Below, piece after piece: positions 1 to 64,000 of a stretch of DNA of 64,000 nt. This DNA is from an uncultured Candidatus Poseidoniales archaeon. Lineage in GTDB: Archaea; Thermoplasmatota; Poseidoniia; Poseidoniales; Poseidoniaceae. The notes beneath the pieces are model-generated. The model saw only the letters and a program-made list of their open reading frames with translations, was not told where the DNA came from and ran no database searches. Positions within the stretch are counted from its first letter, which is position 1, and each line of letters begins with the position of its first letter. Both the position numbers and the translations under genes were made by a program. The stretch covers positions 5,773 through 69,772 of the forward strand of contig CAJJAP010000004.1 in assembly GCA_905182185.1 (NCBI GenBank), written 5' to 3'.

Positions 1-2056
1 TCTTTCCACCTAATGTAGAGTTACCTGCTTGTGTAGGACAGTCATCGAATAAGTCTGACCAGCCATCACCATCTTGGTCGATACAGCCTTGTTCGCCCAG
101 TGTTGAGTTACCTGCTACAGTCGGACAATCATCCAATACGTCGTCAATTGAGTCAGCATCGTCATCTAAGTCTTCATCACTATCACGGCAGCCATCACCA
201 TCTACATCTGTTGCTTGGTCTGAAACCCAAGTAGGTCTCGGTGGATTATATTCCGTCCATGGACATAAGTCATTTACATCATCGATTAGATCATTATCAT
301 CATCTGAATCTTCAGTATCATCCTTGCATCCATCATTATCCCAATCGGTTGAAGCGGATGGGTTGGCAGTATCTTGAGTGCTAGTCCAATTATATTCTCC
401 ACCACGGGGGCAATTATCAGGGAAATTATCTGTTAGTCCATCATTATCATCATCTGAATCACATGCATCTCCTTGACTATCAAAATCAGTATTTGCTTGT
501 ATAGGATTTGAATCGGAAGGGCAATTGTCGTTAATATCAGGAATCCCATCATTATCCATATCCTTCTTTGTTGCAGGGTCAAAGGCCCATAGGAATACAT
601 CATAACTTCCAGATGAAGTTACAGAATGTGTTCCTTTGGTAACAGTGCCGGAAAGTCCACCAGCAACAGTAACATATCAGACATGTTGACGCTCAAAGCG
701 AGACCCATTTCGTATCCTGCGCTTCCAGAAGTATCCAGCCAATCCCAAGTACCGGTGGAGCCTAAGCCACCCAATAAAATATCCTGATTACCTGTTGGAG
801 ATACGGTATTGCTACCCGCTGTGAAAGAACTGCTAATCGTTGTAGAAACAATAATTTCGCCAGTGGATAATAAAGCGACACCAGAGAATGAATCATTATT
901 CGAACTTCCTCCTGATGTAGCCCAACCATTACCGCTTACTGAATCCATAATTAAGAAAGCATCTCTATTTCCTTGACTTGCAGAAAGCGACCATCCTTGA
1001 CCTTGGAGAGTTCCACCAAATCCACCGACATAGTACATATTACCATTCATGTCTTCTGTAATACCAGTGATCAGTACTACCTCATTTGGCACACCATACC
1101 CAACCAATGTCACTATTGCCCCATTAGTATCGAGTTCTAAAAGAAACGAATCTGCGAATCCCACATTTGCATATAATTGTTGACCGAATGTAACTGCGTT
1201 TTGATTAATTCCAGCCAGAATGATTTGGCCGTTCATTGATGAATGTAAATCTAGAACACCTGTAGTTCCACTACCGCCACTAATCACCCAGATTAATTGA
1301 CCATTATTACCGTCATATTTTGCTACGTAAAGTGAAGGTAAAGCAGCATTTAGAATAGTTCCTCCGAAATCAGTATTACCATCAAATGATCCAGCAATAA
1401 CAATGTCTCCATTACACTCGACTTCAACTGCATCTACAGAACTTGTATTGTTATTTGTTCCAGTTGTTGCGTGGGAATGAGCCCACATAAAGTTTCCAAA
1501 TGGATCCGTTTTTGCTAGGTATCCATCGCCTGCTTGACTGGTAATCGTTTGGATTCCAAATTGTACTGAACCACTAAAAGAACCACCGATTACAGCTTCA
1601 CCGCCCATTCCAGCACCTACATCATAAACGAATGAATATCCATTGGAATGGTCTGCTGTAGCGACCCAATCCCAATCACCTGTGTCTGAAACTGAGCCTA
1701 AGAAAAATTCGCAATATCTACCTGCTAGTTGGGCGCAAGATGCGTGGTATGGACTAGTAGGATTGATAGTTGTTTGACCAAATGTTGCCACATATGATGT
1801 CGCAAATCCCAGCAACAATATTACCGTGACCAAAACCTGCCATAACCGAAGCATATTCAAACCAGTACCTACCTGCACTGGTCAAGTAATGATTTGCTTT
1901 TGCCCGACCAGAGACGGACAATAAAGTGATTTCTTCAAGTTGTTCAGATTCTTCTTCAACAATTTTCTCATCATACAATAAGATTGGAGTAAGTACTGAA
2001 AATAATAGAATCACAATTATACTGCGGGCAATTACACTTTGAGATAGACTACGCAT
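1..2056 (-). CDS. Secreted surface protein with beta-propeller-like repeats then thrombospondin type-3 (DxDxDG) Ca-binding repeats; frameshifted and running off the window edge
   Basis: ORFs 1754..2056 (signal-anchor N-terminus) and 619..1878 join through indels near 1810-1870. A frame change near 673 continues, by hand translation, as VTVAGGLSG...KDMDNDGIPDINDNCP...DWDNDGC...DQDGDGWSD to base 1. Confidence 0.75.
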
Positions 2057-2149
2057 ACATGGCGGTCATGCCAATAGGCAATCAATCCTTCCATCAATAG
2101 TGTCCCTTGCTTTCGCTAATTATATTGAAAATCTTCGGGCAAATATTGC

Positions 2150-2449
2150 TCATTCGATGTTATCATCGAGTGTTAACAAACTGCTATCGCCTGCATCTAC
2201 AACACATATGGTTGAAACTGAAAAAGGCTTACCACAAGCGACACCGAGTTCACGGTTTACTTGTGGTGTTCGGAACTTGGTGACCTCTGGATGTGATGCT
2301 TGAAGTGCATCAACATATTCAGTCGGGCAGTTTGCTGCAAGAATTATCAACTTTGCTTCACCACGTGTACAAGCATCAATGGTTTGACGTTGTCCAAATA
2401 GTAGTTTTCCAGTTGTATTTGCGTTTTTTAATTGTCGGCTTAGATCCAT
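2150..2449 (-). CDS. rpl30e: 50S ribosomal protein L30e
   Basis: TGKLLFGQRQT..AKLIILAANCP..ELGVACGKPFSVS (L7Ae/L30e family); GGAGG upstream of ATG 2449; canonical position after rpoA''. Confidence 0.93.
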   Translation of the reverse strand: MDLSRQLKNANTTGKLLFGQRQTIDACTRGEAKLIILAANCPTEYVDALQASHPEVTKFRTPQVNRELGVACGKPFSVSTICVVDAGDSSLLTLDDNIE

Positions 2450-2496
2450 TATATTATTCCTCCATTCTCCACATTTGTTTCTCATGGGGTGGAAAT

Positions 2497-4053
2497 TCAT
2501 TCAGGGATGTAGAACAGTTCTACACTACCAGTACCAAGTGAAATTGGTTGTCCTACGATGATGTTCTCTGCAACACCAGTGAGGTAATCTTTCTCACCGA
2601 TAATACCCGCCTTGAGCAAGTGGTTAACAGTAACTTCGAACGCAGCACGAGCAAGAATACTGTGCTTTGAACCGGATACACCATGACGACCAATTGCACG
2701 GACTTCACCTTCAGAAGTCATTACATCTGCAACCATCAATAAGTGACGTACATCGACTTCAAGACGGGCTCCGTCAAGAGTGTCTTGCAATTCGTTAATA
2801 ATCGCCTGTCGAGCTGCTTCAATACCAAGATAATTGTAAACTTCGAGAATGTTATTGGTATAGGTACGGGAGCGATCGATAGTTTCAAGTTCGCTTACAC
2901 GTTGAAGGTTTGAACCGATTGTAGAAAGATAATATTCCCCAGTTTTGTCATCCAATTGTACATTTGCTCGAAGGACATTAGGTATTCCCTTCAAACGCAT
3001 ATCTCTAATCTTCTCTTCTAATTGAAGGAGCATTGTATAGGATGGCGGGTTATCAGCAAGTTCTGCTAAATCTTCTGCACTATGAATACCAGGAATCAAT
3101 GTTAGAGTGGAAGGTTTCTTTTCCTTATCCGCTTGAACATAAAGCCTTGTAGCCCGTTCTAGTTTATCCTTAACTTCCAATTCAGTCATGCCCTTTTGCT
3201 TGAGCATGCCCTTATTCAATTTCAAAACTAATCTTCTTTGAGCAACGTCTGTTTCAAGAGAAGCAATGTTTACAGTCGTAGTTACTTCAATACCAGCAGC
3301 TAACTTCTTCGCTTCTTCTGCGGAGTGTTTCTTATCTCCTGCTAAACGAATTGTCATTGTTGGTGTTTGTGGAACCTTTCGTGCATCGACCACTTCAATA
3401 ATACGTGGAAGACCCATTGTAACGTTAATTGTAGCAACTCCCGCATAGTGGAAAGTACGCAGAGTCATCTGAGTACCCGGTTCACCAATTGATTGCGCTG
3501 TAATAATACCTGCTGCTTCATAAGGGTCAATACTTGCTCGCTCAAGTGCTATAATAGAACCGCTGATAACTTTCTTTGCCTGCGGCTTAGTTAGTTTATT
3601 CATCCCTCTATCATGAACTGCTTGTGTTAAGTCATGAAGAATTCGGTCATTAAAACGATCACTGCCTGCTGCTTCAACTGCACCAAGCAAGGACTTGAAG
3701 ACTGGGTCATCGGACAATGTATCTTCCAATGAAAGCAATTTCTTAGCACTATCATACGTTTCTAAGTCTGCTGCGATCTTAATTGTAGAGCGCTTCTTAG
3801 CCTTCTTCAGTTTGACATTTGTTACAGGACCGGTTGATTCGCTACCTTGGTCTTGTCCCTTCTTGGTCGCACCAATAATGATACCATGAATTGTGTCGCC
3901 AGTTTCAGAATCGGTTTCACAGATTTGAGCAATTTGTTGCGCTGTCAAAATCTTGACATCGTCCCATTTCCTGTCATCTGCCAGAGTATGTGCATAGTTA
4001 TCTGCAATACCCAAATCCATTAACTTCTTTTTGGTTGCACTCTTTACTACCAT
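2497..4053 (-). CDS. rpoA2: RNA polymerase subunit A'' (Rpo1C) with N-terminal extension
   Basis: AQSIGEPGTQMTLRTFHYAG, GLPRIIEVVDA, RHLLMVADVM, GVAENIIVGQ; 518 aa. Confidence 0.97.
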   Translation of the reverse strand: MVVKSATKKKLMDLGIADNYAHTLADDRKWDDVKILTAQQIAQICETDSETGDTIHGIIIGATKKGQDQGSESTGPVTNVKLKKAKKRSTIKIAADLETYDSAKKLLSLEDTLSDDPVFKSLLGAVEAAGSDRFNDRILHDLTQAVHDRGMNKLTKPQAKKVISGSIIALERASIDPYEAAGIITAQSIGEPGTQMTLRTFHYAGVATINVTMGLPRIIEVVDARKVPQTPTMTIRLAGDKKHSAEEAKKLAAGIEVTTTVNIASLETDVAQRRLVLKLNKGMLKQKGMTELEVKDKLERATRLYVQADKEKKPSTLTLIPGIHSAEDLAELADNPPSYTMLLQLEEKIRDMRLKGIPNVLRANVQLDDKTGEYYLSTIGSNLQRVSELETIDRSRTYTNNILEVYNYLGIEAARQAIINELQDTLDGARLEVDVRHLLMVADVMTSEGEVRAIGRHGVSGSKHSILARAAFEVTVNHLLKAGIIGEKDYLTGVAENIIVGQPISLGTGSVELFYIPE

Positions 4054-7000
4054 CAGCTCTCACCTCCATCATACTCAGATGCATCTTCCCATGCACCAAG
4101 ATCGTCTTCTGCTACTTCATGTTCAAAGGACTCTCTATCAACAAGAGTCTTTCCTTCAGTTCCAAGTGCATCATCGACAATTACATCAATGTTGAACGCA
4201 GAGCCGTGAACACCTCTTGAAGGGTCGATACCATCTTCACCATATGAGAATTGAATAATACGATTTGCAGTATTACGCACAGAGAACATATTATCGCTGG
4301 TAACCTTCAAGTCATCCATTGCGTTAATCAAACGGCGTTGCATATATCCAGACTTAGATGTACGAACCGCTGTATCTACCAGTGATTCTCTACCGGAAAC
4401 AGAGAGCATGAAAAACTCCGTTGGCCTTAATCCACGCTTGAAAGAAGAATCGATGAAACCTCTTTCACTAGCACCTCGACCTCCACGTTGGAAGTGAGGA
4501 AGAACACGGTCTAGGTATCCACGTTCTAGACGCTTACCACGAACCTTTGCTTGACCAATAGAACCTGCCATCATCGTCAAGTTGTCCATAGAACCACGAG
4601 CACCTGAAATAGCCATGTTAACCGCAGCGTTTGTAGAACCAGATTGGTTTAATTCATCCTTTGCAATATCTCCAGCAGTTTGCTTACCTTCATCCAACAT
4701 AACCATGATATTCTCTTCTAGAGTTTCACGGGTTGTACGACCAGGTCTGGTTTCGTAATTCTTTCCATCCTTACCAAACTTTTTAAGTTCTGAGTTTACT
4801 AATTGACGTGCATCTTCATTCGCTTGTTCAATAGCGCTCAATGCCTCAGCAGTCAAATCTTCATCATCAATACCTGTTGTAAATCCGAGAGATGTACAAG
4901 CTGCAATTGTTAATCGTGTGAATTCGTCCAAGAACTTAGCACCTAATTCAGGCCCTTTGGTCTGAACTATCTGGTCCAGTAGACGTCCGTCTTCAGCACC
5001 GATAGCACGCTTGTCTAGAGTTCCTGTGACCTTTCCATCTTTGACTATAACATCATCATTAGAACGACTGCGGAATCGAATATTGATATCGTCTGGAATA
5101 ATCAATGATATGAGATCCGTACCACGGAAAGAATCATTACCATTTTCATCCTTAACAATCTCAGGTAGTTCCCCTGTCCAGTCAATATTACCAAGCATCT
5201 CAAGTCCATGCTTAAAGGAAATAAGGGTACCTGGGCGTGTCAAAAGATAAGCACCGGAGATGTGATCGTGTATTCCACCGATAACCGCTCCACCATAACG
5301 AGGTGTTAGGATGTGCTCTTGTACTCTCATCAAAATATTAGCTTCTGCACGAGCCTCTTCGGATTGGATAATATGCAAGTTCATTTCGTCACCATCAAAA
5401 TCAGCGTTATATGGTGTACAAACCGCTAAGTTGAAACGGAAAGTACGACCTTCCATTACACGAACTTCGTGTACCATCATAGACATTCTGTGAAGAGAAG
5501 GTTGACGGTTGAAAATTACTACATCCCCATCTACTAAGTGACGTTCAACCAAAAGACCAGGCTTCGGGTTGCCGTTTCTATCAACGGTTGACAAACGATC
5601 TTCAACAAAGGTTCGGTCTCCCCATTCATCTTCAGGACTTCCACAATGTGGACAAGAGATGTTTAGGTGATCTGGAATTGGTTCCGGATGTACCTTATCA
5701 GATTGTGCCAGTTCCCACTTCCACCTGTTGTGAAGAACTGCGCGTGGGTCATCATCTTCAAGAGGATGTCCATCACGATCTTCACCACGAAGGTTAGCGA
5801 TAGTTGCTTCATCATCAACCACGTATTTTTCTTCAGCGATTGAACCATCGATTCCAAGAGAGGTTTCCTTGCGGATTACTAGACCTGGAAGGAAGTTAGG
5901 TGCATGAAGTACAGAATGTAGGTCAGGACGCAGGGTGTTTTCTGCACCGCTCTCACGGCATTCCGGGTTTCCACAGCGGTATCCAGCTTGCATTAGGCGG
6001 CTGCGTTGATTGATACGAACACGGCGACCGTCACCACGAATAATGTAGTTAACACCAGGGTGTACATCAGGTCCACGAAGAATCATATGTCGCATTTGCT
6101 CCTTGTTTCTTGTAGTAACACGGATTGGAACTGTTAATTCCTTAGCGGTTACCAATGGGACACCAACTTCGTTAACACTGAGGTATGGGTCTGGTGAGAT
6201 AACTGAACGTGCACAGAAGTTAACACGCTTACCGGATAGGTTAGAACGGAATCGCCCTTCCTTACCCTTCAAACGCTGTGTTAGAGTCTTCAGTGTACGA
6301 CCTGAACGATGACGTGCAGGAGGAATTCCTGCTGTTTGGTTATCGAAATAGGTAGTAATATGGTATTGTAGAAGTTCCCACAAATCCTCAACGATCAGTT
6401 GCGGAGCACCAGTATCACGGTTCTCTCTTAGACGCTGATTGATTCTCAATACATCGACTAACTTGTGCGTTAAATCGTCTTCTGAACGGTCACCGCTATC
6501 CAAAGTAATGGATGGGCGAACGGTGATTGGAGGAACTGGAAGAGCCTTTAGAACGATCCATTCTGGACGATTTAGCTTGTCCATACCAATGAAGATTAGA
6601 TGCTCGGAAGGAATACCACGAAGCCATTCTCTGACATCTCGTGGGTTGAGTTTCCTCTCAGTTTCCTTACCAGTACCTGCATTGTCAATTCTCTCTTTGA
6701 AAGTTGTTGGCTTGTCGAGCATAATCTTACCCTGTAAGTTGTCACAGTGCATACATTGCTTTCTCTTTACACCAGAAGTTACCTTCTCAACTTCTTTGAT
6801 AATCTTTGTAAACTCTGTTGAACCGACACCGTGCTTGGTGATGATATCACGAATTCTTGAACGGTAATAATCTTGCTCAGAATGCTCTACGTTAGTTGGA
6901 GAAGTTCCTGCTTCATCGTGCAGTAGAATCTTGTTACAATTGTTACATGTAGACTTCAAAGCGGTCTTGATCAAGTTTACGAAACCGATGTGTATAACCG

Positions 7001-7256
7001 GTAATTCCAGTTGAATATGCCCAAAGTGACCAGGTGATTCATCATACTTACAATTGTCAGTTGGACAAAGTAATCCCGGTTCGATTACACCCATGTGCGG
7101 GTCCATCAAACCTTGTTTGTATGCGTGTCCATCATCCTTGTATGTATCAGCAGTTTTGACCTCAACAGAAGACATCTTGCGTATTTCAATCGGGTCCATC
7201 AGTCCGAAGCGAATCAATGAGATTCGCTTAGGTATCATTATACTATTTTGGCTCAT
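4053..7256 (-). CDS. rpoA1: RNA polymerase subunit A' (Rpo1N) with large dock-region insertion
   Basis: Catalytic NADFDGDEMN, GHFGHI, FNRQPSLHRMS, LVDTAVRTSKSGYMQRRL; 1067 aa. Confidence 0.98.
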   Translation of the reverse strand: MSQNSIMIPKRISLIRFGLMDPIEIRKMSSVEVKTADTYKDDGHAYKQGLMDPHMGVIEPGLLCPTDNCKYDESPGHFGHIQLELPVIHIGFVNLIKTALKSTCNNCNKILLHDEAGTSPTNVEHSEQDYYRSRIRDIITKHGVGSTEFTKIIKEVEKVTSGVKRKQCMHCDNLQGKIMLDKPTTFKERIDNAGTGKETERKLNPRDVREWLRGIPSEHLIFIGMDKLNRPEWIVLKALPVPPITVRPSITLDSGDRSEDDLTHKLVDVLRINQRLRENRDTGAPQLIVEDLWELLQYHITTYFDNQTAGIPPARHRSGRTLKTLTQRLKGKEGRFRSNLSGKRVNFCARSVISPDPYLSVNEVGVPLVTAKELTVPIRVTTRNKEQMRHMILRGPDVHPGVNYIIRGDGRRVRINQRSRLMQAGYRCGNPECRESGAENTLRPDLHSVLHAPNFLPGLVIRKETSLGIDGSIAEEKYVVDDEATIANLRGEDRDGHPLEDDDPRAVLHNRWKWELAQSDKVHPEPIPDHLNISCPHCGSPEDEWGDRTFVEDRLSTVDRNGNPKPGLLVERHLVDGDVVIFNRQPSLHRMSMMVHEVRVMEGRTFRFNLAVCTPYNADFDGDEMNLHIIQSEEARAEANILMRVQEHILTPRYGGAVIGGIHDHISGAYLLTRPGTLISFKHGLEMLGNIDWTGELPEIVKDENGNDSFRGTDLISLIIPDDINIRFRSRSNDDVIVKDGKVTGTLDKRAIGAEDGRLLDQIVQTKGPELGAKFLDEFTRLTIAACTSLGFTTGIDDEDLTAEALSAIEQANEDARQLVNSELKKFGKDGKNYETRPGRTTRETLEENIMVMLDEGKQTAGDIAKDELNQSGSTNAAVNMAISGARGSMDNLTMMAGSIGQAKVRGKRLERGYLDRVLPHFQRGGRGASERGFIDSSFKRGLRPTEFFMLSVSGRESLVDTAVRTSKSGYMQRRLINAMDDLKVTSDNMFSVRNTANRIIQFSYGEDGIDPSRGVHGSAFNIDVIVDDALGTEGKTLVDRESFEHEVAEDDLGAWEDASEYDGGES

Positions 7257-10200
7257 CTTTGGTCCTCCAGTTCGAGACGCATGGCCACACCTAAACTCTT
7301 CATTTCGTCTAGTAGCAGCTTGAATGCATATGATGTTTGTACTTTGTAAACTTCAGCTCCATCACCATGTATAGGGCTGACGTATGTCCTACGTTTTGGA
7401 TCGTACCAAGCGATGTGACCGGATTCGGCACAAACATACATCTCAATACCATCTGATTCATCGAGTAGACGGTCTTTGATAACCATTGAAGCACCGTGTG
7501 CAATCAAACAATCACGTTCCATCTCACCAAATCGCAGACCTCCTTGGCGTGCACGACCTTCGGTCGGCTGACGTGTTAGAATTTGAACACGGCCACGAGA
7601 ACGAGCGTGTATCTTGGAAGATACAAGATGGTGAAGGCGTTGGTAGAAAATACAACCTACGAAGATATCAGCAGGGTATTCTTCTCCTGTTTCTCCATTG
7701 ATCATCAATTCACGGCCAGTGTGGTTTAGACCATTACGGACTAATCCATCACGTAGGCTGGATTCTTTTTCTCCACGGAAAGCAGTACCGTCAACACGGC
7801 GTCCTTCCATAGCTCCAACCTTGCCACCAATCATTTCCAATACGTGCGCAACTGTCATTCGTGACGGAATAGCGTGCGGATTAATGATTAGATCTGGGAC
7901 TACTCCATCAACTGTGAATGGCATGTCTTCAGATTCTACAAGGCGTCCAATAACTCCCTTCTGTCCGTGACGACTTGCAAATTTGTCACCGACTTCAGGA
8001 ATCTTTTGGCTACGAACCATTACACGAACGAGTCGACCAGAATCTAAAGATTCAGTAACATATACATTGTCAACCCAACCTTTCTCACCATGACGAACTA
8101 GCATAGAGGATTCTCTACGCTCTTGAGCAGTAAGGAATGCTCCACCTGTTGATTCTTCTAAGAATCTAGGAGGGCTGGTCTTACCAACGAGGACATCGCC
8201 ACCGGTCAATTCGATTTCAGGCATAGGCAAACCGTCATCTTCTAGATGATTATATGCCTCAGGTGCCTTCATTCCCTTTACTTCTTGTAGAGATGAACCT
8301 GGCTTCTCAATCAATTCTTCTTGACCACCTGGGAATCTTCTTCGTTCAGCATTGTAAGTTCTGTTAAATGTTGAACGTCCTAGAGCTCGGTCTACAGAGC
8401 CCTTGTTCATAATAACAGCGTCTTGCATGTTGTATCCGTGAAGAGACATAATAGCAACGATGTAATTTTGACCACCTGGACGGTCGTCGAAATTTGTTGT
8501 TGTCATTGCACGTGTACGTGTGATCGAACGATGAGGGTAGTGCAAAATATGCGCACGTGTGTCTGGACGTAGACGGTAGTTCGAACTAGGAAGACCTAGA
8601 GATTGCTTAACCATTGCAGTTCCACCAGTAACACGAGGTGTTGAGTTGTGTTCTGGGTAAGGAATCAATGAAGCACATACTCCATGAATCAATTGTGGAT
8701 CAATTTCAACGTGGGTATGTTCTTCTGTATACAATAATGGTACCATCAAAGTTGCTTCTTCCCATGAACCGTTTGGCATGCGAACACGAGCGAGTAATTC
8801 TGCTTCATTGGAGCCTGGGACTCCGAGATTTACCCACTTGATTTCTTCATTGGTTACCAATCTGCCCTTTAGTGGGCCATCTTCAACCATTTCTGGAGTG
8901 ATGAATGGACGAGGTGCAATATACAAATCTTCTTCTTCTTCTGCGTCAACCCATTCAACGATTCCTTCGTTAACCAATTCCTTGAATGACATCTTACCTG
9001 TGCGGAGAGATTCCAAATGTTCGTTGGTTAGACGTGGTGTACCATCGTATAGAATTAACAGAGGCCTTAGGATGCGGCCTTTGTCAGTATTGATGAAAAT
9101 ATCATTATTATCTTTATCGAATCTAATGGATACTTCTGCTGGGATAACACCACGGCGTCGTGCAGATTTGAAGTGTCTAACTAAGTTTGCACCACGCTTG
9201 TGTACACCGTAAATGTCACCATTCACGTGAATTCTGTCACCACTGGTCCAGTCATCAGGCTGAACAACATCTAGTTCATCAAGACGCTCACGAACTTCGG
9301 TCTCATCGATGTTCTCTGAGATATCGATCATTTGAGCTGCGTTCTTTACCAAACCACAGTTTTGACCTTCCGGTGTCTCATTTGGACATAGGCGGCCCCA
9401 TTGTGTTGGATGCAGGTCACGTGCTTCGAAGTGAGGTTGGCTTCGAACAAGTGGAGAAGTTACACGGCGCATGTGAGATAGTGCTGCTAGGTATGTTGTA
9501 CGGTCTAGAAGTTGTGAAACACCAGAACGTCCACCAACCCAGTTTCCTGTAGCCAATGCGTGCATAATCTTAGAGGTTAGAACATCTGGACGAAGGCAAG
9601 ATGTAATTTTCAATTCTCGCTTGCGATTGTGATGACGTTCAAGTTGGTACTTCAAGTCACGAGCAAGTTGCCCAGATGAAACACGGAATAAATCTTCAAT
9701 CAAGTCACCTGCAAGACGAACACGCTTGTTTGCATAGTGGTCCTTGTCGTTTGGTTCACGGTCGGTCATTGCCATTTCTAACACTTGACGGACGATTCTT
9801 CCAAGGAAGATAGCCTTCTTCTTTCGATCTTCTGTTTGGTCGCCCAAGTGAGGAAGAAGTTCTCTATCCAATAGTTGGTTAACACGTGCTTCTCGGTATT
9901 CGCGTTGTTGTCCTGCAGCGAATTTCTTCTGAAGCCATTCGTGTGATTCCAAGGTATTGTTGACAGCATACTCTTCGTTGTCGTTTACTTCGTTGATATT
10001 TGCAACGATATACTTGAAAGTCTCTGTTGGTCCTGCGATAGCTTGGAACACTTCTTGGTCATTTTCAATTCCTAGTGCACGCATTAGCATTACTACAGGA
10101 ATTGGTGTTGTTCCCACAGTACTAATCTTAACCATCAGCATTCCATCACGGCGCTTTTCAACAGTTAGTGGCTTTCTCATACCATCTTTCTGTGAGAAAA

Positions 10201-10870
10201 TCTTAGCAACTTCAGTCTTCTTTACCGAACGCTTATTGATTTCAACAGTAACTCTGTTAGGTGCTAAATCTTCCATTGAGATCAGAACTCGTTCTGTTCC
10301 GTTGATAATGAAATAGCCACCTGGGTCTAGGGGGTCTTCTCCCTTCTTGCGCAACAAGTCCTTCCATAGGTCAGCGTCTTCGCCAGAAGTTACAGGGTCT
10401 AGCACTCGGTCGCTGATGATGTGCTCTGGATGTAGATTACATCTGCGAGAGCGGATCATGATAGGCATGCTTCCAACTTGAACACTTTCTTCAAGAGGAG
10501 ATGGTATTCCACTACGATAGATTTGGAAATCGATTGAAACCGGAGACATGTATGTCAACTTTCTCAAACGGCATTCCATTGGAGTAGACTCCATATTTGC
10601 ACCATTTGCTTCACGAATTGTTGGCTTTCCAAGTTTGATGTCTTTCAAACGAATAACGATTTCTTGGTCAACTACGTCGAGTTTGATGTATCCACCTTCA
10701 TCATCATTGATTTCCTCGTCGGTTCCGACGCGGATATTACGGATGATTTTCTCCATACGTGATATTGTGCTGTCTCCCGCAGGAATACAGTCATTATATG
10801 ACGCCAATTGATGATTCACTAAGCTGCGCTCTTTGAAAAATGATTGAATTATTTCTTGCATAATAGACAC
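7253..10870 (-). CDS. rpoB: RNA polymerase subunit B (unsplit Rpo2)
   Basis: GDKFASRHGQKG, NPHAIPSRMT, RFGEMERDC, CPNETPEGQNCGL; single 1205-aa ORF. Confidence 0.98.
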   Translation of the reverse strand: MSIMQEIIQSFFKERSLVNHQLASYNDCIPAGDSTISRMEKIIRNIRVGTDEEINDDEGGYIKLDVVDQEIVIRLKDIKLGKPTIREANGANMESTPMECRLRKLTYMSPVSIDFQIYRSGIPSPLEESVQVGSMPIMIRSRRCNLHPEHIISDRVLDPVTSGEDADLWKDLLRKKGEDPLDPGGYFIINGTERVLISMEDLAPNRVTVEINKRSVKKTEVAKIFSQKDGMRKPLTVEKRRDGMLMVKISTVGTTPIPVVMLMRALGIENDQEVFQAIAGPTETFKYIVANINEVNDNEEYAVNNTLESHEWLQKKFAAGQQREYREARVNQLLDRELLPHLGDQTEDRKKKAIFLGRIVRQVLEMAMTDREPNDKDHYANKRVRLAGDLIEDLFRVSSGQLARDLKYQLERHHNRKRELKITSCLRPDVLTSKIMHALATGNWVGGRSGVSQLLDRTTYLAALSHMRRVTSPLVRSQPHFEARDLHPTQWGRLCPNETPEGQNCGLVKNAAQMIDISENIDETEVRERLDELDVVQPDDWTSGDRIHVNGDIYGVHKRGANLVRHFKSARRRGVIPAEVSIRFDKDNNDIFINTDKGRILRPLLILYDGTPRLTNEHLESLRTGKMSFKELVNEGIVEWVDAEEEEDLYIAPRPFITPEMVEDGPLKGRLVTNEEIKWVNLGVPGSNEAELLARVRMPNGSWEEATLMVPLLYTEEHTHVEIDPQLIHGVCASLIPYPEHNSTPRVTGGTAMVKQSLGLPSSNYRLRPDTRAHILHYPHRSITRTRAMTTTNFDDRPGGQNYIVAIMSLHGYNMQDAVIMNKGSVDRALGRSTFNRTYNAERRRFPGGQEELIEKPGSSLQEVKGMKAPEAYNHLEDDGLPMPEIELTGGDVLVGKTSPPRFLEESTGGAFLTAQERRESSMLVRHGEKGWVDNVYVTESLDSGRLVRVMVRSQKIPEVGDKFASRHGQKGVIGRLVESEDMPFTVDGVVPDLIINPHAIPSRMTVAHVLEMIGGKVGAMEGRRVDGTAFRGEKESSLRDGLVRNGLNHTGRELMINGETGEEYPADIFVGCIFYQRLHHLVSSKIHARSRGRVQILTRQPTEGRARQGGLRFGEMERDCLIAHGASMVIKDRLLDESDGIEMYVCAESGHIAWYDPKRRTYVSPIHGDGAEVYKVQTSYAFKLLLDEMKSLGVAMRLELEDQR

Positions 10871-10876
10871 CTCCCC

Positions 10877-11527
10877 TCAGTTACCCTCTACGATCAGACG
10901 GTATGCAACAGACTTACCAGCCGACGGGGATCGGCGGATAACTTTGATAACGCGGTCGGCAATCCAACCAGCAGGAAGTGGTGTATGGTCTGCATCTGCA
11001 GCCAAGTCGGCCATGTCTCCAATTTCAGCGGTTTCTTTAATCGCTTGAACAGCAGGGTCGGAAATCAAAATCTTTGGGAGAAGTTCTTTTGCTAGGCGAG
11101 GCATTTCTGTTTCCTCATCCATTTCAACGATGTCCCAAGGTGCGAGATGTTCGCTTTCTACTGCGAATTGTTCCTCGGCCGAAATATTTGCTTTGCCAAC
11201 TAATTCTTGGTGAGGCACTAATTCGTGATTTAGTGCATTGAATCTAGAAGTGATTTCTGGTCGGTCGAAATCATCAACGGTTTTTGCTCGAATTGTAATC
11301 TTCTTGCTTTTCTTTGCTGCCCTGCGTCGAGAACCTTGTTCTGCAATAACAGACATTACATTGGTAAATTGCTCAGAATCTTTGGAAACACCCAATACTG
11401 CAGCGATCTCATCAGAAGAAAGACCTTTGATGTCTGTCATGTTTCTGTCAGTCGCTAGTTTGTGGGCGAACTCTTCGGAGACTCCCAGTTCCATCAATCG
11501 CTTCTTTGTTGCGCTCTTTACTACCAT
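10877..11527 (-). CDS. rpoH: RNA polymerase subunit H (Rpo5) with about 90-aa N-terminal extension
   Basis: HELVPHQEL..LPKILISDPAVQAI..VIKVIRRSPSAGKSVAYRLIV; first gene of the rpo operon. Start placed at MVVKS by similarity to the RpoA'' N-terminus. Confidence 0.88.
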   Translation of the reverse strand: MVVKSATKKRLMELGVSEEFAHKLATDRNMTDIKGLSSDEIAAVLGVSKDSEQFTNVMSVIAEQGSRRRAAKKSKKITIRAKTVDDFDRPEITSRFNALNHELVPHQELVGKANISAEEQFAVESEHLAPWDIVEMDEETEMPRLAKELLPKILISDPAVQAIKETAEIGDMADLAADADHTPLPAGWIADRVIKVIRRSPSAGKSVAYRLIVEGN

Positions 11528-11576
11528 GTCAAAGTCCCCGTACCCAGTTTGCACCCTTGCCTGCCACCCTTTCAGG

Positions 11577-11650
11577 CGGGCCTGACGGGGTTCGAACCCG
11601 CGACCATCGGATTAAAAGTCCGACGCTCTACCTGACTGAGCTACAGGCCC
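11577..11650 (-). tRNA. tRNA-Lys (UUU)
   Basis: Reverse complement GGGCCTGTAGCTCAGTCAGGTAGAGCGTCGGA-CTTTTAA-TCCGATGGTCGCGGGTTCGAACCCCGTCAGGCCCG folds as a cloverleaf; CCA not encoded; no intron. Confidence 0.96.
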
Positions 11651-11692
11651 AAAGTAGCAACTTGGGCTTTACGGCCGACTTGCAAACTGCTC

Positions 11693-11698
11693 TTATAA
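11693..11698. promoter_or_regulatory. Candidate TATA box (palindromic TTATAA) between divergent tRNA-Lys and methyltransferase/birA
   Basis: TTATAA about 43 nt upstream of the mature tRNA 5' end; judged on position only. Confidence 0.3.
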
Positions 11699-11847
11699 CT
11701 TGCGGAGGGGGGGAATAGCGCCTCGCATCGCGAAGCTCGCTCCCAGAAGTGGCTTGGAGTTGGGCGAATATCGCCATCTAAGCCGCTGGGTGCATTTTGT
11801 GTTACAAGTGGACAGCCATAAAGGCTTCGTCCTATGACCGTCTCGGC

Positions 11848-13338
11848 ATGGTCATGGCGGACGAGAAACCCTTCAATATTGCTAGCGCCGAGCAAGAAAT
11901 CGACCGCTTGAATCGGCCAATAAAATCGGTGATTTGGCAAGCTCCGAAGGGTGAATCATTCACCCTCAGCATACCCCCAACTGTCTACCCCCCTAGAGAA
12001 GATACTGACCTTCTTGCTAATGCCATTGTTAGGATCGGTGCTGGACGTGGAAAAAGATGTCTTGAAATCGGTTGTGGCAGTGGAGCATTGTCCTTATTGG
12101 CCGCTAGACAGGGATGGAAGGTAAAGGCCTGCGACATCAACCCCTTTGCGGTGATGGCATCCCGACATTCTGCTAAAATTGCAGATATTGACCTTGACAT
12201 TCGAGAAGGCGGCCCAGGACCTAAAGAAGATGGTGAAATAAATCAGTGGTCCGGCCAAGAACTACACGACCTAATCATCTGGAACTTACCATATCTCGAA
12301 TTACCGAGTTCTAGCGATGAGGTTCTAGGGCCGTTTGAAGAAGCCGCATTACTAGATACGGATTCAATTGGACTTGTTTCCCGCCTAGTAAAATTGATAT
12401 CAACTGGAAAGTTGATGACCCCTTCTGGAATGGCCCTAATTCTGGTTTCAAATAATCAAAGAGGGAACGATACGAAAAGAATCTGTCTTCAAAATGGTCT
12501 ATCATGCCGTGAATTTTCCAGTAAACAATTTGATGATGGTGAGGAATTAACTGTATATTCGATTTGGCTGCCATTCTCAAATTGCCCAGTTAGCACACAT
12601 GATGAAATTGAATCGACAAACAAAGTATTGCTCGATAACGAAGGACAAATAGGAACCTCCATTAAAGCAAAAAGGCAACTTGAAGGAAAAGGTAGGCGTG
12701 GACGTAATTGGACTAGTGAAACAATTTCATTTGCAGGCTCCTGGATTGTCCACGATGGAAAAGGCGAACTGGTTCACTCAGACCTACAATTGGTTGGCGG
12801 ACTTGCTGTTGTTGATGCCATTAGAGCAATTTCAAATAGGGAGTGCAGTAACCGGATTAGACTCAAATGGCCGAACGACATCCTATTGAAAAATGAATCT
12901 TCTGAATGGGCCAAGGTATCTGGAGTATTATTAGAAGGTAGAAGCATTGCTTCCGAAATAAGATTAGTTCTTGGAATCGGAGTTAATATTTATTCTGCAG
13001 AGCCACTAGAAAAGCAAGATTTCAAAATTGCAACTCTCAATCAAAGTCTTGATTTGGATATTAATTTCGGACAATTTTCATCGGTGATTAGTGCGGCCTT
13101 ATCCTCACTGCTAGAACAAAAGATCAACATCCCAAATTTTCCATCCAATAAATTACTTAAAATCACTTTAGAAGAAATTAACAGTACTGTTCTTTCACTG
13201 GGCAACCCAATCTATAGAACAGATAGTTGTCAAGTTGTTGGATTAGATGAAAAGGGCCAACTACAAGTAAAAACGACTTCGGGAGAATTACTGAATCTAG
13301 ACGAAGGTGAAGATTTAATTTGGCCAAAATATAATTGA
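11848..13338 (+). CDS. birA: Fusion of HemK/PrmC-like SAM methyltransferase and biotin--protein ligase
   Basis: N-half VYPPREDT, LEIGCGSG, IWNLPY; C-half IESTN, GKGRRGRNW, LKWPNDI, KVSGVLLE, LGIGVN. Start uncertain (11797, 11848 or 11854). Confidence 0.85.
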   Translation: MVMADEKPFNIASAEQEIDRLNRPIKSVIWQAPKGESFTLSIPPTVYPPREDTDLLANAIVRIGAGRGKRCLEIGCGSGALSLLAARQGWKVKACDINPFAVMASRHSAKIADIDLDIREGGPGPKEDGEINQWSGQELHDLIIWNLPYLELPSSSDEVLGPFEEAALLDTDSIGLVSRLVKLISTGKLMTPSGMALILVSNNQRGNDTKRICLQNGLSCREFSSKQFDDGEELTVYSIWLPFSNCPVSTHDEIESTNKVLLDNEGQIGTSIKAKRQLEGKGRRGRNWTSETISFAGSWIVHDGKGELVHSDLQLVGGLAVVDAIRAISNRECSNRIRLKWPNDILLKNESSEWAKVSGVLLEGRSIASEIRLVLGIGVNIYSAEPLEKQDFKIATLNQSLDLDINFGQFSSVISAALSSLLEQKINIPNFPSNKLLKITLEEINSTVLSLGNPIYRTDSCQVVGLDEKGQLQVKTTSGELLNLDEGEDLIWPKYN

Positions 13339-13348
13339 TCTAGCACAA

Positions 13349-13879
13349 TTAGACATCTATTTCTGCATCAAGTATTTCCTCTTTGGAACTTTCTAATTGT
13401 TTCTCTTCTTTACGCTTATACAAACCAAAGACCAGCAGTAAAACTCCGATTGGATATACGATTTTATCCAACATACTCTGCCTATCGATTGAGATGACTA
13501 CTTCGGTAATGGCTGCATCATCTTCTCCGTCAACTGAGATGACGAGGTTGTAGTCCTTGCTTGATTTCGCCACATAAACAAATTCATCTTTAGAATCTTC
13601 AATCATTATAATTTCCTTTACAACCTCTCCTTCTAGACTAATTGTCACAGTTGTTGCATTTGATGTACTAAATCGCATCTTTATTTCATCACCCTCACTA
13701 AGTGAAAGGTTCTTGGAATGAGGCAGATCGTTGTTAATATTTTCTGGTTCAGGCCAAGAATGCATGATTAATGAACCAACTAATATTGAAATTGAGACCA
13801 GGATGAATACATCACTCATCTTCATTGCTGGTGCTGTGCCTCCGCCGGACATATTGTACGCCACCTGCATTGGTATCAT
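13349..13879 (-). CDS. Hypothetical membrane protein (N- and C-terminal TM segments around a beta-rich region)
   Basis: 176-aa ORF with two hydrophobic segments. Confidence 0.65.
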   Translation of the reverse strand: MIPMQVAYNMSGGGTAPAMKMSDVFILVSISILVGSLIMHSWPEPENINNDLPHSKNLSLSEGDEIKMRFSTSNATTVTISLEGEVVKEIIMIEDSKDEFVYVAKSSKDYNLVISVDGEDDAAITEVVISIDRQSMLDKIVYPIGVLLLVFGLYKRKEEKQLESSKEEILDAEIDV

Positions 13880-13907
13880 GAAGATAGTGATGCAACACTG
13901 ATTGAAA

Positions 13908-14318
13908 TCATCTACGTTCTCTATTTGGCTTAGGCAAATTCAATCGCTCCCTAATCAAACGTATTTTCCCACTCATACTAACGCTAAGCATGGAGTATTC
14001 GTCATAACCCTGCTCGGTTTCAATCAATATTCTAAAATCACTTGAGACCTCATGGGGAACCTGAATTATTGCTAATCCTTCATCGCCATTTAGAGATATT
14101 TTAGGAAGAGTTTGTTTTAAGTTAGTATGTGCCAACTCAGCACCCTCACTGCCACCACTGAAAAAATCCATAAGTTTTATTTCTTTTTTACTGCCTAATA
14201 GCTGTTGTAAATCATTCACTGCTGTTTGTAACTGGCTGCGAGTTGTCATCTCAGGCGAAACTACAACTCCAATCCAGCGCCTCTTGCCACGTAGTGCCTT
14301 GGTCAGTTTCTTTGCCAT
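13908..14318 (-). CDS. Rpp14/Pop5-family RNase P protein (probable)
   Basis: N-terminal LTKALRGKRRWIGV resembles archaeal Pop5 LPxxLRxKRRYI; C-terminal SVSMSGKIRLIRE resembles xSGTIKK. Confidence 0.65.
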   Translation of the reverse strand: MAKKLTKALRGKRRWIGVVVSPEMTTRSQLQTAVNDLQQLLGSKKEIKLMDFFSGGSEGAELAHTNLKQTLPKISLNGDEGLAIIQVPHEVSSDFRILIETEQGYDEYSMLSVSMSGKIRLIRERLNLPKPNRERR

Positions 14319-14406
14319 ATATCATGCCACAATACACTCCTACAATTAGATTTCACATGAAAATTTATGCCATACACTGAAAATATAGGACTGAGTCCCT
14401 AGCAAT

Positions 14407-15897
14407 GTGGCAGATGAGGTAGAGGCTAATACCTCCAAAGTTGAATCTGAAATTGAAATCGAACAGCCAGTAAATTCAGTTCTTGATGAACTATCTAATC
14501 AAAAAACTTCAATTTGGGGTCTTATCAAAACACTATTATCGCCTCAAACATTGCCTCATATCGCATTAATAGTGATGCTCTCATCTACGTTCTACATAAT
14601 TGCTAACATGGGTGGCGATTTTATTGCTGCCATAGGTTTCATTTCTGTTTCTTTTGGATATGCGATTACGGCAGTTACCTCCAATACAGAGTTCGTGCAG
14701 AAGTTAACAAAACTCCCAAGTAGGGATTCGAGTGATTTACGGGAAGGGCAATCACCTAGCGAACAATTAGGTCGATTGAAAAGAGTTATTTTCAGTTTTA
14801 GGATTTGTATATTCCCATTAGTGATGTCTACATTTACTCTACTTGGACTAATGTTTTTGTTCCTTGGCAATGGCGTACTGTCCGATTTGAAGGAAACAAT
14901 TTCACTAGCCCTTGCCTTTTTATTCATTATTTGGAGCATCGTTCAAGGACGCTCCTTTACAAAATGGACCTCTACCATTTCTGTTTCAAAAGTCCCACAA
15001 TCATCTGAGAAAAGAGGCAAACCGATGGCTCAAGCGATTATCCATGGCCTTGTAATTCTTCTAATCGCATTTATCGGAGTCTGCATATTCCGTCTACTAC
15101 AAGGAGGCGATATCGTACCATGGAAAATACTGGTCACAAACTCCCCATATCTAATTGCAACTTTGGGGTTACATGTTTTTGCTGTGACTTGGTCTTGGAA
15201 GTCAAGGGTTGCCGCATCTAGAGATGTTGCAATGTCTGCATTTACCTGGAAATGGACATTAATGGCTCAGCTATTCATTACCTGGCATGCGCTAACAATC
15301 TGGCGCCATATTGATTTGGATCCGAATGATTCCCAATTAATAATCGAGGAAGTTTTATTGATGATATTTACAGTATTTATGGCGATTTGGACCCTTACTT
15401 CACGTGGAATTAAATCTAAGCGCCCATTATTTAATCAAAATAACGCTCTCCCTTGGGGATTATCATTCGGATATGCCTATGCAGGTTCAGTTGCCATGCT
15501 AACAGTAGTTCTTGATGAATTAACCAATGTAATGATGGCTGGACATTTCGTAGTAATCTTAACCGTATTATGGATGCAACGCTCAGTATTAGCAAGTCTT
15601 GTAGAGGATAGAGACCAAGGGATTGAAGTCAAGCGAATTACTGAATCCATATTGGACAAGAAGTCTAAAAAACCAGAAGTATTATCTGAAAAATCGGATT
15701 CCCATGAAGTTGAAAAAATAGTTGCTACTTCGGAAGAAAGTAATGAAATGGATGAAATTGCAGTCATTGTTGAAGAAGACTCGCAAGAAATTGAAGGCAG
15801 TTGGCAACAAGATTCTACCACTGAATGGGGCAAACAAATAGAATCTATCAGTGATGATGTTGAATGGAATTCTGACGTTATAGAATTGGATGACTGA
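14407..15897 (+). CDS. Hypothetical multi-pass membrane protein with acidic C-terminal tail
   Basis: 496-aa ORF with about 10 hydrophobic segments. Confidence 0.75.
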   Translation: MADEVEANTSKVESEIEIEQPVNSVLDELSNQKTSIWGLIKTLLSPQTLPHIALIVMLSSTFYIIANMGGDFIAAIGFISVSFGYAITAVTSNTEFVQKLTKLPSRDSSDLREGQSPSEQLGRLKRVIFSFRICIFPLVMSTFTLLGLMFLFLGNGVLSDLKETISLALAFLFIIWSIVQGRSFTKWTSTISVSKVPQSSEKRGKPMAQAIIHGLVILLIAFIGVCIFRLLQGGDIVPWKILVTNSPYLIATLGLHVFAVTWSWKSRVAASRDVAMSAFTWKWTLMAQLFITWHALTIWRHIDLDPNDSQLIIEEVLLMIFTVFMAIWTLTSRGIKSKRPLFNQNNALPWGLSFGYAYAGSVAMLTVVLDELTNVMMAGHFVVILTVLWMQRSVLASLVEDRDQGIEVKRITESILDKKSKKPEVLSEKSDSHEVEKIVATSEESNEMDEIAVIVEEDSQEIEGSWQQDSTTEWGKQIESISDDVEWNSDVIELDD

Positions 15898-15899
15898 AA

Positions 15900-16811
15900 T
15901 CAACTACCAATTCCAGATAGCAATGTTACGACTCTAATCGAATCGTGTAAGTCATCACTCACTCTTGCTCCGAGAATTACTTGGGCATCAACATCCAGCG
16001 CAGCAGTAAACATGCTCGCAACTGTTTCGACTTGACCAATGGTCATCCCTTGACCACCCTCGATTTGAATTAAACAACCCTTAGCACCACTGACATCTAA
16101 TTCTGCCAAAGGTGCCATCATCGCCGATTTCAAAATCTCTTCCGGTTCATCTGCCCTTCCTACACCGACTAGCATAGTGGCTCCACCTTCGGCATCAACA
16201 ATTGCCCTTAGATCCATTAAATCCAAATTGATTAAGCCCATTCTTAGTAGAGTCCTGACTAAACCATCTACTAAATCTTCAATCCATTCAGCACCCATCT
16301 GCCATGCTGTACCCTTTTCTCTCGCTTGTCTTGCAAGTCTTTCAAGTGACAATTGTACTGTAATATGTGCATTGCTTTGTAAACGTTCAAGTCCTTCAGC
16401 AGCGATTTTCGCTCGTGTCTCTTGTATTTCGAAAGGTAATGCTGCCACCGACAATACGACCGCCCCAGATTGCCGCGCTTGTCGGGCAAATTCATGAGCT
16501 GCTCCCGTACCAGAGCCGCCGCCCAATCCGACTAGCAAAACAACCAATTCAACATCCTCTAAGATCGTTCTAGCAAGAGGTGCGAGCCCCCTCATTCGTT
16601 GTTCTGCCAAAGGAGGTAAAGCAGCACAACCGACTGAATCTAATGTATGTCCTAAGCGCAATACATGGGCCGAGTCACAACCTGTTAAACTAGAATCATC
16701 AGCATCAATAAGAACTAAGTCAGCGCCTCTTCCACACTTTTCATAAGCTCTTTTTGCCCAAGCACAACCTAAACCACCAACACCGGCAATTAGGATTTGT
16801 GAGGCTTCCAT
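15900..16811 (-). CDS. Divergent FtsZ/tubulin-family GTPase
   Basis: IAGVGGLG, IDAD, LGGGSGTG, LPF, GLINLDLMDL, C-terminal VILGA..IRVVTLLSGI. Confidence 0.85.
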   Translation of the reverse strand: MEASQILIAGVGGLGCAWAKRAYEKCGRGADLVLIDADDSSLTGCDSAHVLRLGHTLDSVGCAALPPLAEQRMRGLAPLARTILEDVELVVLLVGLGGGSGTGAAHEFARQARQSGAVVLSVAALPFEIQETRAKIAAEGLERLQSNAHITVQLSLERLARQAREKGTAWQMGAEWIEDLVDGLVRTLLRMGLINLDLMDLRAIVDAEGGATMLVGVGRADEPEEILKSAMMAPLAELDVSGAKGCLIQIEGGQGMTIGQVETVASMFTAALDVDAQVILGARVSDDLHDSIRVVTLLSGIGS

Positions 16812-16868
16812 CGACCTAATGGTGGCGATGAACCTCAATGAACTTTGGCTGTAGATATTTTCTTAATC

Positions 16869-17168
16869 CTACTCAACATAACGAAGATAACGCCTTCTTG
16901 CATCTCTCGCCCATGCGTTATCTGGCTCTAGTTCTAAAACCAAATCATAATACTTTATTGCATTCTCAAATTCGGAGAGGTGACGTCCATACAGATGGCC
17001 GAGATTGGATAGGACTGGGATGCAGCCTTCTTCCCCCTCTAACATCTTGAGCAGTAATTCTTCCGCAGCGCCAAGATGATTTTTCACCATCAACTCTTCT
17101 GCTTTATCGAGTTGTTCCAATTGTTCAGAGCTCAAATCGTAAGTATTTTCGAAGGTATGGCTTGACAT
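16869..17168 (-). CDS. Small TPR-repeat protein
   Basis: VLSNLGHLY..AIKYYDLVLELEPDNAWA matches the TPR consensus. Confidence 0.75.
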   Translation of the reverse strand: MSSHTFENTYDLSSEQLEQLDKAEELMVKNHLGAAEELLLKMLEGEEGCIPVLSNLGHLYGRHLSEFENAIKYYDLVLELEPDNAWARDARRRYLRYVE

Positions 17169-17401
17169 TCACTTCACCTTTCGTGTCCACGAGTAGGTAG
17201 TCAATCAAACCTTTCATTGCTAGACTCAACAATATTGTAAAAAATGGAAGATTTAACATTCCCAGAAGATTAAATTTCATAGGAATTACCCCCTATTATA
17301 CGGATATTCAAAACGCAACACTGCGAGTCATTTATCCATCACAATTGCAAGCAATGTTTAAGGGGTCCACCCAAGTCGCTAAGAACATCTTGGGTGCTGC
17401 T

Positions 17402-18217
17402 ATGCGAGTTGGTTCTTTTTCTACGAGAATTACCCTTCTTTTGGGGCTGGTAGGGCTATTGCTACTTCCGAGCCTTGCAACATCATATCACACCGGCATT
17501 GGAGGAGAACAATCCAATGCTGGAGAGACTATTGATGATGTGGCAAAGCAAGGCTGCTTATGCCATAATGGCGCAGCTGATAATTCGATTCAGGTAATTC
17601 TTGACAAAGTCCCATATGCTTGGAATGCTGGCGACACATATGAATTCAACTTGCAACTAATCGGCGGACCTGCTGGCGGAATTTATACCGCTGGATTTTC
17701 AATGCGCACTAGTGCAGGCGAACTATCCGGCACAGACCTACAAAACTGGGAAGAAGACGTGACAACACTCACTCATACCGACGCATCTGCAAGCAAAGAT
17801 GACCGTTCGTGGCTTTTGACATGGACCGCTCCTGCTGCGGGAGAAGGTAGCGTTAATTTCTGGATTACTGGGAATTCGGTTTCAGGCGAGGGACTCCCTG
17901 GTGAAGATGACAAGTGGAATCAATTATTATTCGCCCTTCAGGAAGGAGATGCAGATAGTATCGCCCTTGGAACAAGAACTTTGTTTGCTGGTGATGGAAA
18001 TGTTAGCCCTCCTGCACCCTCTTCACATGGAGTCGATCTACACAGCATGGGAGCCCCGCTAAGAGCGCACTGGCTCGGATTACTCGGATTTGGCGCTGTA
18101 ATCATTGTAATAATATTCTCAGGCCTAATGCTAAGATATGGATTCTCCACCTCCTACAAGGGACGTAGCAATGCTCTACGTCTCCGCTACAAATTGATGC
18201 AGAGAGGTGACCAGTGA
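17402..18217 (+). CDS. Membrane-anchored Reeler/choice-of-anchor-V-like protein with CxCH motif
   Basis: Signal peptide, GCLCH, beta-sandwich-type motifs (WTAPAAGEGSVNFWITGNSV), C-terminal TM; first gene of the respiratory operon. Confidence 0.6.
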   Translation: MRVGSFSTRITLLLGLVGLLLLPSLATSYHTGIGGEQSNAGETIDDVAKQGCLCHNGAADNSIQVILDKVPYAWNAGDTYEFNLQLIGGPAGGIYTAGFSMRTSAGELSGTDLQNWEEDVTTLTHTDASASKDDRSWLLTWTAPAAGEGSVNFWITGNSVSGEGLPGEDDKWNQLLFALQEGDADSIALGTRTLFAGDGNVSPPAPSSHGVDLHSMGAPLRAHWLGLLGFGAVIIVIIFSGLMLRYGFSTSYKGRSNALRLRYKLMQRGDQ

Positions 18218-18660
18218 TGGATGATACAATCACGACCCTGTTGCGAGGTGTTGCAAAAGGAAACATCAGTATCGCTGATGCGAGAACTGCTTTGGAAAGT
18301 GCTTCACTGACTGAAGAACAGATGCAGAAAGCAATCGACCATGGAGTATTCAATCCTGCCGAACTGGGATCCATCGTCAGTGCAACCCTAGCCCCTTCAG
18401 GCGCATCACATCTGGCAATGTTCTTCTTCGTCTGGGGATTATTTTGGAGTTGCTACTGGTCTTTTTCATTAATCTATGGACTACTACATGGTTGGGACCA
18501 ACAACAATTATCATTCCATTTAGCCATGACATTAACGACCATAATAATGATGGGAATAATCTACCTAAAATATATCCTACCTGACACTATTATCGTCAAA
18601 TATGCTATGAATAAGTTCGTAACTGAGCATAAAAAGGACTGGAAGGAGTACAACTGGTGA
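18217..18660 (+). CDS. Hypothetical 2-TM protein in the Rieske/cytochrome b operon
   Basis: 148-aa ORF abutting both neighbours; two hydrophobic helices. Confidence 0.65.
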   Translation: MDDTITTLLRGVAKGNISIADARTALESASLTEEQMQKAIDHGVFNPAELGSIVSATLAPSGASHLAMFFFVWGLFWSCYWSFSLIYGLLHGWDQQQLSFHLAMTLTTIIMMGIIYLKYILPDTIIVKYAMNKFVTEHKKDWKEYNW

Positions 18661-18665
18661 TTATT

Positions 18666-19514
18666 ATGGCTCGCGAATACGAACTCAAACCGGCACCAAG
18701 TGGTGAACAATCTTCTACAAAAACAGCAGGAGATTCATTAATCAATAGACGCCAATTCCTTAGTTATGGATTCAATACTGCCACAGGCGTACTAGCGGCT
18801 TCACTGGGAGTTCTTGGTTTCGCATCCCTATTGCTGCCACCTGGCGGTAGCACCGGTGGCGACCTTGCTGCAAAATACTGGGCTAAGGGTCGTGAAGATG
18901 AGGCATGGTATGGAGCAATGCATGAACAAGTAATGAAGAAATCTGATTTCGTTGCTGAGGCAGCAAAGAGCTCCACCGGAACATCAGGAGCGGCTGGTGT
19001 TTGGAACGGAGTTCCAATAGTAGTAACATATGTAAACCATTCAAAGAATGCTGGAACCCCTTTATCAAATGGTAAAGCACGATTCCAATTCATGGAAGGA
19101 TATGATGGAACTGGAAAATATGTTGGCCATTTTGATGACTTGGCTGATGCAGACCCAAGACTATCACCCTCTGAGAATTTAGTAATGATTTTTGCAAGGT
19201 GTACACATTTGTGCTGCATCCCAGGTTGGCAATTAGTTTCTAACTCTTATACTGAAGATACATGGACTCCAGGCGGAGGTGATGATGGTGGAACAAAATT
19301 ATTCTGTATTTGCCACTCCTCACGTTTCGACCCTACTGCTTTAGAGATGAACACTAATACAAATCGTTCTAATGGTGCTAAATTCAAGTACGCTGGCATT
19401 CGCAGAGCCGGCGGCCCTGCGCCAGTAGGATTACCAATAATCCCGATTGCCATGAATGGCGATATTATTGAAGGATTACCAGATTATGTGGATTGGTACA
19501 CATTTTGCGACTGA
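18666..19514 (+). CDS. Rieske [2Fe-2S] subunit of a cytochrome bc/b6f-type complex
   Basis: Tat-like RRQFL plus TM; boxes CTHLCC and CICHSSRF; GGPAPVGLP; GGTGA RBS. Confidence 0.92.
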   Translation: MAREYELKPAPSGEQSSTKTAGDSLINRRQFLSYGFNTATGVLAASLGVLGFASLLLPPGGSTGGDLAAKYWAKGREDEAWYGAMHEQVMKKSDFVAEAAKSSTGTSGAAGVWNGVPIVVTYVNHSKNAGTPLSNGKARFQFMEGYDGTGKYVGHFDDLADADPRLSPSENLVMIFARCTHLCCIPGWQLVSNSYTEDTWTPGGGDDGGTKLFCICHSSRFDPTALEMNTNTNRSNGAKFKYAGIRRAGGPAPVGLPIIPIAMNGDIIEGLPDYVDWYTFCD

Positions 19515-19525
19515 GGTGAAATGAA

Positions 19526-20392
19526 ATGACAACAATGTTTTGGATTCTTTGGTTCTTCATCGTGTTCGTAGTGGTTCTTGTAGCATTCACCCTACGCAAG
19601 GAATCAGAAGAGATGCCTCGTAGAGACATTCTTCGTGCTGTTGAGTCAACAGGAAAAATGGGTGTGGCAGAGCGATCTTTTCTCTGGGTATTCTCTTGGC
19701 TGGATACTAGATTTAGATTACAAGACTATTGGAATATGTCGAAAGGTGCCTACTATAACATGCACAGGCAAATGCCGCTAAGTCACGCAGAAAAGTACAA
19801 ATTGAGAATCATTTGGTACTGGTACCCACTATACTGCCTCGGTGGAATCTCATTCCTATCATTCATTATCTTGGTAATTACCGGAACTGTTCTTGGAATT
19901 TATTACGTACCTGGAGGAGAAGGTGACCCTGCTCCCGCATATGCAAGTATGCAATATATCATGACCGAATTGCCATTTGGATATATCCTTCGTGCGGTTC
20001 ACCATTGGACTACTCACTTTATGGTAGCAAGTGTATTCTTACATATGTGCAGAGTTTACTTTACTGGAGCATACAGAAACCCTCGTGAATTAAACTGGCT
20101 TATTGGAGTCGCACTGATGTTCCTAACCATCTTCTTTGGCTACTCTGGATATTTACTACCTTGGGATTCCTTGGCATATGGTGCTGCTGTTATCGGAATT
20201 AACATGGCCAATTCATCACCGTTGATAGGAAAGATTGCTTCAACTGCCCTATTCGGTGGTACATCGCTAACTCCTCGAACCGTTACAAGAATGTACTTTA
20301 TTCACGTATTTATTCTCCCTGTGATTGTGACATTGTTGATCATCATTCACTTGTTTATTGTCTGGGTGCAGGGCATTGCGGAGCCACATTGA
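19526..20392 (+). CDS. petB: Cytochrome b6-type (split) cytochrome b
   Basis: YCLGG, RAVHHW..FLHMCRVY, RELNWLIG, GYLLPWD, RMYFIHVFILP..IIHL; ends after helix D. Confidence 0.95.
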   Translation: MTTMFWILWFFIVFVVVLVAFTLRKESEEMPRRDILRAVESTGKMGVAERSFLWVFSWLDTRFRLQDYWNMSKGAYYNMHRQMPLSHAEKYKLRIIWYWYPLYCLGGISFLSFIILVITGTVLGIYYVPGGEGDPAPAYASMQYIMTELPFGYILRAVHHWTTHFMVASVFLHMCRVYFTGAYRNPRELNWLIGVALMFLTIFFGYSGYLLPWDSLAYGAAVIGINMANSSPLIGKIASTALFGGTSLTPRTVTRMYFIHVFILPVIVTLLIIIHLFIVWVQGIAEPH

Positions 20393-20411
20393 TATTTTGG
20401 AGGATTAAATT

Positions 20412-23225
20412 ATGGGATTAGTAGAAAATCTTGGAAGAGTTGCTTCCTCCTACATGGATGAGAAGGAAAACTTGCAGAGCGTTGAAGGAAAGAGAGAACG
20501 TACACGAATGGGACATGCTTTTTGGCCACATGAAGTCCTCCGTGACGTACTTATCTTTTCGTTTATGGGTGCAGTATTGTTATTCTATTCTTGGCTTATA
20601 CCACCACCATTACACAGTGCTGCCGACCCATATGCTCAAGCAGGATTCGTTTTCCCTGATTGGTATGTATTATTTTCATATGGATACCTTCGTTGGGGAG
20701 AGTATCTACCGCAATTCTCCGTACCTACCGGATTCCTAGGAGATATATTTGGTCAACCTTCGTTCCCTTGGAACGCTGCATGGTGGGGAGCTGCTCTTAC
20801 TGGAATTCCAGTAGGAATACTACTACTTCCACCATTGATTGGAGGTCGTGAAAAGAGACCTGTAGAAGACCCTTGGTTTGCAAGTGCAGGCGTAGTATAT
20901 CTTGCACACGTATGGTTTATCTCTGTCTTTTCGATTAATATCTTCTTGAAACTATATGGCAATAATAGATCTGATTATTGTAAATTGGATTCTCATGGAG
21001 ACCTGTTATGTGGTGCAAGAGACCCCTGGGTTGCGGATTTGTTCAATGCCATTCCGTGGATATTGACTGGTATTTTAATATGGATTATTATTTATTTCGT
21101 GGCTAGAACAATGATGGTAAAGGCTTGGGGTGCTGGCTTCACTCCAGCACATGGCAAGAGAATTCTTGTTGGAGCATTGATGGTTTCAACTGCAATATCA
21201 GTTTCTACTTGGGATGTTTATGATGATGGTTTCTGGGATGCAAAGGGATTGCTCACCATTTCCGATTATGAGGAACTTGAAGCGATGAGGTCACAACCAG
21301 TTGATGTTCATGTTCATGATACCAATGAATTTACTGACGCACAAGGTTGGTCTACTACAGAGATAGTACCAACCACTGCTTGGCTTGATTGGAACTTATA
21401 CCAACCCGCTAGATATATTATTACTGATTTTGGCGATGCCAATGGACATCAAGATGCTGCTAATGAAATAAATGCTGCAGCGGTCACAGATTCATTCTCT
21501 GGAGAGGCTGAATGGATTGCAATAGGCTCATTTACAGTTACTGAAGATTCAACCTACTTCCCTTATGGGCATCACAAGTCTGTAGAAACAATTACCACTG
21601 ATATGAAGTGCGAGTATAGATCTAGTGAAAGAAAGATCGGTGAATTATCTACTGCCGATATGTTGACTTCAACTTTCATGGTTACCGACTCATCTGGAAA
21701 GACAGTTTCATCATTCACTGGATGTGATGGAGCAACTGTTGAACTCAAGGTTGGAACCTATGACTACCAAATGACTGTCCAAGCAACTGGTTTACTTGCT
21801 CAAAACTCCTCAATTATGACTGAAGCTTCTATGGAGATCGCTTCATTCCAACCACTATTGGTTTGGGACGAGGATGCTCACTCAAGTCTTGCTGGTACGA
21901 GTGTCAATCTTTCAAGTTCCGAGGATATGGCTCTTGGAGATGGAAAATTCGCACCTATTGAGAATCCATCGTATCATAGAAATCCTAAATCCTTAGATGC
22001 AAAACTTACCTATGCTATGTTTATTCCATGTCTAACATTCGGCGCCCTTGTATTCGTATTACTAAGATACATGGCTCGTGGATATGAGTTCGAGATGAAC
22101 AAGTGCTACGGCTGTGACCTTTGTGATGATGCTTGTCCTGTCCGCCTATTCACTGGTGGAGACAAATTAAACATCATTTACAATTCTTGGAATAACGAAG
22201 ATGATGGTGTCCCGATGTATTCATGTTTGACATGTTCTGCTTGTACTAACGCCTGTCCGCAACTTGTCGATTACGACTCTTATGTAGATATTAGGCGTGG
22301 ACTAATTGTTGGTGCATCTCAAGCAGAGATACCTCACACTGTCCTTCAAGCAGTTCTTGCTGCTGAGGCAGAGGAAGAAGCCGATGCAGACTTCATCACA
22401 ACCGAAGATTATCCAATTAATTCCAAGGTGGGATACTATCCTGGATGTGTCGACTATCTTGACCAAGAGATGGTATTTTCACATGTCAATGATGGTGAGA
22501 TGAACTTAGGAGCCTCAACAACCGCTGCTTTCACTTTGTTTGAAGAGATGGGCAACGAAGTTTCATATCTTGGAAGAGACTTCCTAAAGTGCTGTGGCCA
22601 CGATCAAAAGTGGCAAGGTCTTGATGAAGTGTTTGAAAAACTAAAGGCATACAATCAACGTAAGATTGAGGAATCTGGAATAGATACCCTCGTATCTTCT
22701 TGTGCTGAATGTTTCAGAACATTTGCTCGGGATTATGAGCTAGAAGGTATCAAGGTAATGCACACAACTGAATATCTAACCGAGCAAGGATTTGATATGA
22801 ACTTGAGTACTGAAGAGACCACTGTGACATATCATGACCCATGTAGACTAGGACGTCAAATGGGAGTCTATGATGAACCACGTGATTTGATTACAGCCGT
22901 TGAGGGTGTTAATTTGGTTGAGATGGAACATAGTGGAGAGGATGCAATGTGTTGTGGTGTTTCGAGCATGATGTCATGTAACGAAGATGCTCGTTCACTT
23001 CGTGTATCTCGTATGGAAGAAATCCGTGCTACTGGAGCAGATACGATGCTCACATCGTGTCCTAAATGTGTTGCTCACTTTGAGTGTTTGAAGTTTGAAG
23101 GTGATGAACAGTATGCAGATATTGAAATCCTTGATGTTGTTACATTCTTGGCACGACAAGTTGATGCAAAGAAATCTGAACTAGTTGCTGCAAATACTGA
23201 TGCACAAGACCAAATCAAAGCTTGA
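20412..23225 (+). CDS. Cytochrome b subunit IV (PetD-like) fused to an extracellular domain and an HdrD/GlpC-like 2x[4Fe-4S] + 2xCCG oxidoreductase
   Basis: FWPHEVLRD, AADP, FPDWY; then CYGCDLCDDACP and CLTCSACTNACP; YYPGC, CCG, SCAEC, YHDPCRLGR, CCG, SCPKC. Confidence 0.9.
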   Translation: MGLVENLGRVASSYMDEKENLQSVEGKRERTRMGHAFWPHEVLRDVLIFSFMGAVLLFYSWLIPPPLHSAADPYAQAGFVFPDWYVLFSYGYLRWGEYLPQFSVPTGFLGDIFGQPSFPWNAAWWGAALTGIPVGILLLPPLIGGREKRPVEDPWFASAGVVYLAHVWFISVFSINIFLKLYGNNRSDYCKLDSHGDLLCGARDPWVADLFNAIPWILTGILIWIIIYFVARTMMVKAWGAGFTPAHGKRILVGALMVSTAISVSTWDVYDDGFWDAKGLLTISDYEELEAMRSQPVDVHVHDTNEFTDAQGWSTTEIVPTTAWLDWNLYQPARYIITDFGDANGHQDAANEINAAAVTDSFSGEAEWIAIGSFTVTEDSTYFPYGHHKSVETITTDMKCEYRSSERKIGELSTADMLTSTFMVTDSSGKTVSSFTGCDGATVELKVGTYDYQMTVQATGLLAQNSSIMTEASMEIASFQPLLVWDEDAHSSLAGTSVNLSSSEDMALGDGKFAPIENPSYHRNPKSLDAKLTYAMFIPCLTFGALVFVLLRYMARGYEFEMNKCYGCDLCDDACPVRLFTGGDKLNIIYNSWNNEDDGVPMYSCLTCSACTNACPQLVDYDSYVDIRRGLIVGASQAEIPHTVLQAVLAAEAEEEADADFITTEDYPINSKVGYYPGCVDYLDQEMVFSHVNDGEMNLGASTTAAFTLFEEMGNEVSYLGRDFLKCCGHDQKWQGLDEVFEKLKAYNQRKIEESGIDTLVSSCAECFRTFARDYELEGIKVMHTTEYLTEQGFDMNLSTEETTVTYHDPCRLGRQMGVYDEPRDLITAVEGVNLVEMEHSGEDAMCCGVSSMMSCNEDARSLRVSRMEEIRATGADTMLTSCPKCVAHFECLKFEGDEQYADIEILDVVTFLARQVDAKKSELVAANTDAQDQIKA

Positions 23226-23269
23226 GTATTTTGTCGTTCAATATTTCTAAGCACCCCTAGTGCTAAGAA

Positions 23270-23965
23270 GTGTTGTCACTAGCGCCATTCATGAACAGAC
23301 CTGCTTTGTATGTACTTACAATCGGCATCGGTTTGTACATCAGTGCTACTGGCCTGAATGGAATCATTCCGGACCATTGGGCTGAATGGCCAGTCAATAT
23401 TTGGTGCTGGTCTGTATTTGCATATATATTCTATAAGACCACTCGAAAGGAGCGTATTGAGATGCTGACTGTGTTGGCATTTGCCACCCCAATGGAACTA
23501 TTTTTTAGTGAAGTTTGGCTAATCTATGAATACCAACGAGGACTAATGCCCCTATTCGTTCCAGTGGGTCATTATTTCTTATTTGACCTGGGCAGGATTA
23601 TCGCCAATAAGATGAGAGAGAACCTCGCCATAATTTGCTTGACCCCATTTATTCCACTTGTCGCTTATGGCGTTTATAGCGGTGGCGATACGTCTGCGTT
23701 ATTCCTCCTGATACTGGTACTCGCATTCACAAAATGGGGACCTCAACCTCGATTATATGTTGCAATGGCTTGGGCGGCCTTAGCTATGGAATTATGGGGC
23801 ACACACTTGACCAATTGGACATGGGCTAACGAAGTCCCATGGACGGGACTAACCGCTTGGAATCCACCGCTATTGGTTGGTGCATTCTATTGTGTTGGAG
23901 ATTTATTGGTCAACCTTAGTGTTGCCAAGTTTGAAAGAGAAGTGACGGCTGAGGTGGTAGTATGA
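23270..23965 (+). CDS. Hypothetical multi-pass membrane protein
   Basis: 231-aa ORF with about 7 hydrophobic segments; overlaps the ferredoxin start (ATGA). Confidence 0.7.
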   Translation: MLSLAPFMNRPALYVLTIGIGLYISATGLNGIIPDHWAEWPVNIWCWSVFAYIFYKTTRKERIEMLTVLAFATPMELFFSEVWLIYEYQRGLMPLFVPVGHYFLFDLGRIIANKMRENLAIICLTPFIPLVAYGVYSGGDTSALFLLILVLAFTKWGPQPRLYVAMAWAALAMELWGTHLTNWTWANEVPWTGLTAWNPPLLVGAFYCVGDLLVNLSVAKFEREVTAEVVV

Positions 23966-24294
23966 CCACCAGTGACGAGTTGGCGACGAGACGAGCGGCT
24001 GAGGCTCTGGCCATCCGTACATCTCTAAATCGTCAGCGCGGAGTGCAGCGCGCTAATACAAAGGGTGGTGAAGGAACTGTTGCCTATGTTACTGCAGAGA
24101 AATGTATTGGCTGCGATCAATGTACAATCGTCTGTGATGATAATGCAATTGACATATACAAAGTAGAGATGGCCAGTCAATTCATCAAAGTGGAAAGTAA
24201 TCGCAAGGCCAAGATTATTCGCGATGCTTGTACTGGCTGTAGATTGTGCGTACTCGCTTGTCCTACAGACGCTATAACAATGATTGATTTGTGA
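23962..24294 (+). CDS. 2x[4Fe-4S] dicluster ferredoxin with N-terminal extension
   Basis: CIGCDQCTIVC and CTGCRLCVLACP. Confidence 0.9.
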   Translation: MTTSDELATRRAAEALAIRTSLNRQRGVQRANTKGGEGTVAYVTAEKCIGCDQCTIVCDDNAIDIYKVEMASQFIKVESNRKAKIIRDACTGCRLCVLACPTDAITMIDL

Positions 24295-24303
24295 GGAATT
24301 ACC

Positions 24304-24606
24304 ATGACAAAAGATGATGATGAAGAAGTTCAAAGATTCGGAGGAGAATTCGGACCTTACCGCAAGGAAGGGACTTCAGGAGTAAGCCTCGGAACATTCA
24401 AAACATTGGTCTGGACTTCCAATATAGGTGGACTTTTACTATGTGCATTATCCCTTGAAATGCTATTTGTTCGTAAAATGTTTGGCTGGGGATTATTGGC
24501 CCTAATGGCTGCAGTTGCCATCGCTTTATTCCCCTCAAATTATGAAATCGTTGGAATGGGTGATGAATCTATCACCTCCACCGATGATCAAAACACACAG
24601 GATTGA
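24304..24606 (+). CDS. Small 2-TM hypothetical protein
   Basis: GAGGA RBS; two hydrophobic helices; last gene of the operon. Confidence 0.65.
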   Translation: MTKDDDEEVQRFGGEFGPYRKEGTSGVSLGTFKTLVWTSNIGGLLLCALSLEMLFVRKMFGWGLLALMAAVAIALFPSNYEIVGMGDESITSTDDQNTQD

Positions 24607-24736
24607 TTTGTCGCAAATACAATTACAATACTGACTCCTTGTCACCGATTAATCAAGTCAAATGGTGAACTCGGCAAACTATAGTGGATGAGTAGCATAG
24701 GGACCAAGAAGTGGCTATTAAAGTTGAATCGAATCA

Positions 24737-25966
24737 TCAAACAGATGATTCATTAGCATACTTTATTGCTTCAGCACCCATTGCCAACATCGACAATTCT
24801 GCTACTAAAGCATGCCATCCCTTTGCATGCTCTCCATAGAGATGACCCACTTCAGATGAATCAAAGAATTCTGCACTAGGCGAGTTCAAATTATCCATAT
24901 CACCCTTCTTAGCATTTATTCTATAGAACCAGGATGCGGCTTCACCATCGACCAAATAAACAACAGGTTCAACTGGTGCTCCACCTTCTTCTGTTAGAAG
25001 AGTTGGAACTCCTTCTTGAATTAAGAAATTTTCAACATCTGCACCGCCTTTGGAATACATTAGTTTCTTCATTTTTCTATTGGACAGTTCAAGTAACTGC
25101 TCTCCCCGCTTGACCGCCATAATACCGAGTCCATATGTTCCTCTATCATTTTTTACAAAAACAACAGGCTCTCTTTCGATTCCAAGGGATTCATATTTTT
25201 CTTTAATCTGTTTAATAAATTCGTCTACTTCTGCCGCTAATTCAATCCTGCAATTCTCTTTTTCAAGACATTTATTCTTTGAAACAAACCAATTCGCCAT
25301 CAAATGCCAACTATCAATTTCTAACAATTGTGCCATCTCATCAACATATTGCTGCAAACAAGCATAATGTTCTGATTTCCTACGGCGATGCCATCCCATA
25401 CTCGGAGGCGGGCTCACATTATTGGCAGACAATCCAGGCACTATCCCTTCAGTAAGATCATTATTTAGCAATATCAAGCAAGGTCTTTCCCCTTCTACGA
25501 ATAACTCTTCCTTCCCATTTTCAAGTTTTAATTCAACTGTTGACAATTGCAACGGACCTGAAATCCCTGCCAAAGAACCATGAGCAGATAATTCAGGTGA
25601 ACCAACTGTACATCTGAAACCGGAAAGGTGTATTAAACGTTGAATAGTCGCTACATTCTCGACATATCCTGCATTCCGAGTATGTGATTCAGGGTACAGA
25701 TGAACCCATTCACATTTGGTTTTAAGTCTTAAAATATGATTTTTAAGAAGATTTGCAAGATGTGGTTCATCCTCCTTTGAAACATTGTTGAATCCGGCTG
25801 GAAAGTGATTGGCATCAACAACTGCGACCTTCCATCCAGCATCCCTCACATCAACACTACCATAGATTGGAATTGGCACTTCACTGCGCTTCTTTGCCAT
25901 CCATGCTGTGATCTGTTCTCTCTTAGATTCAAGTATTTGTGAGTATTCATGCACGTAATTCATCAT
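24737..25966 (-). CDS. gshA: Glutamate--cysteine ligase (GshA, PF08886-type ATP-grasp family)
   Basis: PIYGSVDVRDAGWKVAVVDANHFPAGFNN, ILLNNDL, VKNDRGTYGLGIM, IQEGVPT. Confidence 0.85.
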   Translation of the reverse strand: MMNYVHEYSQILESKREQITAWMAKKRSEVPIPIYGSVDVRDAGWKVAVVDANHFPAGFNNVSKEDEPHLANLLKNHILRLKTKCEWVHLYPESHTRNAGYVENVATIQRLIHLSGFRCTVGSPELSAHGSLAGISGPLQLSTVELKLENGKEELFVEGERPCLILLNNDLTEGIVPGLSANNVSPPPSMGWHRRRKSEHYACLQQYVDEMAQLLEIDSWHLMANWFVSKNKCLEKENCRIELAAEVDEFIKQIKEKYESLGIEREPVVFVKNDRGTYGLGIMAVKRGEQLLELSNRKMKKLMYSKGGADVENFLIQEGVPTLLTEEGGAPVEPVVYLVDGEAASWFYRINAKKGDMDNLNSPSAEFFDSSEVGHLYGEHAKGWHALVAELSMLAMGAEAIKYANESSV

Positions 25967-27744
25967 ATCACCTCATCCAGTAAATCAATTGCTGTTCCCG
26001 AACGCTTACTTCTACCACCATCAACAATATGCATTGCTTCAAACAATCCCAAACCTATCGCCAAATCAGGTTGATCTTTGAAAGCACCACTAATAAGTGG
26101 GTACTTACTCATTATTTGCTGCGCTCTTCCATCTAATTGTTGTAGCATATTGTGCAACAACTTAGGAGATGTTGCTGTACCGGCTGGTAATTTTGGTCTA
26201 CGTACAATTTCTGCTGGTAATTTAGTCAAATCAGCAGCACGGCGCAAGGCTATTTTCTCTTCAAATGAAGGTGGAAGGCGCCACTTCATCGGTAACTTAT
26301 GTGATGCTTGGCGGTGCGACTTGCCGAGGAATGGAACTCTAACTTCAAGAGAATGCGCCATAGAATGTCTATCGACTAAGCGTAATTGGAAATTACTCAA
26401 CTGCCCACTATCCAATTCAAATTGTAAGAAGTCATCTAATGAAGAGGTATGGGCAGTAGCTGAATGGTCATTTGAATAATAATAATCTCCAATAGGTAAT
26501 TGACCATTTTCAATGATTGATTTCGATGGGTGGTCCATCATATCAAAGCGAGATTGAATCACACTAGAATGATGCTCTAGATCTCTATAACGTGGATACC
26601 CTGCATGAAGTTCATCCGCTCCTTGACCGCATAATCCAACTGTTACCGATTCTGACATTTTCTCAAACAGTGGCTGGAAGAATAGAACAGTTACATCCAA
26701 ATCTTCACCATGCCAAGCCAAATCAGGTAACATTTTATCAAACGAATCCTCTTGTAAAATATGTTGATGATGTTCTAACTCAAGGCTTGATGCTACTAAC
26801 TCAGCAGCCTGCCAGTCAGGGTTTTCTTCACTCTCTGCAACCGTCCAACATGCAGGAACGGGATTACCACTTCTTTGGGCTGCTTCGTGAGCAACTGCGG
26901 CAACTAAACTAGAATCCAGTCCCCCGGAAAGTACTATGCCAACCGGCACATCTGACATCAACCTCTCTTCAACACTAACAACGAAAGATTCCAGTAACTT
27001 ACTAGCCTCTAAATCTGGATTCCATGTATCTGCAGGTTCTACCTTCTGCCTTTCCACGGTTGCTTTACCAGTTAATACTGCGCAACCATTGTTGTCAAGA
27101 CTCCATGTCTCAACTGTTCCTGGCTTTATTTGTGCAACATCCTTCAGCAGTGTTGTTCCATCTAAAGGGTACTCCCAAGCCAACCTTGCCACCAATGCAA
27201 GTTCATCGATTTGGGGTATATGTCCTTCATGGGCCCTAAGGGCTTTGGCTTCACTTGCAAATAGTAGACTACCATCAACCTCGGTCCTCATCAATGGCTT
27301 AATCCCCATAGGGTCTCTAGCCAATAGCAATTGCTTATCTTTTGGATTCCATATCGCTATCGCATACATTCCATTGAGTTGAGAGAGCCATTGCGCATGT
27401 TGTTTAGCGGAAAGTTTACCGTTATTTGTCGCTAATGCATTCTCATGTAGAGCCAGTATGGTCTCACTATCACCATTTGTAGTCCATGGATAGTGAGCCT
27501 GATTTTTGCGGAGATTTAGATGATTGTAAATCTCTCCATTGGCGATCAAAATATTTCCACTCTGCGCAGATATCGGTTGGTCACTTCCACTGATATCAAC
27601 AATCGCCAATCGAGTGTGTCCGAGTGCTATGCTTTCATCACTCCAAATGTCATTGCCATCTGGGCCTCGATGACGCATCAACAGATTCATTCGTTCTATT
27701 ACGGCGGAATCGGGGTTTCCAAACATACCACCAATACCGCACAC
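25963..27744 (-). CDS. asnB: Asparagine synthase B-family glutamine amidotransferase
   Basis: GTG start at 27744 exposes the Ntn Cys (CGIGG); HRGPD, GHTRLAIVD, NGEIYN, RDPMGIKPL, LSGGLDSS, GQGADEL. Confidence 0.9.
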   Translation of the reverse strand: MCGIGGMFGNPDSAVIERMNLLMRHRGPDGNDIWSDESIALGHTRLAIVDISGSDQPISAQSGNILIANGEIYNHLNLRKNQAHYPWTTNGDSETILALHENALATNNGKLSAKQHAQWLSQLNGMYAIAIWNPKDKQLLLARDPMGIKPLMRTEVDGSLLFASEAKALRAHEGHIPQIDELALVARLAWEYPLDGTTLLKDVAQIKPGTVETWSLDNNGCAVLTGKATVERQKVEPADTWNPDLEASKLLESFVVSVEERLMSDVPVGIVLSGGLDSSLVAAVAHEAAQRSGNPVPACWTVAESEENPDWQAAELVASSLELEHHQHILQEDSFDKMLPDLAWHGEDLDVTVLFFQPLFEKMSESVTVGLCGQGADELHAGYPRYRDLEHHSSVIQSRFDMMDHPSKSIIENGQLPIGDYYYSNDHSATAHTSSLDDFLQFELDSGQLSNFQLRLVDRHSMAHSLEVRVPFLGKSHRQASHKLPMKWRLPPSFEEKIALRRAADLTKLPAEIVRRPKLPAGTATSPKLLHNMLQQLDGRAQQIMSKYPLISGAFKDQPDLAIGLGLFEAMHIVDGGRSKRSGTAIDLLDEVI

Positions 27745-28010
27745 AGTAAAAGGTGTAAACCACCTCCTTTTCAATGGTTGTAAATAACCATGAATCAATT
27801 CACAGTAATACACTTAGACTGGCATCACCAAAGAGGCCATCTAAACATAGTAAATACAAGAGCTAAGACCGAAATACCAAAAAAGATGTAATATGATGTT
27901 TGAGGTGGGTCATTGGATTCGTTTTCCTCAGACATGGTAGTTCACTATTCCAAAGGGGAGAGCAACCACCATTTCAACATATTGAGGAATATGAATGGCT
28001 TTTTGCTAAA

Positions 28011-28652
28011 TCATAGCAAACCAATGAATGGGTCAAACAGTAAAATTGCGCATAATGGAATTAACATCATTGTGGCATTGTCATCTATCCATCGCAGTCG
28101 AGGCCATTCACTTATCATACAAAGTGGCGCCATTATTGGAATTAACCATAGTGGAGTCGCAACTAAATTCCAGCATGCTAACCAAATAATTGTAATAGCC
28201 AGAGTTGAATATATCATGACCTGCTTATCATCAAATCCTTTTCTTCTCAACTCTCCCATCAAAGGATCGCCTAACGATAGAGAAAGAACAAGGGGCCAGA
28301 TATATTCCTTAGTAGGCGCCATCAAAAATGCCAACCCGATTCCAATAGCACCCCATGCTAATGCTGAAACTTGGTGAGCCTCGTATTCTCTTTGACCGAA
28401 TATTGTTATTGAAAATTTAAGTCTAACCGCCTCAGCAGCGAGCATTGAAAGTATCAATGCAGAAACTAATTGAGGAAGTTCTAGTCCTACAAATTCTGCA
28501 CATTCCTCACCATATTCAAAGTAAATAAATGGAATGAAGGATAAACTCAAATGAATTACTCTTCTCAAGATATGCCCATAAACCCCACCCTTGGATTGTT
28601 GTATCGGGTCTGTCATCGCAACTTGTCCATTATTTTCATTCATAGCATTCAC
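28011..28652 (-). CDS. Membrane protein resembling CTP-dependent isoprenol/dolichol kinase (cytidylyltransferase family)
   Basis: RRVIHL, SLSLGDPLMGELRRK, DDNATM and several TMs; family assignment tentative. Confidence 0.5.
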   Translation of the reverse strand: MNAMNENNGQVAMTDPIQQSKGGVYGHILRRVIHLSLSFIPFIYFEYGEECAEFVGLELPQLVSALILSMLAAEAVRLKFSITIFGQREYEAHQVSALAWGAIGIGLAFLMAPTKEYIWPLVLSLSLGDPLMGELRRKGFDDKQVMIYSTLAITIIWLACWNLVATPLWLIPIMAPLCMISEWPRLRWIDDNATMMLIPLCAILLFDPFIGLL

Positions 28653-28659
28653 CTTTTAT

Positions 28660-29565
28660 TCAATTATTCAAATTATTAATCGCTTCATCCAATTCTATAT
28701 AACCGGATGCTAATGACAATAATATCTCATCTAGATTTGGATTCTGTAATATTTTTTGTTCAAGACCGGACAGCAGGCGTTCACGCCATCTAGCCTTTGA
28801 AGAACGTCCTGTAGACTGCAAAGTAAGCAAAATATCGGAGGCAAATTGGCATCCATCTCCATTCAACGCACAAGTCAATAATACTGGGGGAGATTGTCCA
28901 TCACCCAACTCGAAAGACTCTTTGATCTCGTCAGCATGCTTTCTGGCACCCACAATATCTGATTTATTGACAATTACAGCATCTGCTAATTCTAATAATC
29001 CAGCCTTTTCTGCTTGGATTCCATCACCTCTGGCCGGACCTTCAACAACTACAATTCTATCTGCAATCGCTGCACATCTAACTTCGGACTGTCCTGCGCC
29101 AACCGTTTCGATCACGACTTTATTCCAGCCGAGCGCCAGCAATAGCTGCGCCATATCGGAAACGACTGCTGGGACGCTGCTAGAAGATTTACGAGTAGCA
29201 ACCGAACGAACATAAACCATATCTTTTAGCATAATATCATCGACTACAGACAAGCGAACTCGGTCGCCTAATAATGCTCCACCTGTTCTAGAAGATGAGG
29301 GGTCAACTGCTAGTAATGCAATCTTCTTACCTTGACTTGCCCACTGAGAAATGATTTTGTCCACCAAACATGATTTACCAACACCTGGGGCACCCGTAAT
29401 CGCCATTATATTCCATTCAGATTGCTGAGAAGGATCATTTTCTATTTCACCCAGTAACGATAATGCATCAGCAATATCGAGAGTATTATTTTCAAGCGCT
29501 GATAGAGTTCGTGCTAATGACCTGCGGCAACCGTCTTTTGCGGCTAACACAATGTCGCTATTCAC
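28660..29565 (-). CDS. meaB: MeaB/ArgK GTPase chaperone of methylmalonyl-CoA mutase
   Basis: ITGAPGVGKS, VDPSS..GGALLGDRVR, IETVGAGQSE, GIQAEKAGLLELAD, NKSD. Confidence 0.92.
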   Translation of the reverse strand: MNSDIVLAAKDGCRRSLARTLSALENNTLDIADALSLLGEIENDPSQQSEWNIMAITGAPGVGKSCLVDKIISQWASQGKKIALLAVDPSSSRTGGALLGDRVRLSVVDDIMLKDMVYVRSVATRKSSSSVPAVVSDMAQLLLALGWNKVVIETVGAGQSEVRCAAIADRIVVVEGPARGDGIQAEKAGLLELADAVIVNKSDIVGARKHADEIKESFELGDGQSPPVLLTCALNGDGCQFASDILLTLQSTGRSSKARWRERLLSGLEQKILQNPNLDEILLSLASGYIELDEAINNLNN

Positions 29566-30009
29566 TCAAACACCCTGCCAATACCAATCGCTTGATTCTC
29601 CTACACCGACTTCATCCATTTCGTTTGCAATTTCAATGAAACTAAGTATTTCTGCAGTAGAGGTTCCTGGCCCAAAAATCGCTTTGAGTCCACAAGAGAA
29701 AAGGGCTTGCCTATCGGTTTTAGGAATGATACCTCCAGCGAATACGATCACATCATTCAATCCTGCTTTGCGCAGTTCTTCGCAAACCTTTGGGAATAAA
29801 TGACTATGTGCGCCAGAAAGTGAGGATAACCCAAGGAATGCGGCATCCTCATCACGTACTGTTTCAACTATTTGACTCGCCGTTCTTCGCAATCCAGTAT
29901 AGATTACTTCATGCCCTGCATCTCTTAATGCTCGAGCCACAACCTTAGCTCCACGGTCATGCCCATCAAGACCCGGTTTTGCAACTACTACGCGAATCAT
30001 TGCACCCAT
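29566..30009 (-). CDS. Methylmalonyl-CoA mutase cobalamin-binding subunit
   Basis: AKPGLDGHDRGAKV (DxHxxG), GLSSLSGAH, GGIIP. Confidence 0.93.
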   Translation of the reverse strand: MGAMIRVVVAKPGLDGHDRGAKVVARALRDAGHEVIYTGLRRTASQIVETVRDEDAAFLGLSSLSGAHSHLFPKVCEELRKAGLNDVIVFAGGIIPKTDRQALFSCGLKAIFGPGTSTAEILSFIEIANEMDEVGVGESSDWYWQGV

Positions 30010-30181
30010 GTCAAAACCGAGTAGGGCTTAGCCTATCAATAAAACCCATCCGAAAGGTGCAATCATAGTAGTTTAGGTGTGGATATTAAACTGGCCAAAG
30101 GAGACATACAGGGTACATTTTGACTATATATTGTCGCAACGCATAAGGAGGGAGTTTTCTTAGAGATAATCGGCGAAGCCT

Positions 30182-31736
30182 ATGGCATCCACCGAAGAAC
30201 GACTCAAAGACCTGCGTAATCGTAAGGCAAGAAGTGAAGCAGGTGGCGGTCAAGCACGTGTTGATTCTCAACATAATCGTGGTAAAATGACTGCTCGTGA
30301 GCGCATGGAATTACTTCTCGATGATGGTTCATTCCAAGAAATGGATGCTCTTGTTGAGCACCGATGTAAAGATTTTGGAATGGAGAAAAATATTATTCCA
30401 GGTGATGGAGTAGTAACTGGCCATGGAACAATAAATGGACGCGAAGTATTTGCATTTGCTCAAGACTTCACCGTTTATGGTGGTTCACTAGGAGAAATGC
30501 ATGGCCTGAAAATCTGTAAAGTATTGGATATGGCTCTAAAAACAGGTAGACCTGTTATTGGAATGAATGATTCTGGAGGAGCTCGAATACAAGAGGGAGT
30601 AGCTAGTCTAGGAAGTTATGCTGAAATCTTTTTCAGAAATGTAAGATCCTCTGGAGTCATCCCTCAAATCTCGGTGATAATGGGGCCATGTGCTGGTGGT
30701 GCAGTATATTCACCAGCGATAACAGACTTCGTAATAATGGTCGACAAAACTGCACATATGTTTATCACTGGACCTGAGGTTATCAAGACGGTAACAAATG
30801 AAGAAGTTTCTTTTGAAGACCTCGGAGGTGCGATGACGCATGGTAGTAAATCGGGAGTATCACATTTCACAGCAGTAAGTGATGAAGAAGCAATACAACT
30901 GGCAAGAGAACTAGCAGATTTACTTCCTCAGAATAATATGGAAAAGCCACCGATTAGAAAAACATCTGATCCAAAAGATCGGATATGTGAGAAATTGGAT
31001 ACTATTATTCCAACAGAATCCAACAAACCCTACGATGTAATTGATGTAATCAATGAAATCGTTGATGATGGAGCATTCTTAGAAGTTCAGGCAGATTGGG
31101 CAAAGAATATCGTAATCGGTTTTTCACACTTAGGTGGAAATACAATTGGTGTTGTCGCAAATCAACCAAAATTCCTTGCAGGTTGCTTGGATATTGATGC
31201 GAGTGACAAAGCCGCAAGATTTGTAAGGTTTCTGTGATGCTTTCAATATCCCAATTCTAACTTTGGAAGATGTCCCTGGTTTCTTGCCAGGTACTAGCCA
31301 GGAATGGGGTGGTATTATTCGACACGGTGCAAAATTATTGTATGCATATGCAGAGGCAACTGTGCCTTTGTTGACAGTGATATTGAGAAAGGCTTACGGG
31401 GGTGCGTACGACGTTATGTCCAGCAAACATATCCGTGGCGACTACAATGTTGCATGGCCGAATGCTGAACTAGCGGTCATGGGTGCTGATGGTGCTGTAG
31501 AAATTATTCATCGTAGGCGTATCGCAAATTCGCGTAATGCAGAAGAAGAGAGAACGAGATTAACCGAAGATTTCAACGATACTTTCGCAAATCCATACAA
31601 GGCTGCAGCTCTGGGATATCTAGATGATGTCATCGAACCTAGTGAGACTCGAAGTAAGTTGATTCGTTCTCTTGAGATGCTAATGGATAAAGAAGAATTA
31701 AGACCAGCAAGAAAGCATGGTAATATTCCACTTTGA
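30182..31736 (+). CDS. pccB: Acyl-CoA carboxylase/decarboxylase carboxyltransferase subunit (PccB/MmdA family), +1 frameshift near 31230
   Basis: [36 protein letters not shown]. Removing one T from AGGTTTCTGTGAT restores RFCDAFNIP and joins the two ORFs. Confidence 0.9.
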
Positions 31737-31748
31737 GGAGGTTTTGAT

Positions 31749-31943
31749 ATGACTAAAACAGATCAACAAACTCTGAGAATGGCCGCAATTGCTGGAGTTT
31801 TGGCTATGATTCAATCTCAAGGAGATGACCCCGGACAAATCGCAAGGAATCCTGGTATGCCTTGGTCACAAGACCATAGAAGAATGTTTTCTGGAAAATC
31901 TTCATTATTAAATCACAGAGCTAGTCGCTCACCATGGAAGTGA
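31749..31943 (+). CDS. Small accessory subunit of an acyl-CoA carboxylase (epsilon/PccX/delta-like)
   Basis: 64 aa with AAIAGVL and W..DHRR motifs; lies between the carboxyltransferase and the biotin carrier; GAGGAGG RBS. Confidence 0.5.
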   Translation: MTKTDQQTLRMAAIAGVLAMIQSQGDDPGQIARNPGMPWSQDHRRMFSGKSSLLNHRASRSPWK

Positions 31944-31947
31944 AATT

Positions 31948-32358
31948 ATGTCTGAGACAAGAAAGGTCATCATTGATGGAACTGAATTTGAAGTTGAAAT
32001 CGAAGGCGAAGGCACTACCTTTTCTGCAACCGTTGAAGGTAGGACTTTTGAAATTCAAATACCAGATGCAGCACCTGTGATTAAGAAAAAGCGCAGTGCT
32101 GGTGGAAAGAAAAAGAAATCAGGAACTGTTACCTCCAGCATTCCAGGAAAAATAGTAACCGTTGAAGTAAAGAAAGGTGACGAAGTTACTGAAGGCCAGG
32201 TCGTATTGATCTTAGAAGCGATGAAAATGCAGAATGAAGTTCAAGCACCAGTTACTGGAACTGTGATATCAGTAAATATATCTGAAGGCGATGCTATTGA
32301 AGCAAATATACCTCTTCTTGTGATTGAGCCTGTTGCTACCGAGGAAGATTCCGAATAA
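31948..32358 (+). CDS. Biotin carboxyl carrier protein
   Basis: ILEAMKMQNEV biotinylation motif; N-terminal KVIIDGTEFEVEI; Lys-rich linker. Confidence 0.93.
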   Translation: MSETRKVIIDGTEFEVEIEGEGTTFSATVEGRTFEIQIPDAAPVIKKKRSAGGKKKKSGTVTSSIPGKIVTVEVKKGDEVTEGQVVLILEAMKMQNEVQAPVTGTVISVNISEGDAIEANIPLLVIEPVATEEDSE

Positions 32359-32454
32359 GTTGTAATTATACTCTAACCTCGCGCCCTTGCAAAAAAGTGG
32401 CATTTTTTAACATTAATACAATAGTTAAAGTGAGTCCTATGTCAGCGCTATACC

Positions 32455-32694
32455 ATGGCGGAGACTGCAGTCTGTGATTTACCTGGTTGTGGAGATGAAG
32501 GAGTTATTGTTTCCCGCCTTTCCCCCGAAGGATATCTCGTTGCAACTGGCAAAAAAGCCTATTCATTTAGAGAGGCATATCGCCGTTTCCATTACTGTCA
32601 AAATCATCATGATGAATTGATGAGCGGAGTTTGGTCAAGGGTTAGAACTCCTGAAGATAAGAAAGAAGGGCATGTTGCACCGACTGCGATTTGA
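32455..32694 (+). CDS. Small hypothetical protein, possible Zn finger
   Basis: 79 aa with CDLPGC and YCQNHH. Confidence 0.5.
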   Translation: MAETAVCDLPGCGDEGVIVSRLSPEGYLVATGKKAYSFREAYRRFHYCQNHHDELMSGVWSRVRTPEDKKEGHVAPTAI

Positions 32695-32766
32695 GCAAAA
32701 AGTGCTATTTTAGAGTGACTCTCTCCCCTACATGACTATGATAAGGGGGTTGTCGTTGCATGGTTC

Positions 32767-35700
32767 ATGCGTGATAATGCAATACCTGCCACATCTGCAA
32801 AAATTAGACCTATACTCGTTGCATTATTGATGCTATTGAGCACCGTTGTAGCCGTTGCTGGCCCCGTTCAAGCAATAGGGCCAAATCAAACCGACTATGG
32901 GTTACAGGTGGCGATTCTACCAGACTACATGTCCACGTATGCTGTCAAACTTTACAGCACCCTTGCTGGATGGCACCTTTAGCGGTACTGACTATGGCCA
33001 GTTAGATGTCAATGATGACGAAGATTGGTTGCAGTCAATCTCTCGGCTCAATGAAGGCGTACCACTTAGCCTCTCATTTCAATACGACATATACTATCTT
33101 CAAATGGTTCAACATATACTAATGATTTTGATCTTGCAGATCTACGATGCAGAATGGAAATCTATGTAGTTTCTAAGTAATCCTGAAATGGTTACTACCA
33201 ATGGTTCACACGCACACATGGACTGTCTATGTCCAGATATCCGTTATTCAGGATATGGACTGGTAGTACTCGATATTATGGACATTCAGTACTTCATCTG
33301 GCAATGGAACGGGCGGAAATGGAACTACGTCTCCATCCAATTGTGTCGGCAACAATACACTTGCTCCGATATTTTAGAGCCTAATGACACTCAAGCAACT
33401 GCCACACAGGCATCTACCTTCCCGGTTTCTTGTACTGGATTGAGTATCCATTCAACCTTAGACGAAGATCTATTTGAGATTCAAATGATTAGTGGTGTCA
33501 CTTACTACACAAATGTTCACTTCCTGCATGCAATGGAGATTTGGATACTCAGATGGGAATCTCTGGCGTATTAGCTGGTTCCAGTTCAACTGTCTGATAA
33601 TGAAGCAATGTCATATACCTCCACGGTCAATCAAACCACATATATCACAGTTTACGGTTGGAGCGGAGCAACCAATACATACGATATTGACATTACTACC
33701 AACCTACCCGGTGGTGGCCAAAGTATGGAAAGTATCGATGTTATGTCCACTGGCCTAACATCTGCAACACTGACCTTTAGCGGATTGAGTATTGGAACTA
33801 CTTACAATTACAATTATTCAAGTGCACAAGTTCTCGATGACGGTACGACATATTGGTCTAATTCTACCAATATGTCATTCAATGCCACAGCAACTACAAT
33901 GGTCTACAATGTGACAGTATCCCAACCTCTGAGTATGGAATCTGAATTCTACATATTAGCATACTTTAAGGATTCAGTTGGTGGCTACATTGCCTATGAT
34001 GATGATTACACATACATAGAGATGGTAGAGATTACTTCTTCTTCCTCTTCAACTGGGGAAATATCGCTAACAAATTTGTCCATTGGTACAGATTACTATC
34101 TAGAATGGTTCGTCTTTGACATCGCCCTATTCAGTAACAATTTTAATGTTTCAATGGATGTCTATGCTGCACTCAATGCATCTACTATTGACACAGATAA
34201 CATGTCTTTCAACGCAACTGCAACCTCTTCTACGACTCAAATAAATTGGACTGGACCAACTACATTGAATGACCATCAATTCGTTGCAATTCTCTCTTTC
34301 AATAATACAGCAACCAATCTTAGCACTGGCAGTGGATGGATCGGTTTCCATTATGAGGGGTTCACTCCACAATTACCAACTTTACTAATTGACAATTATT
34401 CCACAAGCAGTACCTCAACGAACAATGATGTTACAACCAAGGGATATGATTTGGTCACTGGTGATGATTACAAATATCAAATTAGAATTACCGACAGCAG
34501 TGGTGCATCTGTTTCCACTTTGAATTTGACCAACTTTACCGCTACTGCGCCTAACATGAACATGCCATTATTCACTTATTCAACACCAGCAAATAGTGGA
34601 ATTTACTGTATTATCGTAGAATTATTCTCTGATGTTAACGTTCAACTAATTGGCGATTCTGCCTGCTTCTACCTCACTATCGATGACGATAATGATGGTG
34701 TTGCAAACGAAGCAGACAACTGTCCAAATACCCCAACTGGAACAACTGTTGACCAAAACGGTTGTGCTGATTCGCAAAAGGATACTGATGGAGATGGCCA
34801 TAATGACAATCTAGATGCATTCCCTAACGACTCAAGTCAATGGACCGATGCTGATGGTGATGGATATGGAGATAACATGTCTGGAAATAATGGTGATGCA
34901 TTCCCAAGTGACTCGAGCCAATGGTCCGATATTGATGGAGACGGATATGGTGACAATTCTGGTTTAAACAATTCAGATGCATTCCCTAATGACCCAACTC
35001 AGTGGTATGATGCAGATGGAGATGGTTACGGAGATAACTCCGGAGGCAATAATCCAGATGAATACCCACTTGATTCAACTCAATGGAAGGACAGTGATGG
35101 TGATGGATGCGGCGATAATAGTGCAGGCACTAACGGAGATCATTTTCCTAATGACCCAACACAGTGTTCCGATATTGATGGTGATGGCCACGGAGATAAC
35201 GCCAGTGGAACTGACCCTGATGAATTCCCAACCGACGCTACACAATGGAAAGATAGTGATGGTGATGGATATGGTGATAGCCAAACCGGTAACAATCCAG
35301 ATAGATTCCCTTCTGAACTCTACACAATGGAGTGATGCTGATGGTGACGGATATGGTGATAACCAAGCAGGTACCAATCCAGATGCATTCCCAAGCGATG
35401 GAACTCAATGGTCCGATGCTGATGGTGATGGATATGGCGACAACCCTACTGGGGCAAATGCTGATGCATTCCCTTCCGAACCTACACAATGGAGTGATGC
35501 TGACAATGATGGATATGGTGACATTGCAAGTGGCCTCAATGGAGACCAATGCTTAGACACACCCTGCAGGTAGTACTGTCGATGAGAATGGTTGTGCTGA
35601 AAGTCAAAAGGATGATGATTTAGATGGCGTAAATAACGCCATGGATGCTTGTCCGAATTCTCCAGCAGGTTCTCCTGTTGATACTTCAGGATGTGCTGCT

Positions 35701-36864
35701 AGTCAAGAAGACTCAGATGCAGATGGCGTAATGGATGCATATGATGACTGTCCTAGCACAACGCTGGGAGAAACTATTGATGCTGCAGGATGTGCAACTT
35801 CACAACTCGATACTGATTCTGATGGAATAATGGATGATAGAGACCAATGTCCGAACACATCGGCTGGAGCAAATGTCGATGGCTTTGGTTGTGCAAGCGA
35901 TGAAAGAGATACTGATTCCGACTATGTTGTTGATAGCAAAGATATTTGTGAAGGTACTTCTATTCTTGAAGTTGCAGATGCAGATGGTTGTTCAGATTCA
36001 CAAAAGGATGGCGATGGTGACCTCATTGCAGACGATATTGACCAATGCCCACTAACACCACCGGCTGAAAAAGAAGATGTTGATGTAAATGGATGTTCAG
36101 CCTCTCAACGTGACACTGATGGTGATCAGATAATGGATAACACTGATATTTGCCCTGCGACCCCGATTGGTGAGCAACCTGATAACGAAGGATGTGCAGA
36201 TTCACAGAAGGATGAAGATAACGATGACATCTGGAATTCAGATGACCTATGCCCAGATACTGGACTTGGTGAAGGTGTAGATTACAACGGTTGTTCTGAC
36301 CAACAAAAGGATGATGATGATGATGGTATTAGAAATTACCTTGATGATTGTCCGAATACGGTTCCTGGCTGGATTGTAGAAGAAGATGGTTGTGCTTTGA
36401 ACCAAGTTGACAGTGACAAAGACGGAGTAAGTGATGCAGATGATGCATTCCCTAATGATTCAAATGAAACTACCGATACTGATGGAGATGGTGTCCCTGA
36501 CCGCTGGGATTACTACCCAGAAGATTCACTGAAAAACCAGCAAGAAGTTACTGAAGAAAGTGGAAATGCAATGATTTATGCCATCATCGCAATGTTAGTT
36601 ATTGGAATTATTGCTGCTGTAATGTACTTTAAACGTGATTCACTAGTAACTCAATCACCGTTTGAAGTTGCTAATGCAGAACTTGATGTCGCTTCAGAAG
36701 CTGCCTTTTATCAAGCAGATAATGACAAGTCATTACCGGAGATTGTAACACCAAGTGAACCAATTCAATGGGAAGAAGATGGAATACATTGGTCCAAAGA
36801 TCAAAATGATGTATTATCATATTATGATAATGATACTGAATCTTGGCTCCCATACCAATCTTGA
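32767..36864 (+). CDS. Large membrane-anchored surface protein with PPC-like domains and TSP3-like repeats; several frameshifts
   Basis: Signal peptide in 32767..32982; EPND..EDLFEI motif; Thr/Ser-rich region; repeats; C-terminal TM. Removing single extra bases near 35323 (GAACTCT) and 35563 (ACACCCT) rejoins the repeat ORFs. Confidence 0.75.
34844..35550 (+). repeat. About 8-9 tandem 27-aa (81-nt) repeats xDxDGDGYGDNxxGxNxDAFPxDxTQW
   Basis: Read directly from the translation; degenerate at DNA level. Confidence 0.85.
35551..36500 (+). repeat. Tandem about 33-aa Cys-containing repeats CPxTPxGxxVDxxGCxxxQxDxDxDG
   Basis: Read from ORF 35641..36864. Confidence 0.8.
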
Positions 36865-36949
36865 TCATACCAAATAATCACAATAAGTCCGTGATAGTGA
36901 AGTATTGCGTCCAAAGCTTCTTTGTCTGGCCGTCGCAGAGGAGATTGTC

Positions 36950-37519
36950 ATGGAGGGGTTGAGGCGCAGTGAAACTGCAGAATTAGCCCTCGGCGCGTTA
37001 ATCTCTTTCATTGCGATAATGATCACTTCTACAGTACTGGCAGCGGTGACTGCTGTCTAATTGTTCAAACTACTTTCAGCAACTCTCAGGAACATTCATT
37101 AACTCAATCTGAGAATCTAAATGGTATTATTCAAGTTAATCGATTTGAATTATCTGAATATTCAAATCCTGGAAATGATGAACTCTATTTGGTATTTGAA
37201 CTCCCCTATATTCTCAATGAGGTCCCCGATACTGATGTCGTCTGGTCATTGCTATGCGGAAGCGCATCTATGCAATACAATATCTCTCGGGTGATTTTGA
37301 CACGGCGACACTGAGATCTCTGATGACGGGTTGAGCGCAGCAACAAACGATTTTTTCACCAATACTAGAATGTATCATATATTTATTTCAACTTCTGGTG
37401 TTTGTGATATTTCACCTGATTTTTCAGCAGAATTAGTAATTGCAGTAAATGGTGGAAGAACAAAAGTAATACCATTTGATGTTGGTTCAAGCCCCCATAT
37501 TGGGATGGTATTTATTTGA
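36950..37519 (+). CDS. Archaellin/type IV pilin-like protein 1 (frameshifted; mostly missed by the ORF track)
   Basis: MEGLRRSETA/ELALGALISFIAIMITSTVLAAV resembles the archaellin class III signal. Frame breaks near 37055 and 37290-37320; the last segment is ORF 37331..37519. Confidence 0.55.
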
Positions 37520-37528
37520 GGTGATGTT

Positions 37529-38121
37529 TTGAAAAAAGAATATGATAATAATGCACAGTTTGGTATTGGATTAATGATTGTCTTCATGGCCTGTATCCTA
37601 GTTGCAGCAATCTCCAGTGCCGTAATCATTCAGGCAGTAGAGGCATTAGCCCAGCAAACTCAGCACACAGCACACGATGCCAATAAGGAAGCTGCCACAA
37701 AAATGGTAATCCTAAATGCTTGGGTTGAAGATAATTATGACGATTATCTGTTCATGATAGAATATCAATCTGATGGGCAAAGAAGTGGACCCTGGTGATG
37801 TAGATTGGATATTATCATGCACCCACAATGAGTAATTTCTATTATAGAAGTGGTGTACTTGATGACTGGATTTCAGGACCTGGTTCAATTTGGGAGGTAG
37901 GCCAACAACCGAGTACGGTATCAAGTCTTGAATCAGGAAAAAGATATTTCTTCGGTATTGATTCCGGTACAAATTCAAATGTCGGTGGCGCTCAGTGTGG
38001 TCCAAATTGGATTGAGCAAAGAGGAATTACTGCTAATTTCATGATAAATATGCCTGATGGTGGCGTATCAACGCAAATACTCAAGGTCACCGATCTTACC
38101 ATTGGCGCTTCAGTGACATGA
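37529..38121 (+). CDS. Archaellin-like protein 2 (frameshifted)
   Basis: NNA/QFGIGLMIVFMACILVAAISSAVII..LAQQ; GAGGTGA RBS with TTG start; indels near 37776 and 37830 link it to ORF 37828..38121. Confidence 0.75.
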
Positions 38122-38197
38122 ATAAATGAACTATTTCAGTGGTCAGTAAACTGTCTGCCGGCTCAATCTTTATCGCATCTGCAGATGACCGTGATAT

Positions 38198-38599
38198 ATG
38201 TTTGACCTAAATTCATTGACCGTTTTCGAATTAAAACAGCGGCTGAAGAATCAATCTCTTTCAGTTTCTGGAAATAAGTCAGAACTAATCTCTCGGCTTG
38301 AACAACATCAAGCGGAATACCCACCCCCCACTAGTGATGAGAAGTTAGAAAAATTAGCGATAAATTGCCCTTCATGTAATTCTATTCTAAGATACCCACG
38401 TGATTACCATGGTAAATTGAGATGCCCCCCCTGTAGTAGAACTTTCAATCTCTCATCTCCAATAACATCTGGTTCACACATAAAGCCACTTGGTGCATTA
38501 TTATTCGGATCCATCGCATTAGTATTTCTCGCTGTGTTGATTTTTGTATATCTCGTTGTGATTCCAATGAGTTGCATGTGGAGTTATGGTGGGTGCTGA
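38198..38599 (+). CDS. SAP domain + Zn ribbon + C-terminal TM protein
   Basis: LTVFELKQRLKNQSLSVSGNKSELISRL; CPSC and CPPC; hydrophobic tail. Confidence 0.75.
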   Translation: MFDLNSLTVFELKQRLKNQSLSVSGNKSELISRLEQHQAEYPPPTSDEKLEKLAINCPSCNSILRYPRDYHGKLRCPPCSRTFNLSSPITSGSHIKPLGALLFGSIALVFLAVLIFVYLVVIPMSCMWSYGGC

Positions 38600-38722
38600 A
38601 AGCCAGATAATAGAATCCGCGATTAACTTTTTTTTATAGATTCAAGTACCTTCAATGAACGGAAATGAATCGGAAGCGGGTACCCGGATGCCATATATAC
38701 CGAACGTTTCGAAGTAGAAACA

Positions 38723-39340
38723 ATGTCAATAATACCCGAGTACTGGGGTGCCGCAAAACAACATCTGCGTTCAGTTGACACCGTTATTGGCAAACTCATT
38801 GATGATTATGAAGAGCCGCCTTTAAGTTCTAAAGATGAATTGTTTGAGACGCTCATTCATTCGATTGTAGGGCAACAAATTTCGGCGATTGCTGCTGACG
38901 CTATATGGGCTAGAATCGGTCTATTGGTCGAACTTAAAACTCCAAATTCGTATGCTAAGGTTAGCGATCAAGAGTTACGTGATGCTGGTTTGTCCTTCAG
39001 GAAAATAGAATATATCAGAGGAATTGTGGAGTCTTGGCCTCGTCTTTCTTTGATAGACTGGAACAATATATCCGATGAAGAGGTTCGCAGGGAATTGATT
39101 TCTTTACGAGGCATCGGGCCATGGACTGTAGACATGATTTTGATTTTTAATCTACTGAGACCAGATATATTGCCCCTCGGAGATGTTGGTGTTGTAAGGA
39201 TGATTGAGCGTTTTTATGCCAATGGTGAATCATTGGACACTGAAGAGTTGAATAAAGTTGGAAATGTCTGGGCCCCATATCGTACTGTTGCAGTATGGTA
39301 CCTTTGGCGCAGTCTTGACCCCGAACCAGTTGAATACTGA
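38723..39340 (+). CDS. alkA: DNA-3-methyladenine glycosylase (AlkA/HhH-GPD family)
   Basis: SIVGQQIS, HhH LRGIGPWT, LPLGDVG, WAPYRTVAVWYLW. Confidence 0.9.
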   Translation: MSIIPEYWGAAKQHLRSVDTVIGKLIDDYEEPPLSSKDELFETLIHSIVGQQISAIAADAIWARIGLLVELKTPNSYAKVSDQELRDAGLSFRKIEYIRGIVESWPRLSLIDWNNISDEEVRRELISLRGIGPWTVDMILIFNLLRPDILPLGDVGVVRMIERFYANGESLDTEELNKVGNVWAPYRTVAVWYLWRSLDPEPVEY

Positions 39341-39442
39341 ATGATTCATCCTAGTAATTTAGTCTAGCTTACGCACACTTTCGAATTTTTGAAATTACCC
39401 CTCAGTATTTATCAGAGGTATTTAGACAGCGAAGAGACGCTA

Positions 39443-40841
<1,399 letters not shown>

Positions 40842-40967
40842 CTAACCCCTTCTAATAGTTGCCATTAATAGTATACAAAAAATACCGATTTACAATGCCG
40901 CTCAAGAACCACAGTGGCCTTTCCAAACCAGCAAGAATAGTACTATTAGGTGTAATAATTAAACCGT

Positions 40968-41417
40968 TCAGCTGTATGGGCAAATGGTATTGAAACGTTC
41001 TAATCGTTCAAGTCTCCTAGAACCTTTTTCATCAACTTCTTCCATTGCCCGTATTGCTTCTTCGATTAGACAATGTTGATCTTCCTGTAGTCCAATCAAA
41101 TCTCTGAGATGATTCAGCATCTCCCATTCATCTTCACTGATTACTTCATCATCAAGTGCTGCGATCAAAGCACCTTGGTAAGTAGCAACATCTCCGATAT
41201 GATGTCCCGAATAGTCGACTTGGCTTTCTGCGAATGGATCATCCTCTTCACCACGGACAACTGAAAGACAGGATGCTGTATCACTTGGATAGACGCCCAA
41301 GGCATTTGCCAATACGCGTAGTATTGATGCCTCATTATCAGTGACAATTCCATCATCCATTGCAGTTCTAAGTGTATTGATGTAGAGGTATAAACCACGT
41401 GAAGGAGTTAGGGCCAT
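40968..41417 (-). CDS. Hypothetical protein with two TerB-like repeats
   Basis: AMDDGIVTDNEASILRVLANALG and ALDDEVISEDEWEMLNHLRDLIG. Confidence 0.5.
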   Translation of the reverse strand: MALTPSRGLYLYINTLRTAMDDGIVTDNEASILRVLANALGVYPSDTASCLSVVRGEEDDPFAESQVDYSGHHIGDVATYQGALIAALDDEVISEDEWEMLNHLRDLIGLQEDQHCLIEEAIRAMEEVDEKGSRRLERLERFNTICPYS

Positions 41418-41696
41418 GCCCTTACGTAAGGAGGTTAGTGTTTAGCATTTATTGAGGGTTGACCCCACTAAACCGGTCATGGAGGTTGTATACGATTTGT
41501 CATACGATAATATAGAATCTCGCGAAACTAAACCCCCACCATCCATCACAAAACTCGAAAAGTGCTTCGCAGTGTGGTTTTTCCGATTAGTAGATAATAA
41601 TGGAGATTGTTGTAATCGTTTGTAAGTCATTTCGTAATCAAATAGAATACTATTATATGCTGGGGCCAAGTGTCTCGGATTACGGAGGAATCGAAC

Positions 41697-42071
41697 ATGA
41701 GCAATCCAAGCAGTCTAGTTTCACTACGAATAACTGAAGATGACCTCAATTCTTTAGAATCGAGAGTCGGACTTGATGGATCCCGAAATCGCTCTGATGT
41801 GATCCGCCTTGCAATACATCAATTTCTCCAAGGACAGCCATTATTACCAGATATGGATTCTGTTCGAATCCCAATTGGCCGTGCCACTAAAATGCACCTA
41901 GGCCAGTTATATGAACTTCAAGGAATTACAACCGAAACTGCATGCCAGGAAGGATTGAAACTCTATATCGCTAATGCAATTAAGCATGATGCTGAATCAA
42001 CTGAAACATTAGAAGCTGCTCTTGAGGTGTCTCGAGCGGTTACAATTAGACGTGAGGAATACCACGAATGA
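41697..42071 (+). CDS. Ribbon-helix-helix (CopG/MetJ-like) DNA-binding protein
   Basis: LVSLRITEDDLNSL..NRSDVIRLAIHQFL followed by a second degenerate RHH-like unit; GGAGG RBS. Confidence 0.75.
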   Translation: MSNPSSLVSLRITEDDLNSLESRVGLDGSRNRSDVIRLAIHQFLQGQPLLPDMDSVRIPIGRATKMHLGQLYELQGITTETACQEGLKLYIANAIKHDAESTETLEAALEVSRAVTIRREEYHE

Positions 42072-42330
42072 GTGGGTGAGCTCGGAGGGGATGGGATGTC
42101 TTGGCAAAATGAGGGGAATATACCACATGATGCCACCTTTGGGTCTGTGTATGGCGGGGCCAGCCTACACGGATTAGCCACCTTGCGTCTACGTGCCCGT
42201 CTTGCACGAGATGGCCAAAACCCAACAGACGACAGCCTCCCCGATGACGGCGGGGAGGACTCCGATTCCACACAAGCCAGTTGAGCTAGTGGTTACAACC
42301 CGTGCCCAGACCCCCCAAATTTCTGGGCAC
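42068..42330. ncRNA. Candidate structured non-coding RNA of unidentified family
   Basis: About 57% GC (137/240 over 42061-42300) against about 40% background; four stem-loops (see findings). Confidence 0.4.
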
Positions 42331-42404
42331 ATTTACTCAATTAAGGCGTAAGCCTTGTCATCTACTCCCCAATCCTTTAGAAGGGTCGGCAATGGAGTAT
42401 AATT

Positions 42405-44504
42405 ATGACGTCGCAGAATCCATTGGATCACCCTGCGATTGAATACTTGGCTCATCAAACACCAAGACCTGGCCAAATCGATATGGTGATCGAAGCAAAT
42501 AAGTCATTATCCAATGGAGGATTCCATTTGGCCGCTGCTCCAACCGGTATTGGAAAGACCGCTGCTGCCCTTGCGGCCGCTATTGAGGTTGCCAAAAAAT
42601 CCAACTCTGATAAGAAAATATTCTTCCTCACATCGCGTCAAAGCCAACATAGAATTGTTGTTGATACTGTAAGAAGACTCAACCAATTACGACAGGATAA
42701 GGAGAAAATAACTTTGGTGGACATGGTTGGACAATCCGGAATGTGCGTTCAGCCATTTGCTAAGGAATCGCCATTGGTATTTTCTATTCTTTGTTCACAA
42801 GCGCGTAAAACTCGTGGTTGTATACCGTGGATCACACAAGCACCTAATCTTTCACAAAGGATTTTGAATAGCCCATTACATGTTGATGAGTTAGTAGAAT
42901 TAACCAAAATCCATAGAGAAAATCAAGTATTAACACAGACTTGCCCATGGAAAGTCGCCCGTGAATCAGTAAAACATGCAGATGTATTCGTTGGTGATTA
43001 CAATCACCTATTCGATGATGGTGTTCGCGAAGCGAGTCTAGAAGCGATGGGTGTTAGCCTAAGTGATATTATTATCATAGTTGATGAAGCACATAACTTA
43101 GCAAATCGAATACGTTTGACAATGGAAAAAAGATTGACCCCCACCATTGTAAGAAATACCACTATGGAACTAGAAGAACACTTTGGGTCGTTACAAGAAA
43201 ATTCAAATCTCCCTGGAAGCCAAACCAATGGTGAAGAAATAGAATTAGTTTCATGGGGATTAGATGTAATGAGGGCATGCGTAAAAACATTCGCTGAATT
43301 ATTCAATTCTTTACATACCTCACTACCAAATGGAAAAGATGAACAGAAAGTAAATGTTAGTGATTTTATCGATGCGATTCATCGGGCATGTGATATGAGC
43401 GAAGGAATTTCGCAGCAAAAGACAATTATCGGAGATACTGAACCAAAAGCACCACTTGTAAATCGTAATAAACGTTTGAAAACAATTCAACAACTACTAG
43501 CAAATGTCGATATTGAAGTCGAAACGGATTCTGATGATGCGACATATGAACCGGATTCACATCGTTTTGCAGAGATTATTGAATGTGTAAACCGTTTCGG
43601 CGAGGGCACAGCGATGACACTAATCTTTGATACCAAAGGCAAAGATGGAAAAATTGCAACTCACTTATTGGACCCAGGATTAGTCTCTAGGCCCGTTTTT
43701 GAGAATTCTTCAGGTGCAATCCTGATGTCTGGTACTCTTTATCCTCCAACGATGTATGCCAATTTGTTAGGCCTCCCCGATGGAAAAACCACTTCTAGAT
43801 CGTATAAATCACCATTTTCAGGAAGCAGAAGACCGGTATTATTAGCACATGACGTTACTACAAAATATACAGAAAGAGGCCATAATATGACTCTTAAGAT
43901 TAGAGCCCAGATAGCTGCTTTAGTCAAAGGAACTCCTGGCAACATTGCAGTATTTGTTCCATCATACAAGATGCTCAATGAAATTTTTGAGGATGCTTAT
44001 TTTCCTGGTATAACCAAAGTAACCGAATCAAGAGATTGGTCAAAACAAGATATTGACGGAATCGTTGAACAATTGAGAGATGGTAAGGAGTCGGGTCAAC
44101 GAATACTATTGTGTGGAGTATTTGGTGCTAGGTTGAGCGAAGGTGTTGATTATAATGGTGGAATCTTAGATGCAGTTGCTTGTATAGGGATACCGAACCC
44201 ACCTCCATCTGTATTGAATAACGCATTAAAGGAATATGTTTCTGAACGTTTTGGCAAAGATTTAGCCTGGCAATATACATCGACACAACCTGCAATAAAT
44301 GCCATTATGCAAGCGATGGGTCGGCCGATTAGGTCAATAGGAGACCGTGCCCTCATTCTACTCTTGGACAAACGTCATTCCGATAGAGTCTATGCTAAAT
44401 GCTACCCAAGTGATTTGTTGATGAGTAGCACATCTGGACCTGAGACCACAACAAGTTTTGCAAGGCGCTTTTTTGCGAAGGTTCATACCACAAAAGAGGA
44501 ATGA
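42405..44504 (+). CDS. xpd: XPD/Rad3/DinG-family Fe-S DNA helicase
   Basis: APTGIGKT, four Fe-S Cys (GMC, ILC, RGC, TCPW), DEAH, MSGTL, SEGVDY, QAMGRPIR. Confidence 0.92.
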   Translation: MTSQNPLDHPAIEYLAHQTPRPGQIDMVIEANKSLSNGGFHLAAAPTGIGKTAAALAAAIEVAKKSNSDKKIFFLTSRQSQHRIVVDTVRRLNQLRQDKEKITLVDMVGQSGMCVQPFAKESPLVFSILCSQARKTRGCIPWITQAPNLSQRILNSPLHVDELVELTKIHRENQVLTQTCPWKVARESVKHADVFVGDYNHLFDDGVREASLEAMGVSLSDIIIIVDEAHNLANRIRLTMEKRLTPTIVRNTTMELEEHFGSLQENSNLPGSQTNGEEIELVSWGLDVMRACVKTFAELFNSLHTSLPNGKDEQKVNVSDFIDAIHRACDMSEGISQQKTIIGDTEPKAPLVNRNKRLKTIQQLLANVDIEVETDSDDATYEPDSHRFAEIIECVNRFGEGTAMTLIFDTKGKDGKIATHLLDPGLVSRPVFENSSGAILMSGTLYPPTMYANLLGLPDGKTTSRSYKSPFSGSRRPVLLAHDVTTKYTERGHNMTLKIRAQIAALVKGTPGNIAVFVPSYKMLNEIFEDAYFPGITKVTESRDWSKQDIDGIVEQLRDGKESGQRILLCGVFGARLSEGVDYNGGILDAVACIGIPNPPPSVLNNALKEYVSERFGKDLAWQYTSTQPAINAIMQAMGRPIRSIGDRALILLLDKRHSDRVYAKCYPSDLLMSSTSGPETTTSFARRFFAKVHTTKEE

Positions 44505-44532
44505 AATTTCATACTGAGGAGGACGAAGGTTC

Positions 44533-45030
44533 ATGGACATCGCAAACAACGGCAACAATATGGAACAGTGGCAGCACATGGACATCTCTCTGAATGAGCC
44601 AATTGATTTGGCACCTGAGAAGCCTATTTCGAATGGACTAGAAGTAACTCCGAACCTACTTCATGATCAATTCCAGCAACAGGCGGAACACTTGAATGAA
44701 GTTGCACAATTACATAGTCACGTAATGGTCACTGCTGGCATGCTACCAGAGACACACATCGCTGATGTTCAGCCTCAGCGTCAATTGGCTTGGGTAATCA
44801 AGGAATTACATGGAAGGTTGAATCCTGACGGATTAACCGTCCCACTTTTGGGTGCAGATATAAATCAAATTAATTTGCAGGTATTGAGGACAGAAACTCG
44901 TGCAACCGTGAAACTGACTATTACTGAAGAAAACAATTCTACCTTTGAGAGATTAATGCCACTGCCTGAAGAAGCAACTGGTGACATCAATGCGCATTTT
45001 GTCAATGGCAGATTGCACCTTCGATGGTAA
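44533..45030 (+). CDS. Hypothetical protein with Hsp20/alpha-crystallin-like C-terminus
   Basis: TFERLMPLPE..INAHFVNGRLHLRW resembles F.R.I.LP..A.Y.NGVL; GGAGG RBS. Confidence 0.5.
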   Translation: MDIANNGNNMEQWQHMDISLNEPIDLAPEKPISNGLEVTPNLLHDQFQQQAEHLNEVAQLHSHVMVTAGMLPETHIADVQPQRQLAWVIKELHGRLNPDGLTVPLLGADINQINLQVLRTETRATVKLTITEENNSTFERLMPLPEEATGDINAHFVNGRLHLRW

Positions 45031-45043
45031 GTGTAGATTATTA

Positions 45044-45139
45044 TTACTTCTTGAAAATGAAGTACAAAATAATGCCTACTATTATTACTATACCAATCAT
45101 TGCCCTAATACTAAGACCTGAGGGAACTGAGTCTGCCAT
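45044..45139 (-). CDS. Putative 31-aa single-TM microprotein
   Basis: Hand translation MADSVPSGLSIRAMIGIVIIVGIILYFIFKK*; below the ORF-track cutoff. Confidence 0.4.
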   Translation of the reverse strand: MADSVPSGLSIRAMIGIVIIVGIILYFIFKK

Positions 45140-45346
45140 GGATTACTGATTATGCAGCAGTAGTTAAGTTCTAATTATTAGGACAACGTTTTTGAGTTGA
45201 TAAATTGAACAATTCATGAAATCTTATCTTGAGCATGATTTTGCAACATTATTACGCTATATAAACCTGAATCGCTTACATGTGGTTCTAAGATCATACC
45301 GACCCTATACCATCACTGAATGTGATTGGGCTGAGGCCAACTGTGA

Positions 45347-48300
45347 TCAAGTTCTAGGCGTGATCTTTTGCAATTGTGTAATCTCAGTGCTCATTCGATT
45401 CAATGCTTGTACTGCAGCCTCTTGGTGGACTCCACCCATCTCTTCACGGCTGTATCTTGCCATCTCGAAGGTATTGTCCATAGCAACGAGTGCATCATTG
45501 GAGATACCAGGCATGGCTTGACGAATAGCAACTTCGAACTCACGAACTGTTTCGAAGTCACGTCGTAAGAAGTCTCGCTGTTGTAGCAAGGAACACAAGT
45601 CTTGGTAGCAATTGAAAATCGCTTCTCTAATCGAATCACCCGCTGCTAGTAATTCAGCAGTATATGCGAAGATTTCAGCAGCATCTGACATTATTTCAGC
45701 AGACTTTTTCCTCTTGTACATTACAACACCTGCCGCTCCTAATGCTGCGATTAGCAGCATTAACACATATGCCCACATACTCACTTCTTGCACATCTTCT
45801 GCATATGAATAACTAGGTGCGAATCCATCTTGGCGTATTGCTGCAAATGTTGCAAGGCTTTCATCACTCAAACGTGGGTCATTGATGATGATGTCCATGT
45901 AGACTTCACCCCAGCGACTTGCATCGCCATATGGTGGGTCTGAATTGAATCCGATTTCTACAAGACCATTTTCGTCTGTAATCTTCTGTAACGGGTTACT
46001 CAATTGAGTATCGTTTCCATCATAGAGGTAGACAGTTACACTAATCCCAGGTATTCCAGCGCCAGTATCTTGGGCAGTGATTATTACATTGCCAGAAACA
46101 TCTTCATTCTTACCTTCTACAACTTTATCAATTGCGATACTGAAGTCTGCATTGACCTTAACGAATAATATCTGTGAGGTACTTTCTGCATTCAGGTATA
46201 GTGAATCATTTCTAGGTGCATCTATTGAAATCCATTGGGAACCAGATTCCATCCATGATGGAGCAGGTCCACTAACTGAGAAGTTACCGTTTAACCAAGT
46301 GATTAGAAGACCACCGATGCAACTTGCGCCTTCGCGATTATTGACACAGTCTGTTCCATTTCCTATGTGGAGAACAAGATTTTCAAAGACTTCTCCTTGA
46401 CCACCAATTTCTGCGATAGAACCAGTTAGAATAATTGGCGCAAATGTACCATCAGAGCGTGTAACTATCTTAGATGATGTTTCATCGAGATTAATTACCA
46501 TATCAGACCAAACAATTGCAATAGCATTAGTCGATGCCTCAAGATGAGCATTGGTTCCTACGAAATTTACTGTAAAGGTGTGTTCACCTCTTGCCAATTC
46601 CATTGTTGCTGGAATTACTACATTCCAAACACCAGCATCATCAGTAGTTACAGTTGCAACTTCTACATCATCGAGAATGATACTTAGCATCATTCCTTCA
46701 ATACCGTCTCTGTTTACCGTATCAATATCAAACAATCTTCCGGATAGTGCCCATGTATCTCCACGGGTAGCATCTCTTCCATCATCAAATATCAGAGTTA
46801 CATCTGAACGATGTGCTAAGAAGAAGGTTGTGTTGCCCGTATTGGAGCGATAGAAGCCTTGAGCAGGAGAAATTGCATCCATCGTATGGTCACCGAATGA
46901 GAAGATATCAGGTATTGTCCAATCATATGAGAATGCTCCTTGTGCATCTGTGGTTACGATCGCTATCATAACCCCCTCAACATTCAGTTCCACTTGATGT
47001 CCAGATATCGGATTCAATTGATTATCAACCACTGAACCGATTATTGTAATATTTTGTGATACTGCTACCGGACTTGGCATTTCAACTGTAACCAGAACCT
47101 TACTGAATACATTCCAAGTTCCACTTTCTTGACTTGGCAAATAGAACGCCGTTCCTGTAAATCTAGTTTCAAGTGATAATGGACCTAAATTCGCATCTGC
47201 TGGAACTGCATGCACTGCAGTGAACATTCCATCGACATCGGTGGTGACATTTGTCAACCAGTTTCCATCAAGCCAAATCTCTATAGTCATATTGGAAAGA
47301 GGTGAATCAACAAGATCCAGTAACCTTCCTTGGATAGTCATACTGTCTTCTCGGTCAACATCGCCTGTTGGAGTAATCAGTAGAATCTTGGTTGGAACAC
47401 TGACATTGAATGATACAATATCATTGCTTGGATGGTAGTAATCTGGGTTCGCAGGATCGCCTACCCCAATTGGGTCAACCCAATCTCTACCACCGGTAAA
47501 GCGTACTTCGATTTGGTGTGCTCCTGCACTTGTATCTTCAGGTAAGACCCAACTCAAAGAGAATGTTCCACTCATTGCATCGGTTTCAACACTTGATACT
47601 GGGATACCATCCACCAAAAGATGGACGATGGCTAAAGATTCAACTCCATTGATATAGAGTGGTAATCCGAGGTCATCTAGTAATGTCCCATTTACTGTGA
47701 ATGTATCTCCAGCCGTAAGTGCACTAGGGCTTTCCGTTATCGTCAAATTGGTTTCAGCCAATACTGCAAATTGTGTTGTCGCATTGCTACCCAATAATCC
47801 AGTCGTTCCAGCAATTCCACTAAATGTAACTCTAAGGTCTGCAGGGCCAACTGATAGGTTACTTGGAACATTTAAGGTTCCAAGTGCAGTCCCATTAGCT
47901 GCAGTAGTGAATACCGCACTGATACTAGTACCAACTATCTCGACTGTTATCGCTTGTTGTGGAACGCTTTCACCAGTATTGTCTCTTAACAAAATTTGCA
48001 ATGAAACATTATCGCCACGGTTTGTTCTATCGTTTAGAGAAGGTTGTCCAAGACCATCTATTGATGGCTTGATGAATACCAATGTTGTATATCCACGGCT
48101 ATCAAAGGTGGTATTATCTTCAGACCCTATGTAGAAATTAACATTAGGAACATATGATGCTTCCACGACGTGATTTCCTGCCATGAATGTTTGGCTCAAG
48201 GTGATTGTTGCATTCCAGAATCCACCGGTCATAACAGTTCCATTAGAAACTGTGAATTCGGTTGGATTATCATCTAATGTGAACAGGATGTTGGCCAGTA

Positions 48301-51300
48301 AATCTGTGCCATCTCTTTGTTCTAAGCCACTTCCGTTATCTGAAACGACTCTACCAGATACATTGAATGATTGTCCTGCTACTGGATTCGCCGTGATGGT
48401 ATCGACGATCAAGATTGTAGCGGCTCTAATTGTGATAGTGGACAAATTAGCGTTAGTGGATAATAAATCACTTGAACCATTGAATACGATGTTAACCGAA
48501 ATCAAACCGAGTGGATGGCTTGTAGGTACTACATGAGTAAAGTTGGCAAAGCCTTCACCATCGGTAATAGTTGGTACCAACCATGTCTCATGGAATTCTA
48601 TTGCCACATCATATCCAGCAAGAGGTTGCCACATATCAGAAGATTCAACTAACTTAGAAGTAATGTTAACGCTATCTCCACGGTTGATGATAATTGGGTT
48701 AAGTGGTTGCAAATTTTCAAATCGTGAAACACCCATCACTAGGATTCCATTCTGTGTTGACGCTGTAAGATAGAATGGAGAAGAACCTTCTACCACGCTG
48801 ATTACCAACGTTTTCATTCCTCTAACAGTTCCATTATTCAATGTATCAGTCGGAATTGAAATATTAAATGTTCCATTTGATGAAGTGATATACCCATCTA
48901 TCAGTGTTTCATTTGGATTCTCTAACCAGAATACTGTCAAAGCCACACCGCTAATCAATGGCCTGCTGCCATTATCTGCATCGAGTACTTGTCCTAACAC
49001 ATTGAAATTAATTCCAGCTGTAACAGTGTTTGGAATACTATCAATTCGGAAGTCACTGTCTACTTGAACTGTAACATTGACTATAGTATCATTACCGTAG
49101 CGTCTTGAATTACCTTGGCTTAGCCCATCTGTTAAGTCATCATAGACTACCATTCGCAGATCGTAGTATCCTGGACTAATACCTATAGGAGACCATGTCA
49201 AACTAACATTACCAAAATTATCAGAAATTACACTTCCGATGGTGACATTGGTATTCCCATAATCAAAGATAAACTCAACAGTTGCATCACTGACATTAGA
49301 CATATCGGCAACATCAAAAATTGAAGCATTAAGGAAAACCGAGTTATTCATCTCAACAATTACCTTAGAACGCTCTGATTGGACAACGAACTCCGATTCA
49401 ATACCTACCAAGACAGATGGTAGATTTGGTGGCTGAGGTGGATCTGATGGAGGACTTAGGTCAAGCAATTGGTAGTACGCGCCTCCGACTTGTGCAACTG
49501 TTTCAAAGTCCATTCCTAAACTGAAATCATATGCGTTACTAGGTTGATTAATTGGCATTGTAACTGAAAGATTGAAAGTTCCTGTAGAATTATTGAGCAT
49601 CCCTTGGGATATATCGATCATATTGCCATCTGGCAATTGCATCAGAATTGCAAGAATTGAATCATTGCCAGTAATTGGAGTCAAGTGGACTGGGTCAAAT
49701 ATATCACCGTAAATATAGGTATTAGTCCCCAAATGGTTCCAATCTTGCCCGACACTAATATTCCATCCAACTTCTGCCTGTGTCCTCAATGTACCAACTC
49801 CGATAGAAGGTTGGAAATATTGTGAACCGTTAAAATTTATATCTAGGACATAATCGTATGCGATCTTACTAGAATTCAAATCCCAACTTAGCCCTATTAC
49901 GGTAGAACCTGGGTCTGAAGTAGTATTTACCCAGTTGCCATCAAAGAAGAAATCATAATTTCCAATTGTTTCAAACCCTTGGGTTACGCCTCTATGATCC
50001 TCTATTTGAACACGCACATTTGTCGCAATACCACGCATCTGAGGCATTGCTTCAATAGAGAAGTCAAGAGTTCCTTGTAACCAATATGGAACGTTTACTG
50101 AAACATTTGCATCATCCGTTGCTAATAGAATATCTGGGAAGAAACGCAATTGAATCTCTATTTCACCTGCGGCAACAGGAGTATCTCCTGCAACGAGCAA
50201 GTGTGAAATTGTGAAAGAACCATTGACTGTAAGGTTGAATACTTCAAGCCATTCCATACCAGAATCATTTTGACGAATCGAAAGAGATAAATTTCCGAGC
50301 ATAGCAACTGGAGTCGCTCCGATACTCATAGAAGAACCGTTAATGAAAATATCATCACCCAGTACAAATACACTATTATTCGCTAACGGGCCTTCTGCAG
50401 TTGCAGTTAGATTAGGCGCATCGCGAATATCTAAAGTAATGGTATGAGTAGATGGACGTAAATGAAATTGAGGTGGAGTGAATGTTGTTATAGAATTGTC
50501 CACCCAACCAGAGTACCCAAGTGTTGCGGAAAGATTCGTTTTGAATTCTAACGGGTCTAAATCGACTACAATGCTCCAGATTCCGCCAGGGCCTACATCT
50601 CCGCTGAGATTTGTGATTCCGTTAACTGAAGAAGTAAATTCCAGCCAAACAGTTTGATTTTCAATTTCACCATTCCAAGTAGTTGGTGGATTTTCGAATG
50701 AAAGTAATCCTTGGATAACCGTTGTCGCTCCAGCACCGGCAACCGGTGAATCTATCGTTTGTGGGCTAGTGTGATTTATCACAGAATCATCCGTGATATT
50801 CACATACATATCCAAGATTATACCGTCGTGAGAAACATATCCGCTTTGGAGATGTTCCACTACAAGACGATGTATACCTGGTCGAATCGCGTTTACAGGA
50901 ATACCATTCATGGTAAAATTACCATCAGCCGAACTGATAGACGAGGAAAACATCCTGTCAGGGTCGCCGCCAGCACCAGGAACTTGGTCAGCTTCTTCAA
51001 GAGGGACGAGATAACCAATTAGTTGGATCTCGGAAAGTGGAGTACCATTTGCCACAAACCTAAGTTGCCCTGAAACGCTGAGATTAGTTTGTCCATCTCG
51101 ATCCCAAGTCAATGGACTCGCTGTTTGATTAACGATTTCAATCTCTTCCGCTGCTGGGCAGGCATCAAATGCAACCCATCCCATGTCTAGATTGCCATTT
51201 GCTGAATTTTGTTGGAGTTTAACTTCGCCCCATGTAGAACGATGTTTTGAATAGACCTCATAGCCACTTCCAGTCCAAGAACCACCGACAAAGCCAGTGA

Positions 51301-54280
51301 CATATCGTGCAGGTAATCCCGCCAAACGAGCCATTGTAACAAAGGCTGTGGAGAATTCAGAACAGGTTCCTTCCAATACATCTCCAACTAGAATATTTGT
51401 CAGATCCTCTTCGCTTGGAGCACCTGAACCATTGTAGTTTCTTTTGAATTCGGTAGTTGAGTTACCATTGATTAAGAAATCTGAAATCGCGGATGCTTTA
51501 GAATAAGCATCCGTTGCTCCTGCATCACTAATTACAGCATTTGTAATATTGAAAACACCAGAATTCATATGAGTTAGATCTTTGAAACTCGAGTCTAGTG
51601 CCAATTCATAGGCAAACCCTGGACTGGCGATTGAGGACGCTGAGTTGTTAGTCCAATCAAAGTAATACTCTGAATTATTGACCCATAATTCACTGAGTGG
51701 ACCCGGATTAGCAGTAACCAAATAGGTATCATTTGACACATCTAAAGAAGCAATAGCATCTGCCCAGAATGAAAGTTCAGTCCATGAATCAGGCATTGGC
51801 ACTGCTCCATTCATTATTGGATTATTCATTTGAACGGTCCACTGAATAGTATCATTTGCGAAGGTTAAGTCAGCGAGATTGGTCTTGTTAGTAGTCGGTA
51901 CACTAACGATTGTACTTGGATGAACTGTTCCTAGGTGAGCATATGTAGTACCTGTATAGAAATCGTTAGTGGTTTGTCTCCATCGGTGCATCATGAAAAC
52001 ATCTACGACACCTGTTGTGTTATTTGCCCAAAATACTACTTCGTTTGAAATTGTATCATCGGCTGGGTCCCATGGATTGAATGGTGATCCTACACAATTT
52101 ACAAACCAAAACTGTATCGGACATTCATCTCCATCTAGCATTCCTCCGCCATCGGTGTCTGGGTTGGTCCAATCTGTTCCAGTTTGGTTTTCTATTGCAT
52201 CAGGAATTCCATCACCATCAAAATCATCAGCGAGTAAATCATCACTTGGGTCGTTTTCTGGATTTGTACCATCAAAGTATTCTGAATTATCATCAACACC
52301 ACCACCATCGGTATCAGTAGCAGATATATCTGTAACCCAAACGTCTAGGGAGCCATTTGAGATTCCTATCCAAGATAAATCGCAACCAGTAGTAACTTCA
52401 AAGTAATTGTTTAGCCCATCAAGGTCGTCATCTAGTAGATTGGAACAAGCTTGTGTTGGATCTGTTCCATCTCTCCTGACCTCATCATAATCACTTACTC
52501 CGTCACCATCGGTATCGGATAATGAAGGATTTGAAAACCATCCAAATGTTCCAAGTAACTCTTGCCAGTCAGCCAATCCATCTCCATCAGAATCAGTGTA
52601 GTCATCATCACAATAATTTTGAGTTGTCAGTATGGTCCCTGCTTGTGTTGCACTATAATGACAGAAGGAACCGTTACGATTCTCTATACTTATCACACCG
52701 GGACCGGGACCTGTCGAGACCCCTTGAATAATATTATTGACAACTGACGCATAGGCGAACGAACTGGTCGCCCCCGATGCATTATACCACCCTACACCTC
52801 CTGCAGGATTAAATCCTGAGCCATCACTAACAGCGAGTTGACTTGTTCCACTATTCCATGAAACAAATGGTGTTGAATAGTTTATAATTGAATCACAAGG
52901 GTTTGTTCCGTGCGAAACATTTCGCTCCTCACCATCATTTATTCCGCCGAAATCGGTATCTGCGATATCCCAAGTAGTACAAGAAAGGTTTTCCTCCCAA
53001 TTTTGAATTCCATCGCCATCTGCATCACCTGAATCTTCGCGACGGGTTGGGTCTGTTTCTCCTGCATCCATTATGCCATTAGAGTTCAAATCTTCTTCGC
53101 CATCATCAAATGCATCGTCGTCAGTATTGTTATCTCGAGGGTCACTCGCTTGAGGAGGGTTTCCATAAGCACCATTGATTTCTACTCCATCACTGATTCC
53201 ATCGCCATCGGTATCGGCAGAAGTAGGATCTGTCAATAATGTCAGTGCCTCGTAAGAATCGTTTAATCCATCGCCATCAGTATCTGCTTTTTGTGGGTTG
53301 GTAGACATTATTCCATCAACCTCTGCTGTAAGAGTTGCACAGGCACCAGGCCCAATTCCTTGAGCAGGGTTACAAGGTGAAACTGTTTCAGTCACTATAC
53401 CATCTGGACCATTGCGGAAACAAGGTGATGCGCCGCACATAGTAGTCCAAGAAGGGTTGACATATTCCATTAAATTATTTAGTCCATCGCCATCAGGGTC
53501 TCCATTTGCCCCATCTGCGTTAGATGCTTGTGTGGCATTCAAACCGTTTGCTGCTTCCCAACCATCAGGCATTCCATCGCCATCAGTATCCCATCCAGCA
53601 ACGTCTTCATCAGCGACTCCGTCACCATCGTCATCATTGCTTGAACAATCTTGATCACCATCATTATCTGAATCGGCGGAATCAATGAATCCATCTTTAT
53701 CATCATCAAATCCATTCGCACAAATATTTCCAACAGGGTCTTCATCGCACAAAATTATAGATCCCGTTCCATCATTTCCGCTGCCTCCACAAGCAACTCT
53801 TGTGTATTGCATTGCGTTTTCTTCATCCCAGTCGTTTACTGGAACAGTACCATTCCACCAAACTCCTTTATCGAGCACATTTGCAGTTGTAGTTGAATCC
53901 CACCCAGTAGGAAGTAGGTAGTTGTATTCCATCAAATTGGTCATGCTATCGCCATCAGGGTCACCCGTGGCTCCATCTATTCCTTGACTTGATAATGGAT
54001 TCAATCCATATTGCCATTCCCATCCATCCGGTAGACCATCATTATCTGAATCTGGGTCATTTGGCTGAGTCCTCATCAAATATTCAAGACCATATGTCAA
54101 ACCATCACCATCTTGGTCTGATGCTGCTAAAGCACTGTAAGAATAAAAATCAATTGTTGCGAATGTAGATAGCAACATTAGCATCACTAATGAGAGTGAT
54201 TTGGCAACATCACGATGCTTCAAAATCTGCAATCCTGGGCGCGCCAAAGCGGGGGGGGAATACTTGCGCATAGTTTTCAC
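45347..54280 (-). CDS. Giant (2977 aa) surface protein: DxDxDG repeats, transglutaminase-like domain, Ig-like repeats, TM and DUF4129-like tail
   Basis: Signal peptide; SDNDGLPDGWE-type repeats; GTCSEF..ARLAGLPARYVTGF..WGEV..WVAFD; C-terminal YQDL..ETVREF..FEMARYS. Confidence 0.85.
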   Translation of the reverse strand: MKTMRKYSPPALARPGLQILKHRDVAKSLSLVMLMLLSTFATIDFYSYSALAASDQDGDGLTYGLEYLMRTQPNDPDSDNDGLPDGWEWQYGLNPLSSQGIDGATGDPDGDSMTNLMEYNYLLPTGWDSTTTANVLDKGVWWNGTVPVNDWDEENAMQYTRVACGGSGNDGTGSIILCDEDPVGNICANGFDDDKDGFIDSADSDNDGDQDCSSNDDDGDGVADEDVAGWDTDGDGMPDGWEAANGLNATQASNADGANGDPDGDGLNNLMEYVNPSWTTMCGASPCFRNGPDGIVTETVSPCNPAQGIGPGACATLTAEVDGIMSTNPQKADTDGDGLNDSYEALTLLTDPTSADTDGDGISDGVEINGAYGNPPQASDPRDNNTDDDAFDDGEEDLNSNGIMDAGETDPTRREDSGDADGDGIQNWEENLSCTTWDIADTDFGGINDGEERNVSHGTNPCDSIINYSTPFVSWNSGTSQLAVSDGSGFNPAGGVGWYNASGATSSFAYASVVNNIIQGVSTGPGPGVISIENRNGSFCHYSATQAGTILTTQNYCDDDYTDSDGDGLADWQELLGTFGWFSNPSLSDTDGDGVSDYDEVRRDGTDPTQACSNLLDDDLDGLNNYFEVTTGCDLSWIGISNGSLDVWVTDISATDTDGGGVDDNSEYFDGTNPENDPSDDLLADDFDGDGIPDAIENQTGTDWTNPDTDGGGMLDGDECPIQFWFVNCVGSPFNPWDPADDTISNEVVFWANNTTGVVDVFMMHRWRQTTNDFYTGTTYAHLGTVHPSTIVSVPTTNKTNLADLTFANDTIQWTVQMNNPIMNGAVPMPDSWTELSFWADAIASLDVSNDTYLVTANPGPLSELWVNNSEYYFDWTNNSASSIASPGFAYELALDSSFKDLTHMNSGVFNITNAVISDAGATDAYSKASAISDFLINGNSTTEFKRNYNGSGAPSEEDLTNILVGDVLEGTCSEFSTAFVTMARLAGLPARYVTGFVGGSWTGSGYEVYSKHRSTWGEVKLQQNSANGNLDMGWVAFDACPAAEEIEIVNQTASPLTWDRDGQTNLSVSGQLRFVANGTPLSEIQLIGYLVPLEEADQVPGAGGDPDRMFSSSISSADGNFTMNGIPVNAIRPGIHRLVVEHLQSGYVSHDGIILDMYVNITDDSVINHTSPQTIDSPVAGAGATTVIQGLLSFENPPTTWNGEIENQTVWLEFTSSVNGITNLSGDVGPGGIWSIVVDLDPLEFKTNLSATLGYSGWVDNSITTFTPPQFHLRPSTHTITLDIRDAPNLTATAEGPLANNSVFVLGDDIFINGSSMSIGATPVAMLGNLSLSIRQNDSGMEWLEVFNLTVNGSFTISHLLVAGDTPVAAGEIEIQLRFFPDILLATDDANVSVNVPYWLQGTLDFSIEAMPQMRGIATNVRVQIEDHRGVTQGFETIGNYDFFFDGNWVNTTSDPGSTVIGLSWDLNSSKIAYDYVLDINFNGSQYFQPSIGVGTLRTQAEVGWNISVGQDWNHLGTNTYIYGDIFDPVHLTPITGNDSILAILMQLPDGNMIDISQGMLNNSTGTFNLSVTMPINQPSNAYDFSLGMDFETVAQVGGAYYQLLDLSPPSDPPQPPNLPSVLVGIESEFVVQSERSKVIVEMNNSVFLNASIFDVADMSNVSDATVEFIFDYGNTNVTIGSVISDNFGNVSLTWSPIGISPGYYDLRMVVYDDLTDGLSQGNSRRYGNDTIVNVTVQVDSDFRIDSIPNTVTAGINFNVLGQVLDADNGSRPLISGVALTVFWLENPNETLIDGYITSSNGTFNISIPTDTLNNGTVRGMKTLVISVVEGSSPFYLTASTQNGILVMGVSRFENLQPLNPIIINRGDSVNITSKLVESSDMWQPLAGYDVAIEFHETWLVPTITDGEGFANFTHVVPTSHPLGLISVNIVFNGSSDLLSTNANLSTITIRAATILIVDTITANPVAGQSFNVSGRVVSDNGSGLEQRDGTDLLANILFTLDDNPTEFTVSNGTVMTGGFWNATITLSQTFMAGNHVVEASYVPNVNFYIGSEDNTTFDSRGYTTLVFIKPSIDGLGQPSLNDRTNRGDNVSLQILLRDNTGESVPQQAITVEIVGTSISAVFTTAANGTALGTLNVPSNLSVGPADLRVTFSGIAGTTGLLGSNATTQFAVLAETNLTITESPSALTAGDTFTVNGTLLDDLGLPLYINGVESLAIVHLLVDGIPVSSVETDAMSGTFSLSWVLPEDTSAGAHQIEVRFTGGRDWVDPIGVGDPANPDYYHPSNDIVSFNVSVPTKILLITPTGDVDREDSMTIQGRLLDLVDSPLSNMTIEIWLDGNWLTNVTTDVDGMFTAVHAVPADANLGPLSLETRFTGTAFYLPSQESGTWNVFSKVLVTVEMPSPVAVSQNITIIGSVVDNQLNPISGHQVELNVEGVMIAIVTTDAQGAFSYDWTIPDIFSFGDHTMDAISPAQGFYRSNTGNTTFFLAHRSDVTLIFDDGRDATRGDTWALSGRLFDIDTVNRDGIEGMMLSIILDDVEVATVTTDDAGVWNVVIPATMELARGEHTFTVNFVGTNAHLEASTNAIAIVWSDMVINLDETSSKIVTRSDGTFAPIILTGSIAEIGGQGEVFENLVLHIGNGTDCVNNREGASCIGGLLITWLNGNFSVSGPAPSWMESGSQWISIDAPRNDSLYLNAESTSQILFVKVNADFSIAIDKVVEGKNEDVSGNVIITAQDTGAGIPGISVTVYLYDGNDTQLSNPLQKITDENGLVEIGFNSDPPYGDASRWGEVYMDIIINDPRLSDESLATFAAIRQDGFAPSYSYAEDVQEVSMWAYVLMLLIAALGAAGVVMYKRKKSAEIMSDAAEIFAYTAELLAAGDSIREAIFNCYQDLCSLLQQRDFLRRDFETVREFEVAIRQAMPGISNDALVAMDNTFEMARYSREEMGGVHQEAAVQALNRMSTEITQLQKITPRT

Positions 54281-54435
54281 TAACCTCGGGTTGTTCTTTT
54301 ACCTCATAAGGGGAATGGTACGCTGTTCATACATTGCTCATTTAGAGATGGTACCGACATGTAGATAAACGGCAGACTGGGGCTTGATTGGCCCAATTGA
54401 TAAAAAGTTGTCAATGTTTCATTAGAAATGTTGCT

Positions 54436-57381
54436 TTAGAGATCATCTAACTCGTCGAGTAACTCTAAATCATCATCTTCTTCGATTTCGATTTGCACTT
54501 CTTCTTCCAAGGTATCTTCAGTAGTTTCAACTTCAAAGTCATCCTCGAATTCATATTCTTTTGCCTCACCAGATAATTTGGCCTTGTTATAGAAACTGTA
54601 TAGTCCGAGAATAATTATTACCATAATGATGGCTAATGTTGAAGGCTCTGGATTGATTATTTCAGTGAATATACAAGAGACACCGCTACATTCAGTCATA
54701 AACACAACCTCCTTGATTTGAGTGTAATTTCCGTCATATGGAGAATTCTCATCCATAGGAGTCATCGTTAGTGAAAATGAGACTTCCCCACTATTCTTCA
54801 ATTGAGAAGGAGATGTAATCTCCACTGAGAAATCACGAATAGAATATGCCGGCAAATAGAGGATGATGAATGGACCTCCTGCTTGATCGGATGAGGCTCT
54901 AATTACCCCTTCCCAATCAGTAGGCTCATCCAAAGTGATGACCACATCGAGAGGGACATTGTTTTGATTATCTATTTTAAATTCAATATTCTTTGTCTCA
55001 TCAGGTGAAAAACGTGTTTCTTCACTTTTTAATGTAACTACTAGGCGACCCGCACGAACATCTTTCTGGACTTCAATAACCACTGGTAGATCGAAGTATC
55101 TTGCGGTTTCAGCATCTACCCCTTCTTCGATAATGCGGGTGTAAATGGTATGATTTCCAGCTTCAACTTCAGAGAGTAAACCGATGTCCAATTTCAAATC
55201 AACATATTCACCTTGAATAAGAGTGACCACTACTATGTCGCTGTTTGAACCATTGGAAACGGCATAATCCCAATTCGCATAATTAGGATTAGTATCTGTG
55301 TTTCTAGACAGTGAATCTGGTTTAATTATTCTCCATGTTGTTTGTGAGTTTCCACTTTCACTTGAGTCGGTAATGCGTAAGTTAAACCACATACTTGCAT
55401 CAGGTGCTACCGGTCCCACGTGTGCCAAAGTACCGCTATCACTATCCGCAGTAACTTCGACAAGAACTCCAAATGTACGATGTACAGTAAATCCGACTTC
55501 AGTTTCCAAGTCAGCCTCACCGGAACTACTAAACGTCATTTTAATCAATCCAATATCTTGGGAATCTCTATCGTCTGGAGGATATACTTCCATCCTTACA
55601 ATCATGATTTGATGTGAACCAATCTCAGGTGTCAATGAATGAATACCCTCCTCAGTCAATTCTAAACCGGACTCATTGTCGTATAGACGATATTGCCAAG
55701 CATCTGGTAAATCAACCACTCTAATGCGGAAGTAATCATTATCAAACCCAGAATTAAATACATCGATGAAGAACATTCCTGTTTCACTCTCATCTACATA
55801 GTGCGAGATAGATTCGTCATATGCTTCTGGTCTTGTTGAATCTGCAATCTGCCTTTGATGCTCTACATCTTCGAAAATTGAGATTCTAGGTGCTGAGAAC
55901 ACGCCTACCTCTTCTACTTCTAAGTACAGTGTTTTTATTGCAACTTCAACTGTTTGTCCTTCATCGTTTTGTGCGTATGCTCTGGCCTCTATTTTCAACC
56001 GATCAGGAGCGCTGGACAAATCACCATTAGGCACATCTATTTGGAGAATAGGAATAATCGATGCTCCGCCGCTACTCAATGTATACCCGCCAGGTTGGTC
56101 CCATATTGGTTCGGACCAAGTAGAAGGTAATCCAGGGAATGCTAAATCCATTTGGATTTCAATAGTTGATTCGGAGGAACCAGTATGCTCAAGTAAAAAT
56201 TGAACTGATGAAGTTTGACCTGGGGCAATAAGAACTACATCTGGTTGAACCAACGGTAAACTAAGGAATACATCATGCTCTACCAATGTGATTCCTTCAT
56301 GATTGAAAATTACATTATGGCCTTGCACATCGCTTATTTCAAGGTATAACGGATAGTCTCCCGCAGCCATCCCCGCATCATAAGTCATTGTGAAATTACC
56401 TACTAGTCCATTATTATCCAATCTCAAATCGTCCTCGGTAAAGGTCTTATCAAATACAGAAGTTGCACCATTAGGAGTACTCATTACCAAGTTTACACCT
56501 TGGATGTCGTCTCTTCCAAATGCATCTCTTACATCAATTGAAAAATGCATTTCCCTAAACTCTGGGCGATGGTTTGGAGACCATTCTACTTTTTCATTAT
56601 CGCTCCATCCACATCCATAATCTGCATGACAACTGTGAACTTTTACTGCTGAACCAGAAAGTGCATTCGCTTTTATTTCAAGTTTCGAGGTGGTTTCAGT
56701 TTGATCGAAATCACCAAATTGGATTGAAACATCACAATCTCCACCTTGCCCGATTCCGCCACCACCTTCACAGGTAGCTTGAGCATCAACGCGAAGTTTC
56801 AATTGCTTCCCATTAGGAACTGTAAAACCAGATTCCGGAATGTCAAAAGATACAAAGTTCATTGTATAAGTGCAAGAAGATGACCCAGGGAAGCCAGTTT
56901 CAGCACATGGGTCCTCTAGAGTTTCGGTATATGAGGCAATGTCTGAATCACCTGCCTCCAAAGAGTATGTCACATCGGCAGTTGAACCTTCACTGCCTTG
57001 GAATTGTAAATAGATTGACAATTGTACTGTGTTTTGAGTCCCAACTCCAAACACTTGTAAATCACTAATCATTTCTCCGCTGCGGAATTCAAGACCTCCC
57101 AACGCACTCTCTTGTTGTTGGGCTCCGTCTGGTTCAGAAGTAGAAATCGAACCATCTCCTCCATTTTCCGATACCGGCTCATCTAGATACAAGTCATAAG
57201 ATTCAATCGACCCGACTACATTAGAAACTTCAGATTTAGTCTCTAATGCCATTGCTGCATCATTTGTATCAACATTAGAGAACATTGCAAGAGGTGCAAG
57301 AGCACCGATCATTACGCCAACAAGAATCAATGGGATAAGCATGCTATTTACGCTTCTCTTGCTTGTCAGCATCTTGTTCAT
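54436..57381 (-). CDS. Large membrane-anchored secreted protein with repeated Ig-like beta-sandwich domains
   Basis: GAGGT RBS before ATG 57381; signal anchor; IDNQNNVPLDV..W-type repeats; C-terminal TM and acidic tail. Confidence 0.75.
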   Translation of the reverse strand: MNKMLTSKRSVNSMLIPLILVGVMIGALAPLAMFSNVDTNDAAMALETKSEVSNVVGSIESYDLYLDEPVSENGGDGSISTSEPDGAQQQESALGGLEFRSGEMISDLQVFGVGTQNTVQLSIYLQFQGSEGSTADVTYSLEAGDSDIASYTETLEDPCAETGFPGSSSCTYTMNFVSFDIPESGFTVPNGKQLKLRVDAQATCEGGGGIGQGGDCDVSIQFGDFDQTETTSKLEIKANALSGSAVKVHSCHADYGCGWSDNEKVEWSPNHRPEFREMHFSIDVRDAFGRDDIQGVNLVMSTPNGATSVFDKTFTEDDLRLDNNGLVGNFTMTYDAGMAAGDYPLYLEISDVQGHNVIFNHEGITLVEHDVFLSLPLVQPDVVLIAPGQTSSVQFLLEHTGSSESTIEIQMDLAFPGLPSTWSEPIWDQPGGYTLSSGGASIIPILQIDVPNGDLSSAPDRLKIEARAYAQNDEGQTVEVAIKTLYLEVEEVGVFSAPRISIFEDVEHQRQIADSTRPEAYDESISHYVDESETGMFFIDVFNSGFDNDYFRIRVVDLPDAWQYRLYDNESGLELTEEGIHSLTPEIGSHQIMIVRMEVYPPDDRDSQDIGLIKMTFSSSGEADLETEVGFTVHRTFGVLVEVTADSDSGTLAHVGPVAPDASMWFNLRITDSSESGNSQTTWRIIKPDSLSRNTDTNPNYANWDYAVSNGSNSDIVVVTLIQGEYVDLKLDIGLLSEVEAGNHTIYTRIIEEGVDAETARYFDLPVVIEVQKDVRAGRLVVTLKSEETRFSPDETKNIEFKIDNQNNVPLDVVITLDEPTDWEGVIRASSDQAGGPFIILYLPAYSIRDFSVEITSPSQLKNSGEVSFSLTMTPMDENSPYDGNYTQIKEVVFMTECSGVSCIFTEIINPEPSTLAIIMVIIILGLYSFYNKAKLSGEAKEYEFEDDFEVETTEDTLEEEVQIEIEEDDDLELLDELDDL

Positions 57382-57590
57382 ACCTCGGCCTGCCCAACCG
57401 ATGGTTAAACCGTTTTGCATCATTTGCTCTCTAATCACCCCCTCTACGAGGGGGAATGATAAAGCCAACAATCAGTATTTATTCCTTCATCTAGTGATGT
57501 TCTTTGTCAAACTATTAACAAAATAATGACTTCAATCTCTGTTAGAAAAAGAGTATCATTGAAAGACTCTAGGCGACCCGACCAGTTTAC

Positions 57591-57673
57591 GCAGGGGTGG
57601 CTGAGGCGGTCAAAGGCGCCGGGCTTAAGATCCGGTCCTTATGGGTTCGTGGGTTCGAATCCCACCCCCTGCA
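57591..57673 (+). tRNA. tRNA-Leu (UAA)
   Basis: GCAGGGG acceptor stem pairing with CCCCTGC; anticodon arm CCGGG-CTTAAGA-TCCGG; long variable arm; GGTTCGAATCC. Confidence 0.96.
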
Positions 57674-57705
57674 TCTATTTTCACAGATTTTCATAGAAGG
57701 AGATT

Positions 57706-58452
57706 TTACTCATTTAGAGACCAGCCACCATCGACGGCGATCACTTGCCCAGAAAGATGAGGGCTGTTGATGAGAAATAATATCGCCTTGGCAACATCCT
57801 CTGGCTGACCTTCTCTACCGAGAGGAACTTTTTCAATAATGGAAGCATAATGAGAGACCTCCCAATCAGCAGCTAACACTGCTCCAGGAGCCACACAATT
57901 TACTCTTATTTCGGGTGCTAATTCCCCTGCTAAATTCATCATTAATTGACGTAATCCAGCCTTGCTTGAAGTATAGTGCGAGAGCCCCACCCAAGAGCGC
58001 CCTAAAGAGGTGTCAACTATTCCAATTACACTGCCGTTAACAGACTTTATTTGCGGTATTAATGCCTGAGTCAAGAGGAATGGTACTTCAACATGAATCC
58101 GATTCATAAATCGTAAATCATCCAAAGAAATATCCTCTACATCCTTTGGTTTATAGAATGAAGCATTATGTATTAGGGCGCAAATCCCATCCGCTTCAAT
58201 TACTTTTTTTGAAGATTTTACCTCTGCGATAAAGCGCTCTAGTTGTTCATCTACTTGGAAGTCTGCTCGAATGATTTCTGCACTCGACTTAGACCCAGTT
58301 TTTTGCTCAAAATCATCAACTAATTGTTGTGCTTCTTGCAGACTATTATTAACGTGAATAATGACATGCCAACCCATCTCTAAAAAGGCAGTGGAAATCG
58401 CCGCTCCGATTCTCTTTCCACCACCGGTAATGATAGCGACTGGCTTGGCCAT
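57706..58452 (-). CDS. Short-chain dehydrogenase/reductase, pteridine-reductase (FolM/PTR1)-like
   Basis: TGGGKRIG (Arg typical of PTR/FolM), IHNAS, YTSSK, VNCVAPG, VDGG. Confidence 0.75.
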   Translation of the reverse strand: MAKPVAIITGGGKRIGAAISTAFLEMGWHVIIHVNNSLQEAQQLVDDFEQKTGSKSSAEIIRADFQVDEQLERFIAEVKSSKKVIEADGICALIHNASFYKPKDVEDISLDDLRFMNRIHVEVPFLLTQALIPQIKSVNGSVIGIVDTSLGRSWVGLSHYTSSKAGLRQLMMNLAGELAPEIRVNCVAPGAVLAADWEVSHYASIIEKVPLGREGQPEDVAKAILFLINSPHLSGQVIAVDGGWSLNE

Positions 58453-58586
58453 ATCAATCCTAAAATGCACTCCGCTTTTCAAGTCTTGTTTGATGTAATT
58501 CCCACTTTGAAGAAGATATTGAAACCATACACCCTCACACACCTTTTTGATAGGCGAATCGTGGCATTGGGTGAGGGGGAAGAAGA

Positions 58587-59616
58587 ATGACAGGCAAACC
58601 ACTTCCTATGGCGCAAACAATTTCTCCTGCTTTGCGAGAAAAACCAAAGCGTGAAAGATTGCCTGAATGGTTTAGAACTTCATTACCAAATGGCAAACAG
58701 CAAGCCATTTTCAATGAAACTAAGGCAGCGGTTGCAGATAATAAATTACATACTGTTTGCCAAGAAGCTCGTTGCCCGAATATCCACGATTGTTGGGCTA
58801 GCGGTGATGCTACATTCATGATCGCAGGTCAAGAATGTACTCGTGGCTGCCGCTTCTGCGCAGTTGGAACTATCAAAACCCCACCACCACTTGATGCGGA
58901 TGAACCAAAGAATCTTGCTGAAGCAGTTACTTCAATGAATCTAAAACATGTCGTCATCACCGTTGTAAATAGAGATGACCTGCCTGATTCTGGTGCTGAA
59001 CATTACAAGAAATGTATCGAAGCAGTTCATCTCGCTCAGCCACATATCACCCTGGAATTACTTTGTTCAGACCTCGCAGGAGACATGGATGCATTAGCAG
59101 ATTTACTTCACAAACTCACCACTCTCAGTATTCGCTCATAATGTGGAGTGTGTGCCGCGACTTGACAAAGCGGTGAGAGACCATCGGGCAAGTTTCTCAC
59201 AATCGATTTCAATTTTGGCCGAGGCAAAAAGATTGAGGCCTGATATTTTGACAAAGTCGTCAATAATGGTCGGGGTAGGAGAAACCGATGAAGAAATTAC
59301 TCAAACTCTACAATTGCTAAGAGATGCAAATGTGGATTTAGTGACTATCGGACAATATCTTGCACCTTCATCAAAGCACCTCACAGTTGACCGATTCCCA
59401 CAACCTGAAAAGTATGACACTTGGGCAAAACAAGCTATTGACATGGGATTCAGCGGTATTGCCAGTGGACCATTGGTTCGTTCATCTTTCAAAGCAGGCC
59501 TACTGCTAAGAAAATCACAAGACCCAAACAACTCAGAATCCATGCCCGGCGCCTATGTTTATGTTGGGGCATTGCAAGACAAGCAAACGGCATCACTTAA
59601 GGCGGATATTGATTGA
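58587..59616 (+). CDS. lipA: Lipoyl synthase, +1 frameshift near 59108
   Basis: CQEARCPNIHDC (CX4CX5C), CTRGCRFC. Removing one base restores LLTNSPLSVFAHNVECVPRL and joins ORF 59143..59616 (TKSSIMVG, GQYL, RSS). Confidence 0.92.
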
Positions 59617-59625
59617 GGTGAGACG

Positions 59626-60867
59626 ATGACGGACAGAAAGACGCTGATTACGAGTCCTTACACCCTCGGCGCACCGCCATCACGGCCCGGAGAAACTACC
59701 GATTTCGGGGGTAAATGGAAAGAGCAGCCAGAAGATTTGGGCCGCCCAGATCCTGCAACGTGCAGTTCACAAGATACCGCCTCTCATGCCTCTGGATTAA
59801 TTAGGGTCCTAAATGACAAAGGTGAAGCAAAGGGTGAATGGAATCCCAAGTTGAAATCTGAAACTTTAATCGAGGGCCTAGAATACATGATGCGTTTGAG
59901 AATTTTTGACGACCGAATGATCAAAATGCAGCGCACTGGTAAACTTTCATTCTATATGCGTTCATTGGGTGAAGAGGCAGTTGCTATTGCACAGACTATG
60001 GCACTGCAGGAACAAGATTGGATTTTCCCATCATATCGACAACCTGGAGCTCAATTCGTTAGAGGAAGAAGTATGGTAAGCATGATATGCCATTGTATTG
60101 GGAACACTGAAGACAATGTTAAGGGAAGGCAAATGCCAGTTCACTACACATGGAAAGAAGGAAGATTCATCTCTATATCTAGCCCTGTTGGAACTCAATT
60201 TTCACAAGCGGTTGGAGTTGCGATGGCCAGTGCCTACAAAGGTGATGATGAAGTTTGTATTTCTTGGCTAGGTGATGGAACATCTGCTCAAGGTGACTAT
60301 CATTACGCTCTTAATTTCGCTTCAACTTTCAAACCACCTGTTATTCTAAATGTTGTAAATAACCAATGGGCCATCTCAACCCATAGAAATTTAGCAACTG
60401 GTGGAAGAACTTTCGCAGAACGTGGATTAGCATATGACATTCCAAGTTTCAGAGTTGATGGCAATGATTTCCTCGCACTATACAGTGTTACTAAGTGGGC
60501 TCGTGACCGTGCTGGTGCTGGATTAGGACCGACTCATATCGAAGTTTACACCTACCGTACTGGCCCTCACTCATCTTCCGATGACCCAAGTGTCTATCGT
60601 CCAGCGGATGAGTTTGCTTCGTGGCCTGGTGGCGACCCGATTGAAAGATTGAAAGAGCACCTCATCAACAAAGGAGATTGGGATGAGGAGAAAGATGCTG
60701 CCTTGGAAAAGAAAATCGACGCTGAGGTAATGACTGCCTACAAAGAAGCATGTAAATTTGGAGATTTGGCAAGTGGCCCATATCCTCCAGCAAGTACAAT
60801 CTTTACCGAAGTATACGAAACTGTACCTTGGCATATTCAAGAACAGCGCGAGGAATTAGGGAAGTGA
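59626..60867 (+). CDS. bkdA1: 2-oxoacid dehydrogenase E1 alpha, probably branched-chain (BCKDH)
   Basis: YMRSLGEEA, SSPVGTQ, TPP motif GDGTSAQGD..NNQW, HSSSDDPS. Confidence 0.8.
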   Translation: MTDRKTLITSPYTLGAPPSRPGETTDFGGKWKEQPEDLGRPDPATCSSQDTASHASGLIRVLNDKGEAKGEWNPKLKSETLIEGLEYMMRLRIFDDRMIKMQRTGKLSFYMRSLGEEAVAIAQTMALQEQDWIFPSYRQPGAQFVRGRSMVSMICHCIGNTEDNVKGRQMPVHYTWKEGRFISISSPVGTQFSQAVGVAMASAYKGDDEVCISWLGDGTSAQGDYHYALNFASTFKPPVILNVVNNQWAISTHRNLATGGRTFAERGLAYDIPSFRVDGNDFLALYSVTKWARDRAGAGLGPTHIEVYTYRTGPHSSSDDPSVYRPADEFASWPGGDPIERLKEHLINKGDWDEEKDAALEKKIDAEVMTAYKEACKFGDLASGPYPPASTIFTEVYETVPWHIQEQREELGK

Positions 60868-60871
60868 TATC

Positions 60872-61882
60872 ATGACAAAAATGAATATGATTGCAGCCCT
60901 AAACTCAGCACTGCGCTGCCAATTGGAAAAGGACCCAAATATCGTCATATTTGGAGAAGACATCGGTTATTTCGGTGGTGTTTTCAGAGTCACTGATGGA
61001 TTACAGAAGGACTTTGGAGCTCACAGAGTATTTGATGCACCACTTGCAGAAGGTGGTATTGCCGCAATTGCAATGGGAATGAGCCTGAATGGATTACGCC
61101 CAGTAGCAGAAATACAGTTTGCAGATTATATCTTCCCTGCATATGACCAAATCGTCAATGAAATTGCAAAGATAAGACATCGCTCAGGTGGAGAATTCTC
61201 AGCACCATTGACAATCCGTACACCTGCCGGCGGTGGAATCAAGGGAGGCCACCATCACTCACAATCCCCAGAATCTCAATTCACCCATACACCTGGATTG
61301 AAAGTTGTTTATTGTTCAAACCCATACAATGCTAAGGGATTATTGACCAGCGCCATTGAATCAAATGACCCTGTAATTTTCTTTGAACCAAAACGCTGCT
61401 ACAGAGGCCCATTCTATGGTGACCCTCACGATGTTCCAACATGGAACGACCATCCTGATGGTGAAGTGCCAGACGAATATTATTCAATTCCACTTGAACA
61501 AGCAAGAATTGTTAGACAAGGTGAGGCTTGTACAGTAATCGCATGGGGAACTATGGTTCATGTTAGCGAACAAGCGATCAAGAACTCTGGAGTAGATTGT
61601 GAACTGATTGACTTACAGACATTACTACCTTGGGATAGAGACACAGTTGTCAATTCTATCAAGAAAACAGGTAGATGTGTAATCGTTCACGAAGCGCCAA
61701 AGACCTCAGGATTTGGTGCTGAGATGAGTGCATCCATCCAAGAGAGATGTTTCTATCACTTAGAATCACCAATTCTACGCGTTACCGGATGGGACACACC
61801 ATTCCCGCATACTACAGAATGGGACTACATGCCTAGTCCAGAGAGAATCGCTGAAGCAATAAAGAAAACACAGGAGGAATAA
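60872..61882 (+). CDS. bkdA2: 2-oxoacid dehydrogenase E1 beta
   Basis: GEDIGYFGGVFR, EIQFADY, HHSQSPE, FFEPK, HEAPKT. Confidence 0.8.
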   Translation: MTKMNMIAALNSALRCQLEKDPNIVIFGEDIGYFGGVFRVTDGLQKDFGAHRVFDAPLAEGGIAAIAMGMSLNGLRPVAEIQFADYIFPAYDQIVNEIAKIRHRSGGEFSAPLTIRTPAGGGIKGGHHHSQSPESQFTHTPGLKVVYCSNPYNAKGLLTSAIESNDPVIFFEPKRCYRGPFYGDPHDVPTWNDHPDGEVPDEYYSIPLEQARIVRQGEACTVIAWGTMVHVSEQAIKNSGVDCELIDLQTLLPWDRDTVVNSIKKTGRCVIVHEAPKTSGFGAEMSASIQERCFYHLESPILRVTGWDTPFPHTTEWDYMPSPERIAEAIKKTQEE

Positions 61883-61884
61883 GT

Positions 61885-63159
61885 ATGGGAATATTTGCAT
61901 TTAAAATGCCAGACATTGGAGAAGGAGTAGTTGAAGGAGAAGTTGTTGAATGGATGGTCGCTGTAGGCGATTCCATCAAAGAAGATGATCCAATCCTATC
62001 AGTAATGACCGACAAAGCAACAGTAGAAATCCCATCTCCAGTAGATGGAACTGTCAAAAGAATAGTAGGTGAAGCAGGTGATATTCTTCCAGTAGGAGTC
62101 GTTTGTATTGAATTTGAAGTAGAAGGCGATGGAAACGCATCTTCTGATAGCACACCTGCTCCTGAAAAGAAAAAGGTTGAAGAAAAATCAAAGGCACCTG
62201 CTGAAACAAAGGCTAAGCCTGCACCAGTTGAGGTTTCAGCGCCAGTTCCTGCAGCACCTGCAGTTACTAGGGCTGCTGGAACAAAAGCACTTGCAAGCCC
62301 AGCAGTTCGTCAACGTGCACGTGAAGCAAATATCAATCTCGAGCATGTTGCTGGTTCAGGACCTGCTGGAAGAATTTCTCATGCAGACCTAGATGCACAT
62401 ATCGCTGGTGGCTCTAATGCTACTCGTTCATCACCTGTAGGTTCAACCACCAAGGTTGAACTAAACGGAACAGAAGAACACAAGGTCATTGGATTGCGTC
62501 GCAAGATAGCAGATAGCATGATGGCTTCATACAGCACTATTGCACATTTCTCATACTTTGAGGAAGTTGATATCACCGCATTGGAAGAACTTCGTCAACA
62601 TCTAAACGCAACTCGCCCTGAAGGTGCTCCAAAACTAACCTACTTGCCATTCATCATGCTTTCATGTGTCAAGGCTCTAGCTAGAAGCCCAGAATGTAAT
62701 GCTCTGTACGATGATGATGTAGGCGTTGTTACACGACACCAAGCCATCAACTTAGGAATTGCAACTCAAACTGATAGGGGACTATATGTCCCTGTTGTCA
62801 AACATACAGAAGCAATGGATATTTGGCAAGCAGCAGCAGAGATGATGAGAGTTACCAGCGCAACAAGAGACGGTAAGGCAGGAGTAGAAGACCTAACTGG
62901 TTCTACTTTCACAATCACCAGTCTTGGAAGACTTGGTGGATTAGGAGCAACTCCAATAATCAACAAACCTGAAGTTGGAATTCTAGGAGTTCACAATGCC
63001 AAGGAACGTGCTGTAGTTAGAAATGGAAATATTGTTATTCGTCGTATGATGAATCTATCTTCATCATGGGATCATCGTGTAGTCGATGGCCATGATGGTG
63101 CTACAATGGTTCAAACATTGAAAACGTACTTAGAAAACCCAGCAACTATCTTCATGTGA
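61885..63159 (+). CDS. bkdB: Dihydrolipoamide acyltransferase E2
   Basis: Lipoyl domain VMTDKA, E3-binding ASPAVR, catalytic WDHRVVDG. Confidence 0.85.
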   Translation: MGIFAFKMPDIGEGVVEGEVVEWMVAVGDSIKEDDPILSVMTDKATVEIPSPVDGTVKRIVGEAGDILPVGVVCIEFEVEGDGNASSDSTPAPEKKKVEEKSKAPAETKAKPAPVEVSAPVPAAPAVTRAAGTKALASPAVRQRAREANINLEHVAGSGPAGRISHADLDAHIAGGSNATRSSPVGSTTKVELNGTEEHKVIGLRRKIADSMMASYSTIAHFSYFEEVDITALEELRQHLNATRPEGAPKLTYLPFIMLSCVKALARSPECNALYDDDVGVVTRHQAINLGIATQTDRGLYVPVVKHTEAMDIWQAAAEMMRVTSATRDGKAGVEDLTGSTFTITSLGRLGGLGATPIINKPEVGILGVHNAKERAVVRNGNIVIRRMMNLSSSWDHRVVDGHDGATMVQTLKTYLENPATIFM

Positions 63160-63168
63160 GGTGTAATT

Positions 63169-64000
63169 ATGCAGACTAAAAAATGTCAAGTGTTAGTAAT
63201 AGGCGCAGGCCCTGGTGGCTATGTTGCAGCAATTCGTGCAAGTCAATTAGGACTCAAAACGATAATAGTTGAAGCGGATAAAGCAGGAGGTACTTGCCTA
63301 ATCAGAGGATGTATTCCTAGTAAGGCTTTGATTCATGCAGCTCATACGTTCCACAACTTGGCTCAACACTCTAGTGGTGATGGGCACATGGGAATTACAA
63401 TCCCAGGACCTGCAGAATTGAATATGTCTGGCCTTATCGGCTGGAAAGAAGGTATCGTAGACCGTTTAAACAAGGGAGTTGAACATCTTCTCAAGACATC
63501 CGGAGCAGAATTAGTAACCGGATGGGCTGAATTTCAAGATGCAAAAACTGTCAAAGTTGGAGAGGGTAAGGATGCAATAATCATTCAAGCAGACAATGTC
63601 ATTCTCGCCAATGGTAGCGTTCCGATTGAACTTCCATTTATGAAATATGGAAATAATGTAATCTCAAGCCGAGAAGCACTACAACTACAAGAAAAACCTG
63701 ACCATGTTGTTGTTATTGGTGGCGGATATATTGGATTGGAATTGGGAATTACTTACAAGATGCTTGGCTCAGAAGTGACTATTATCGAAGCAATGGATAG
63801 CGTACTGCCGATTTTTGATAAAGAATTACGCAGACCGTTAGAGAGGCACTTGAAGAAAAGCAAGGTTAATGTTCATCTCGGAGTTTTTGCTAAGGGTGTT
63901 GAAGACCAAAAGGATGGAAAAACTAAGGTTAACTTCATTGATAAAAACGAGAAGGATGAGTCCAAAATGCAATCTATCATTGCTGACAAGGTTCTCGTCA
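63169..64000 (+). CDS. lpdA: Dihydrolipoamide dehydrogenase E3 (partial; runs off the window and is absent from the ORF track)
   Basis: Hand translation MQTKKCQVLVIGAGPGGYVAAIRASQLG..GGTCLIRGCIPSK..VIGGGYIGLE. Confidence 0.93.
   Translation, partial: MQTKKCQVLVIGAGPGGYVAAIRASQLGLKTIIVEADKAGGTCLIRGCIPSKALIHAAHTFHNLAQHSSGDGHMGITIPGPAELNMSGLIGWKEGIVDRLNKGVEHLLKTSGAELVTGWAEFQDAKTVKVGEGKDAIIIQADNVILANGSVPIELPFMKYGNNVISSREALQLQEKPDHVVVIGGGYIGLELGITYKMLGSEVTIIEAMDSVLPIFDKELRRPLERHLKKSKVNVHLGVFAKGVEDQKDGKTKVNFIDKNEKDESKMQSIIADKVLV

Follow-up and report, generated by a model that had tools for sequence, protein, structure and literature searches.

A b6-type cytochrome b with the haem-ci cysteine motif in the respiratory complex III of a Poseidoniales (MGII) archaeon

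In the cytochrome b6 of chloroplasts and cyanobacteria, Cys35 forms a single thioether bond to haem ci (also termed haem cn). Archaeal split cytochromes b have been described as devoid of this cysteine (PMC3509893, PMC5600118), and the CxGG motif that contains it as confined to bacteria and chloroplasts (PMC4122944). Here, we consider a stretch of 64,000 nucleotides (the window) from a Poseidoniales archaeon, in which a cytochrome b gene encodes the full motif, and ask whether the enzyme carries haem ci. In the searchable literature, we found no report of a covalent haem ci or cn in an archaeon, be it from haem staining, g=12 EPR or structural density. The features that bear on the question are, in window coordinates:

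18657–19514, plus strand: Rieske iron-sulfur subunit (CTHLCC ... CICHSS), NCBIfam Rieske_proteo 3.8e-9
19526–20392, plus strand: cytochrome b, short b6-type, 288 residues, from the open reading frame and Pfam, PDB and Foldseek matches
19532–19594, plus strand: extra hydrophobic helix, residues 3–23 (predicted helix 3–23, hydropathy peak at residues 5–23)
19793–19795, plus strand: Lys90 of an EKY motif, probable counterpart of b6 Lys24 of the haem-cn propionate network, in a less certain part of the alignment
19832–19846, plus strand: YCLGG, the CxGG haem-ci (cn) motif, residues 103–107, aligned to b6 and to the YCFGG of Bacillales
20000–20044, plus strand: helix-B ligands His159 (20000–20002) and His173 (20042–20044)
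20303–20350, plus strand: helix-D ligands His260 and His275
20363–20365, plus strand: Trp280, at the position of b6 Arg207
20412–23225, plus strand: subunit IV fusion, 937 residues, Pfam CCG 7.1e-24 and Fer4 families, conserved in MGII loci
20541–20546, plus strand: Arg44-Asp45 of subunit IV, at the start of helix E, beside the haem-ci side by alignment
20655–20666, plus strand: PDWY, the Qo-site motif of subunit IV
23962–24294, plus strand: RnfB-like 2x[4Fe-4S] ferredoxin, Pfam Fer4_21 2.8e-14, NCBIfam rnfB 2.9e-12

A gene for gamma-glutamylcysteine ligase (ORF 24737–25966) adjoins the operon.

The product of 19526–20392, the sole cytochrome b gene of the genome, is the cytochrome b of the sole Rieske/cytochrome b complex (respiratory complex III) of this MGIIa (Poseidoniaceae) archaeon, and the position of the Rieske gene upstream of it is conserved in related loci. 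The protein matches Pfam Cytochrome_B (PF00033) at 3.5e-41, and its top PDB matches are to cytochrome b6 (1vf5_A, E 6.5e-44), compared with about 1e-29 for the long bc1-type cytochromes b. The predicted fold is likewise b6-like, as the core of the AlphaFold model has a pLDDT of about 90 and its best nine Foldseek matches are all cytochrome b6 (TM 0.74–0.80 by target length, rmsd 1.9 Å, 177–183 columns). With 195 bits against NCBIfam PRK03735 (cytochrome b6, curated cut-off 325) and 211.7 bits against NF040969 (ExtP, curated cut-off 290), the protein is, judged by these scores, related to both models and an equivalog of neither. Its architecture comprises four core helices and one extra N-terminal transmembrane helix that has no counterpart in b6 or QcrB; since tblastn matches in MGIIa and MGIIb loci begin at residue 1–7, the extension has been maintained at the protein level. 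Cytochrome b has five hydrophobic helices and the subunit IV fusion about six, the latter drawn from hydropathy and AlphaFold secondary structure only (mean pLDDT of the 937-residue model 55), a total that departs from the 4 + 3 = seven arrangement, and the haloarchaeal relatives likewise have more than seven helices in total (PMC3509893).

The residues present can ligate two b haems according to the alignment, an outer one on the p side by His159 and His260 and an inner one on the n side by His173 and His275. The helix-B pair aligns with b6 His86 and His100 in invariant columns and the helix-D pair with b6 His187 and His202. The sequence-only reading had drawn attention to a 14-residue helix-D spacing and to a gene split from subunit IV, and both observations were reproduced. 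His260 at 20303 and His275 at 20348 have 14 residues between them, as in Bacillales QcrB and b6, compared with 13 in bc1-type enzymes; the gene is split after helix D, with cytochrome b ending at 20392 and a separate reading frame beginning 19 nt downstream at 20412, which opens with a subunit IV-like region (FWPHE, PDWY) whose sole PDB matches are, weakly, to the b6f subunit IV, PetD (E 0.12). As a mark of haem ci, however, the pair of characters had to be given up, since haloarchaea combine both without the cysteine (PMC3509893), and spacing and split gene thus do not imply haem ci.

The cysteine codon that had been read at 19835–19837 is TGC and encodes Cys104, which lies within YPLYCLGG inside helix A. 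In the PDB-match alignment from the 1vf5_A search, query residues 102–104 (LYC) lie over b6 residues 33–35 (FYC), which makes Cys104 the counterpart of Cys35, and it likewise falls on the cysteine of actual QcrB sequences from Bacillales, the preceding Tyr being present. On these alignments, Cys104 is the positional homologue of the haem-ci-binding b6 cysteine. Conservation across MGII, proposed earlier as a check along with the alignment to b6 Cys35 and Bacillus QcrB, was found in MGIIa and MGIIb alike: YPLYCLGGI occurs in 41 of 41 MGII species loci (Cys codon TGC in 22, TGT in 19) and the motif in 369 of 401 Poseidoniales genomes, including 66 of the 67 high-quality ones, where a control pattern matched none, and TGY stands at the Cys in all of the 150 matches listed. 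The motif is not a product of chance, since it is invariant in all 41 loci while the underlying DNA comprises 40 distinct 27-mers; synonymous sites around it are saturated, and purifying selection on it is strong throughout the order. One MGII cluster (P0033) carries Ser in place of Cys.

We consider it probable, from the alignment and conservation of the cysteine, that the MGII cytochrome b carries a covalent haem ci. The enzyme would then hold a third haem, bound covalently to Cys104 at the cytoplasmic quinone-reduction (Qi/Qn) site beside haem bH, and this haem would pass electrons between haem bH and quinone. The suggestion of haem ci in the sequence-only reading is to that extent upheld, and helix-D spacing and split gene do not serve as its mark. 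A rather unlikely alternative is that the Cys and its CxGG were inherited from a haem-ci ancestor, whereas the MGII enzyme is now without a covalent third haem, the motif persists so that the helix can pack onto haem bH, and the Qi site is bc1-like or idle. Against this alternative, about 370 genomes share the Cys without variation despite saturated synonymous change, which would not be expected of a residue with a purely structural role.

Comparison with characterised enzymes places the MGII protein among three related types. With cytochrome b6 (PetB), it shares the four-helix core, four His, the 14-residue spacing, the same split point and, in one and the same alignment column, the Cys of FYCLGG/YCLGG, at about 41% core identity, but its N-terminus is longer by about 70 residues, Arg207 is replaced by Trp and Lys208 by Val, and the C-terminus reads AEPH. 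Its subunit IV has PDWY rather than the PEWY of PetD, and the Tyr-Val/Met that precedes Phe40 in PetD is Arg-Asp here; the enzyme is respiratory and not photosynthetic, its genome has no CCB1 or CCB2/4 genes, and no genes for cytochrome f or PetG/L/M/N subunits were seen in the MGII operon. With the b6c-type QcrB/QcrC of Bacillales, it has in common the split gene, the CxGG Cys, the 14-residue spacing, PDWY, the absence of CCB, Phe at the b6 Leu41 position and a basic-acidic pair (Arg-Asp against Lys-Glu in QcrC), at 35–40% identity. Unlike the MGII protein, Bacillales QcrB keeps Arg207 and an RKQGISGPL tail, and QcrC ends in a cytochrome c domain outside where the MGII subunit IV has an Fe-S/CCG module inside. 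The closest characterised archaeal relatives (47–56% identity) are the haloarchaeal split cytochromes b of the halocyanin cluster (Baymann et al. 2012; subfamily N of Dibrova et al. 2017), which share the VWxQG[IV]AEPH tail, PDWY, the split gene, the 14-residue spacing and more than seven helices. Haloarchaea differ in having Ala, Ser or Thr for Cys, no second Gly, Gln for Lys/Arg90 and Asn for Asp45 of subunit IV, which ends in NRRYYR where relatives begin an Fe-S domain with NRCYQC. The MGII protein, having the full CxGG, falls outside the definition of the haloarchaeal short cytochrome b (subfamily N) by absence of the Cys and second Gly.

Beyond MGII, CxGG also occurs in MAGs labelled Thermoplasmata, Methanomassiliicoccales or 'Halobacteria archaeon', and the Cys is missing from haloarchaea and MGIV. 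In the tree, the MGII protein clusters with the CxGG sequences of other archaea, and the haloarchaeal clade stands apart (SH-aLRT 86 and 90, unstarred). At least two changes of the Cys state are required; with the root placed on b6 and QcrB there are only two, and bacterial rooting reads them as losses, with the haloarchaeal form looking like a degenerate derivative. A sister subclade has Ser for Cys, with the SxGG pocket otherwise intact and the Fe-S module kept; together with P0033, it indicates that the thioether is dispensable at least sometimes. That so close a subclade has Ser with all else unchanged speaks for an inherited motif without haem, and so does the retention of the first Gly and the Tyr even in Cys-less haloarchaea, which gives part of the motif a role independent of haem ci.

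The surroundings of the cysteine provide evidence on both sides. In b6, Arg207 is part of the haem-cn propionate and proton network. Its position is Arg in b6 and Bacillales and Trp (Trp280 in MGII) in every archaeal member, Cys or not, and this replacement throughout the archaeal clade again favours inheritance without the haem. The haem-cn pocket of b6f has been listed as b6 Val30, Leu41, Phe203, Ile206, Ile211, Lys24 and Arg207 together with subunit IV Phe40, Val43 and Asn25 (PMC5600118), and the MGII enzyme conservatively keeps the hydrophobic contacts as Phe110, Leu276, Val279 and Ile284, with the region of subunit IV Phe40 reading R-D-V-L. Lys90 is probably equivalent to b6 Lys24, as judged by alignment, and its column separates the CxGG archaeal sequences, all with Lys or Arg, from the haloarchaeal and MGIV ones, of which 30 of 30 have Gln. 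Arg44-Asp45 of subunit IV, which aligns with Lys-Glu of Bacillales QcrC and with Tyr-Val/Met (38–39) of PetD, is R-D at all 46 CxGG and 3 SxGG loci, R-N in 27 haloarchaea and R-G in MGIV. If the haem is present, its pocket would thus be firmicute-like in helix A and subunit IV (Phe110, Arg44-Asp45) and unlike b6 and QcrB at Trp280.

In the Cys-less haloarchaea and MGIV, the second Gly has become Ser, Leu or Phe and the Phe at the b6 Leu41 position Thr, Val or Ile, Lys/Arg90 has become Gln, Asp45 of subunit IV Asn or Gly, and the Fe-S tail is lost. That this long-ago loss of the Cys was accompanied by changes at the second Gly, Phe110, Lys90 and Asp45 counts in favour of a haem-ci pocket and against a motif kept for packing. 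Fixed differences fall in 4 of 10 pocket columns compared with 25 of 193 other columns (p 0.039), a weak statistic, as the set includes the group-defining Cys and Gly columns and the co-variation rests on essentially one lineage (haloarchaea and MGIV).

A covalent haem also needs to be attached, and a search for the CCB maturation genes had been proposed at the outset. CCB1 and CCB2/4 were above cut-off in none of 61 Poseidoniales genomes, and the genome of the window itself has no CCB1, CCB2/CCB4 or YGGT-type CCB3. Among the control genomes, CCB1 and CCB2/4 passed the cut-off only in Synechococcus and not in B. subtilis, and the CCB system is missing from all non-cyanobacterial groups with haem cn (PMC5600118). 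The absence is therefore uninformative, and the proposed search cannot decide the matter. According to PMC4122944 and PMC5600118, which cite Yu and Le Brun 1998, Bacilli bind a covalent haem on QcrB without CCB, for which the CxGG Cys is the presumed attachment site. The lack of CCB genes or any other maturation candidate is in line with a haem-free inherited motif, but the Bacilli, by these accounts, weaken that argument. As no CCB genes exist in MGII, haem ci there would require another attachment route on the cytoplasmic side, as in Bacilli.

Candidates for such a route were sought within and outside the operon. When all eight operon genes were profiled against 80 related loci, none tracked the Cys: the 231-residue membrane protein is confined to MGIIa, and the distribution of the 148- and 100-residue proteins does not follow the Cys. 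A HEAT-repeat (PBS-lyase-like) factor was set aside: matches occur in 13 of 13 MGII genomes, yet 8 of 14 controls have them too, among these the Cys-less Haloferax, and none is encoded in the operon. The Ccm system was rejected as well, since its machinery works on the outer side and is irrelevant to an inner-side haem, although CcmF-like and CcmC-like genes are present in 61 of 61 genomes.

The subunit IV fusion is built, in order, of the core, two extra helices, a beta-rich outer domain (residues ~270–530), a last transmembrane helix and a cytoplasmic end module with 2x[4Fe-4S] and two CCG domains. This module offers a further alternative for the cysteine, namely that Cys104, instead of attaching a haem, serves as a thiol in redox chemistry or regulation or makes contact with the Fe-S/CCG module on the cytoplasmic side. 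The presence of a module of thiol-chemistry type (CCG, HdrD-like) on the same membrane side and the adjoining gamma-glutamylcysteine ligase gene are points for it. We nevertheless hold it to be very improbable, because the Cys is kept where subunit IV has no Fe-S/CCG part (L053, L058, L075), sits within helix A in the exact b6/QcrB context and has no second conserved Cys nearby as a partner. As the module conversely persists in one clade with Ser for Cys, Cys and Fe-S module are not obligatorily coupled.

A haem ci, if present, would lie closer than the other haems to the cytoplasmic Fe-S chain that subunit IV carries. Electron entry through haem ci from the fused module or the ferredoxin, also raised in the sequence-only reading, is a hypothesis by analogy that fits the topology, the inferred cytoplasmic position of the module being consistent with it. 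The wire may consist of two [4Fe-4S] and two CCG clusters in the extension of subunit IV, alongside the RnfB-like ferredoxin, whose gene adjoins the complex in MGII and likewise in loci L044, L045, L047 and L049. More speculative, and in our view doubtful, is the proposal that in MGII and related archaea haem ci is the junction of a Q-cycle enzyme with a built-in cytoplasmic Fe-S wire, by which a soluble reductant would feed electrons straight to the Qi site or bifurcation at the Qo site would send them out to a low-potential acceptor in the cytoplasm; if true, it would represent a hard-wired natural version of the disputed ferredoxin-to-haem-ci route in b6f cyclic electron flow.

The full CxGG is thus the normal state in an archaeal group that ranks among the most abundant of the surface ocean, and it occurs in several other Thermoplasmatota-type lineages, which changes the character map used in arguments on the origin of b6f-type enzymes and on interdomain transfer. 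If the haem is present, archaea would be added to the organisms in which haem is attached on the cytoplasmic side and CCB proteins play no part, and a haem-ci site would adjoin a tethered Fe-S chain, an arrangement suited for testing electron entry from the n side. A related arrangement, compared by description, is the complex III locus of Ca. Angelarchaeales (Thermoplasmata), which likewise has an HdrD-like protein and an RnfB-like ferredoxin and was proposed by its authors as a possible entry point for reduced ferredoxin (PMC9038741). There, the hdrD-like and rnfB-like genes are separate and haem ci and CxGG are not discussed (PMC9038741), whereas in MGII the module is fused to subunit IV.

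The best solved relative of the fused module is EtfD of M. smegmatis (9ojn_A, E 8.6e-25), an inward electron wire whose four clusters link a donor in the cytosol to a b haem in the membrane and to menaquinone (PMC13083937); unlike the MGII fusion, EtfD brings a membrane domain of its own, with five helices and one haem. EtfAB is encoded in 21 of 21 genomes, and a canonical ETF-QO is absent in 19 of 21. A role of the fused module as the ETF:quinone oxidoreductase of the cell was nevertheless downgraded, since the MGII genome also encodes a stand-alone EtfD orthologue of 685 residues (E 2.5e-99) that is far closer to EtfD, which makes the fused module a diverged EtfD paralogue.

The cytochrome b gene under study lies in an operon of which the following features, all on the forward strand, are relevant here.

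17345-18217, +, first gene of the operon, matching the NCBIfam 'choice-of-anchor V domain' (6.1e-23)
19526-20392, +, cytochrome b ORF, 288 residues
19835-19837, +, TGC codon of Cys104, within the YCLGG motif (residues 103-107)
codons of His159 and His173, +, helix-B histidines
20303 and 20348, +, codons of the helix-D histidines His260 and His275, with 14 residues between them
20412-23225, +, subunit IV fusion, 937 aa
23270-23965, +, multi-helix membrane protein, 231 aa

The 288-residue protein belongs to the Pfam family Cytochrome_B (3.5e-41), and its top matches among solved structures are cytochromes b6 (1vf5_A, E 6.5e-44; core identity ~41%), with the long cytochromes b of bc1 and bcc complexes ranking lower (1e-29 or weaker). 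The AlphaFold model is confident for residues 110-280 (pLDDT ~90), and the nine best Foldseek matches obtained with it are all cytochromes b6. Pairwise alignment sets 'LYCLGGISF' of the query over 'FYCLGGITL' of b6 (residue 33 onward), and Cys104 is therefore the counterpart of b6 Cys35. The subunit IV-like ORF begins at 20412, 19 nt 3' of cytochrome b, and carries FWPHE and PDWY; PDB matches to this region are to b6f subunit IV only and are weak (E 0.12). The sequence-only reading had described a b6-type cytochrome b with the YCLGG Cys and 14-residue spacing, split from subunit IV, and the ORF coordinates and alignment bear out every element. The gene is the sole cytochrome b of its 1.55-Mb genome.

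The Cys proved to be conserved across Marine Group II (MGII). At species level, the best matches come from MAGs under the names Poseidonia or Poseidoniaceae (MGIIa; identity 90-93%), followed by Thalassarchaeaceae (MGIIb; ~78-81%), and YPLYCLGGI was read in 41/41 retrieved MGII loci. Beneath this peptide lie 40 different 27-mers, with TGC as the Cys codon in 22 loci and TGT in 19; synonymous change is saturated while the amino acids are unchanged. Additionally, genomes were scanned with a degenerate DNA pattern for YPLYxLGGI, leaving the Cys codon unconstrained, and with a control pattern. Matches were found in 369 of 401 Poseidoniales genomes, including 66 of the 67 high-quality ones, and in none for the control; among the matches listed, the free codon was TGY in 150/150. 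The lone exception seen in MGII is P0033, a homologue from a single-member metagenome cluster with Ser in place of Cys. CxGG cytochrome b is thus the norm in MGII, and the gene is confirmed as b6-type, its CxGG site being intact and under strong selection. On one MGII contig, the cytochrome b frame (P0064, 385 aa) continues beyond '...QGIAE' to the subunit IV start ('...MENFGRVASTYMDEKDK...HAFWPH'), which points to an assembly error or else to the two halves of the split gene having naturally fused again.

The occurrence of CxGG, the haem-ci (cn) motif, in MGII and other archaeal clades departs from the published picture, in which haloarchaea count as one of the rare cases of a split gene lacking the Cys (Baymann et al., PMC3509893), the motif is limited to Firmicutes, chloroplasts, cyanobacteria and one bacterial clade (Kao and Hunte, PMC4122944), and the archaeal short-cytochrome-b subfamily N lacks it (Dibrova et al., PMC5600118). 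MGII genomes are absent from all three surveys, and papers on MGII go no further than naming 'a cytochrome b and a Rieske protein' (PMC6336850). No report of the motif in archaea turned up in our literature search, making this the first intact CxGG site that we have found described for them. Also new are the finding that the Cys is conserved throughout the order, a comparison against real QcrB and QcrC proteins, the co-variation of pocket and subunit IV, its decay among haloarchaea, and the evidence that CCB genes make an uninformative test.

The comparison comprised 120 aligned homologues and 80 genome loci. Outside MGII, CxGG occurs in MAGs labelled Thermoplasmata, Thermoplasmatota and Methanomassiliicoccales and in one 'Halobacteria archaeon'. 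In a clade of 315-residue proteins most members have Ser (FYSLGG), with Cys in P0098, and in all sampled haloarchaea and a Marine Group IV (MGIV) MAG the Cys is replaced by Ala, Ser or Thr and the second Gly is also lost. When a maximum-likelihood tree is given real Bacillales QcrB and the b6 sequences of the PDB alignment as its root, two changes of the Cys state suffice, one on the branch to haloarchaea plus the homologue P0081 and one within the 315-residue clade. Since both bacterial root groups carry Cys, two losses are the simplest reading, with the root assumed rather than inferred and some joins on long branches. As separate observations, helix-B His160 and His164 never vary among the archaeal sequences with CxGG or SxGG and are Arg and Gln in haloarchaea, and many further fixed differences between these groups cluster in residues 85-128 (N-terminal stretch and helix A). 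The 501-aa protein P0075 of one relative joins a CxGG cytochrome b and a plastocyanin-like copper domain (PF00127), which hints at a blue copper protein as outer-side acceptor in some lineages.

For the haem-ci pocket, we used the b6f residues listed by Dibrova et al. as belonging to the propionate network of haem cn or coming within 4 Å of it, namely Val30, Cys35, Leu41, Phe203, Ile206, Ile211, Lys24 and Arg207 of b6 and Phe40, Val43 and Asn25 of subunit IV (PMC5600118). The hydrophobic contacts are conservatively kept in MGII (Phe110, as in Bacillales, Leu276, Val279 and Ile284), and the Lys of an EKY motif is probably the counterpart of Lys24. The clear departure is Trp280 at the position of Arg207, which is Arg in b6 and Bacillales and Trp in every archaeal member, with or without Cys. 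This Trp and the existence of Ser variants speak for the main alternative, that the motif is retained without covalent haem. When subunit IV sequences are aligned without gaps from the WP motif (WPNDLLY(V/M)FP in PetD, WPDFLLKEWM in Rummeliibacillus QcrC, WPHEVLRDVL in MGII), archaeal Arg44-Asp45 falls on the firmicute Lys-Glu. These positions read R-D in 46/46 CxGG loci and in 3 SxGG loci, R-N in 27 haloarchaea and R-G in MGIV. Besides the second Gly, haloarchaea have Thr, Val or Ile at the Phe110 position and Gln at Lys/Arg90. CxGG archaea and haloarchaea show fixed differences at 4/10 pocket columns versus 25/193 others (one-sided Fisher p 0.039), an enrichment that is no more than suggestive, since it stems essentially from a single event in evolution and the groups are themselves defined by two of those four columns. 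The pattern is suggestive of a haem-ci pocket that would be maintained with the Cys and decay where the Cys was lost long ago. The Ser subclade retains all other pocket features, so that either its Cys loss is recent or the thioether bond is not indispensable.

The CCB1-4 genes, which mature haem ci in oxygenic phototrophs and had been proposed as a test, are indeed missing. CCB1, CCB2/4 and YGGT were not found in the 63%-complete genome studied, nor were CCB1 and CCB2/4 at the curated cut-off in any of 61 Poseidoniales genomes (48 of these at least 90% complete). Among control genomes, CCB1 and CCB2/4 were above the cut-off in Synechococcus only and not in B. subtilis, although covalent haem is attributed to Bacillus QcrB (PMC4122944 and PMC5600118, citing Yu and Le Brun 1998), and the test therefore cannot refute haem ci. 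Outside the cyanobacteria, no organism with haem cn has the CCB system, and their attachment route 'remains a mystery' (PMC5600118). CcmF-like (~800-900 aa) and CcmC-like (~240 aa) proteins are encoded in 61/61 Poseidoniales genomes, including a Ccm-like gene at C5:8780-9313 (minus strand) of the genome studied. The Ccm system acts on the outer face and was set aside as attachment route. None of the operon genes profiled tracks the distribution of the Cys, and HEAT-repeat genes were uninformative as a maturation lead. CxxCH occurs in just seven ORFs of this genome, only one of which (contig C9, minus strand, start 39071, 204 aa) resembles a secreted lipoprotein cytochrome c. That no attachment route emerged among the candidates examined (CCB, Ccm, operon genes, HEAT-repeat) also favours a motif retained without covalent haem, which we nevertheless regard as rather unlikely; judged from sequence, MGII cytochrome b probably carries covalent haem ci.

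After the subunit IV core, the 937-aa ORF continues with two more helices, a beta-rich domain of ~260 residues, a last helix and a C-terminal module that holds two copies of CxxCxxCxxxCP and a pair of CCG domains. In related clades (loci L044, L045, L047 and L049), a four-helix subunit IV is followed directly by '...GYEYKLNRCYQC...' and a two-cluster [4Fe-4S] domain, with a CCG protein and an RnfB-like ferredoxin as separate genes just downstream (6921-7952, 7982-8815 and 9442-9654 in L045, and likewise in the others). Outside MGII, subunit IV is thus joined to the two-cluster domain only, and the 937-aa MGII protein goes one step of fusion beyond this conserved set of genes. Haloarchaeal subunit IV (Haloferax, L055:6665-7498) ends '...EGYMYNLNRRYYRLRPPK' where relatives (L043:6731-7774; window 22077-22130) read '...KGYEYKLNRCYQCWLCDDACP'; this tail resembles a decayed remnant of the first [4Fe-4S] motif, and the Fe-S domain was therefore probably lost in haloarchaea. 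The choice-of-anchor V gene has four paralogues elsewhere in the genome (contigs C4, C5, C9 and C10), and a homologue heads the operon in L044, L045 and L053. The 231-aa membrane protein has no family match and is confined to MGIIa loci, being absent from MGIIb and all other relatives.

The N-terminus of subunit IV lies on the n side and, given the even helix number, the Fe-S/CCG module would be cytoplasmic, on the same side as haem bH and the putative haem ci. Haem ci as a port for this cytoplasmic arm is attractive and fits the predicted topology, but we consider it rather unlikely. A strict link between module and haem ci is argued against by the Ser subclade, which retains the module, and by clades that keep CxGG with a subunit IV lacking the Fe-S tail (L053, L058 and L075). 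Among solved structures, the module is closest to M. smegmatis EtfD (9ojn_A, E 8.6e-25), where the same four clusters wire a cytosolic donor to a b haem and menaquinone (PMC13083937), so that inward electron flow through a module of this kind has a working precedent. Further, hdrD-like and rnfB-like genes beside the Angelarchaeales complex III have been suggested as an entry point for reduced ferredoxin (Diamond et al., PMC9038741). In MGII, EtfAB is present and canonical ETF-QO mostly absent; the genome studied encodes EtfB and EtfA at C4:180701-181862 and, outside the window, a stand-alone EtfD orthologue (C8:5973-8030, +, 685 aa, membrane protein). The latter is far closer to 9ojn_A (E 2.5e-99), which speaks against the fused module as the cell's ETF acceptor and makes it a diverged paralogue. 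The neighbouring ferredoxin is the obvious candidate partner of the fused module, and MGII beta-oxidation electrons probably reach quinone via an EtfD-type enzyme.

Follow-up and report, generated by a model that had tools for sequence, protein, structure and literature searches.

Subunit IV of the sole Rieske/cytochrome b6 complex in a Marine Group II archaeon is fused to an HdrD-type iron–sulfur module

A ferredoxin:quinone reductase route in the cyclic electron flow of chloroplast b6f has long been debated. Among membrane-bound systems with CCG-type iron–sulfur modules, electrons run from the membrane to the CCG site in HdrDE. The solved EtfD/EMO carries the same module, which there conducts electrons from a cytoplasmic flavoprotein by way of the non-cubane and then the cubane clusters towards heme b and, finally, quinone. 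HdrBC serves as the accepting, high-potential branch of HdrA in HdrABC. Surveys of Marine Group II (MGII), archaea that are abundant in the sea, recorded cytochrome b and Rieske proteins, no canonical bc1 and an orphan "RnfB", and reported the Poseidoniales host as an aerobic heterotroph without methanogenesis (Tully 2019).

The window analysed here, a 64,000-nucleotide stretch of DNA from an uncultured Candidatus Poseidoniales archaeon, contains an ORF at 20412..23225 (+) that starts with ATG, has zero internal stops and encodes a 937-aa protein. This protein is subunit IV of the sole Rieske/cytochrome b6 complex in this MGII archaeon. From the N- to the C-terminus, it consists of a subunit-IV-like part, two extra helices, an acidic outside domain, a sixth helix and an HdrD-type module. 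The original prediction, made without database searches, had described a fusion of subunit IV to an Fe-S/CCG module in one ORF, and ORF, Pfam, profile and topology analyses all agree with it. The intact full-length fusion was recovered in 41/41 relatives and in each of the 66 Poseidoniales genomes included in the phylum sample, which ruled out an assembly or gene-calling artefact; a search of other MGII and Thermoplasmatota genomes had been proposed, and it found that the fusion is not limited to the source assembly. In-frame stops were flagged in some genomes, and the one rechecked by ORF scan (L013, G029) had an intact 929-aa ORF. Poseidoniales genomes carry a single b6 gene and a single subunit IV gene, the latter being the fusion.

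The subunit-IV-like part (aa 1–185; 20412..20966, +) comprises the cytoplasmic N-terminus, helix E, the PDWY Qo motif and helices F/G. As a single sequence it had no match in the Pfam scan, and its match to b6f subunit IV in the PDB search was weak (E 0.12). All 48 PDB matches of a profile built from 13 N-termini were to subunit IV or to the C-terminal half of cytochrome b, with a best value of 2.7e-14 for cytochrome b and 4e-9 for subunit IV, and 10 of the 13 N-termini individually matched PF00032 (best 3.8e-14). Two motifs, FWPHE at 37–41 and PDWY at 82–85, lie in this part. PDWY was constant in 55 Poseidoniales sequences and 13 diverse fusions; W38, P39 and E41 were also invariant in the homologue alignment, and the weak single-sequence match aligns E41 with b6f subunit IV residue Asp35. 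The 13-sequence profile, the PF00032 matches and PDWY bear out the PetD/QcrC identity first proposed for this N-terminus. The AlphaFold model of the full fusion was too uncertain across the subunit IV part, and that of a short fusion gave weak matches to QcrB (E about 2e-3). The three-helix limit of subunit IV, which ends after helix G, is not met, as the fusion has six helices plus 390 cytoplasmic residues; short relatives likewise exceed this plan, with four helices and the module.

Hydropathy analysis revealed six hydrophobic helices (46–64, 127–145, 161–179, 213–231, 251–269 and 532–550), matching the earlier count of about six, and the AlphaFold helices were concordant. The extra helices TM4 and TM5 (aa 206–269; 21027..21218, +) correspond to AlphaFold helices 206–242 and 245–265, while the sixth transmembrane helix (aa 532–550; 22005..22061, +; AlphaFold helix 538–566) brings the chain back to the cytoplasm. 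Counted from a cytoplasmic N-terminus, the helix number is even both in the fusion (6) and in the short relatives (4). Loop 232–250 is positive, with 4 K/R and 0 D/E, which fits the cytoplasmic side; R552, R556 and K564 form a positively charged stretch after the sixth helix; the predicted outside loops hold conserved Cys pairs; and only the Rieske protein has a Tat motif. These features support the predicted cytoplasmic location of the Fe-S/CCG module, which had previously been derived from helix counting.

The acidic, beta-rich outside domain (aa 270–531; 21219..22004, +) contains 14 K/R against 42 D/E, and AlphaFold modelled its beta strands with pLDDT values of 80–92. It is Poseidoniales-specific, missing in the short fusions and weakly conserved at the sequence level; C400 and C438 are almost constant across the homologue alignment. 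Foldseek returned only weak jelly-roll/GOLD-like similarity. A cupredoxin or heme domain was considered and rejected, as no conserved metal-binding motif was present and the fold matches were weak.

The module begins with a membrane-adjacent, ferredoxin-like and HdrC-like domain for two cubane [4Fe-4S] clusters (aa 560–620; 22089..22271, +; Pfam Fer4_8/9/10), within which a 4Fe-4S dicluster domain was assigned to aa 561–617. Two HdrB-like CCG domains follow (aa ~672–892; 22425..23087, +; PF02754, E 7e-24), each with a full five-Cys motif for a non-cubane cluster. Pfam scan and motif inspection recovered the two CxxCxxCxxxCP motifs (C565–C575 and C605–C615) and the two CCG domains (C679/C727/C728/C764/C767 and C811/C847/C848/C883/C886) that had been read from the sequence at the outset, so that the HdrD motif set (2 CxxCxxCxxxCP + 2 CXnCCGXmCXXC) is complete. 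All 18 cluster-binding Cys (eight cubane and ten CCG) were constant in 55 homologues, and over three families with 58–94% overall identity the module Cys and their long flanks were invariant while the outside domain drifted. The closest solved structure by both sequence and fold was mycobacterial EtfD (sequence match 8.6e-25); Foldseek listed EtfD (1.7e-11), LutA and HdrB with TM-scores of 0.54–0.72. AlphaFold models were poor in the ferredoxin domain (pLDDT about 30). The top NCBIfam match was the thiol-using TfrB, below the family cut-off; no named equivalog could be assigned, as TfrB, LdhH, GlpC, DsrK, GlcF and HdrB all remained below cut-off.

The first operon gene encodes a membrane-anchored extracellular protein of the 'choice-of-anchor V' type (17345..18217, +; NCBIfam NF041895, E 6e-23). 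Homologues occupy the same position in another Poseidoniales family (L013/L014) and in the sister order (L010/L011), and this protein may partner the complex on its outer side. It is followed by an operon-conserved small membrane protein of 148 aa without a match in the family search (18214..18660, +), homologues of which lie upstream of the Rieske gene in L010–L014, with more in L027 and L030. The Rieske [2Fe-2S] protein (18657..19514, +) has a twin-arginine signal (RRQFL) and the boxes CTHLCC and CICHSS, and matched TIGR01416 under the cut-off (E 3.8e-9). Cytochrome b6 (19526..20392, +; PF00033, E 3.5e-41) is of the four-helix split type with YCLGG, and the heme-ci/cn cysteine motif YP[LF]YCLGG was found in b6 of 8/8 related loci. 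The b6 gene lies 19 nt upstream of the fusion, and the Rieske gene is one further up.

Downstream of the fusion, a 231-aa polytopic membrane protein (23270..23965, +) had no match in the family search and no homologue at L013/L014, and is not a core part of the system. The next gene encodes a 110-aa 2x[4Fe-4S] ferredoxin, a type that carries the annotation 'RnfB' in MGII (23962..24294, +; Pfam Fer4_21, E 3e-14). The Poseidoniales loci examined have a ferredoxin gene just downstream of the fusion, and we infer that its product is probably the cytoplasmic partner of the fusion; we also infer that the orphan "RnfB" of the surveys is this gene. The ferredoxin is the genome's top match to the HdrA2 model (model positions 568–627) and shares 37–43% identity with the C-terminal ferredoxin domain of double HdrA (within aa ~900–1005). 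It may possibly be a remnant of that domain, a reading based on position and this identity; ferredoxin domains are generically similar. The last operon gene (24304..24606, +) encodes a 100-aa small membrane protein without a family match, which follows the ferredoxin in L013/L014 too. A link to the adjoining thiol genes gshA/asnB was rejected, as these are missing near the operon in another Poseidoniales family and in all other lineages checked.

MAGs that bear the labels Thermoplasmata, Bathyarchaeia and Geothermarchaeales contain shorter, four-helix fusions. At most of the loci inspected, the short fusion is succeeded by genes for HdrA-like and MvhD-like proteins, in the operon order b6 - subIV::HdrD - HdrA-like - MvhD-like; HdrA/MvhD genes adjoin the fusion in L024, L027, L028, L030, L031, L008 and L009. 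The relatives' HdrA-like proteins matched solved HdrA at 3.8e-35 and 3e-192, and the match to FlpD/MvhD was 3e-16. The sister order of Poseidoniales has the CCG part as a separate gene. Phylogenetic analysis placed every fused module in a single clade (support 100/99), sister (97/95) to the soluble HdrD-like proteins of ANME-2/Methanoperedens HdrA clusters, which are mentioned in Chadwick 2022 and whose genes adjoin fused double HdrA and MvhD genes. One fused lineage (L008, P0130, P0133) has CVG/CTG and lacks a Cys of the first CCG motif. HdrA was absent from all 17 Poseidoniales genomes searched. The Poseidoniales complex descends from one composed of Rieske, b6, subIV::HdrD, HdrA and MvhD, which is still extant in other archaea; Poseidoniales lost HdrA and kept the small ferredoxin alone.

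We consider it somewhat better than an even chance that the module, by descent from an Hdr complex, links the hemes and the inner quinone site to a cytoplasmic partner, probably ferredoxin, and that electrons probably flow inward. The cluster chain would connect a cytoplasmic protein, in Poseidoniales probably the 110-aa ferredoxin from the downstream gene, with bH, heme ci (at the YCLGG cysteine) and the site of quinone reduction. Ferredoxin-level donors, for example from 2-oxoacid:ferredoxin oxidoreductases, would feed electrons into the module and thence to quinone at the inner site, and the quinol so formed would then be oxidised via the normal Q cycle; Poseidoniales would have dropped the flavoprotein and retained the wire. 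Direct exchange with ferredoxin-type carriers is probable because the module is the remainder of an entire HdrD-HdrA-MvhD unit that the complex once carried. The relatives with HdrA and MvhD beside the fusion also strengthen the earlier suggestion, still an inference, that the complex is hard-wired to a donor or acceptor in the cytoplasm. Genes for 2-oxoacid:ferredoxin oxidoreductases were present in 11/11 genomes, which speaks for inward flow, as do the electron path of EtfD/EMO and the accepting role of HdrBC in HdrABC. Complex I has 11 subunits, without NuoF in 9/11 genomes; ferredoxin oxidation is possible already through this 11-subunit complex, which counts against the port reading.

A broader proposal, which we advance only tentatively, is that this family joins both known kinds of electron bifurcation. 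In the HdrA/MvhD-bearing relatives, electron pairs would be divided at the HdrA flavin, with one branch leading to ferredoxin and the other, via the fused HdrD wire and heme ci, to the quinone site of a Q-cycling Rieske/b6 complex. MGII would retain a pared-down version leading from ferredoxin through heme ci to quinone.

The strongest alternative, which is unlikely but has real evidence behind it, is an outward quinol-driven reductase in which Q-cycle bifurcation powers the reduction of a cytoplasmic disulfide or ferredoxin by the HdrD module. Quinol oxidation at Qo would be pulled by Rieske and oxidase, and the second electron would pass from bL to bH, heme ci and the module. HdrDE operates in this direction, which counts against inward flow. 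The two five-Cys CCG motifs are intact and do not vary, resembling those of catalytic HdrB/HdrD, so that a disulfide-reducing site stays possible; EtfD and the genome's own EtfD paralogue differ in having a degenerate first motif. The thiol-using TfrB as top NCBIfam match points the same way, although neither its cut-off nor that of other families was reached. However, the operon has no conserved disulfide-carrier or thiol-cofactor gene, the gshA adjacency being missing in another Poseidoniales family, and the first-CCG Cys loss in the L008/P0130/P0133 lineage suggests a wire there rather than a catalytic site. An outward, low-potential product is also less favourable energetically, since electrons moving from bL to bH, towards the cytoplasmic side, run against the membrane potential. 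For anammox Rieske/cytochrome b complexes, comparable outward functions have been suggested (PMC12954380), and this also lends the outward route some support. On balance we lean towards inward over outward electron flow, an inference made without biochemical or expression data.

The resemblance of the module to mycobacterial EtfD, the nearest solved structure by both sequence and Foldseek, and the presence of EtfAB genes in 13/13 genomes would also allow the module to be an ETF docking or entry site, in which case the complex would be an integral ETF:quinone oxidoreductase serving the oxidation of fatty acids and amino acids. We regard this as improbable. The genome encodes a separate and much closer 701-aa EtfD homologue with its own heme-b-type membrane domain, which matched 9ojn_A at 2.8e-99 over two stretches; homologues of this paralogue occur in 39/41 relatives searched, the fused module is distant from it in the tree, and etfAB are unlinked to the operon. 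The partner chemistries first listed can be narrowed: with a true EtfD encoded elsewhere in the genome, ETF is an unlikely partner, the link to gshA is not conserved, and a ferredoxin or HdrA-type partner is favoured. Least plausible of all is that the module is a structural, assembly or redox-sensing leftover of an ancestral Hdr-coupled complex without electron transfer to a partner: HdrA and MvhD are indeed gone from Poseidoniales and no nearby catalytic partner genes were seen beyond the small ferredoxin, but the invariance of the 18 cluster Cys and their flanks against a freely drifting outside domain indicates strong purifying selection on cofactor binding.

The original prediction knew of no characterised bc complex built in this way, and our literature search on MGII/Poseidoniales Rieske, cytochrome b, Hdr and Fe-S proteins likewise found no description of the fusion, nor is it described in the reviews Dibrova 2017, Kao & Hunte 2014 and Baymann 2012. 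The short four-helix fusions, the split gene of the sister order, the single fused clade, the loss of HdrA and the separate true EtfD are new here. If the module is an inner electron port, models of ferredoxin reoxidation and energy conservation for MGII heterotrophs need revision. The family also offers a natural test of electron exchange between heme ci and cytoplasmic carriers, and its HdrA-bearing members may reveal that flavin-based and quinone-based bifurcation are physically connected. Should the route from ferredoxin through heme ci to quinone prove true, a single operon would provide a natural example of the reaction debated for chloroplast b6f.

Comparison with known systems revealed several partial likenesses. 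With b6f and the Firmicute/heliobacterial b6-type complexes, our complex shares the split cytochrome b, the YCLGG heme-ci cysteine, P(D/E)WY on subunit IV, a Tat-exported Rieske protein and the gene order Rieske - b6 - subunit IV. It differs from them in a subunit IV with 6 helices (4 in relatives) where theirs has 3, extended by a cytoplasmic Fe-S module of roughly 390 aa, in the lack of a c-type cytochrome in the operon, and in its archaeal host. HdrDE (methanophenazine:CoM-S-S-CoB oxidoreductase), DsrMK, TmcBC and HmcEF likewise combine an HdrD-type module on the cytoplasmic face with a heme-b membrane protein; in HdrDE-type systems, however, the partner is a NarI-type cytochrome b (in HdrDE itself the diheme HdrE), whereas the fusion belongs to a Rieske/b6 complex, which has both a Qo and a Qi site, and HdrDE comes from a methanogen whereas the fusion host is an aerobic heterotroph. 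EtfD/EMO (ETF:menaquinone oxidoreductase; PDB 9ojn) shares the cluster order from non-cubane to cubane, heme b and quinone, but has its own five-helix heme-b domain, which the fusion lacks; the fusion has CCG at 727–729, where EtfD has CTG and the genome's EtfD paralogue CSG. The soluble HdrD-like proteins of ANME-2, Methanoperedens, Methanosarcinaceae and Bathyarchaeia are 42–44% identical to the fused module and have the CCGHD..W signature in common with it, but are only about 350 aa long and have no membrane part; the short fusions retain HdrA/MvhD neighbours, as these soluble genes do. The bacterial 'PDWF-FeS' cytochrome b fusions (Kao & Hunte 2014) and the anammox complexes, which have extra flavoprotein subunits, also represent cytochrome b-type systems with added cytoplasmic redox modules (4Fe-4S, MvhD, flavoproteins). 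Unlike our fusion, the PDWF-FeS proteins have neither a Rieske partner nor CCG domains, and the anammox Rieske/cytochrome b complexes use separate NAD(P)-type subunits.

The open reading frame encoding the fusion (20412–23225, forward strand) starts with ATG and runs stop-free for 937 codons. In its product, Pfam recognised a pair of CCG domains (PF02754, E = 7e-24), and assigned residues 561–617 to a 4Fe-4S dicluster domain. Two CxxCxxCxxxCP motifs were read by eye (C565–C575 and C605–C615), and two CXnCCGXmCXXC motifs were complete (C679/C727/C728/C764/C767 and C811/C847/C848/C883/C886). An alignment of 55 sequences showed no variation at any of the eight cubane-cluster cysteines or the ten CCG-motif cysteines, nor in long stretches flanking them, and the outside domain showed low conservation. 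Pfam and motif reading thus confirmed the original prediction that two CxxCxxCxxxCP motifs and two CCG domains lie in one 937-aa ORF. Because the N-terminal 280 residues alone gave no match in the Pfam scan and a weak one in the PDB (b6f subunit IV, E = 0.12; residues 33–94 against 27–89), we built a profile (alignment A2) of 13 N-termini, four from Poseidoniales proteins and nine from shorter relatives. All 48 PDB matches of this profile were to b6f subunit IV or to the C-terminal half of cytochrome b, with top scores for Paracoccus cytochrome b residues 230–380 (2.7e-14) and subunit IV (4e-9), and 10 of the 13 members individually matched PF00032 (best 3.8e-14). The proposed identity of the N-terminus with subunit IV was thereby upheld, and both motifs cited for it, FWPHE and PDWY, were present, the latter being invariant.

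Hydropathy analysis placed six helices at residues 46–64, 127–145, 161–179, 213–231, 251–269, and 532–550, coinciding with those of an AlphaFold model (mean pLDDT 68, pTM 0.47); in the models of both the fusion and a short fusion, a four-helix relative without the outside domain, confidence was low across the ferredoxin domain (pLDDT about 30–40). The N-terminus of b6f subunit IV sits on the negative, cytoplasm-equivalent side of the membrane. Counting six helices from this side predicts a cytoplasmic Fe-S module, and the charge and cysteine patterns support this location: loop 232–250 contains four K/R but lacks D/E, the 262 residues from 270 to 531 are strongly acidic (14 K/R vs 42 D/E), both predicted outside segments hold a cysteine pair (C190/C200, invariant; C400/C438, nearly so), Arg and Lys directly follow the sixth helix, and a twin-arginine motif occurs only in the Rieske protein. 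The anticipated topology, with about six transmembrane helices and the Fe-S/CCG module inside the cell, therefore held. The short fusions again have an even count, with four helices (E, F, G, and H-like) immediately preceding the first Fe-S motif. In the fusion this motif starts 15 residues past the sixth helix, so that the cubane domain adjoins the membrane, as in EtfD/EMO and HdrDE.

Upstream of the fusion gene lie genes for an extracellular protein of the choice-of-anchor-V type, a membrane protein of 148 aa, a Rieske protein with an RRQFL motif and the boxes CTHLCC and CICHSS, and a four-helix cytochrome b6 (19526–20392; PF00033, 3.5e-41) with the heme ci/cn motif YPLYCLGG. The cysteine of YCLGG is the heme ci/cn ligand in b6f. 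YP[LF]YCLGG was found in all eight partner cytochromes b6 checked at other archaeal loci (L007–L014); for archaeal short cytochromes b, a review reported no CxGG motif (Dibrova 2017). A 231-aa polytopic membrane protein without a family match (23270–23965) is encoded between the fusion and a 110-aa 2x[4Fe-4S] ferredoxin, whose gene overlaps that of the 231-aa protein by 4 nt, and a 100-aa membrane protein is also encoded downstream. The operon order is kept in another Poseidoniales family (L013, L014), minus the 231-aa gene. An FtsZ-like gene upstream of the operon (15900–16838, reverse strand) is a neighbour in two other Poseidoniales genera as well (44–47% identity, same two loci). A gshA/asnB-like pair (24737–27813, reverse strand) converges on the operon; this adjacency was not conserved in the other Poseidoniales family (L013, L014), so a link to a thiol system found no support and was rejected.

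A protein search returned 474 homologues of the fusion. The best 120 were mostly 900–970 aa with 58–94% identity, came from Poseidoniales MAGs, and were annotated, where at all, only as "Fe-S oxidoreductase" or "heterodisulfide reductase-related". The fusion was intact in 41 of 41 relatives (three families, 11 genera) and in every one of the 66 Poseidoniales genomes sampled across the phylum, and is hence not confined to a single assembly. Cytochrome b6 occurs once per genome, and so does a subunit-IV-like sequence, namely the fusion; the fusion complex is therefore the organism's only complex III.

Short fusions of 540–790 aa, without the outside domain, were found in other Thermoplasmatota families (L007, L008, L009, L012) and, by a scan of named genome records, in MAGs labelled Thermoplasmata, Thermoplasmatota, "Methanobacteriota", Candidatus Bathyarchaeia (L029), Candidatus Geothermarchaeales (L030), and uncultured archaeon (L031). 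Taxon names given for these loci are inferred from titles of records and labels of homologues. ORF limits in GC-rich relatives come from our own ORF scan and are possibly some codons off. In a sister order of the same class, inferred from GTDB taxonomy to be probably Marine Group III, a break behind the ferredoxin domain divides the gene (L010 7411–9584; L011 6854–9024) into a subunit IV with an HdrC-like ferredoxin part and a separate ~300-aa HdrB-like CCG protein. A 336-aa subunit IV plus ferredoxin-domain protein labelled 'Halobacteria archaeon' (P0278) resembles this split form. In relatives outside Poseidoniales, long N-terminal outside extensions of cytochrome b6 (L008 9564–12020, reverse; L007 10086–11948, reverse; L009 5003–7618, forward) contain Ig-like domains at all three loci and plastocyanin/azurin-type cupredoxin domains at L008, which suggests that the complex has a blue-copper acceptor fused to it.

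Several short fusions adjoin HdrA genes. At L008, and also at L024, L027, and L028, two ORFs jointly matching HdrA (PDB HdrA, 3.8e-35; NCBIfam HdrA models, 1e-44 to 1e-52) and an MvhD-like gene follow; at L009, one protein of 596 aa unites a ferredoxin and an MvhD domain (FlpD, 3e-16) with parts of HdrA; and at L030 and L031, a fused double HdrA (1010–1024 aa; 3e-192 to PDB 5odc_A) precedes an MvhD-like gene. In one Thermoplasmata lineage, a second CCG-containing protein of 712–727 aa lies downstream, a few kb from the short fusion (L009 13741–15879; L012 10226–12409), the L009 copy having LUD, 4Fe-4S, and CCG domains by Pfam (LutB/LdhH-like).

Among stand-alone proteins, the closest homologues of the module are soluble ~350-aa proteins of ANME-2, Methanoperedens, Methanosarcinaceae, and Bathyarchaeia (42–44% identity to residues 562–920), which adjoin a fused double HdrA and MvhD in five of the seven loci examined; "HdrD-like proteins" in HdrA clusters have been recorded without an assigned function (Chadwick et al. 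2022, PMC9012536). In a maximum likelihood tree of 42 modules, all fused modules formed one clade (100/99) with soluble HdrA-cluster proteins as its sister group (97/95), a pattern that fits one fusion event between subunit IV and an HdrA-associated HdrD-like protein. Within the clade, Poseidoniales were monophyletic (100/100), beside the Thermoplasmata sequence L007. The Poseidoniales fusion descends from an HdrA/MvhD-coupled form. HdrA itself was not found in 17 Poseidoniales genomes, where the HdrA2 model matched only ferredoxin-domain and Rossmann fragments. Its best match in the window's genome was the operon's 110-aa ferredoxin (model positions 568–627), which shares 37–43% identity with the ferredoxin domain at the C-terminus of double HdrA proteins and occupies the equivalent downstream position. 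This ferredoxin is probably an HdrA remnant, an inference from similarity that is tempered by the generic likeness of ferredoxin domains.

We are confident that the module is a redox port of some kind. Its cluster chain is inferred to join heme ci/bH and the Qi site to a cytoplasmic redox partner; electron transfer is untested. Flow from a ferredoxin-level donor to quinone is the best explanation, and we hold it with moderate confidence. This is the direction of the EtfD/EMO precedent, and the opposite flow, from quinol to a cytoplasmic acceptor, must overcome the membrane potential, which opposes its bL-to-bH electron step. In HdrABC, moreover, HdrBC forms the branch of HdrA that accepts electrons at high potential (PMC9012536), and quinone would replace heterodisulfide as the acceptor of such a branch. 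In these peptide- and lipid-degrading archaea, inward flow is further favoured by 2-oxoacid:ferredoxin oxidoreductases, encoded in 11 of 11 genomes, and by the absence of NuoF (PF01512), present in one genus only, from 9 of the 11 Poseidoniales genomes searched (G000–G028 set); complex I is therefore mostly of the 11-subunit type, its electron donor being unknown. Counting against it, such a complex I may already oxidise ferredoxin, both CCG motifs of the fusion are complete, like those of catalytic HdrB/HdrD, and HdrDE runs outward, so that outward flow remains possible, if doubtful. One fused lineage has lost a Cys from its first CCG motif, which, at least there, would fit a wire rather than a catalytic site. 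That the module is a docking site for ETF is highly improbable, because the window's genome encodes a genuine EtfD (G000:C8:5925–8030, locus L018 1926–4031; 701 aa, own membrane domain; 2.8e-99 to 9ojn_A), its first CCG motif degenerate as in EtfD, and etfAB lie elsewhere (G000:C4:180617–182297, locus L019 5618–7298); an ETF-to-quinone route is thus already provided, separate from the fusion complex. A module with no electron-transfer role at all is the least credible reading.

For MGII (Poseidoniales), Tully 2019 (PMC6336850) reported cytochrome b and Rieske without a canonical bc1, described a complex III as "MGII specific", and recorded RnfB as an orphan; the fusion is not mentioned in MGII genome surveys (Tully 2019), and reviews of cytochrome bc evolution on complete genomes (Dibrova 2017) do not include MGII-type archaea. 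No published description of a subunit IV::HdrD fusion was found in the literature searched, in keeping with the earlier remark that no characterised bc complex is known to have this design. The parts are all of known kinds; their combination is new, as is the link to HdrA and MvhD.

The only strong PDB sequence match of the module was mycobacterial EtfD (9ojn_A, 8.6e-25), with EtfD, LutA, and HdrB as fold matches, and it reached no NCBIfam equivalog cut-off (best TfrB, 111 bits vs 385). HdrDE has the same cluster chain as EtfD, run in the reverse direction and ending at a CCG site. In EtfD and Syntrophus EMO, a cytoplasmic flavoprotein supplies electrons that travel via non-cubane clusters and then a pair of cubane ones to heme b and on to menaquinone, the last cubane of EtfD lying ~7 Å from the heme (PMC13083937; bioRxiv 10.64898/2026.08.18.745454). 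In bacteria, fusions of cytochrome b with 4Fe-4S and MvhD domains have also been described (Kao & Hunte 2014); unlike the MGII fusion, they have neither a Rieske partner nor CCG domains.

Follow-up and report, generated by a model that had tools for sequence, protein, structure and literature searches.

In bacteria, GshB activates the cysteine carboxylate of γ-glutamylcysteine (γ-Glu-Cys) and adds glycine, and the gshA-gshB pair of Proteobacteria is a tight two-gene operon joining a glutamate–cysteine ligase of the PDB 3K1T family to this second ATP-dependent enzyme. In the asnO-ngg pair of Sinorhizobium and Pseudomonas, responsible for N-acetylglutaminylglutamine amide (NAGGN), a peptide-forming ligase has as its partner an AsnB-family amidotransferase, which acts on the carboxylate of the dipeptide and converts it to the amide. 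We know of no gene for the amidation step of glutathione amide and of no archaea with meso-diaminopimelate (mDAP) peptidoglycan. Glutathione amide itself, a tripeptide amide of purple sulfur bacteria (Chromatium), which have GshB, provides a precedent for a C-terminally amidated γ-glutamyl thiol, as cited in a review of archaeal thiols (PMC7278568). The same review describes a haloarchaeal γ-Glu-Cys system consisting of an archaeal glutamate–cysteine ligase without glutathione synthetase (PMC7278568). Finally, the AsnB/LtsA proteins of B. subtilis, Listeria and C. glutamicum are also named asparagine synthase. Their glutaminase and PP-loop sites are conserved, the Asp-binding D and R have been lost, and their substrate is a carboxylate on the stem peptide of peptidoglycan (mDAP) and not free aspartate (PMC8554201).

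Here a two-gene locus, asnB1-gshA, was analysed in a window of 64,000 nt (the whole stretch of DNA under study) from an uncultured Candidatus Poseidoniales archaeon (Table 1). The ligase is of the same family as that of the Proteobacterial gshA-gshB operons, but its partner is an upstream AsnB-family amidotransferase in place of a downstream ATP-grasp GshB, an arrangement that follows the ligase-plus-amidotransferase logic of asnO-ngg. The best overall explanation, to which we assign a probability of about 0.35, is that asnB1-gshA represents an ancient operon of two genes, particular to Thermoplasmatota, in which GshA would make γ-Glu-Cys and AsnB1 would amidate a carboxylate other than that of aspartate, with a further role for AsnB1 that is independent of GshA.

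Table 1. Features of the asnB1-gshA locus and its flanks (positions in the window).
Feature	Position	Strand	Description
AsnB1	25963..27744	-	AsnB-family amidotransferase (glutamine-dependent) of 593 aa; GTG start followed by Cys1
GshA-like ligase	24737..25966	-	409 aa, rare PF08886/TIGR02049 family
Intergenic region 5′ of asnB	27745..28010	-	266 nt; A/T-rich TTATTTA box and GGAGGTG motif (read from sequence)
Convergent gap between gshA and last ferredoxin-cassette gene	24607..24736	.	130 nt
Last gene of respiratory block/ferredoxin cassette	24304-24606	+	

The asnB-like open frame runs from 25963 to 27813 on the minus strand, but on the basis of the ORF list and the orthologue starts the actual start was set at the GTG at 27744, since a Cys follows it directly (V/M-CGIGG) and the N-termini of the orthologues read M/V/L-C-G/A in 31/31 cases. 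The 4-nt overlap of the two genes described in the initial annotation was recovered at the junction (GTG ATA TGA TGA ATT), where a shared ATGA (25963-25966) provides the TGA stop of asnB and the ATG of gshA. The gap separating gshA from the respiratory operon was likewise of the length first described, whereas the convergent arrangement, though present in the window, was limited to the window genome and its nearest relatives, most MGIIa genomes having a three-gene ferredoxin cassette directly 3′ of gshA on the same strand. The motifs of the 5′ intergenic region suggest that the promoter of the pair probably lies within it. Metatranscriptome contigs from three studies contained asnB1 and gshA, one of them spanning the junction; these are assembled contigs that run across the convergent gap and the upstream gene as well, and they indicate presence in RNA libraries and not transcript ends.

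The two genes were adjacent on one strand in all of the Poseidoniales genomes that have both (78/78; families f1, f2 and f3) and in 12/13 high-GC Thermoplasmatota of another class (f29/f48), where the pair showed ~35-39% identity and shared no other neighbours with Poseidoniales. The linkage is therefore conserved, and the adjacency, which the initial annotation had conceded could be due to chance, is more than that because it is retained across two deep lineages. The AsnB1 clade was restricted to lineages bearing the archaeal PF08886 clade, and gshA was never seen without asnB1, the sole apparent exception (G001) having its gshA on a 1.5-kb contig. In bacterial PF08886 loci, asnB was found in 0/21 and gshB lay immediately downstream in 13/21; no archaeal locus had gshB in that position. 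The archaeal GshA sequences formed one clade inside the mostly bacterial PF08886 family (FastTree only), from which it appears that the pairing arose once and that its conservation is one evolutionary observation, not two; independent origins, a pattern that would have argued strongly for coupling, were rejected on the same ground. No AsnB-GshA fusion protein was found among the longer proteins searched, which is weak evidence.

The flanking genes bear on a further proposal of the initial annotation, in which the CCG/HdrD part of a fusion with subunit IV, a component of the adjacent respiratory complex, would reduce the disulfide of an amidated thiol and thereby couple the thiol redox state to the quinone pool. 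CCG domains of Hdr act on disulfides, and the respiratory block adjoins the pair in every Poseidoniales locus examined. However, this adjacency carries little information because synteny throughout the order extends to the whole 15-kb block, with its genes for methylmalonyl-CoA mutase and carboxylase, and the intervening ferredoxin cassette switches strand between relatives. Moreover, the subunit IV-HdrD fusion was present at full length (~57% identity) in MGIIb genomes without gshA (L049-L054), and the f29/f48 genomes with the pair had no fusion but separate open frames for subunit IV (~240-280 aa) and CCG (~750-780 aa) at distant sites. The redox link through the fusion is contradicted in both directions and is highly improbable, and no functional tie of the pair to the Rieske/cytochrome b-HdrD complex is demonstrable.

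The GshA of the window matched PF08886 with 337.2 bits (Pfam cut-off 25) and scored 292.2 bits against the NCBIfam equivalog TIGR02049, 1.7 bits short of the cut-off of 293.9, with its f29 orthologue reaching 409.2 bits. It also matched PDB 3K1T, “glutamate--cysteine ligase GshA”, over residues 17-367 (E 7e-58) and retained all 25 family-invariant columns of a 36-sequence alignment in which it was the first row. This family membership suggests that it is a glutamate–cysteine ligase producing γ-Glu-Cys. The protein is not of the GCS2 type found in haloarchaea, whose γ-Glu-Cys the initial annotation had invoked, but of the “Acidithiobacillus ferrooxidans” type (PF08886/TIGR02049), which is absent from the InterPro families surveyed in the archaeal thiol review (PMC7278568). 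The locus therefore differs from the haloarchaeal system both in its ligase, haloarchaea using the unrelated GCS2 family (PF04107), and in its coupled amidotransferase, which haloarchaea do not have. A search of five Poseidoniales genomes gave no PF04107 match.

Apart from the separate clade formed by its ligase, the archaeal locus differs from Proteobacterial gshA-gshB operons in that no true GshB was found in the order. The initial annotation had noted no gshB in the window, and the PF02955 profile search extended this to the order: the only matches, in the genome of the window as in 118 of the 121 genomes (118/121) searched, scored 36-76 bits, compared with 238-250 bits for true GshB. A hidden GshB was rejected, both PF02955 matches that were checked being RimK-family ligases, and such matches occur regardless of gshA. 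A role of γ-Glu-Cys as ergothioneine precursor in MGII was also discarded, EgtD (PF10017) being found in 0/121 genomes. Glutaredoxin-like and GST-like genes, considered as thiol-using enzymes that might track gshA, were present with and without it. One additional GST-like frame (216-219 aa) was restricted, within the sample, to its two MGIIa genomes.

AsnB1 contains the Pfam domains GATase_7/GATase_6 and Asn_synthase and scored 335.7 bits against the broad model TIGR01536 (cut-off 267.1), but only 258.3 bits against the AsnB equivalog PRK09431, far under its cut-off of 499. TIGR03104, the model for the NAGGN amidotransferase AsnO, was also among the matches, though with 220.9 bits it stayed below the cut-off of 570.1; the locus further departs from asnO-ngg in its partner, PF08886 in place of the GNAT-ATP-grasp Ngg (TIGR03103), and in its gene order and predicted product. 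Residue assignments from an alignment to E. coli AsnB agreed with those from phmmer searches against PDB 1CT9/6GQ3 (R325 in Met-1 numbering corresponds to R324 in Cys-1 numbering, and the human counterparts of Glu-348, Asp-384 and Arg-387 are Glu-364, D400 and R403). AsnB1 keeps Cys1, R49, N74, E76, the PP-loop SGGLDS, D351, E352 and K449, and the columns of the N-terminal Ntn glutaminase domain, its glutamine-binding residues R49, N74, E76 and D98 included, and of the PP-loop were invariant (C2, R50, N75, E77, D99 and S235-G-G-x-D239-S240 in Met-1 numbering). The motif SGEGSDE is replaced by CGQG[AS]DE in this Thermoplasmatota-specific clade, GQG[AS]DE occurring in 116/120 database relatives. 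Relative to E. coli AsnB, the substitutions E348→Q, D384→Q, R387→L and R325→F were present in 23/23 sequences, so that four residues needed for aspartate activation in the E. coli and human enzymes are missing. The human ASNS variants E364Q and E364A are inactive (PMC6748925), and homologues of AsnB whose substrate is mDAP within the stem peptides of peptidoglycan are characterised in the literature by having lost the Asp-binding D and R (PMC8554201). Compared with AsnB/LtsA, AsnB1 is also without the catalytic Glu-348 and belongs to a separate clade confined to Thermoplasmatota.

This clade was monophyletic with 99% support (37 rows). E. coli AsnB, the single proven asparagine synthetase included as reference, joined the accessory AsnB2 (support 95, subject to a long-branch caveat) apart from AsnB1, in agreement, for the one synthetase tested, with the expectation that this AsnB lies outside the true asparagine synthetases. 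The nearest outgroup of AsnB1 (P0320, P0322 and P0323, with a GNGSDE motif) was also without the glutamate, and position 348 in other Thermoplasmatota AsnB paralogues was E, D, L, Q or Y.

The phyletic pattern complicates any scheme in which AsnB1 serves GshA alone. In MGIIb, genera g13, g14, g16, g20 and g21 are without gshA but keep full-length AsnB1 with all motifs and normal branch lengths, and the loss of gshA was a repeated one, since the gshA-positive G081 nests among the gshA-less genera. An alternative glutamate–cysteine ligase in the asnB-only genomes was rejected, neither PF04107 (GCS2 type) nor PF04262 (E. coli type) being found. The intact, slowly evolving AsnB1 of these genera argues that amidating the GshA product is not its sole job. 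A functional shift of AsnB1 after gshA loss was likewise rejected, with three columns differing and none of them at known active-site positions. Across progressively smaller MGIIb genomes the pattern was nested, from both genes to asnB only to neither, and the loss of gshA clearly sets many MGIIb lineages apart from MGIIa in physiology.

This pattern would also fit AsnB1 as a divergent housekeeping asparagine synthetase, with gshA kept in the operon by regulation or history and γ-Glu-Cys, left unmodified, as the end product, as in haloarchaea: the accessory gene would be lost before the biosynthetic one. G003, a closed genome, and G045 have no Asn_synthase-family gene besides AsnB1; both have AsnRS but not GatB or AsnA, which leaves AsnB1 as their only visible route to asparagine. 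The TIGR01536 score of AsnB1, above the cut-off, agrees with such a function. Some activity despite an altered site has a parallel in the B. subtilis AsnB homologues without the Asp-binding residues, which complement an E. coli Asn auxotroph (PMC8554201). On the other hand, the four residues replaced throughout are implicated in β-aspartyl-AMP formation or aspartate binding, including the glutamate whose change to Q abolishes human ASNS activity (PMC6748925), and both the tree and the PRK09431 score set AsnB1 apart from E. coli AsnB. Furthermore, the closed or near-closed MGIIb genomes G027 and G023 have AsnRS without AsnB or AsnA, indicating that asparagine auxotrophy is tolerated in the order, and a housekeeping function leaves unexplained why this pair alone survived rearrangement between two classes. 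We regard this possibility as rather doubtful; if AsnB1 were a real asparagine synthetase, it would be an enzyme working without residues thought indispensable. Among the papers searched, nothing usable emerged on MGII asparagine auxotrophy or on E. coli E348 mutants. Whichever reading holds, the label “asparagine synthase” on this clade should be treated cautiously.

Alternatively, the carboxylate amidated by AsnB1 could be unrelated to the GshA product and belong, for example, to an N-acyl amino acid, a cofactor or a constituent of the cell envelope; the two genes would then be neighbours only through co-regulation. The non-canonical active site, the retention of AsnB1 without gshA, the outgroup that shares the absence of the glutamate and the varied residue 348 of the paralogues, suggestive of many substrates, are all consistent with this; an adjacency kept in ~90 genomes of two classes after all other synteny was lost, the identical lineage distribution of the AsnB1 and archaeal GshA clades and the lack of any gshA without asnB1 argue against it, and we consider it unlikely.

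In the preferred reading of an operon with a non-aspartate amidotransferase, the PF08886-type GshA would ligate glutamate and cysteine to γ-Glu-Cys, and, without GshB, the pathway would end there or proceed differently. AsnB1, which occupies the place held in bacteria by gshB, is predicted to adenylate a carboxylate of some molecule that is not free aspartate and to amidate it with ammonia tunnelled from glutamine. Where GshA is present, the favoured substrate would be γ-Glu-Cys or a precursor, giving an amidated γ-glutamyl thiol. Because AsnB1 survives the loss of gshA in several genera, it must also have another role independent of GshA, possibly asparagine synthesis at a low or compensated level.

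Amidated γ-Glu-Cys, the product put forward in the initial annotation, is possible: the coupled unit, an AsnB without the aspartate residues and the lack of GshB speak for it, but asnB outlives gshA and is an only copy. The initial annotation had named grouping with true asparagine synthetases and single-copy status as telling against its proposal; AsnB1 is the only copy in most genomes (including a closed genome of the same genus), but the grouping was not recovered. That MGII and high-GC Thermoplasmatota make a new thiol of this kind (γ-Glu-Cys-amide or an isoglutaminyl form), an AsnB-family enzyme capping the carboxylate in the stead of GshB, is offered tentatively, as a somewhat unlikely outcome. 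If true, the small list of cellular redox buffers would gain a new entry, and the first gene for such an amidation would be at hand, together with a chemical marker to look for in seawater. Marine Group II organisms rank among the most abundant surface-ocean archaea, and to our knowledge no member is in pure culture. Some of the database records of high-GC Thermoplasmatota come from soil or groundwater samples.

The window, part of a Marine Group II (Poseidoniales) genome of 63% completeness (G000), encodes a GshA of the rare PF08886/TIGR02049 family, originally described from Acidithiobacillus ferrooxidans, whereas haloarchaeal GshA is of the GCS2 type. It scored 337 bits against PF08886 (Pfam) and 292.2 bits against the NCBIfam equivalog TIGR02049 (cut-off 293.9), matched the solved structure 3K1T ("GshA") with an E-value of 7e-58 and retained 25/25 invariant columns of a 36-member PF08886 alignment. 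The family is small, with 1073 clusters at 50% identity among 1.8 billion representatives. In a FastTree phylogeny of 184 PF08886 sequences, most of the family was bacterial, and Poseidoniales grouped within it as sister (support 96) to two families of another Thermoplasmatota class, f29 and f48; the pairing of asnB with gshA therefore has a single origin or was transferred as one piece. One MGIIb genome, G081, carries two gshA copies, on contigs C16 and C24, only one of them known to adjoin asnB, and in genus g17 (G029, G039, G049, G105, G119) the ligase match falls into two pieces, with residues about 128-154 diverged or missing.

The upstream gene encodes a protein with GATase and Asn_synthase domains, here termed AsnB1 together with its orthologues. 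In class-II amidotransferases the nucleophile is the N-terminal Cys, and the AsnB1 start was placed at a GTG inside the open frame because the next codon encodes this residue; an M/V/L-C-G/A N-terminus was present in 31/31 orthologues examined. The junction reads GTG ATA TGA TGA ATT, so that the asnB stop and the gshA start share ATGA. The overlap described in the initial annotation was thus read directly from the sequence, and its 130-nt gap between gshA and the last plus-strand gene of the respiratory block was reproduced from ORF coordinates. Metatranscriptome contigs from three studies covered both genes at 95-100% identity, one bridging the asnB/gshA junction without mismatch, and contigs also bridged the convergent gap and the upstream gene; the pair is present in RNA libraries, in contigs that do not define the transcript.

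Coordinates of the gene pair, its neighbors and related open frames
Feature	Position	Strand	Remark
Ferredoxin cassette	window 23270-24606	plus (cytochrome b strand)	compared with sampled loci L035-L040, L057-L097
Last plus-strand gene of respiratory block	window 24304-24606	plus	
gshA	window 24737-25966	minus	409-aa gene
asnB (AsnB1) open frame	window 25963-27813	minus	upstream of gshA; true start GTG at 27744
213-aa protein gene	window 28011-28652	minus	between MeaB and asnB
Carboxyltransferase (PF01039), first ORF	window 30182-31237	plus	profile positions 2-324
Carboxyltransferase (PF01039), second ORF	window 31263-31736	plus	profile positions 336-493
Second AsnB	G000 contig 5, about 209.8-211.3 kb (L002:1084-2517)	minus	477 aa, shorter
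GST_N-like open frame	G003:C1:509432-509647		
GST_N-like open frame	G014:C3:304469-304672		

Across 121 sampled Poseidoniales genomes, the ligase was present in 59/59 MGIIa (f1), 2/2 f2 and 17/59 MGIIb (f3) genomes, and AsnB1 in 59/59, 1/2 and about 40/59, respectively. Wherever both were found they were adjacent on the same strand, with spacing from overlap to about 190 nt, within a conserved block of the Rieske/cytochrome b operon, ferredoxin cassette, gshA, asnB, a 213-aa gene, MeaB, the methylmalonyl-CoA mutase B12 subunit and carboxyltransferase and biotin carrier genes. Because synteny in the order is very high, this adjacency alone is weak evidence. The analysis was extended to roughly 300 other Thermoplasmatota among 401 genomes, where PF08886 occurred only in f29 (12/19) and f48, 13 genomes in total. 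In 12 of the 13, gshA was immediately preceded on its own strand by an asnB orthologue (37-40% identity to that of the window), with none of the Poseidoniales neighbor genes present; in the thirteenth, G320, the orthologue was on another contig. Full-length AsnB1-type matches were restricted to lineages with archaeal PF08886. The asnB-gshA pair is therefore a real, conserved unit, and the initial suspicion that its adjacency could be chance does not hold.

The arrangement differs from that of proteobacterial and other bacterial PF08886 loci, where asnB was found within 8 kb in 0/21 and gshB lay directly downstream in 13/21 (PF02955, 238-250 bits), whereas the archaeal loci have asnB upstream and no gshB. 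The absence of gshB from the window extends to the order, in which PF02955 matches scored 36-76 bits with or without gshA; the two that were checked are RimK-family ligases. Given its single origin, retention of the pairing through rearrangement of all its surroundings may be taken as moderate, not strong, evidence for functional coupling.

The 213-aa gene, which has no Pfam match, was seen in every Poseidoniales locus examined but is missing from the f29/f48 loci and so is not part of the pair. Eight f29 loci (among L140-L151) carry, just downstream of and convergent to gshA, a conserved gene of about 300-480 aa, also without a Pfam match, its true frame picked by third-position GC (0.76-0.92). 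The carboxyltransferase is split by a 25-nt gap, and almost all loci examined in the order gave two separate adjacent matches; the split looks conserved and not a sequencing error.

AsnB1 scored above the threshold of the broad model TIGR01536 (335.7, cut-off 267.1) and below that of the AsnB equivalog PRK09431 (258, cut-off 499). E. coli AsnB, as annotated in the K-12 record, was aligned with 23 AsnB1 sequences, and the alignment was checked independently by phmmer against 1CT9 and 6GQ3; the glutaminase residues, PP-loop, D351, E352 and K449 were kept. Catalytic Glu-348 was replaced by Gln (CGQG[AS]DE vs SGEGSDE), Asp-384 by Gln, Arg-387 by Leu and Arg-325 (Met-1 numbering) by Phe in 23/23 sequences, and GQG[AS]DE occurred in 116/120 closest database relatives. 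In the human enzyme, the amino group of the substrate sits in a pocket made up of E364, D367 and D400, and variants E364A and E364Q are inactive (PMC6748925). [quoted passage not shown] Action of AsnB1 on a substrate unrelated to the ligase product is considered possible but unlikely. In a quick maximum-likelihood tree AsnB1 formed a single clade (support 99), and E. coli AsnB grouped with a second AsnB of G000, which retains the canonical Glu-348 and Arg-387 and has Glu in position 384. This second protein had no match at E <= 1e-40 in the other 120 sampled genomes of the order and is therefore probably a recently acquired accessory gene. AsnB1 is thus a non-canonical family member, and the label "asparagine synthase" is uncertain.

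In G003, a closed genome that shares its genus with the window, AsnB1 is the only Asn_synthase-family gene; AsnRS is present and AsnA and GatB are absent, making AsnB1 the only visible route to asparagine. This would fit a divergent asparagine synthetase, with gamma-Glu-Cys as the end product. However, G027 and G023, MGIIb genomes that are closed or nearly so, have AsnRS and lack both AsnB and AsnA; the order evidently tolerates asparagine auxotrophy, and this reading is possible but less likely than not.

MGIIb genera g13, g14, g16, g20 and g21 lack gshA, whereas asnB is kept in the same syntenic slot, full length, with all motifs and branches not lengthened; neither a GCS2-type nor an E. coli-type ligase was found in such genomes searched. 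Loss of gshA occurred more than once, since gshA-positive G081 nests among gshA-less genomes in the AsnB tree. This nested pattern, with gshA never without asnB1 (the sole apparent case has gshA on a 1.5-kb contig) and asnB1 often without gshA, indicates a GshA-independent role for AsnB1, although GshA usefulness could still depend on AsnB1. Of the initially proposed synthesis of amidated gamma-Glu-Cys, the conserved unit, non-canonical AsnB and lack of gshB stand in favor; counted against its simple form are asnB retention in these genera, the asparagine route in G003, the lack of any AsnB-GshA fusion protein in a search of longer proteins, and glutaredoxin-like and GST-like genes that do not track gshA. 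An amidated gamma-glutamyl thiol as the product of the pair, with a further role for AsnB1, is given a probability of about 0.35.

Redox coupling of the pair to the quinone pool through the neighboring subunit IV-HdrD fusion, which carries PF02754 CCG domains, had also been proposed. The fusion was full length in 6/6 gshA-less loci examined, and in f29/f48 genomes with the pair no such fusion exists: subunit IV (open frames of about 240-280 aa) and the CCG proteins (about 750-780 aa) are encoded separately, both far from the pair. The ferredoxin cassette changes strand: it runs with cytochrome b in the window and in MGIIb, but with gshA in most MGIIa. The proposal therefore lacks comparative support and was rejected as highly improbable. 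In most MGIIa the three-gene cassette is 24-50 nt downstream of gshA, so it may be co-transcribed with the pair.

An extra GST_N-like open frame (216-219 aa) was observed in both MGIIa genomes sampled and in 0/3 MGIIb genomes, and possibly represents a thiol-dependent enzyme tracking MGIIa.
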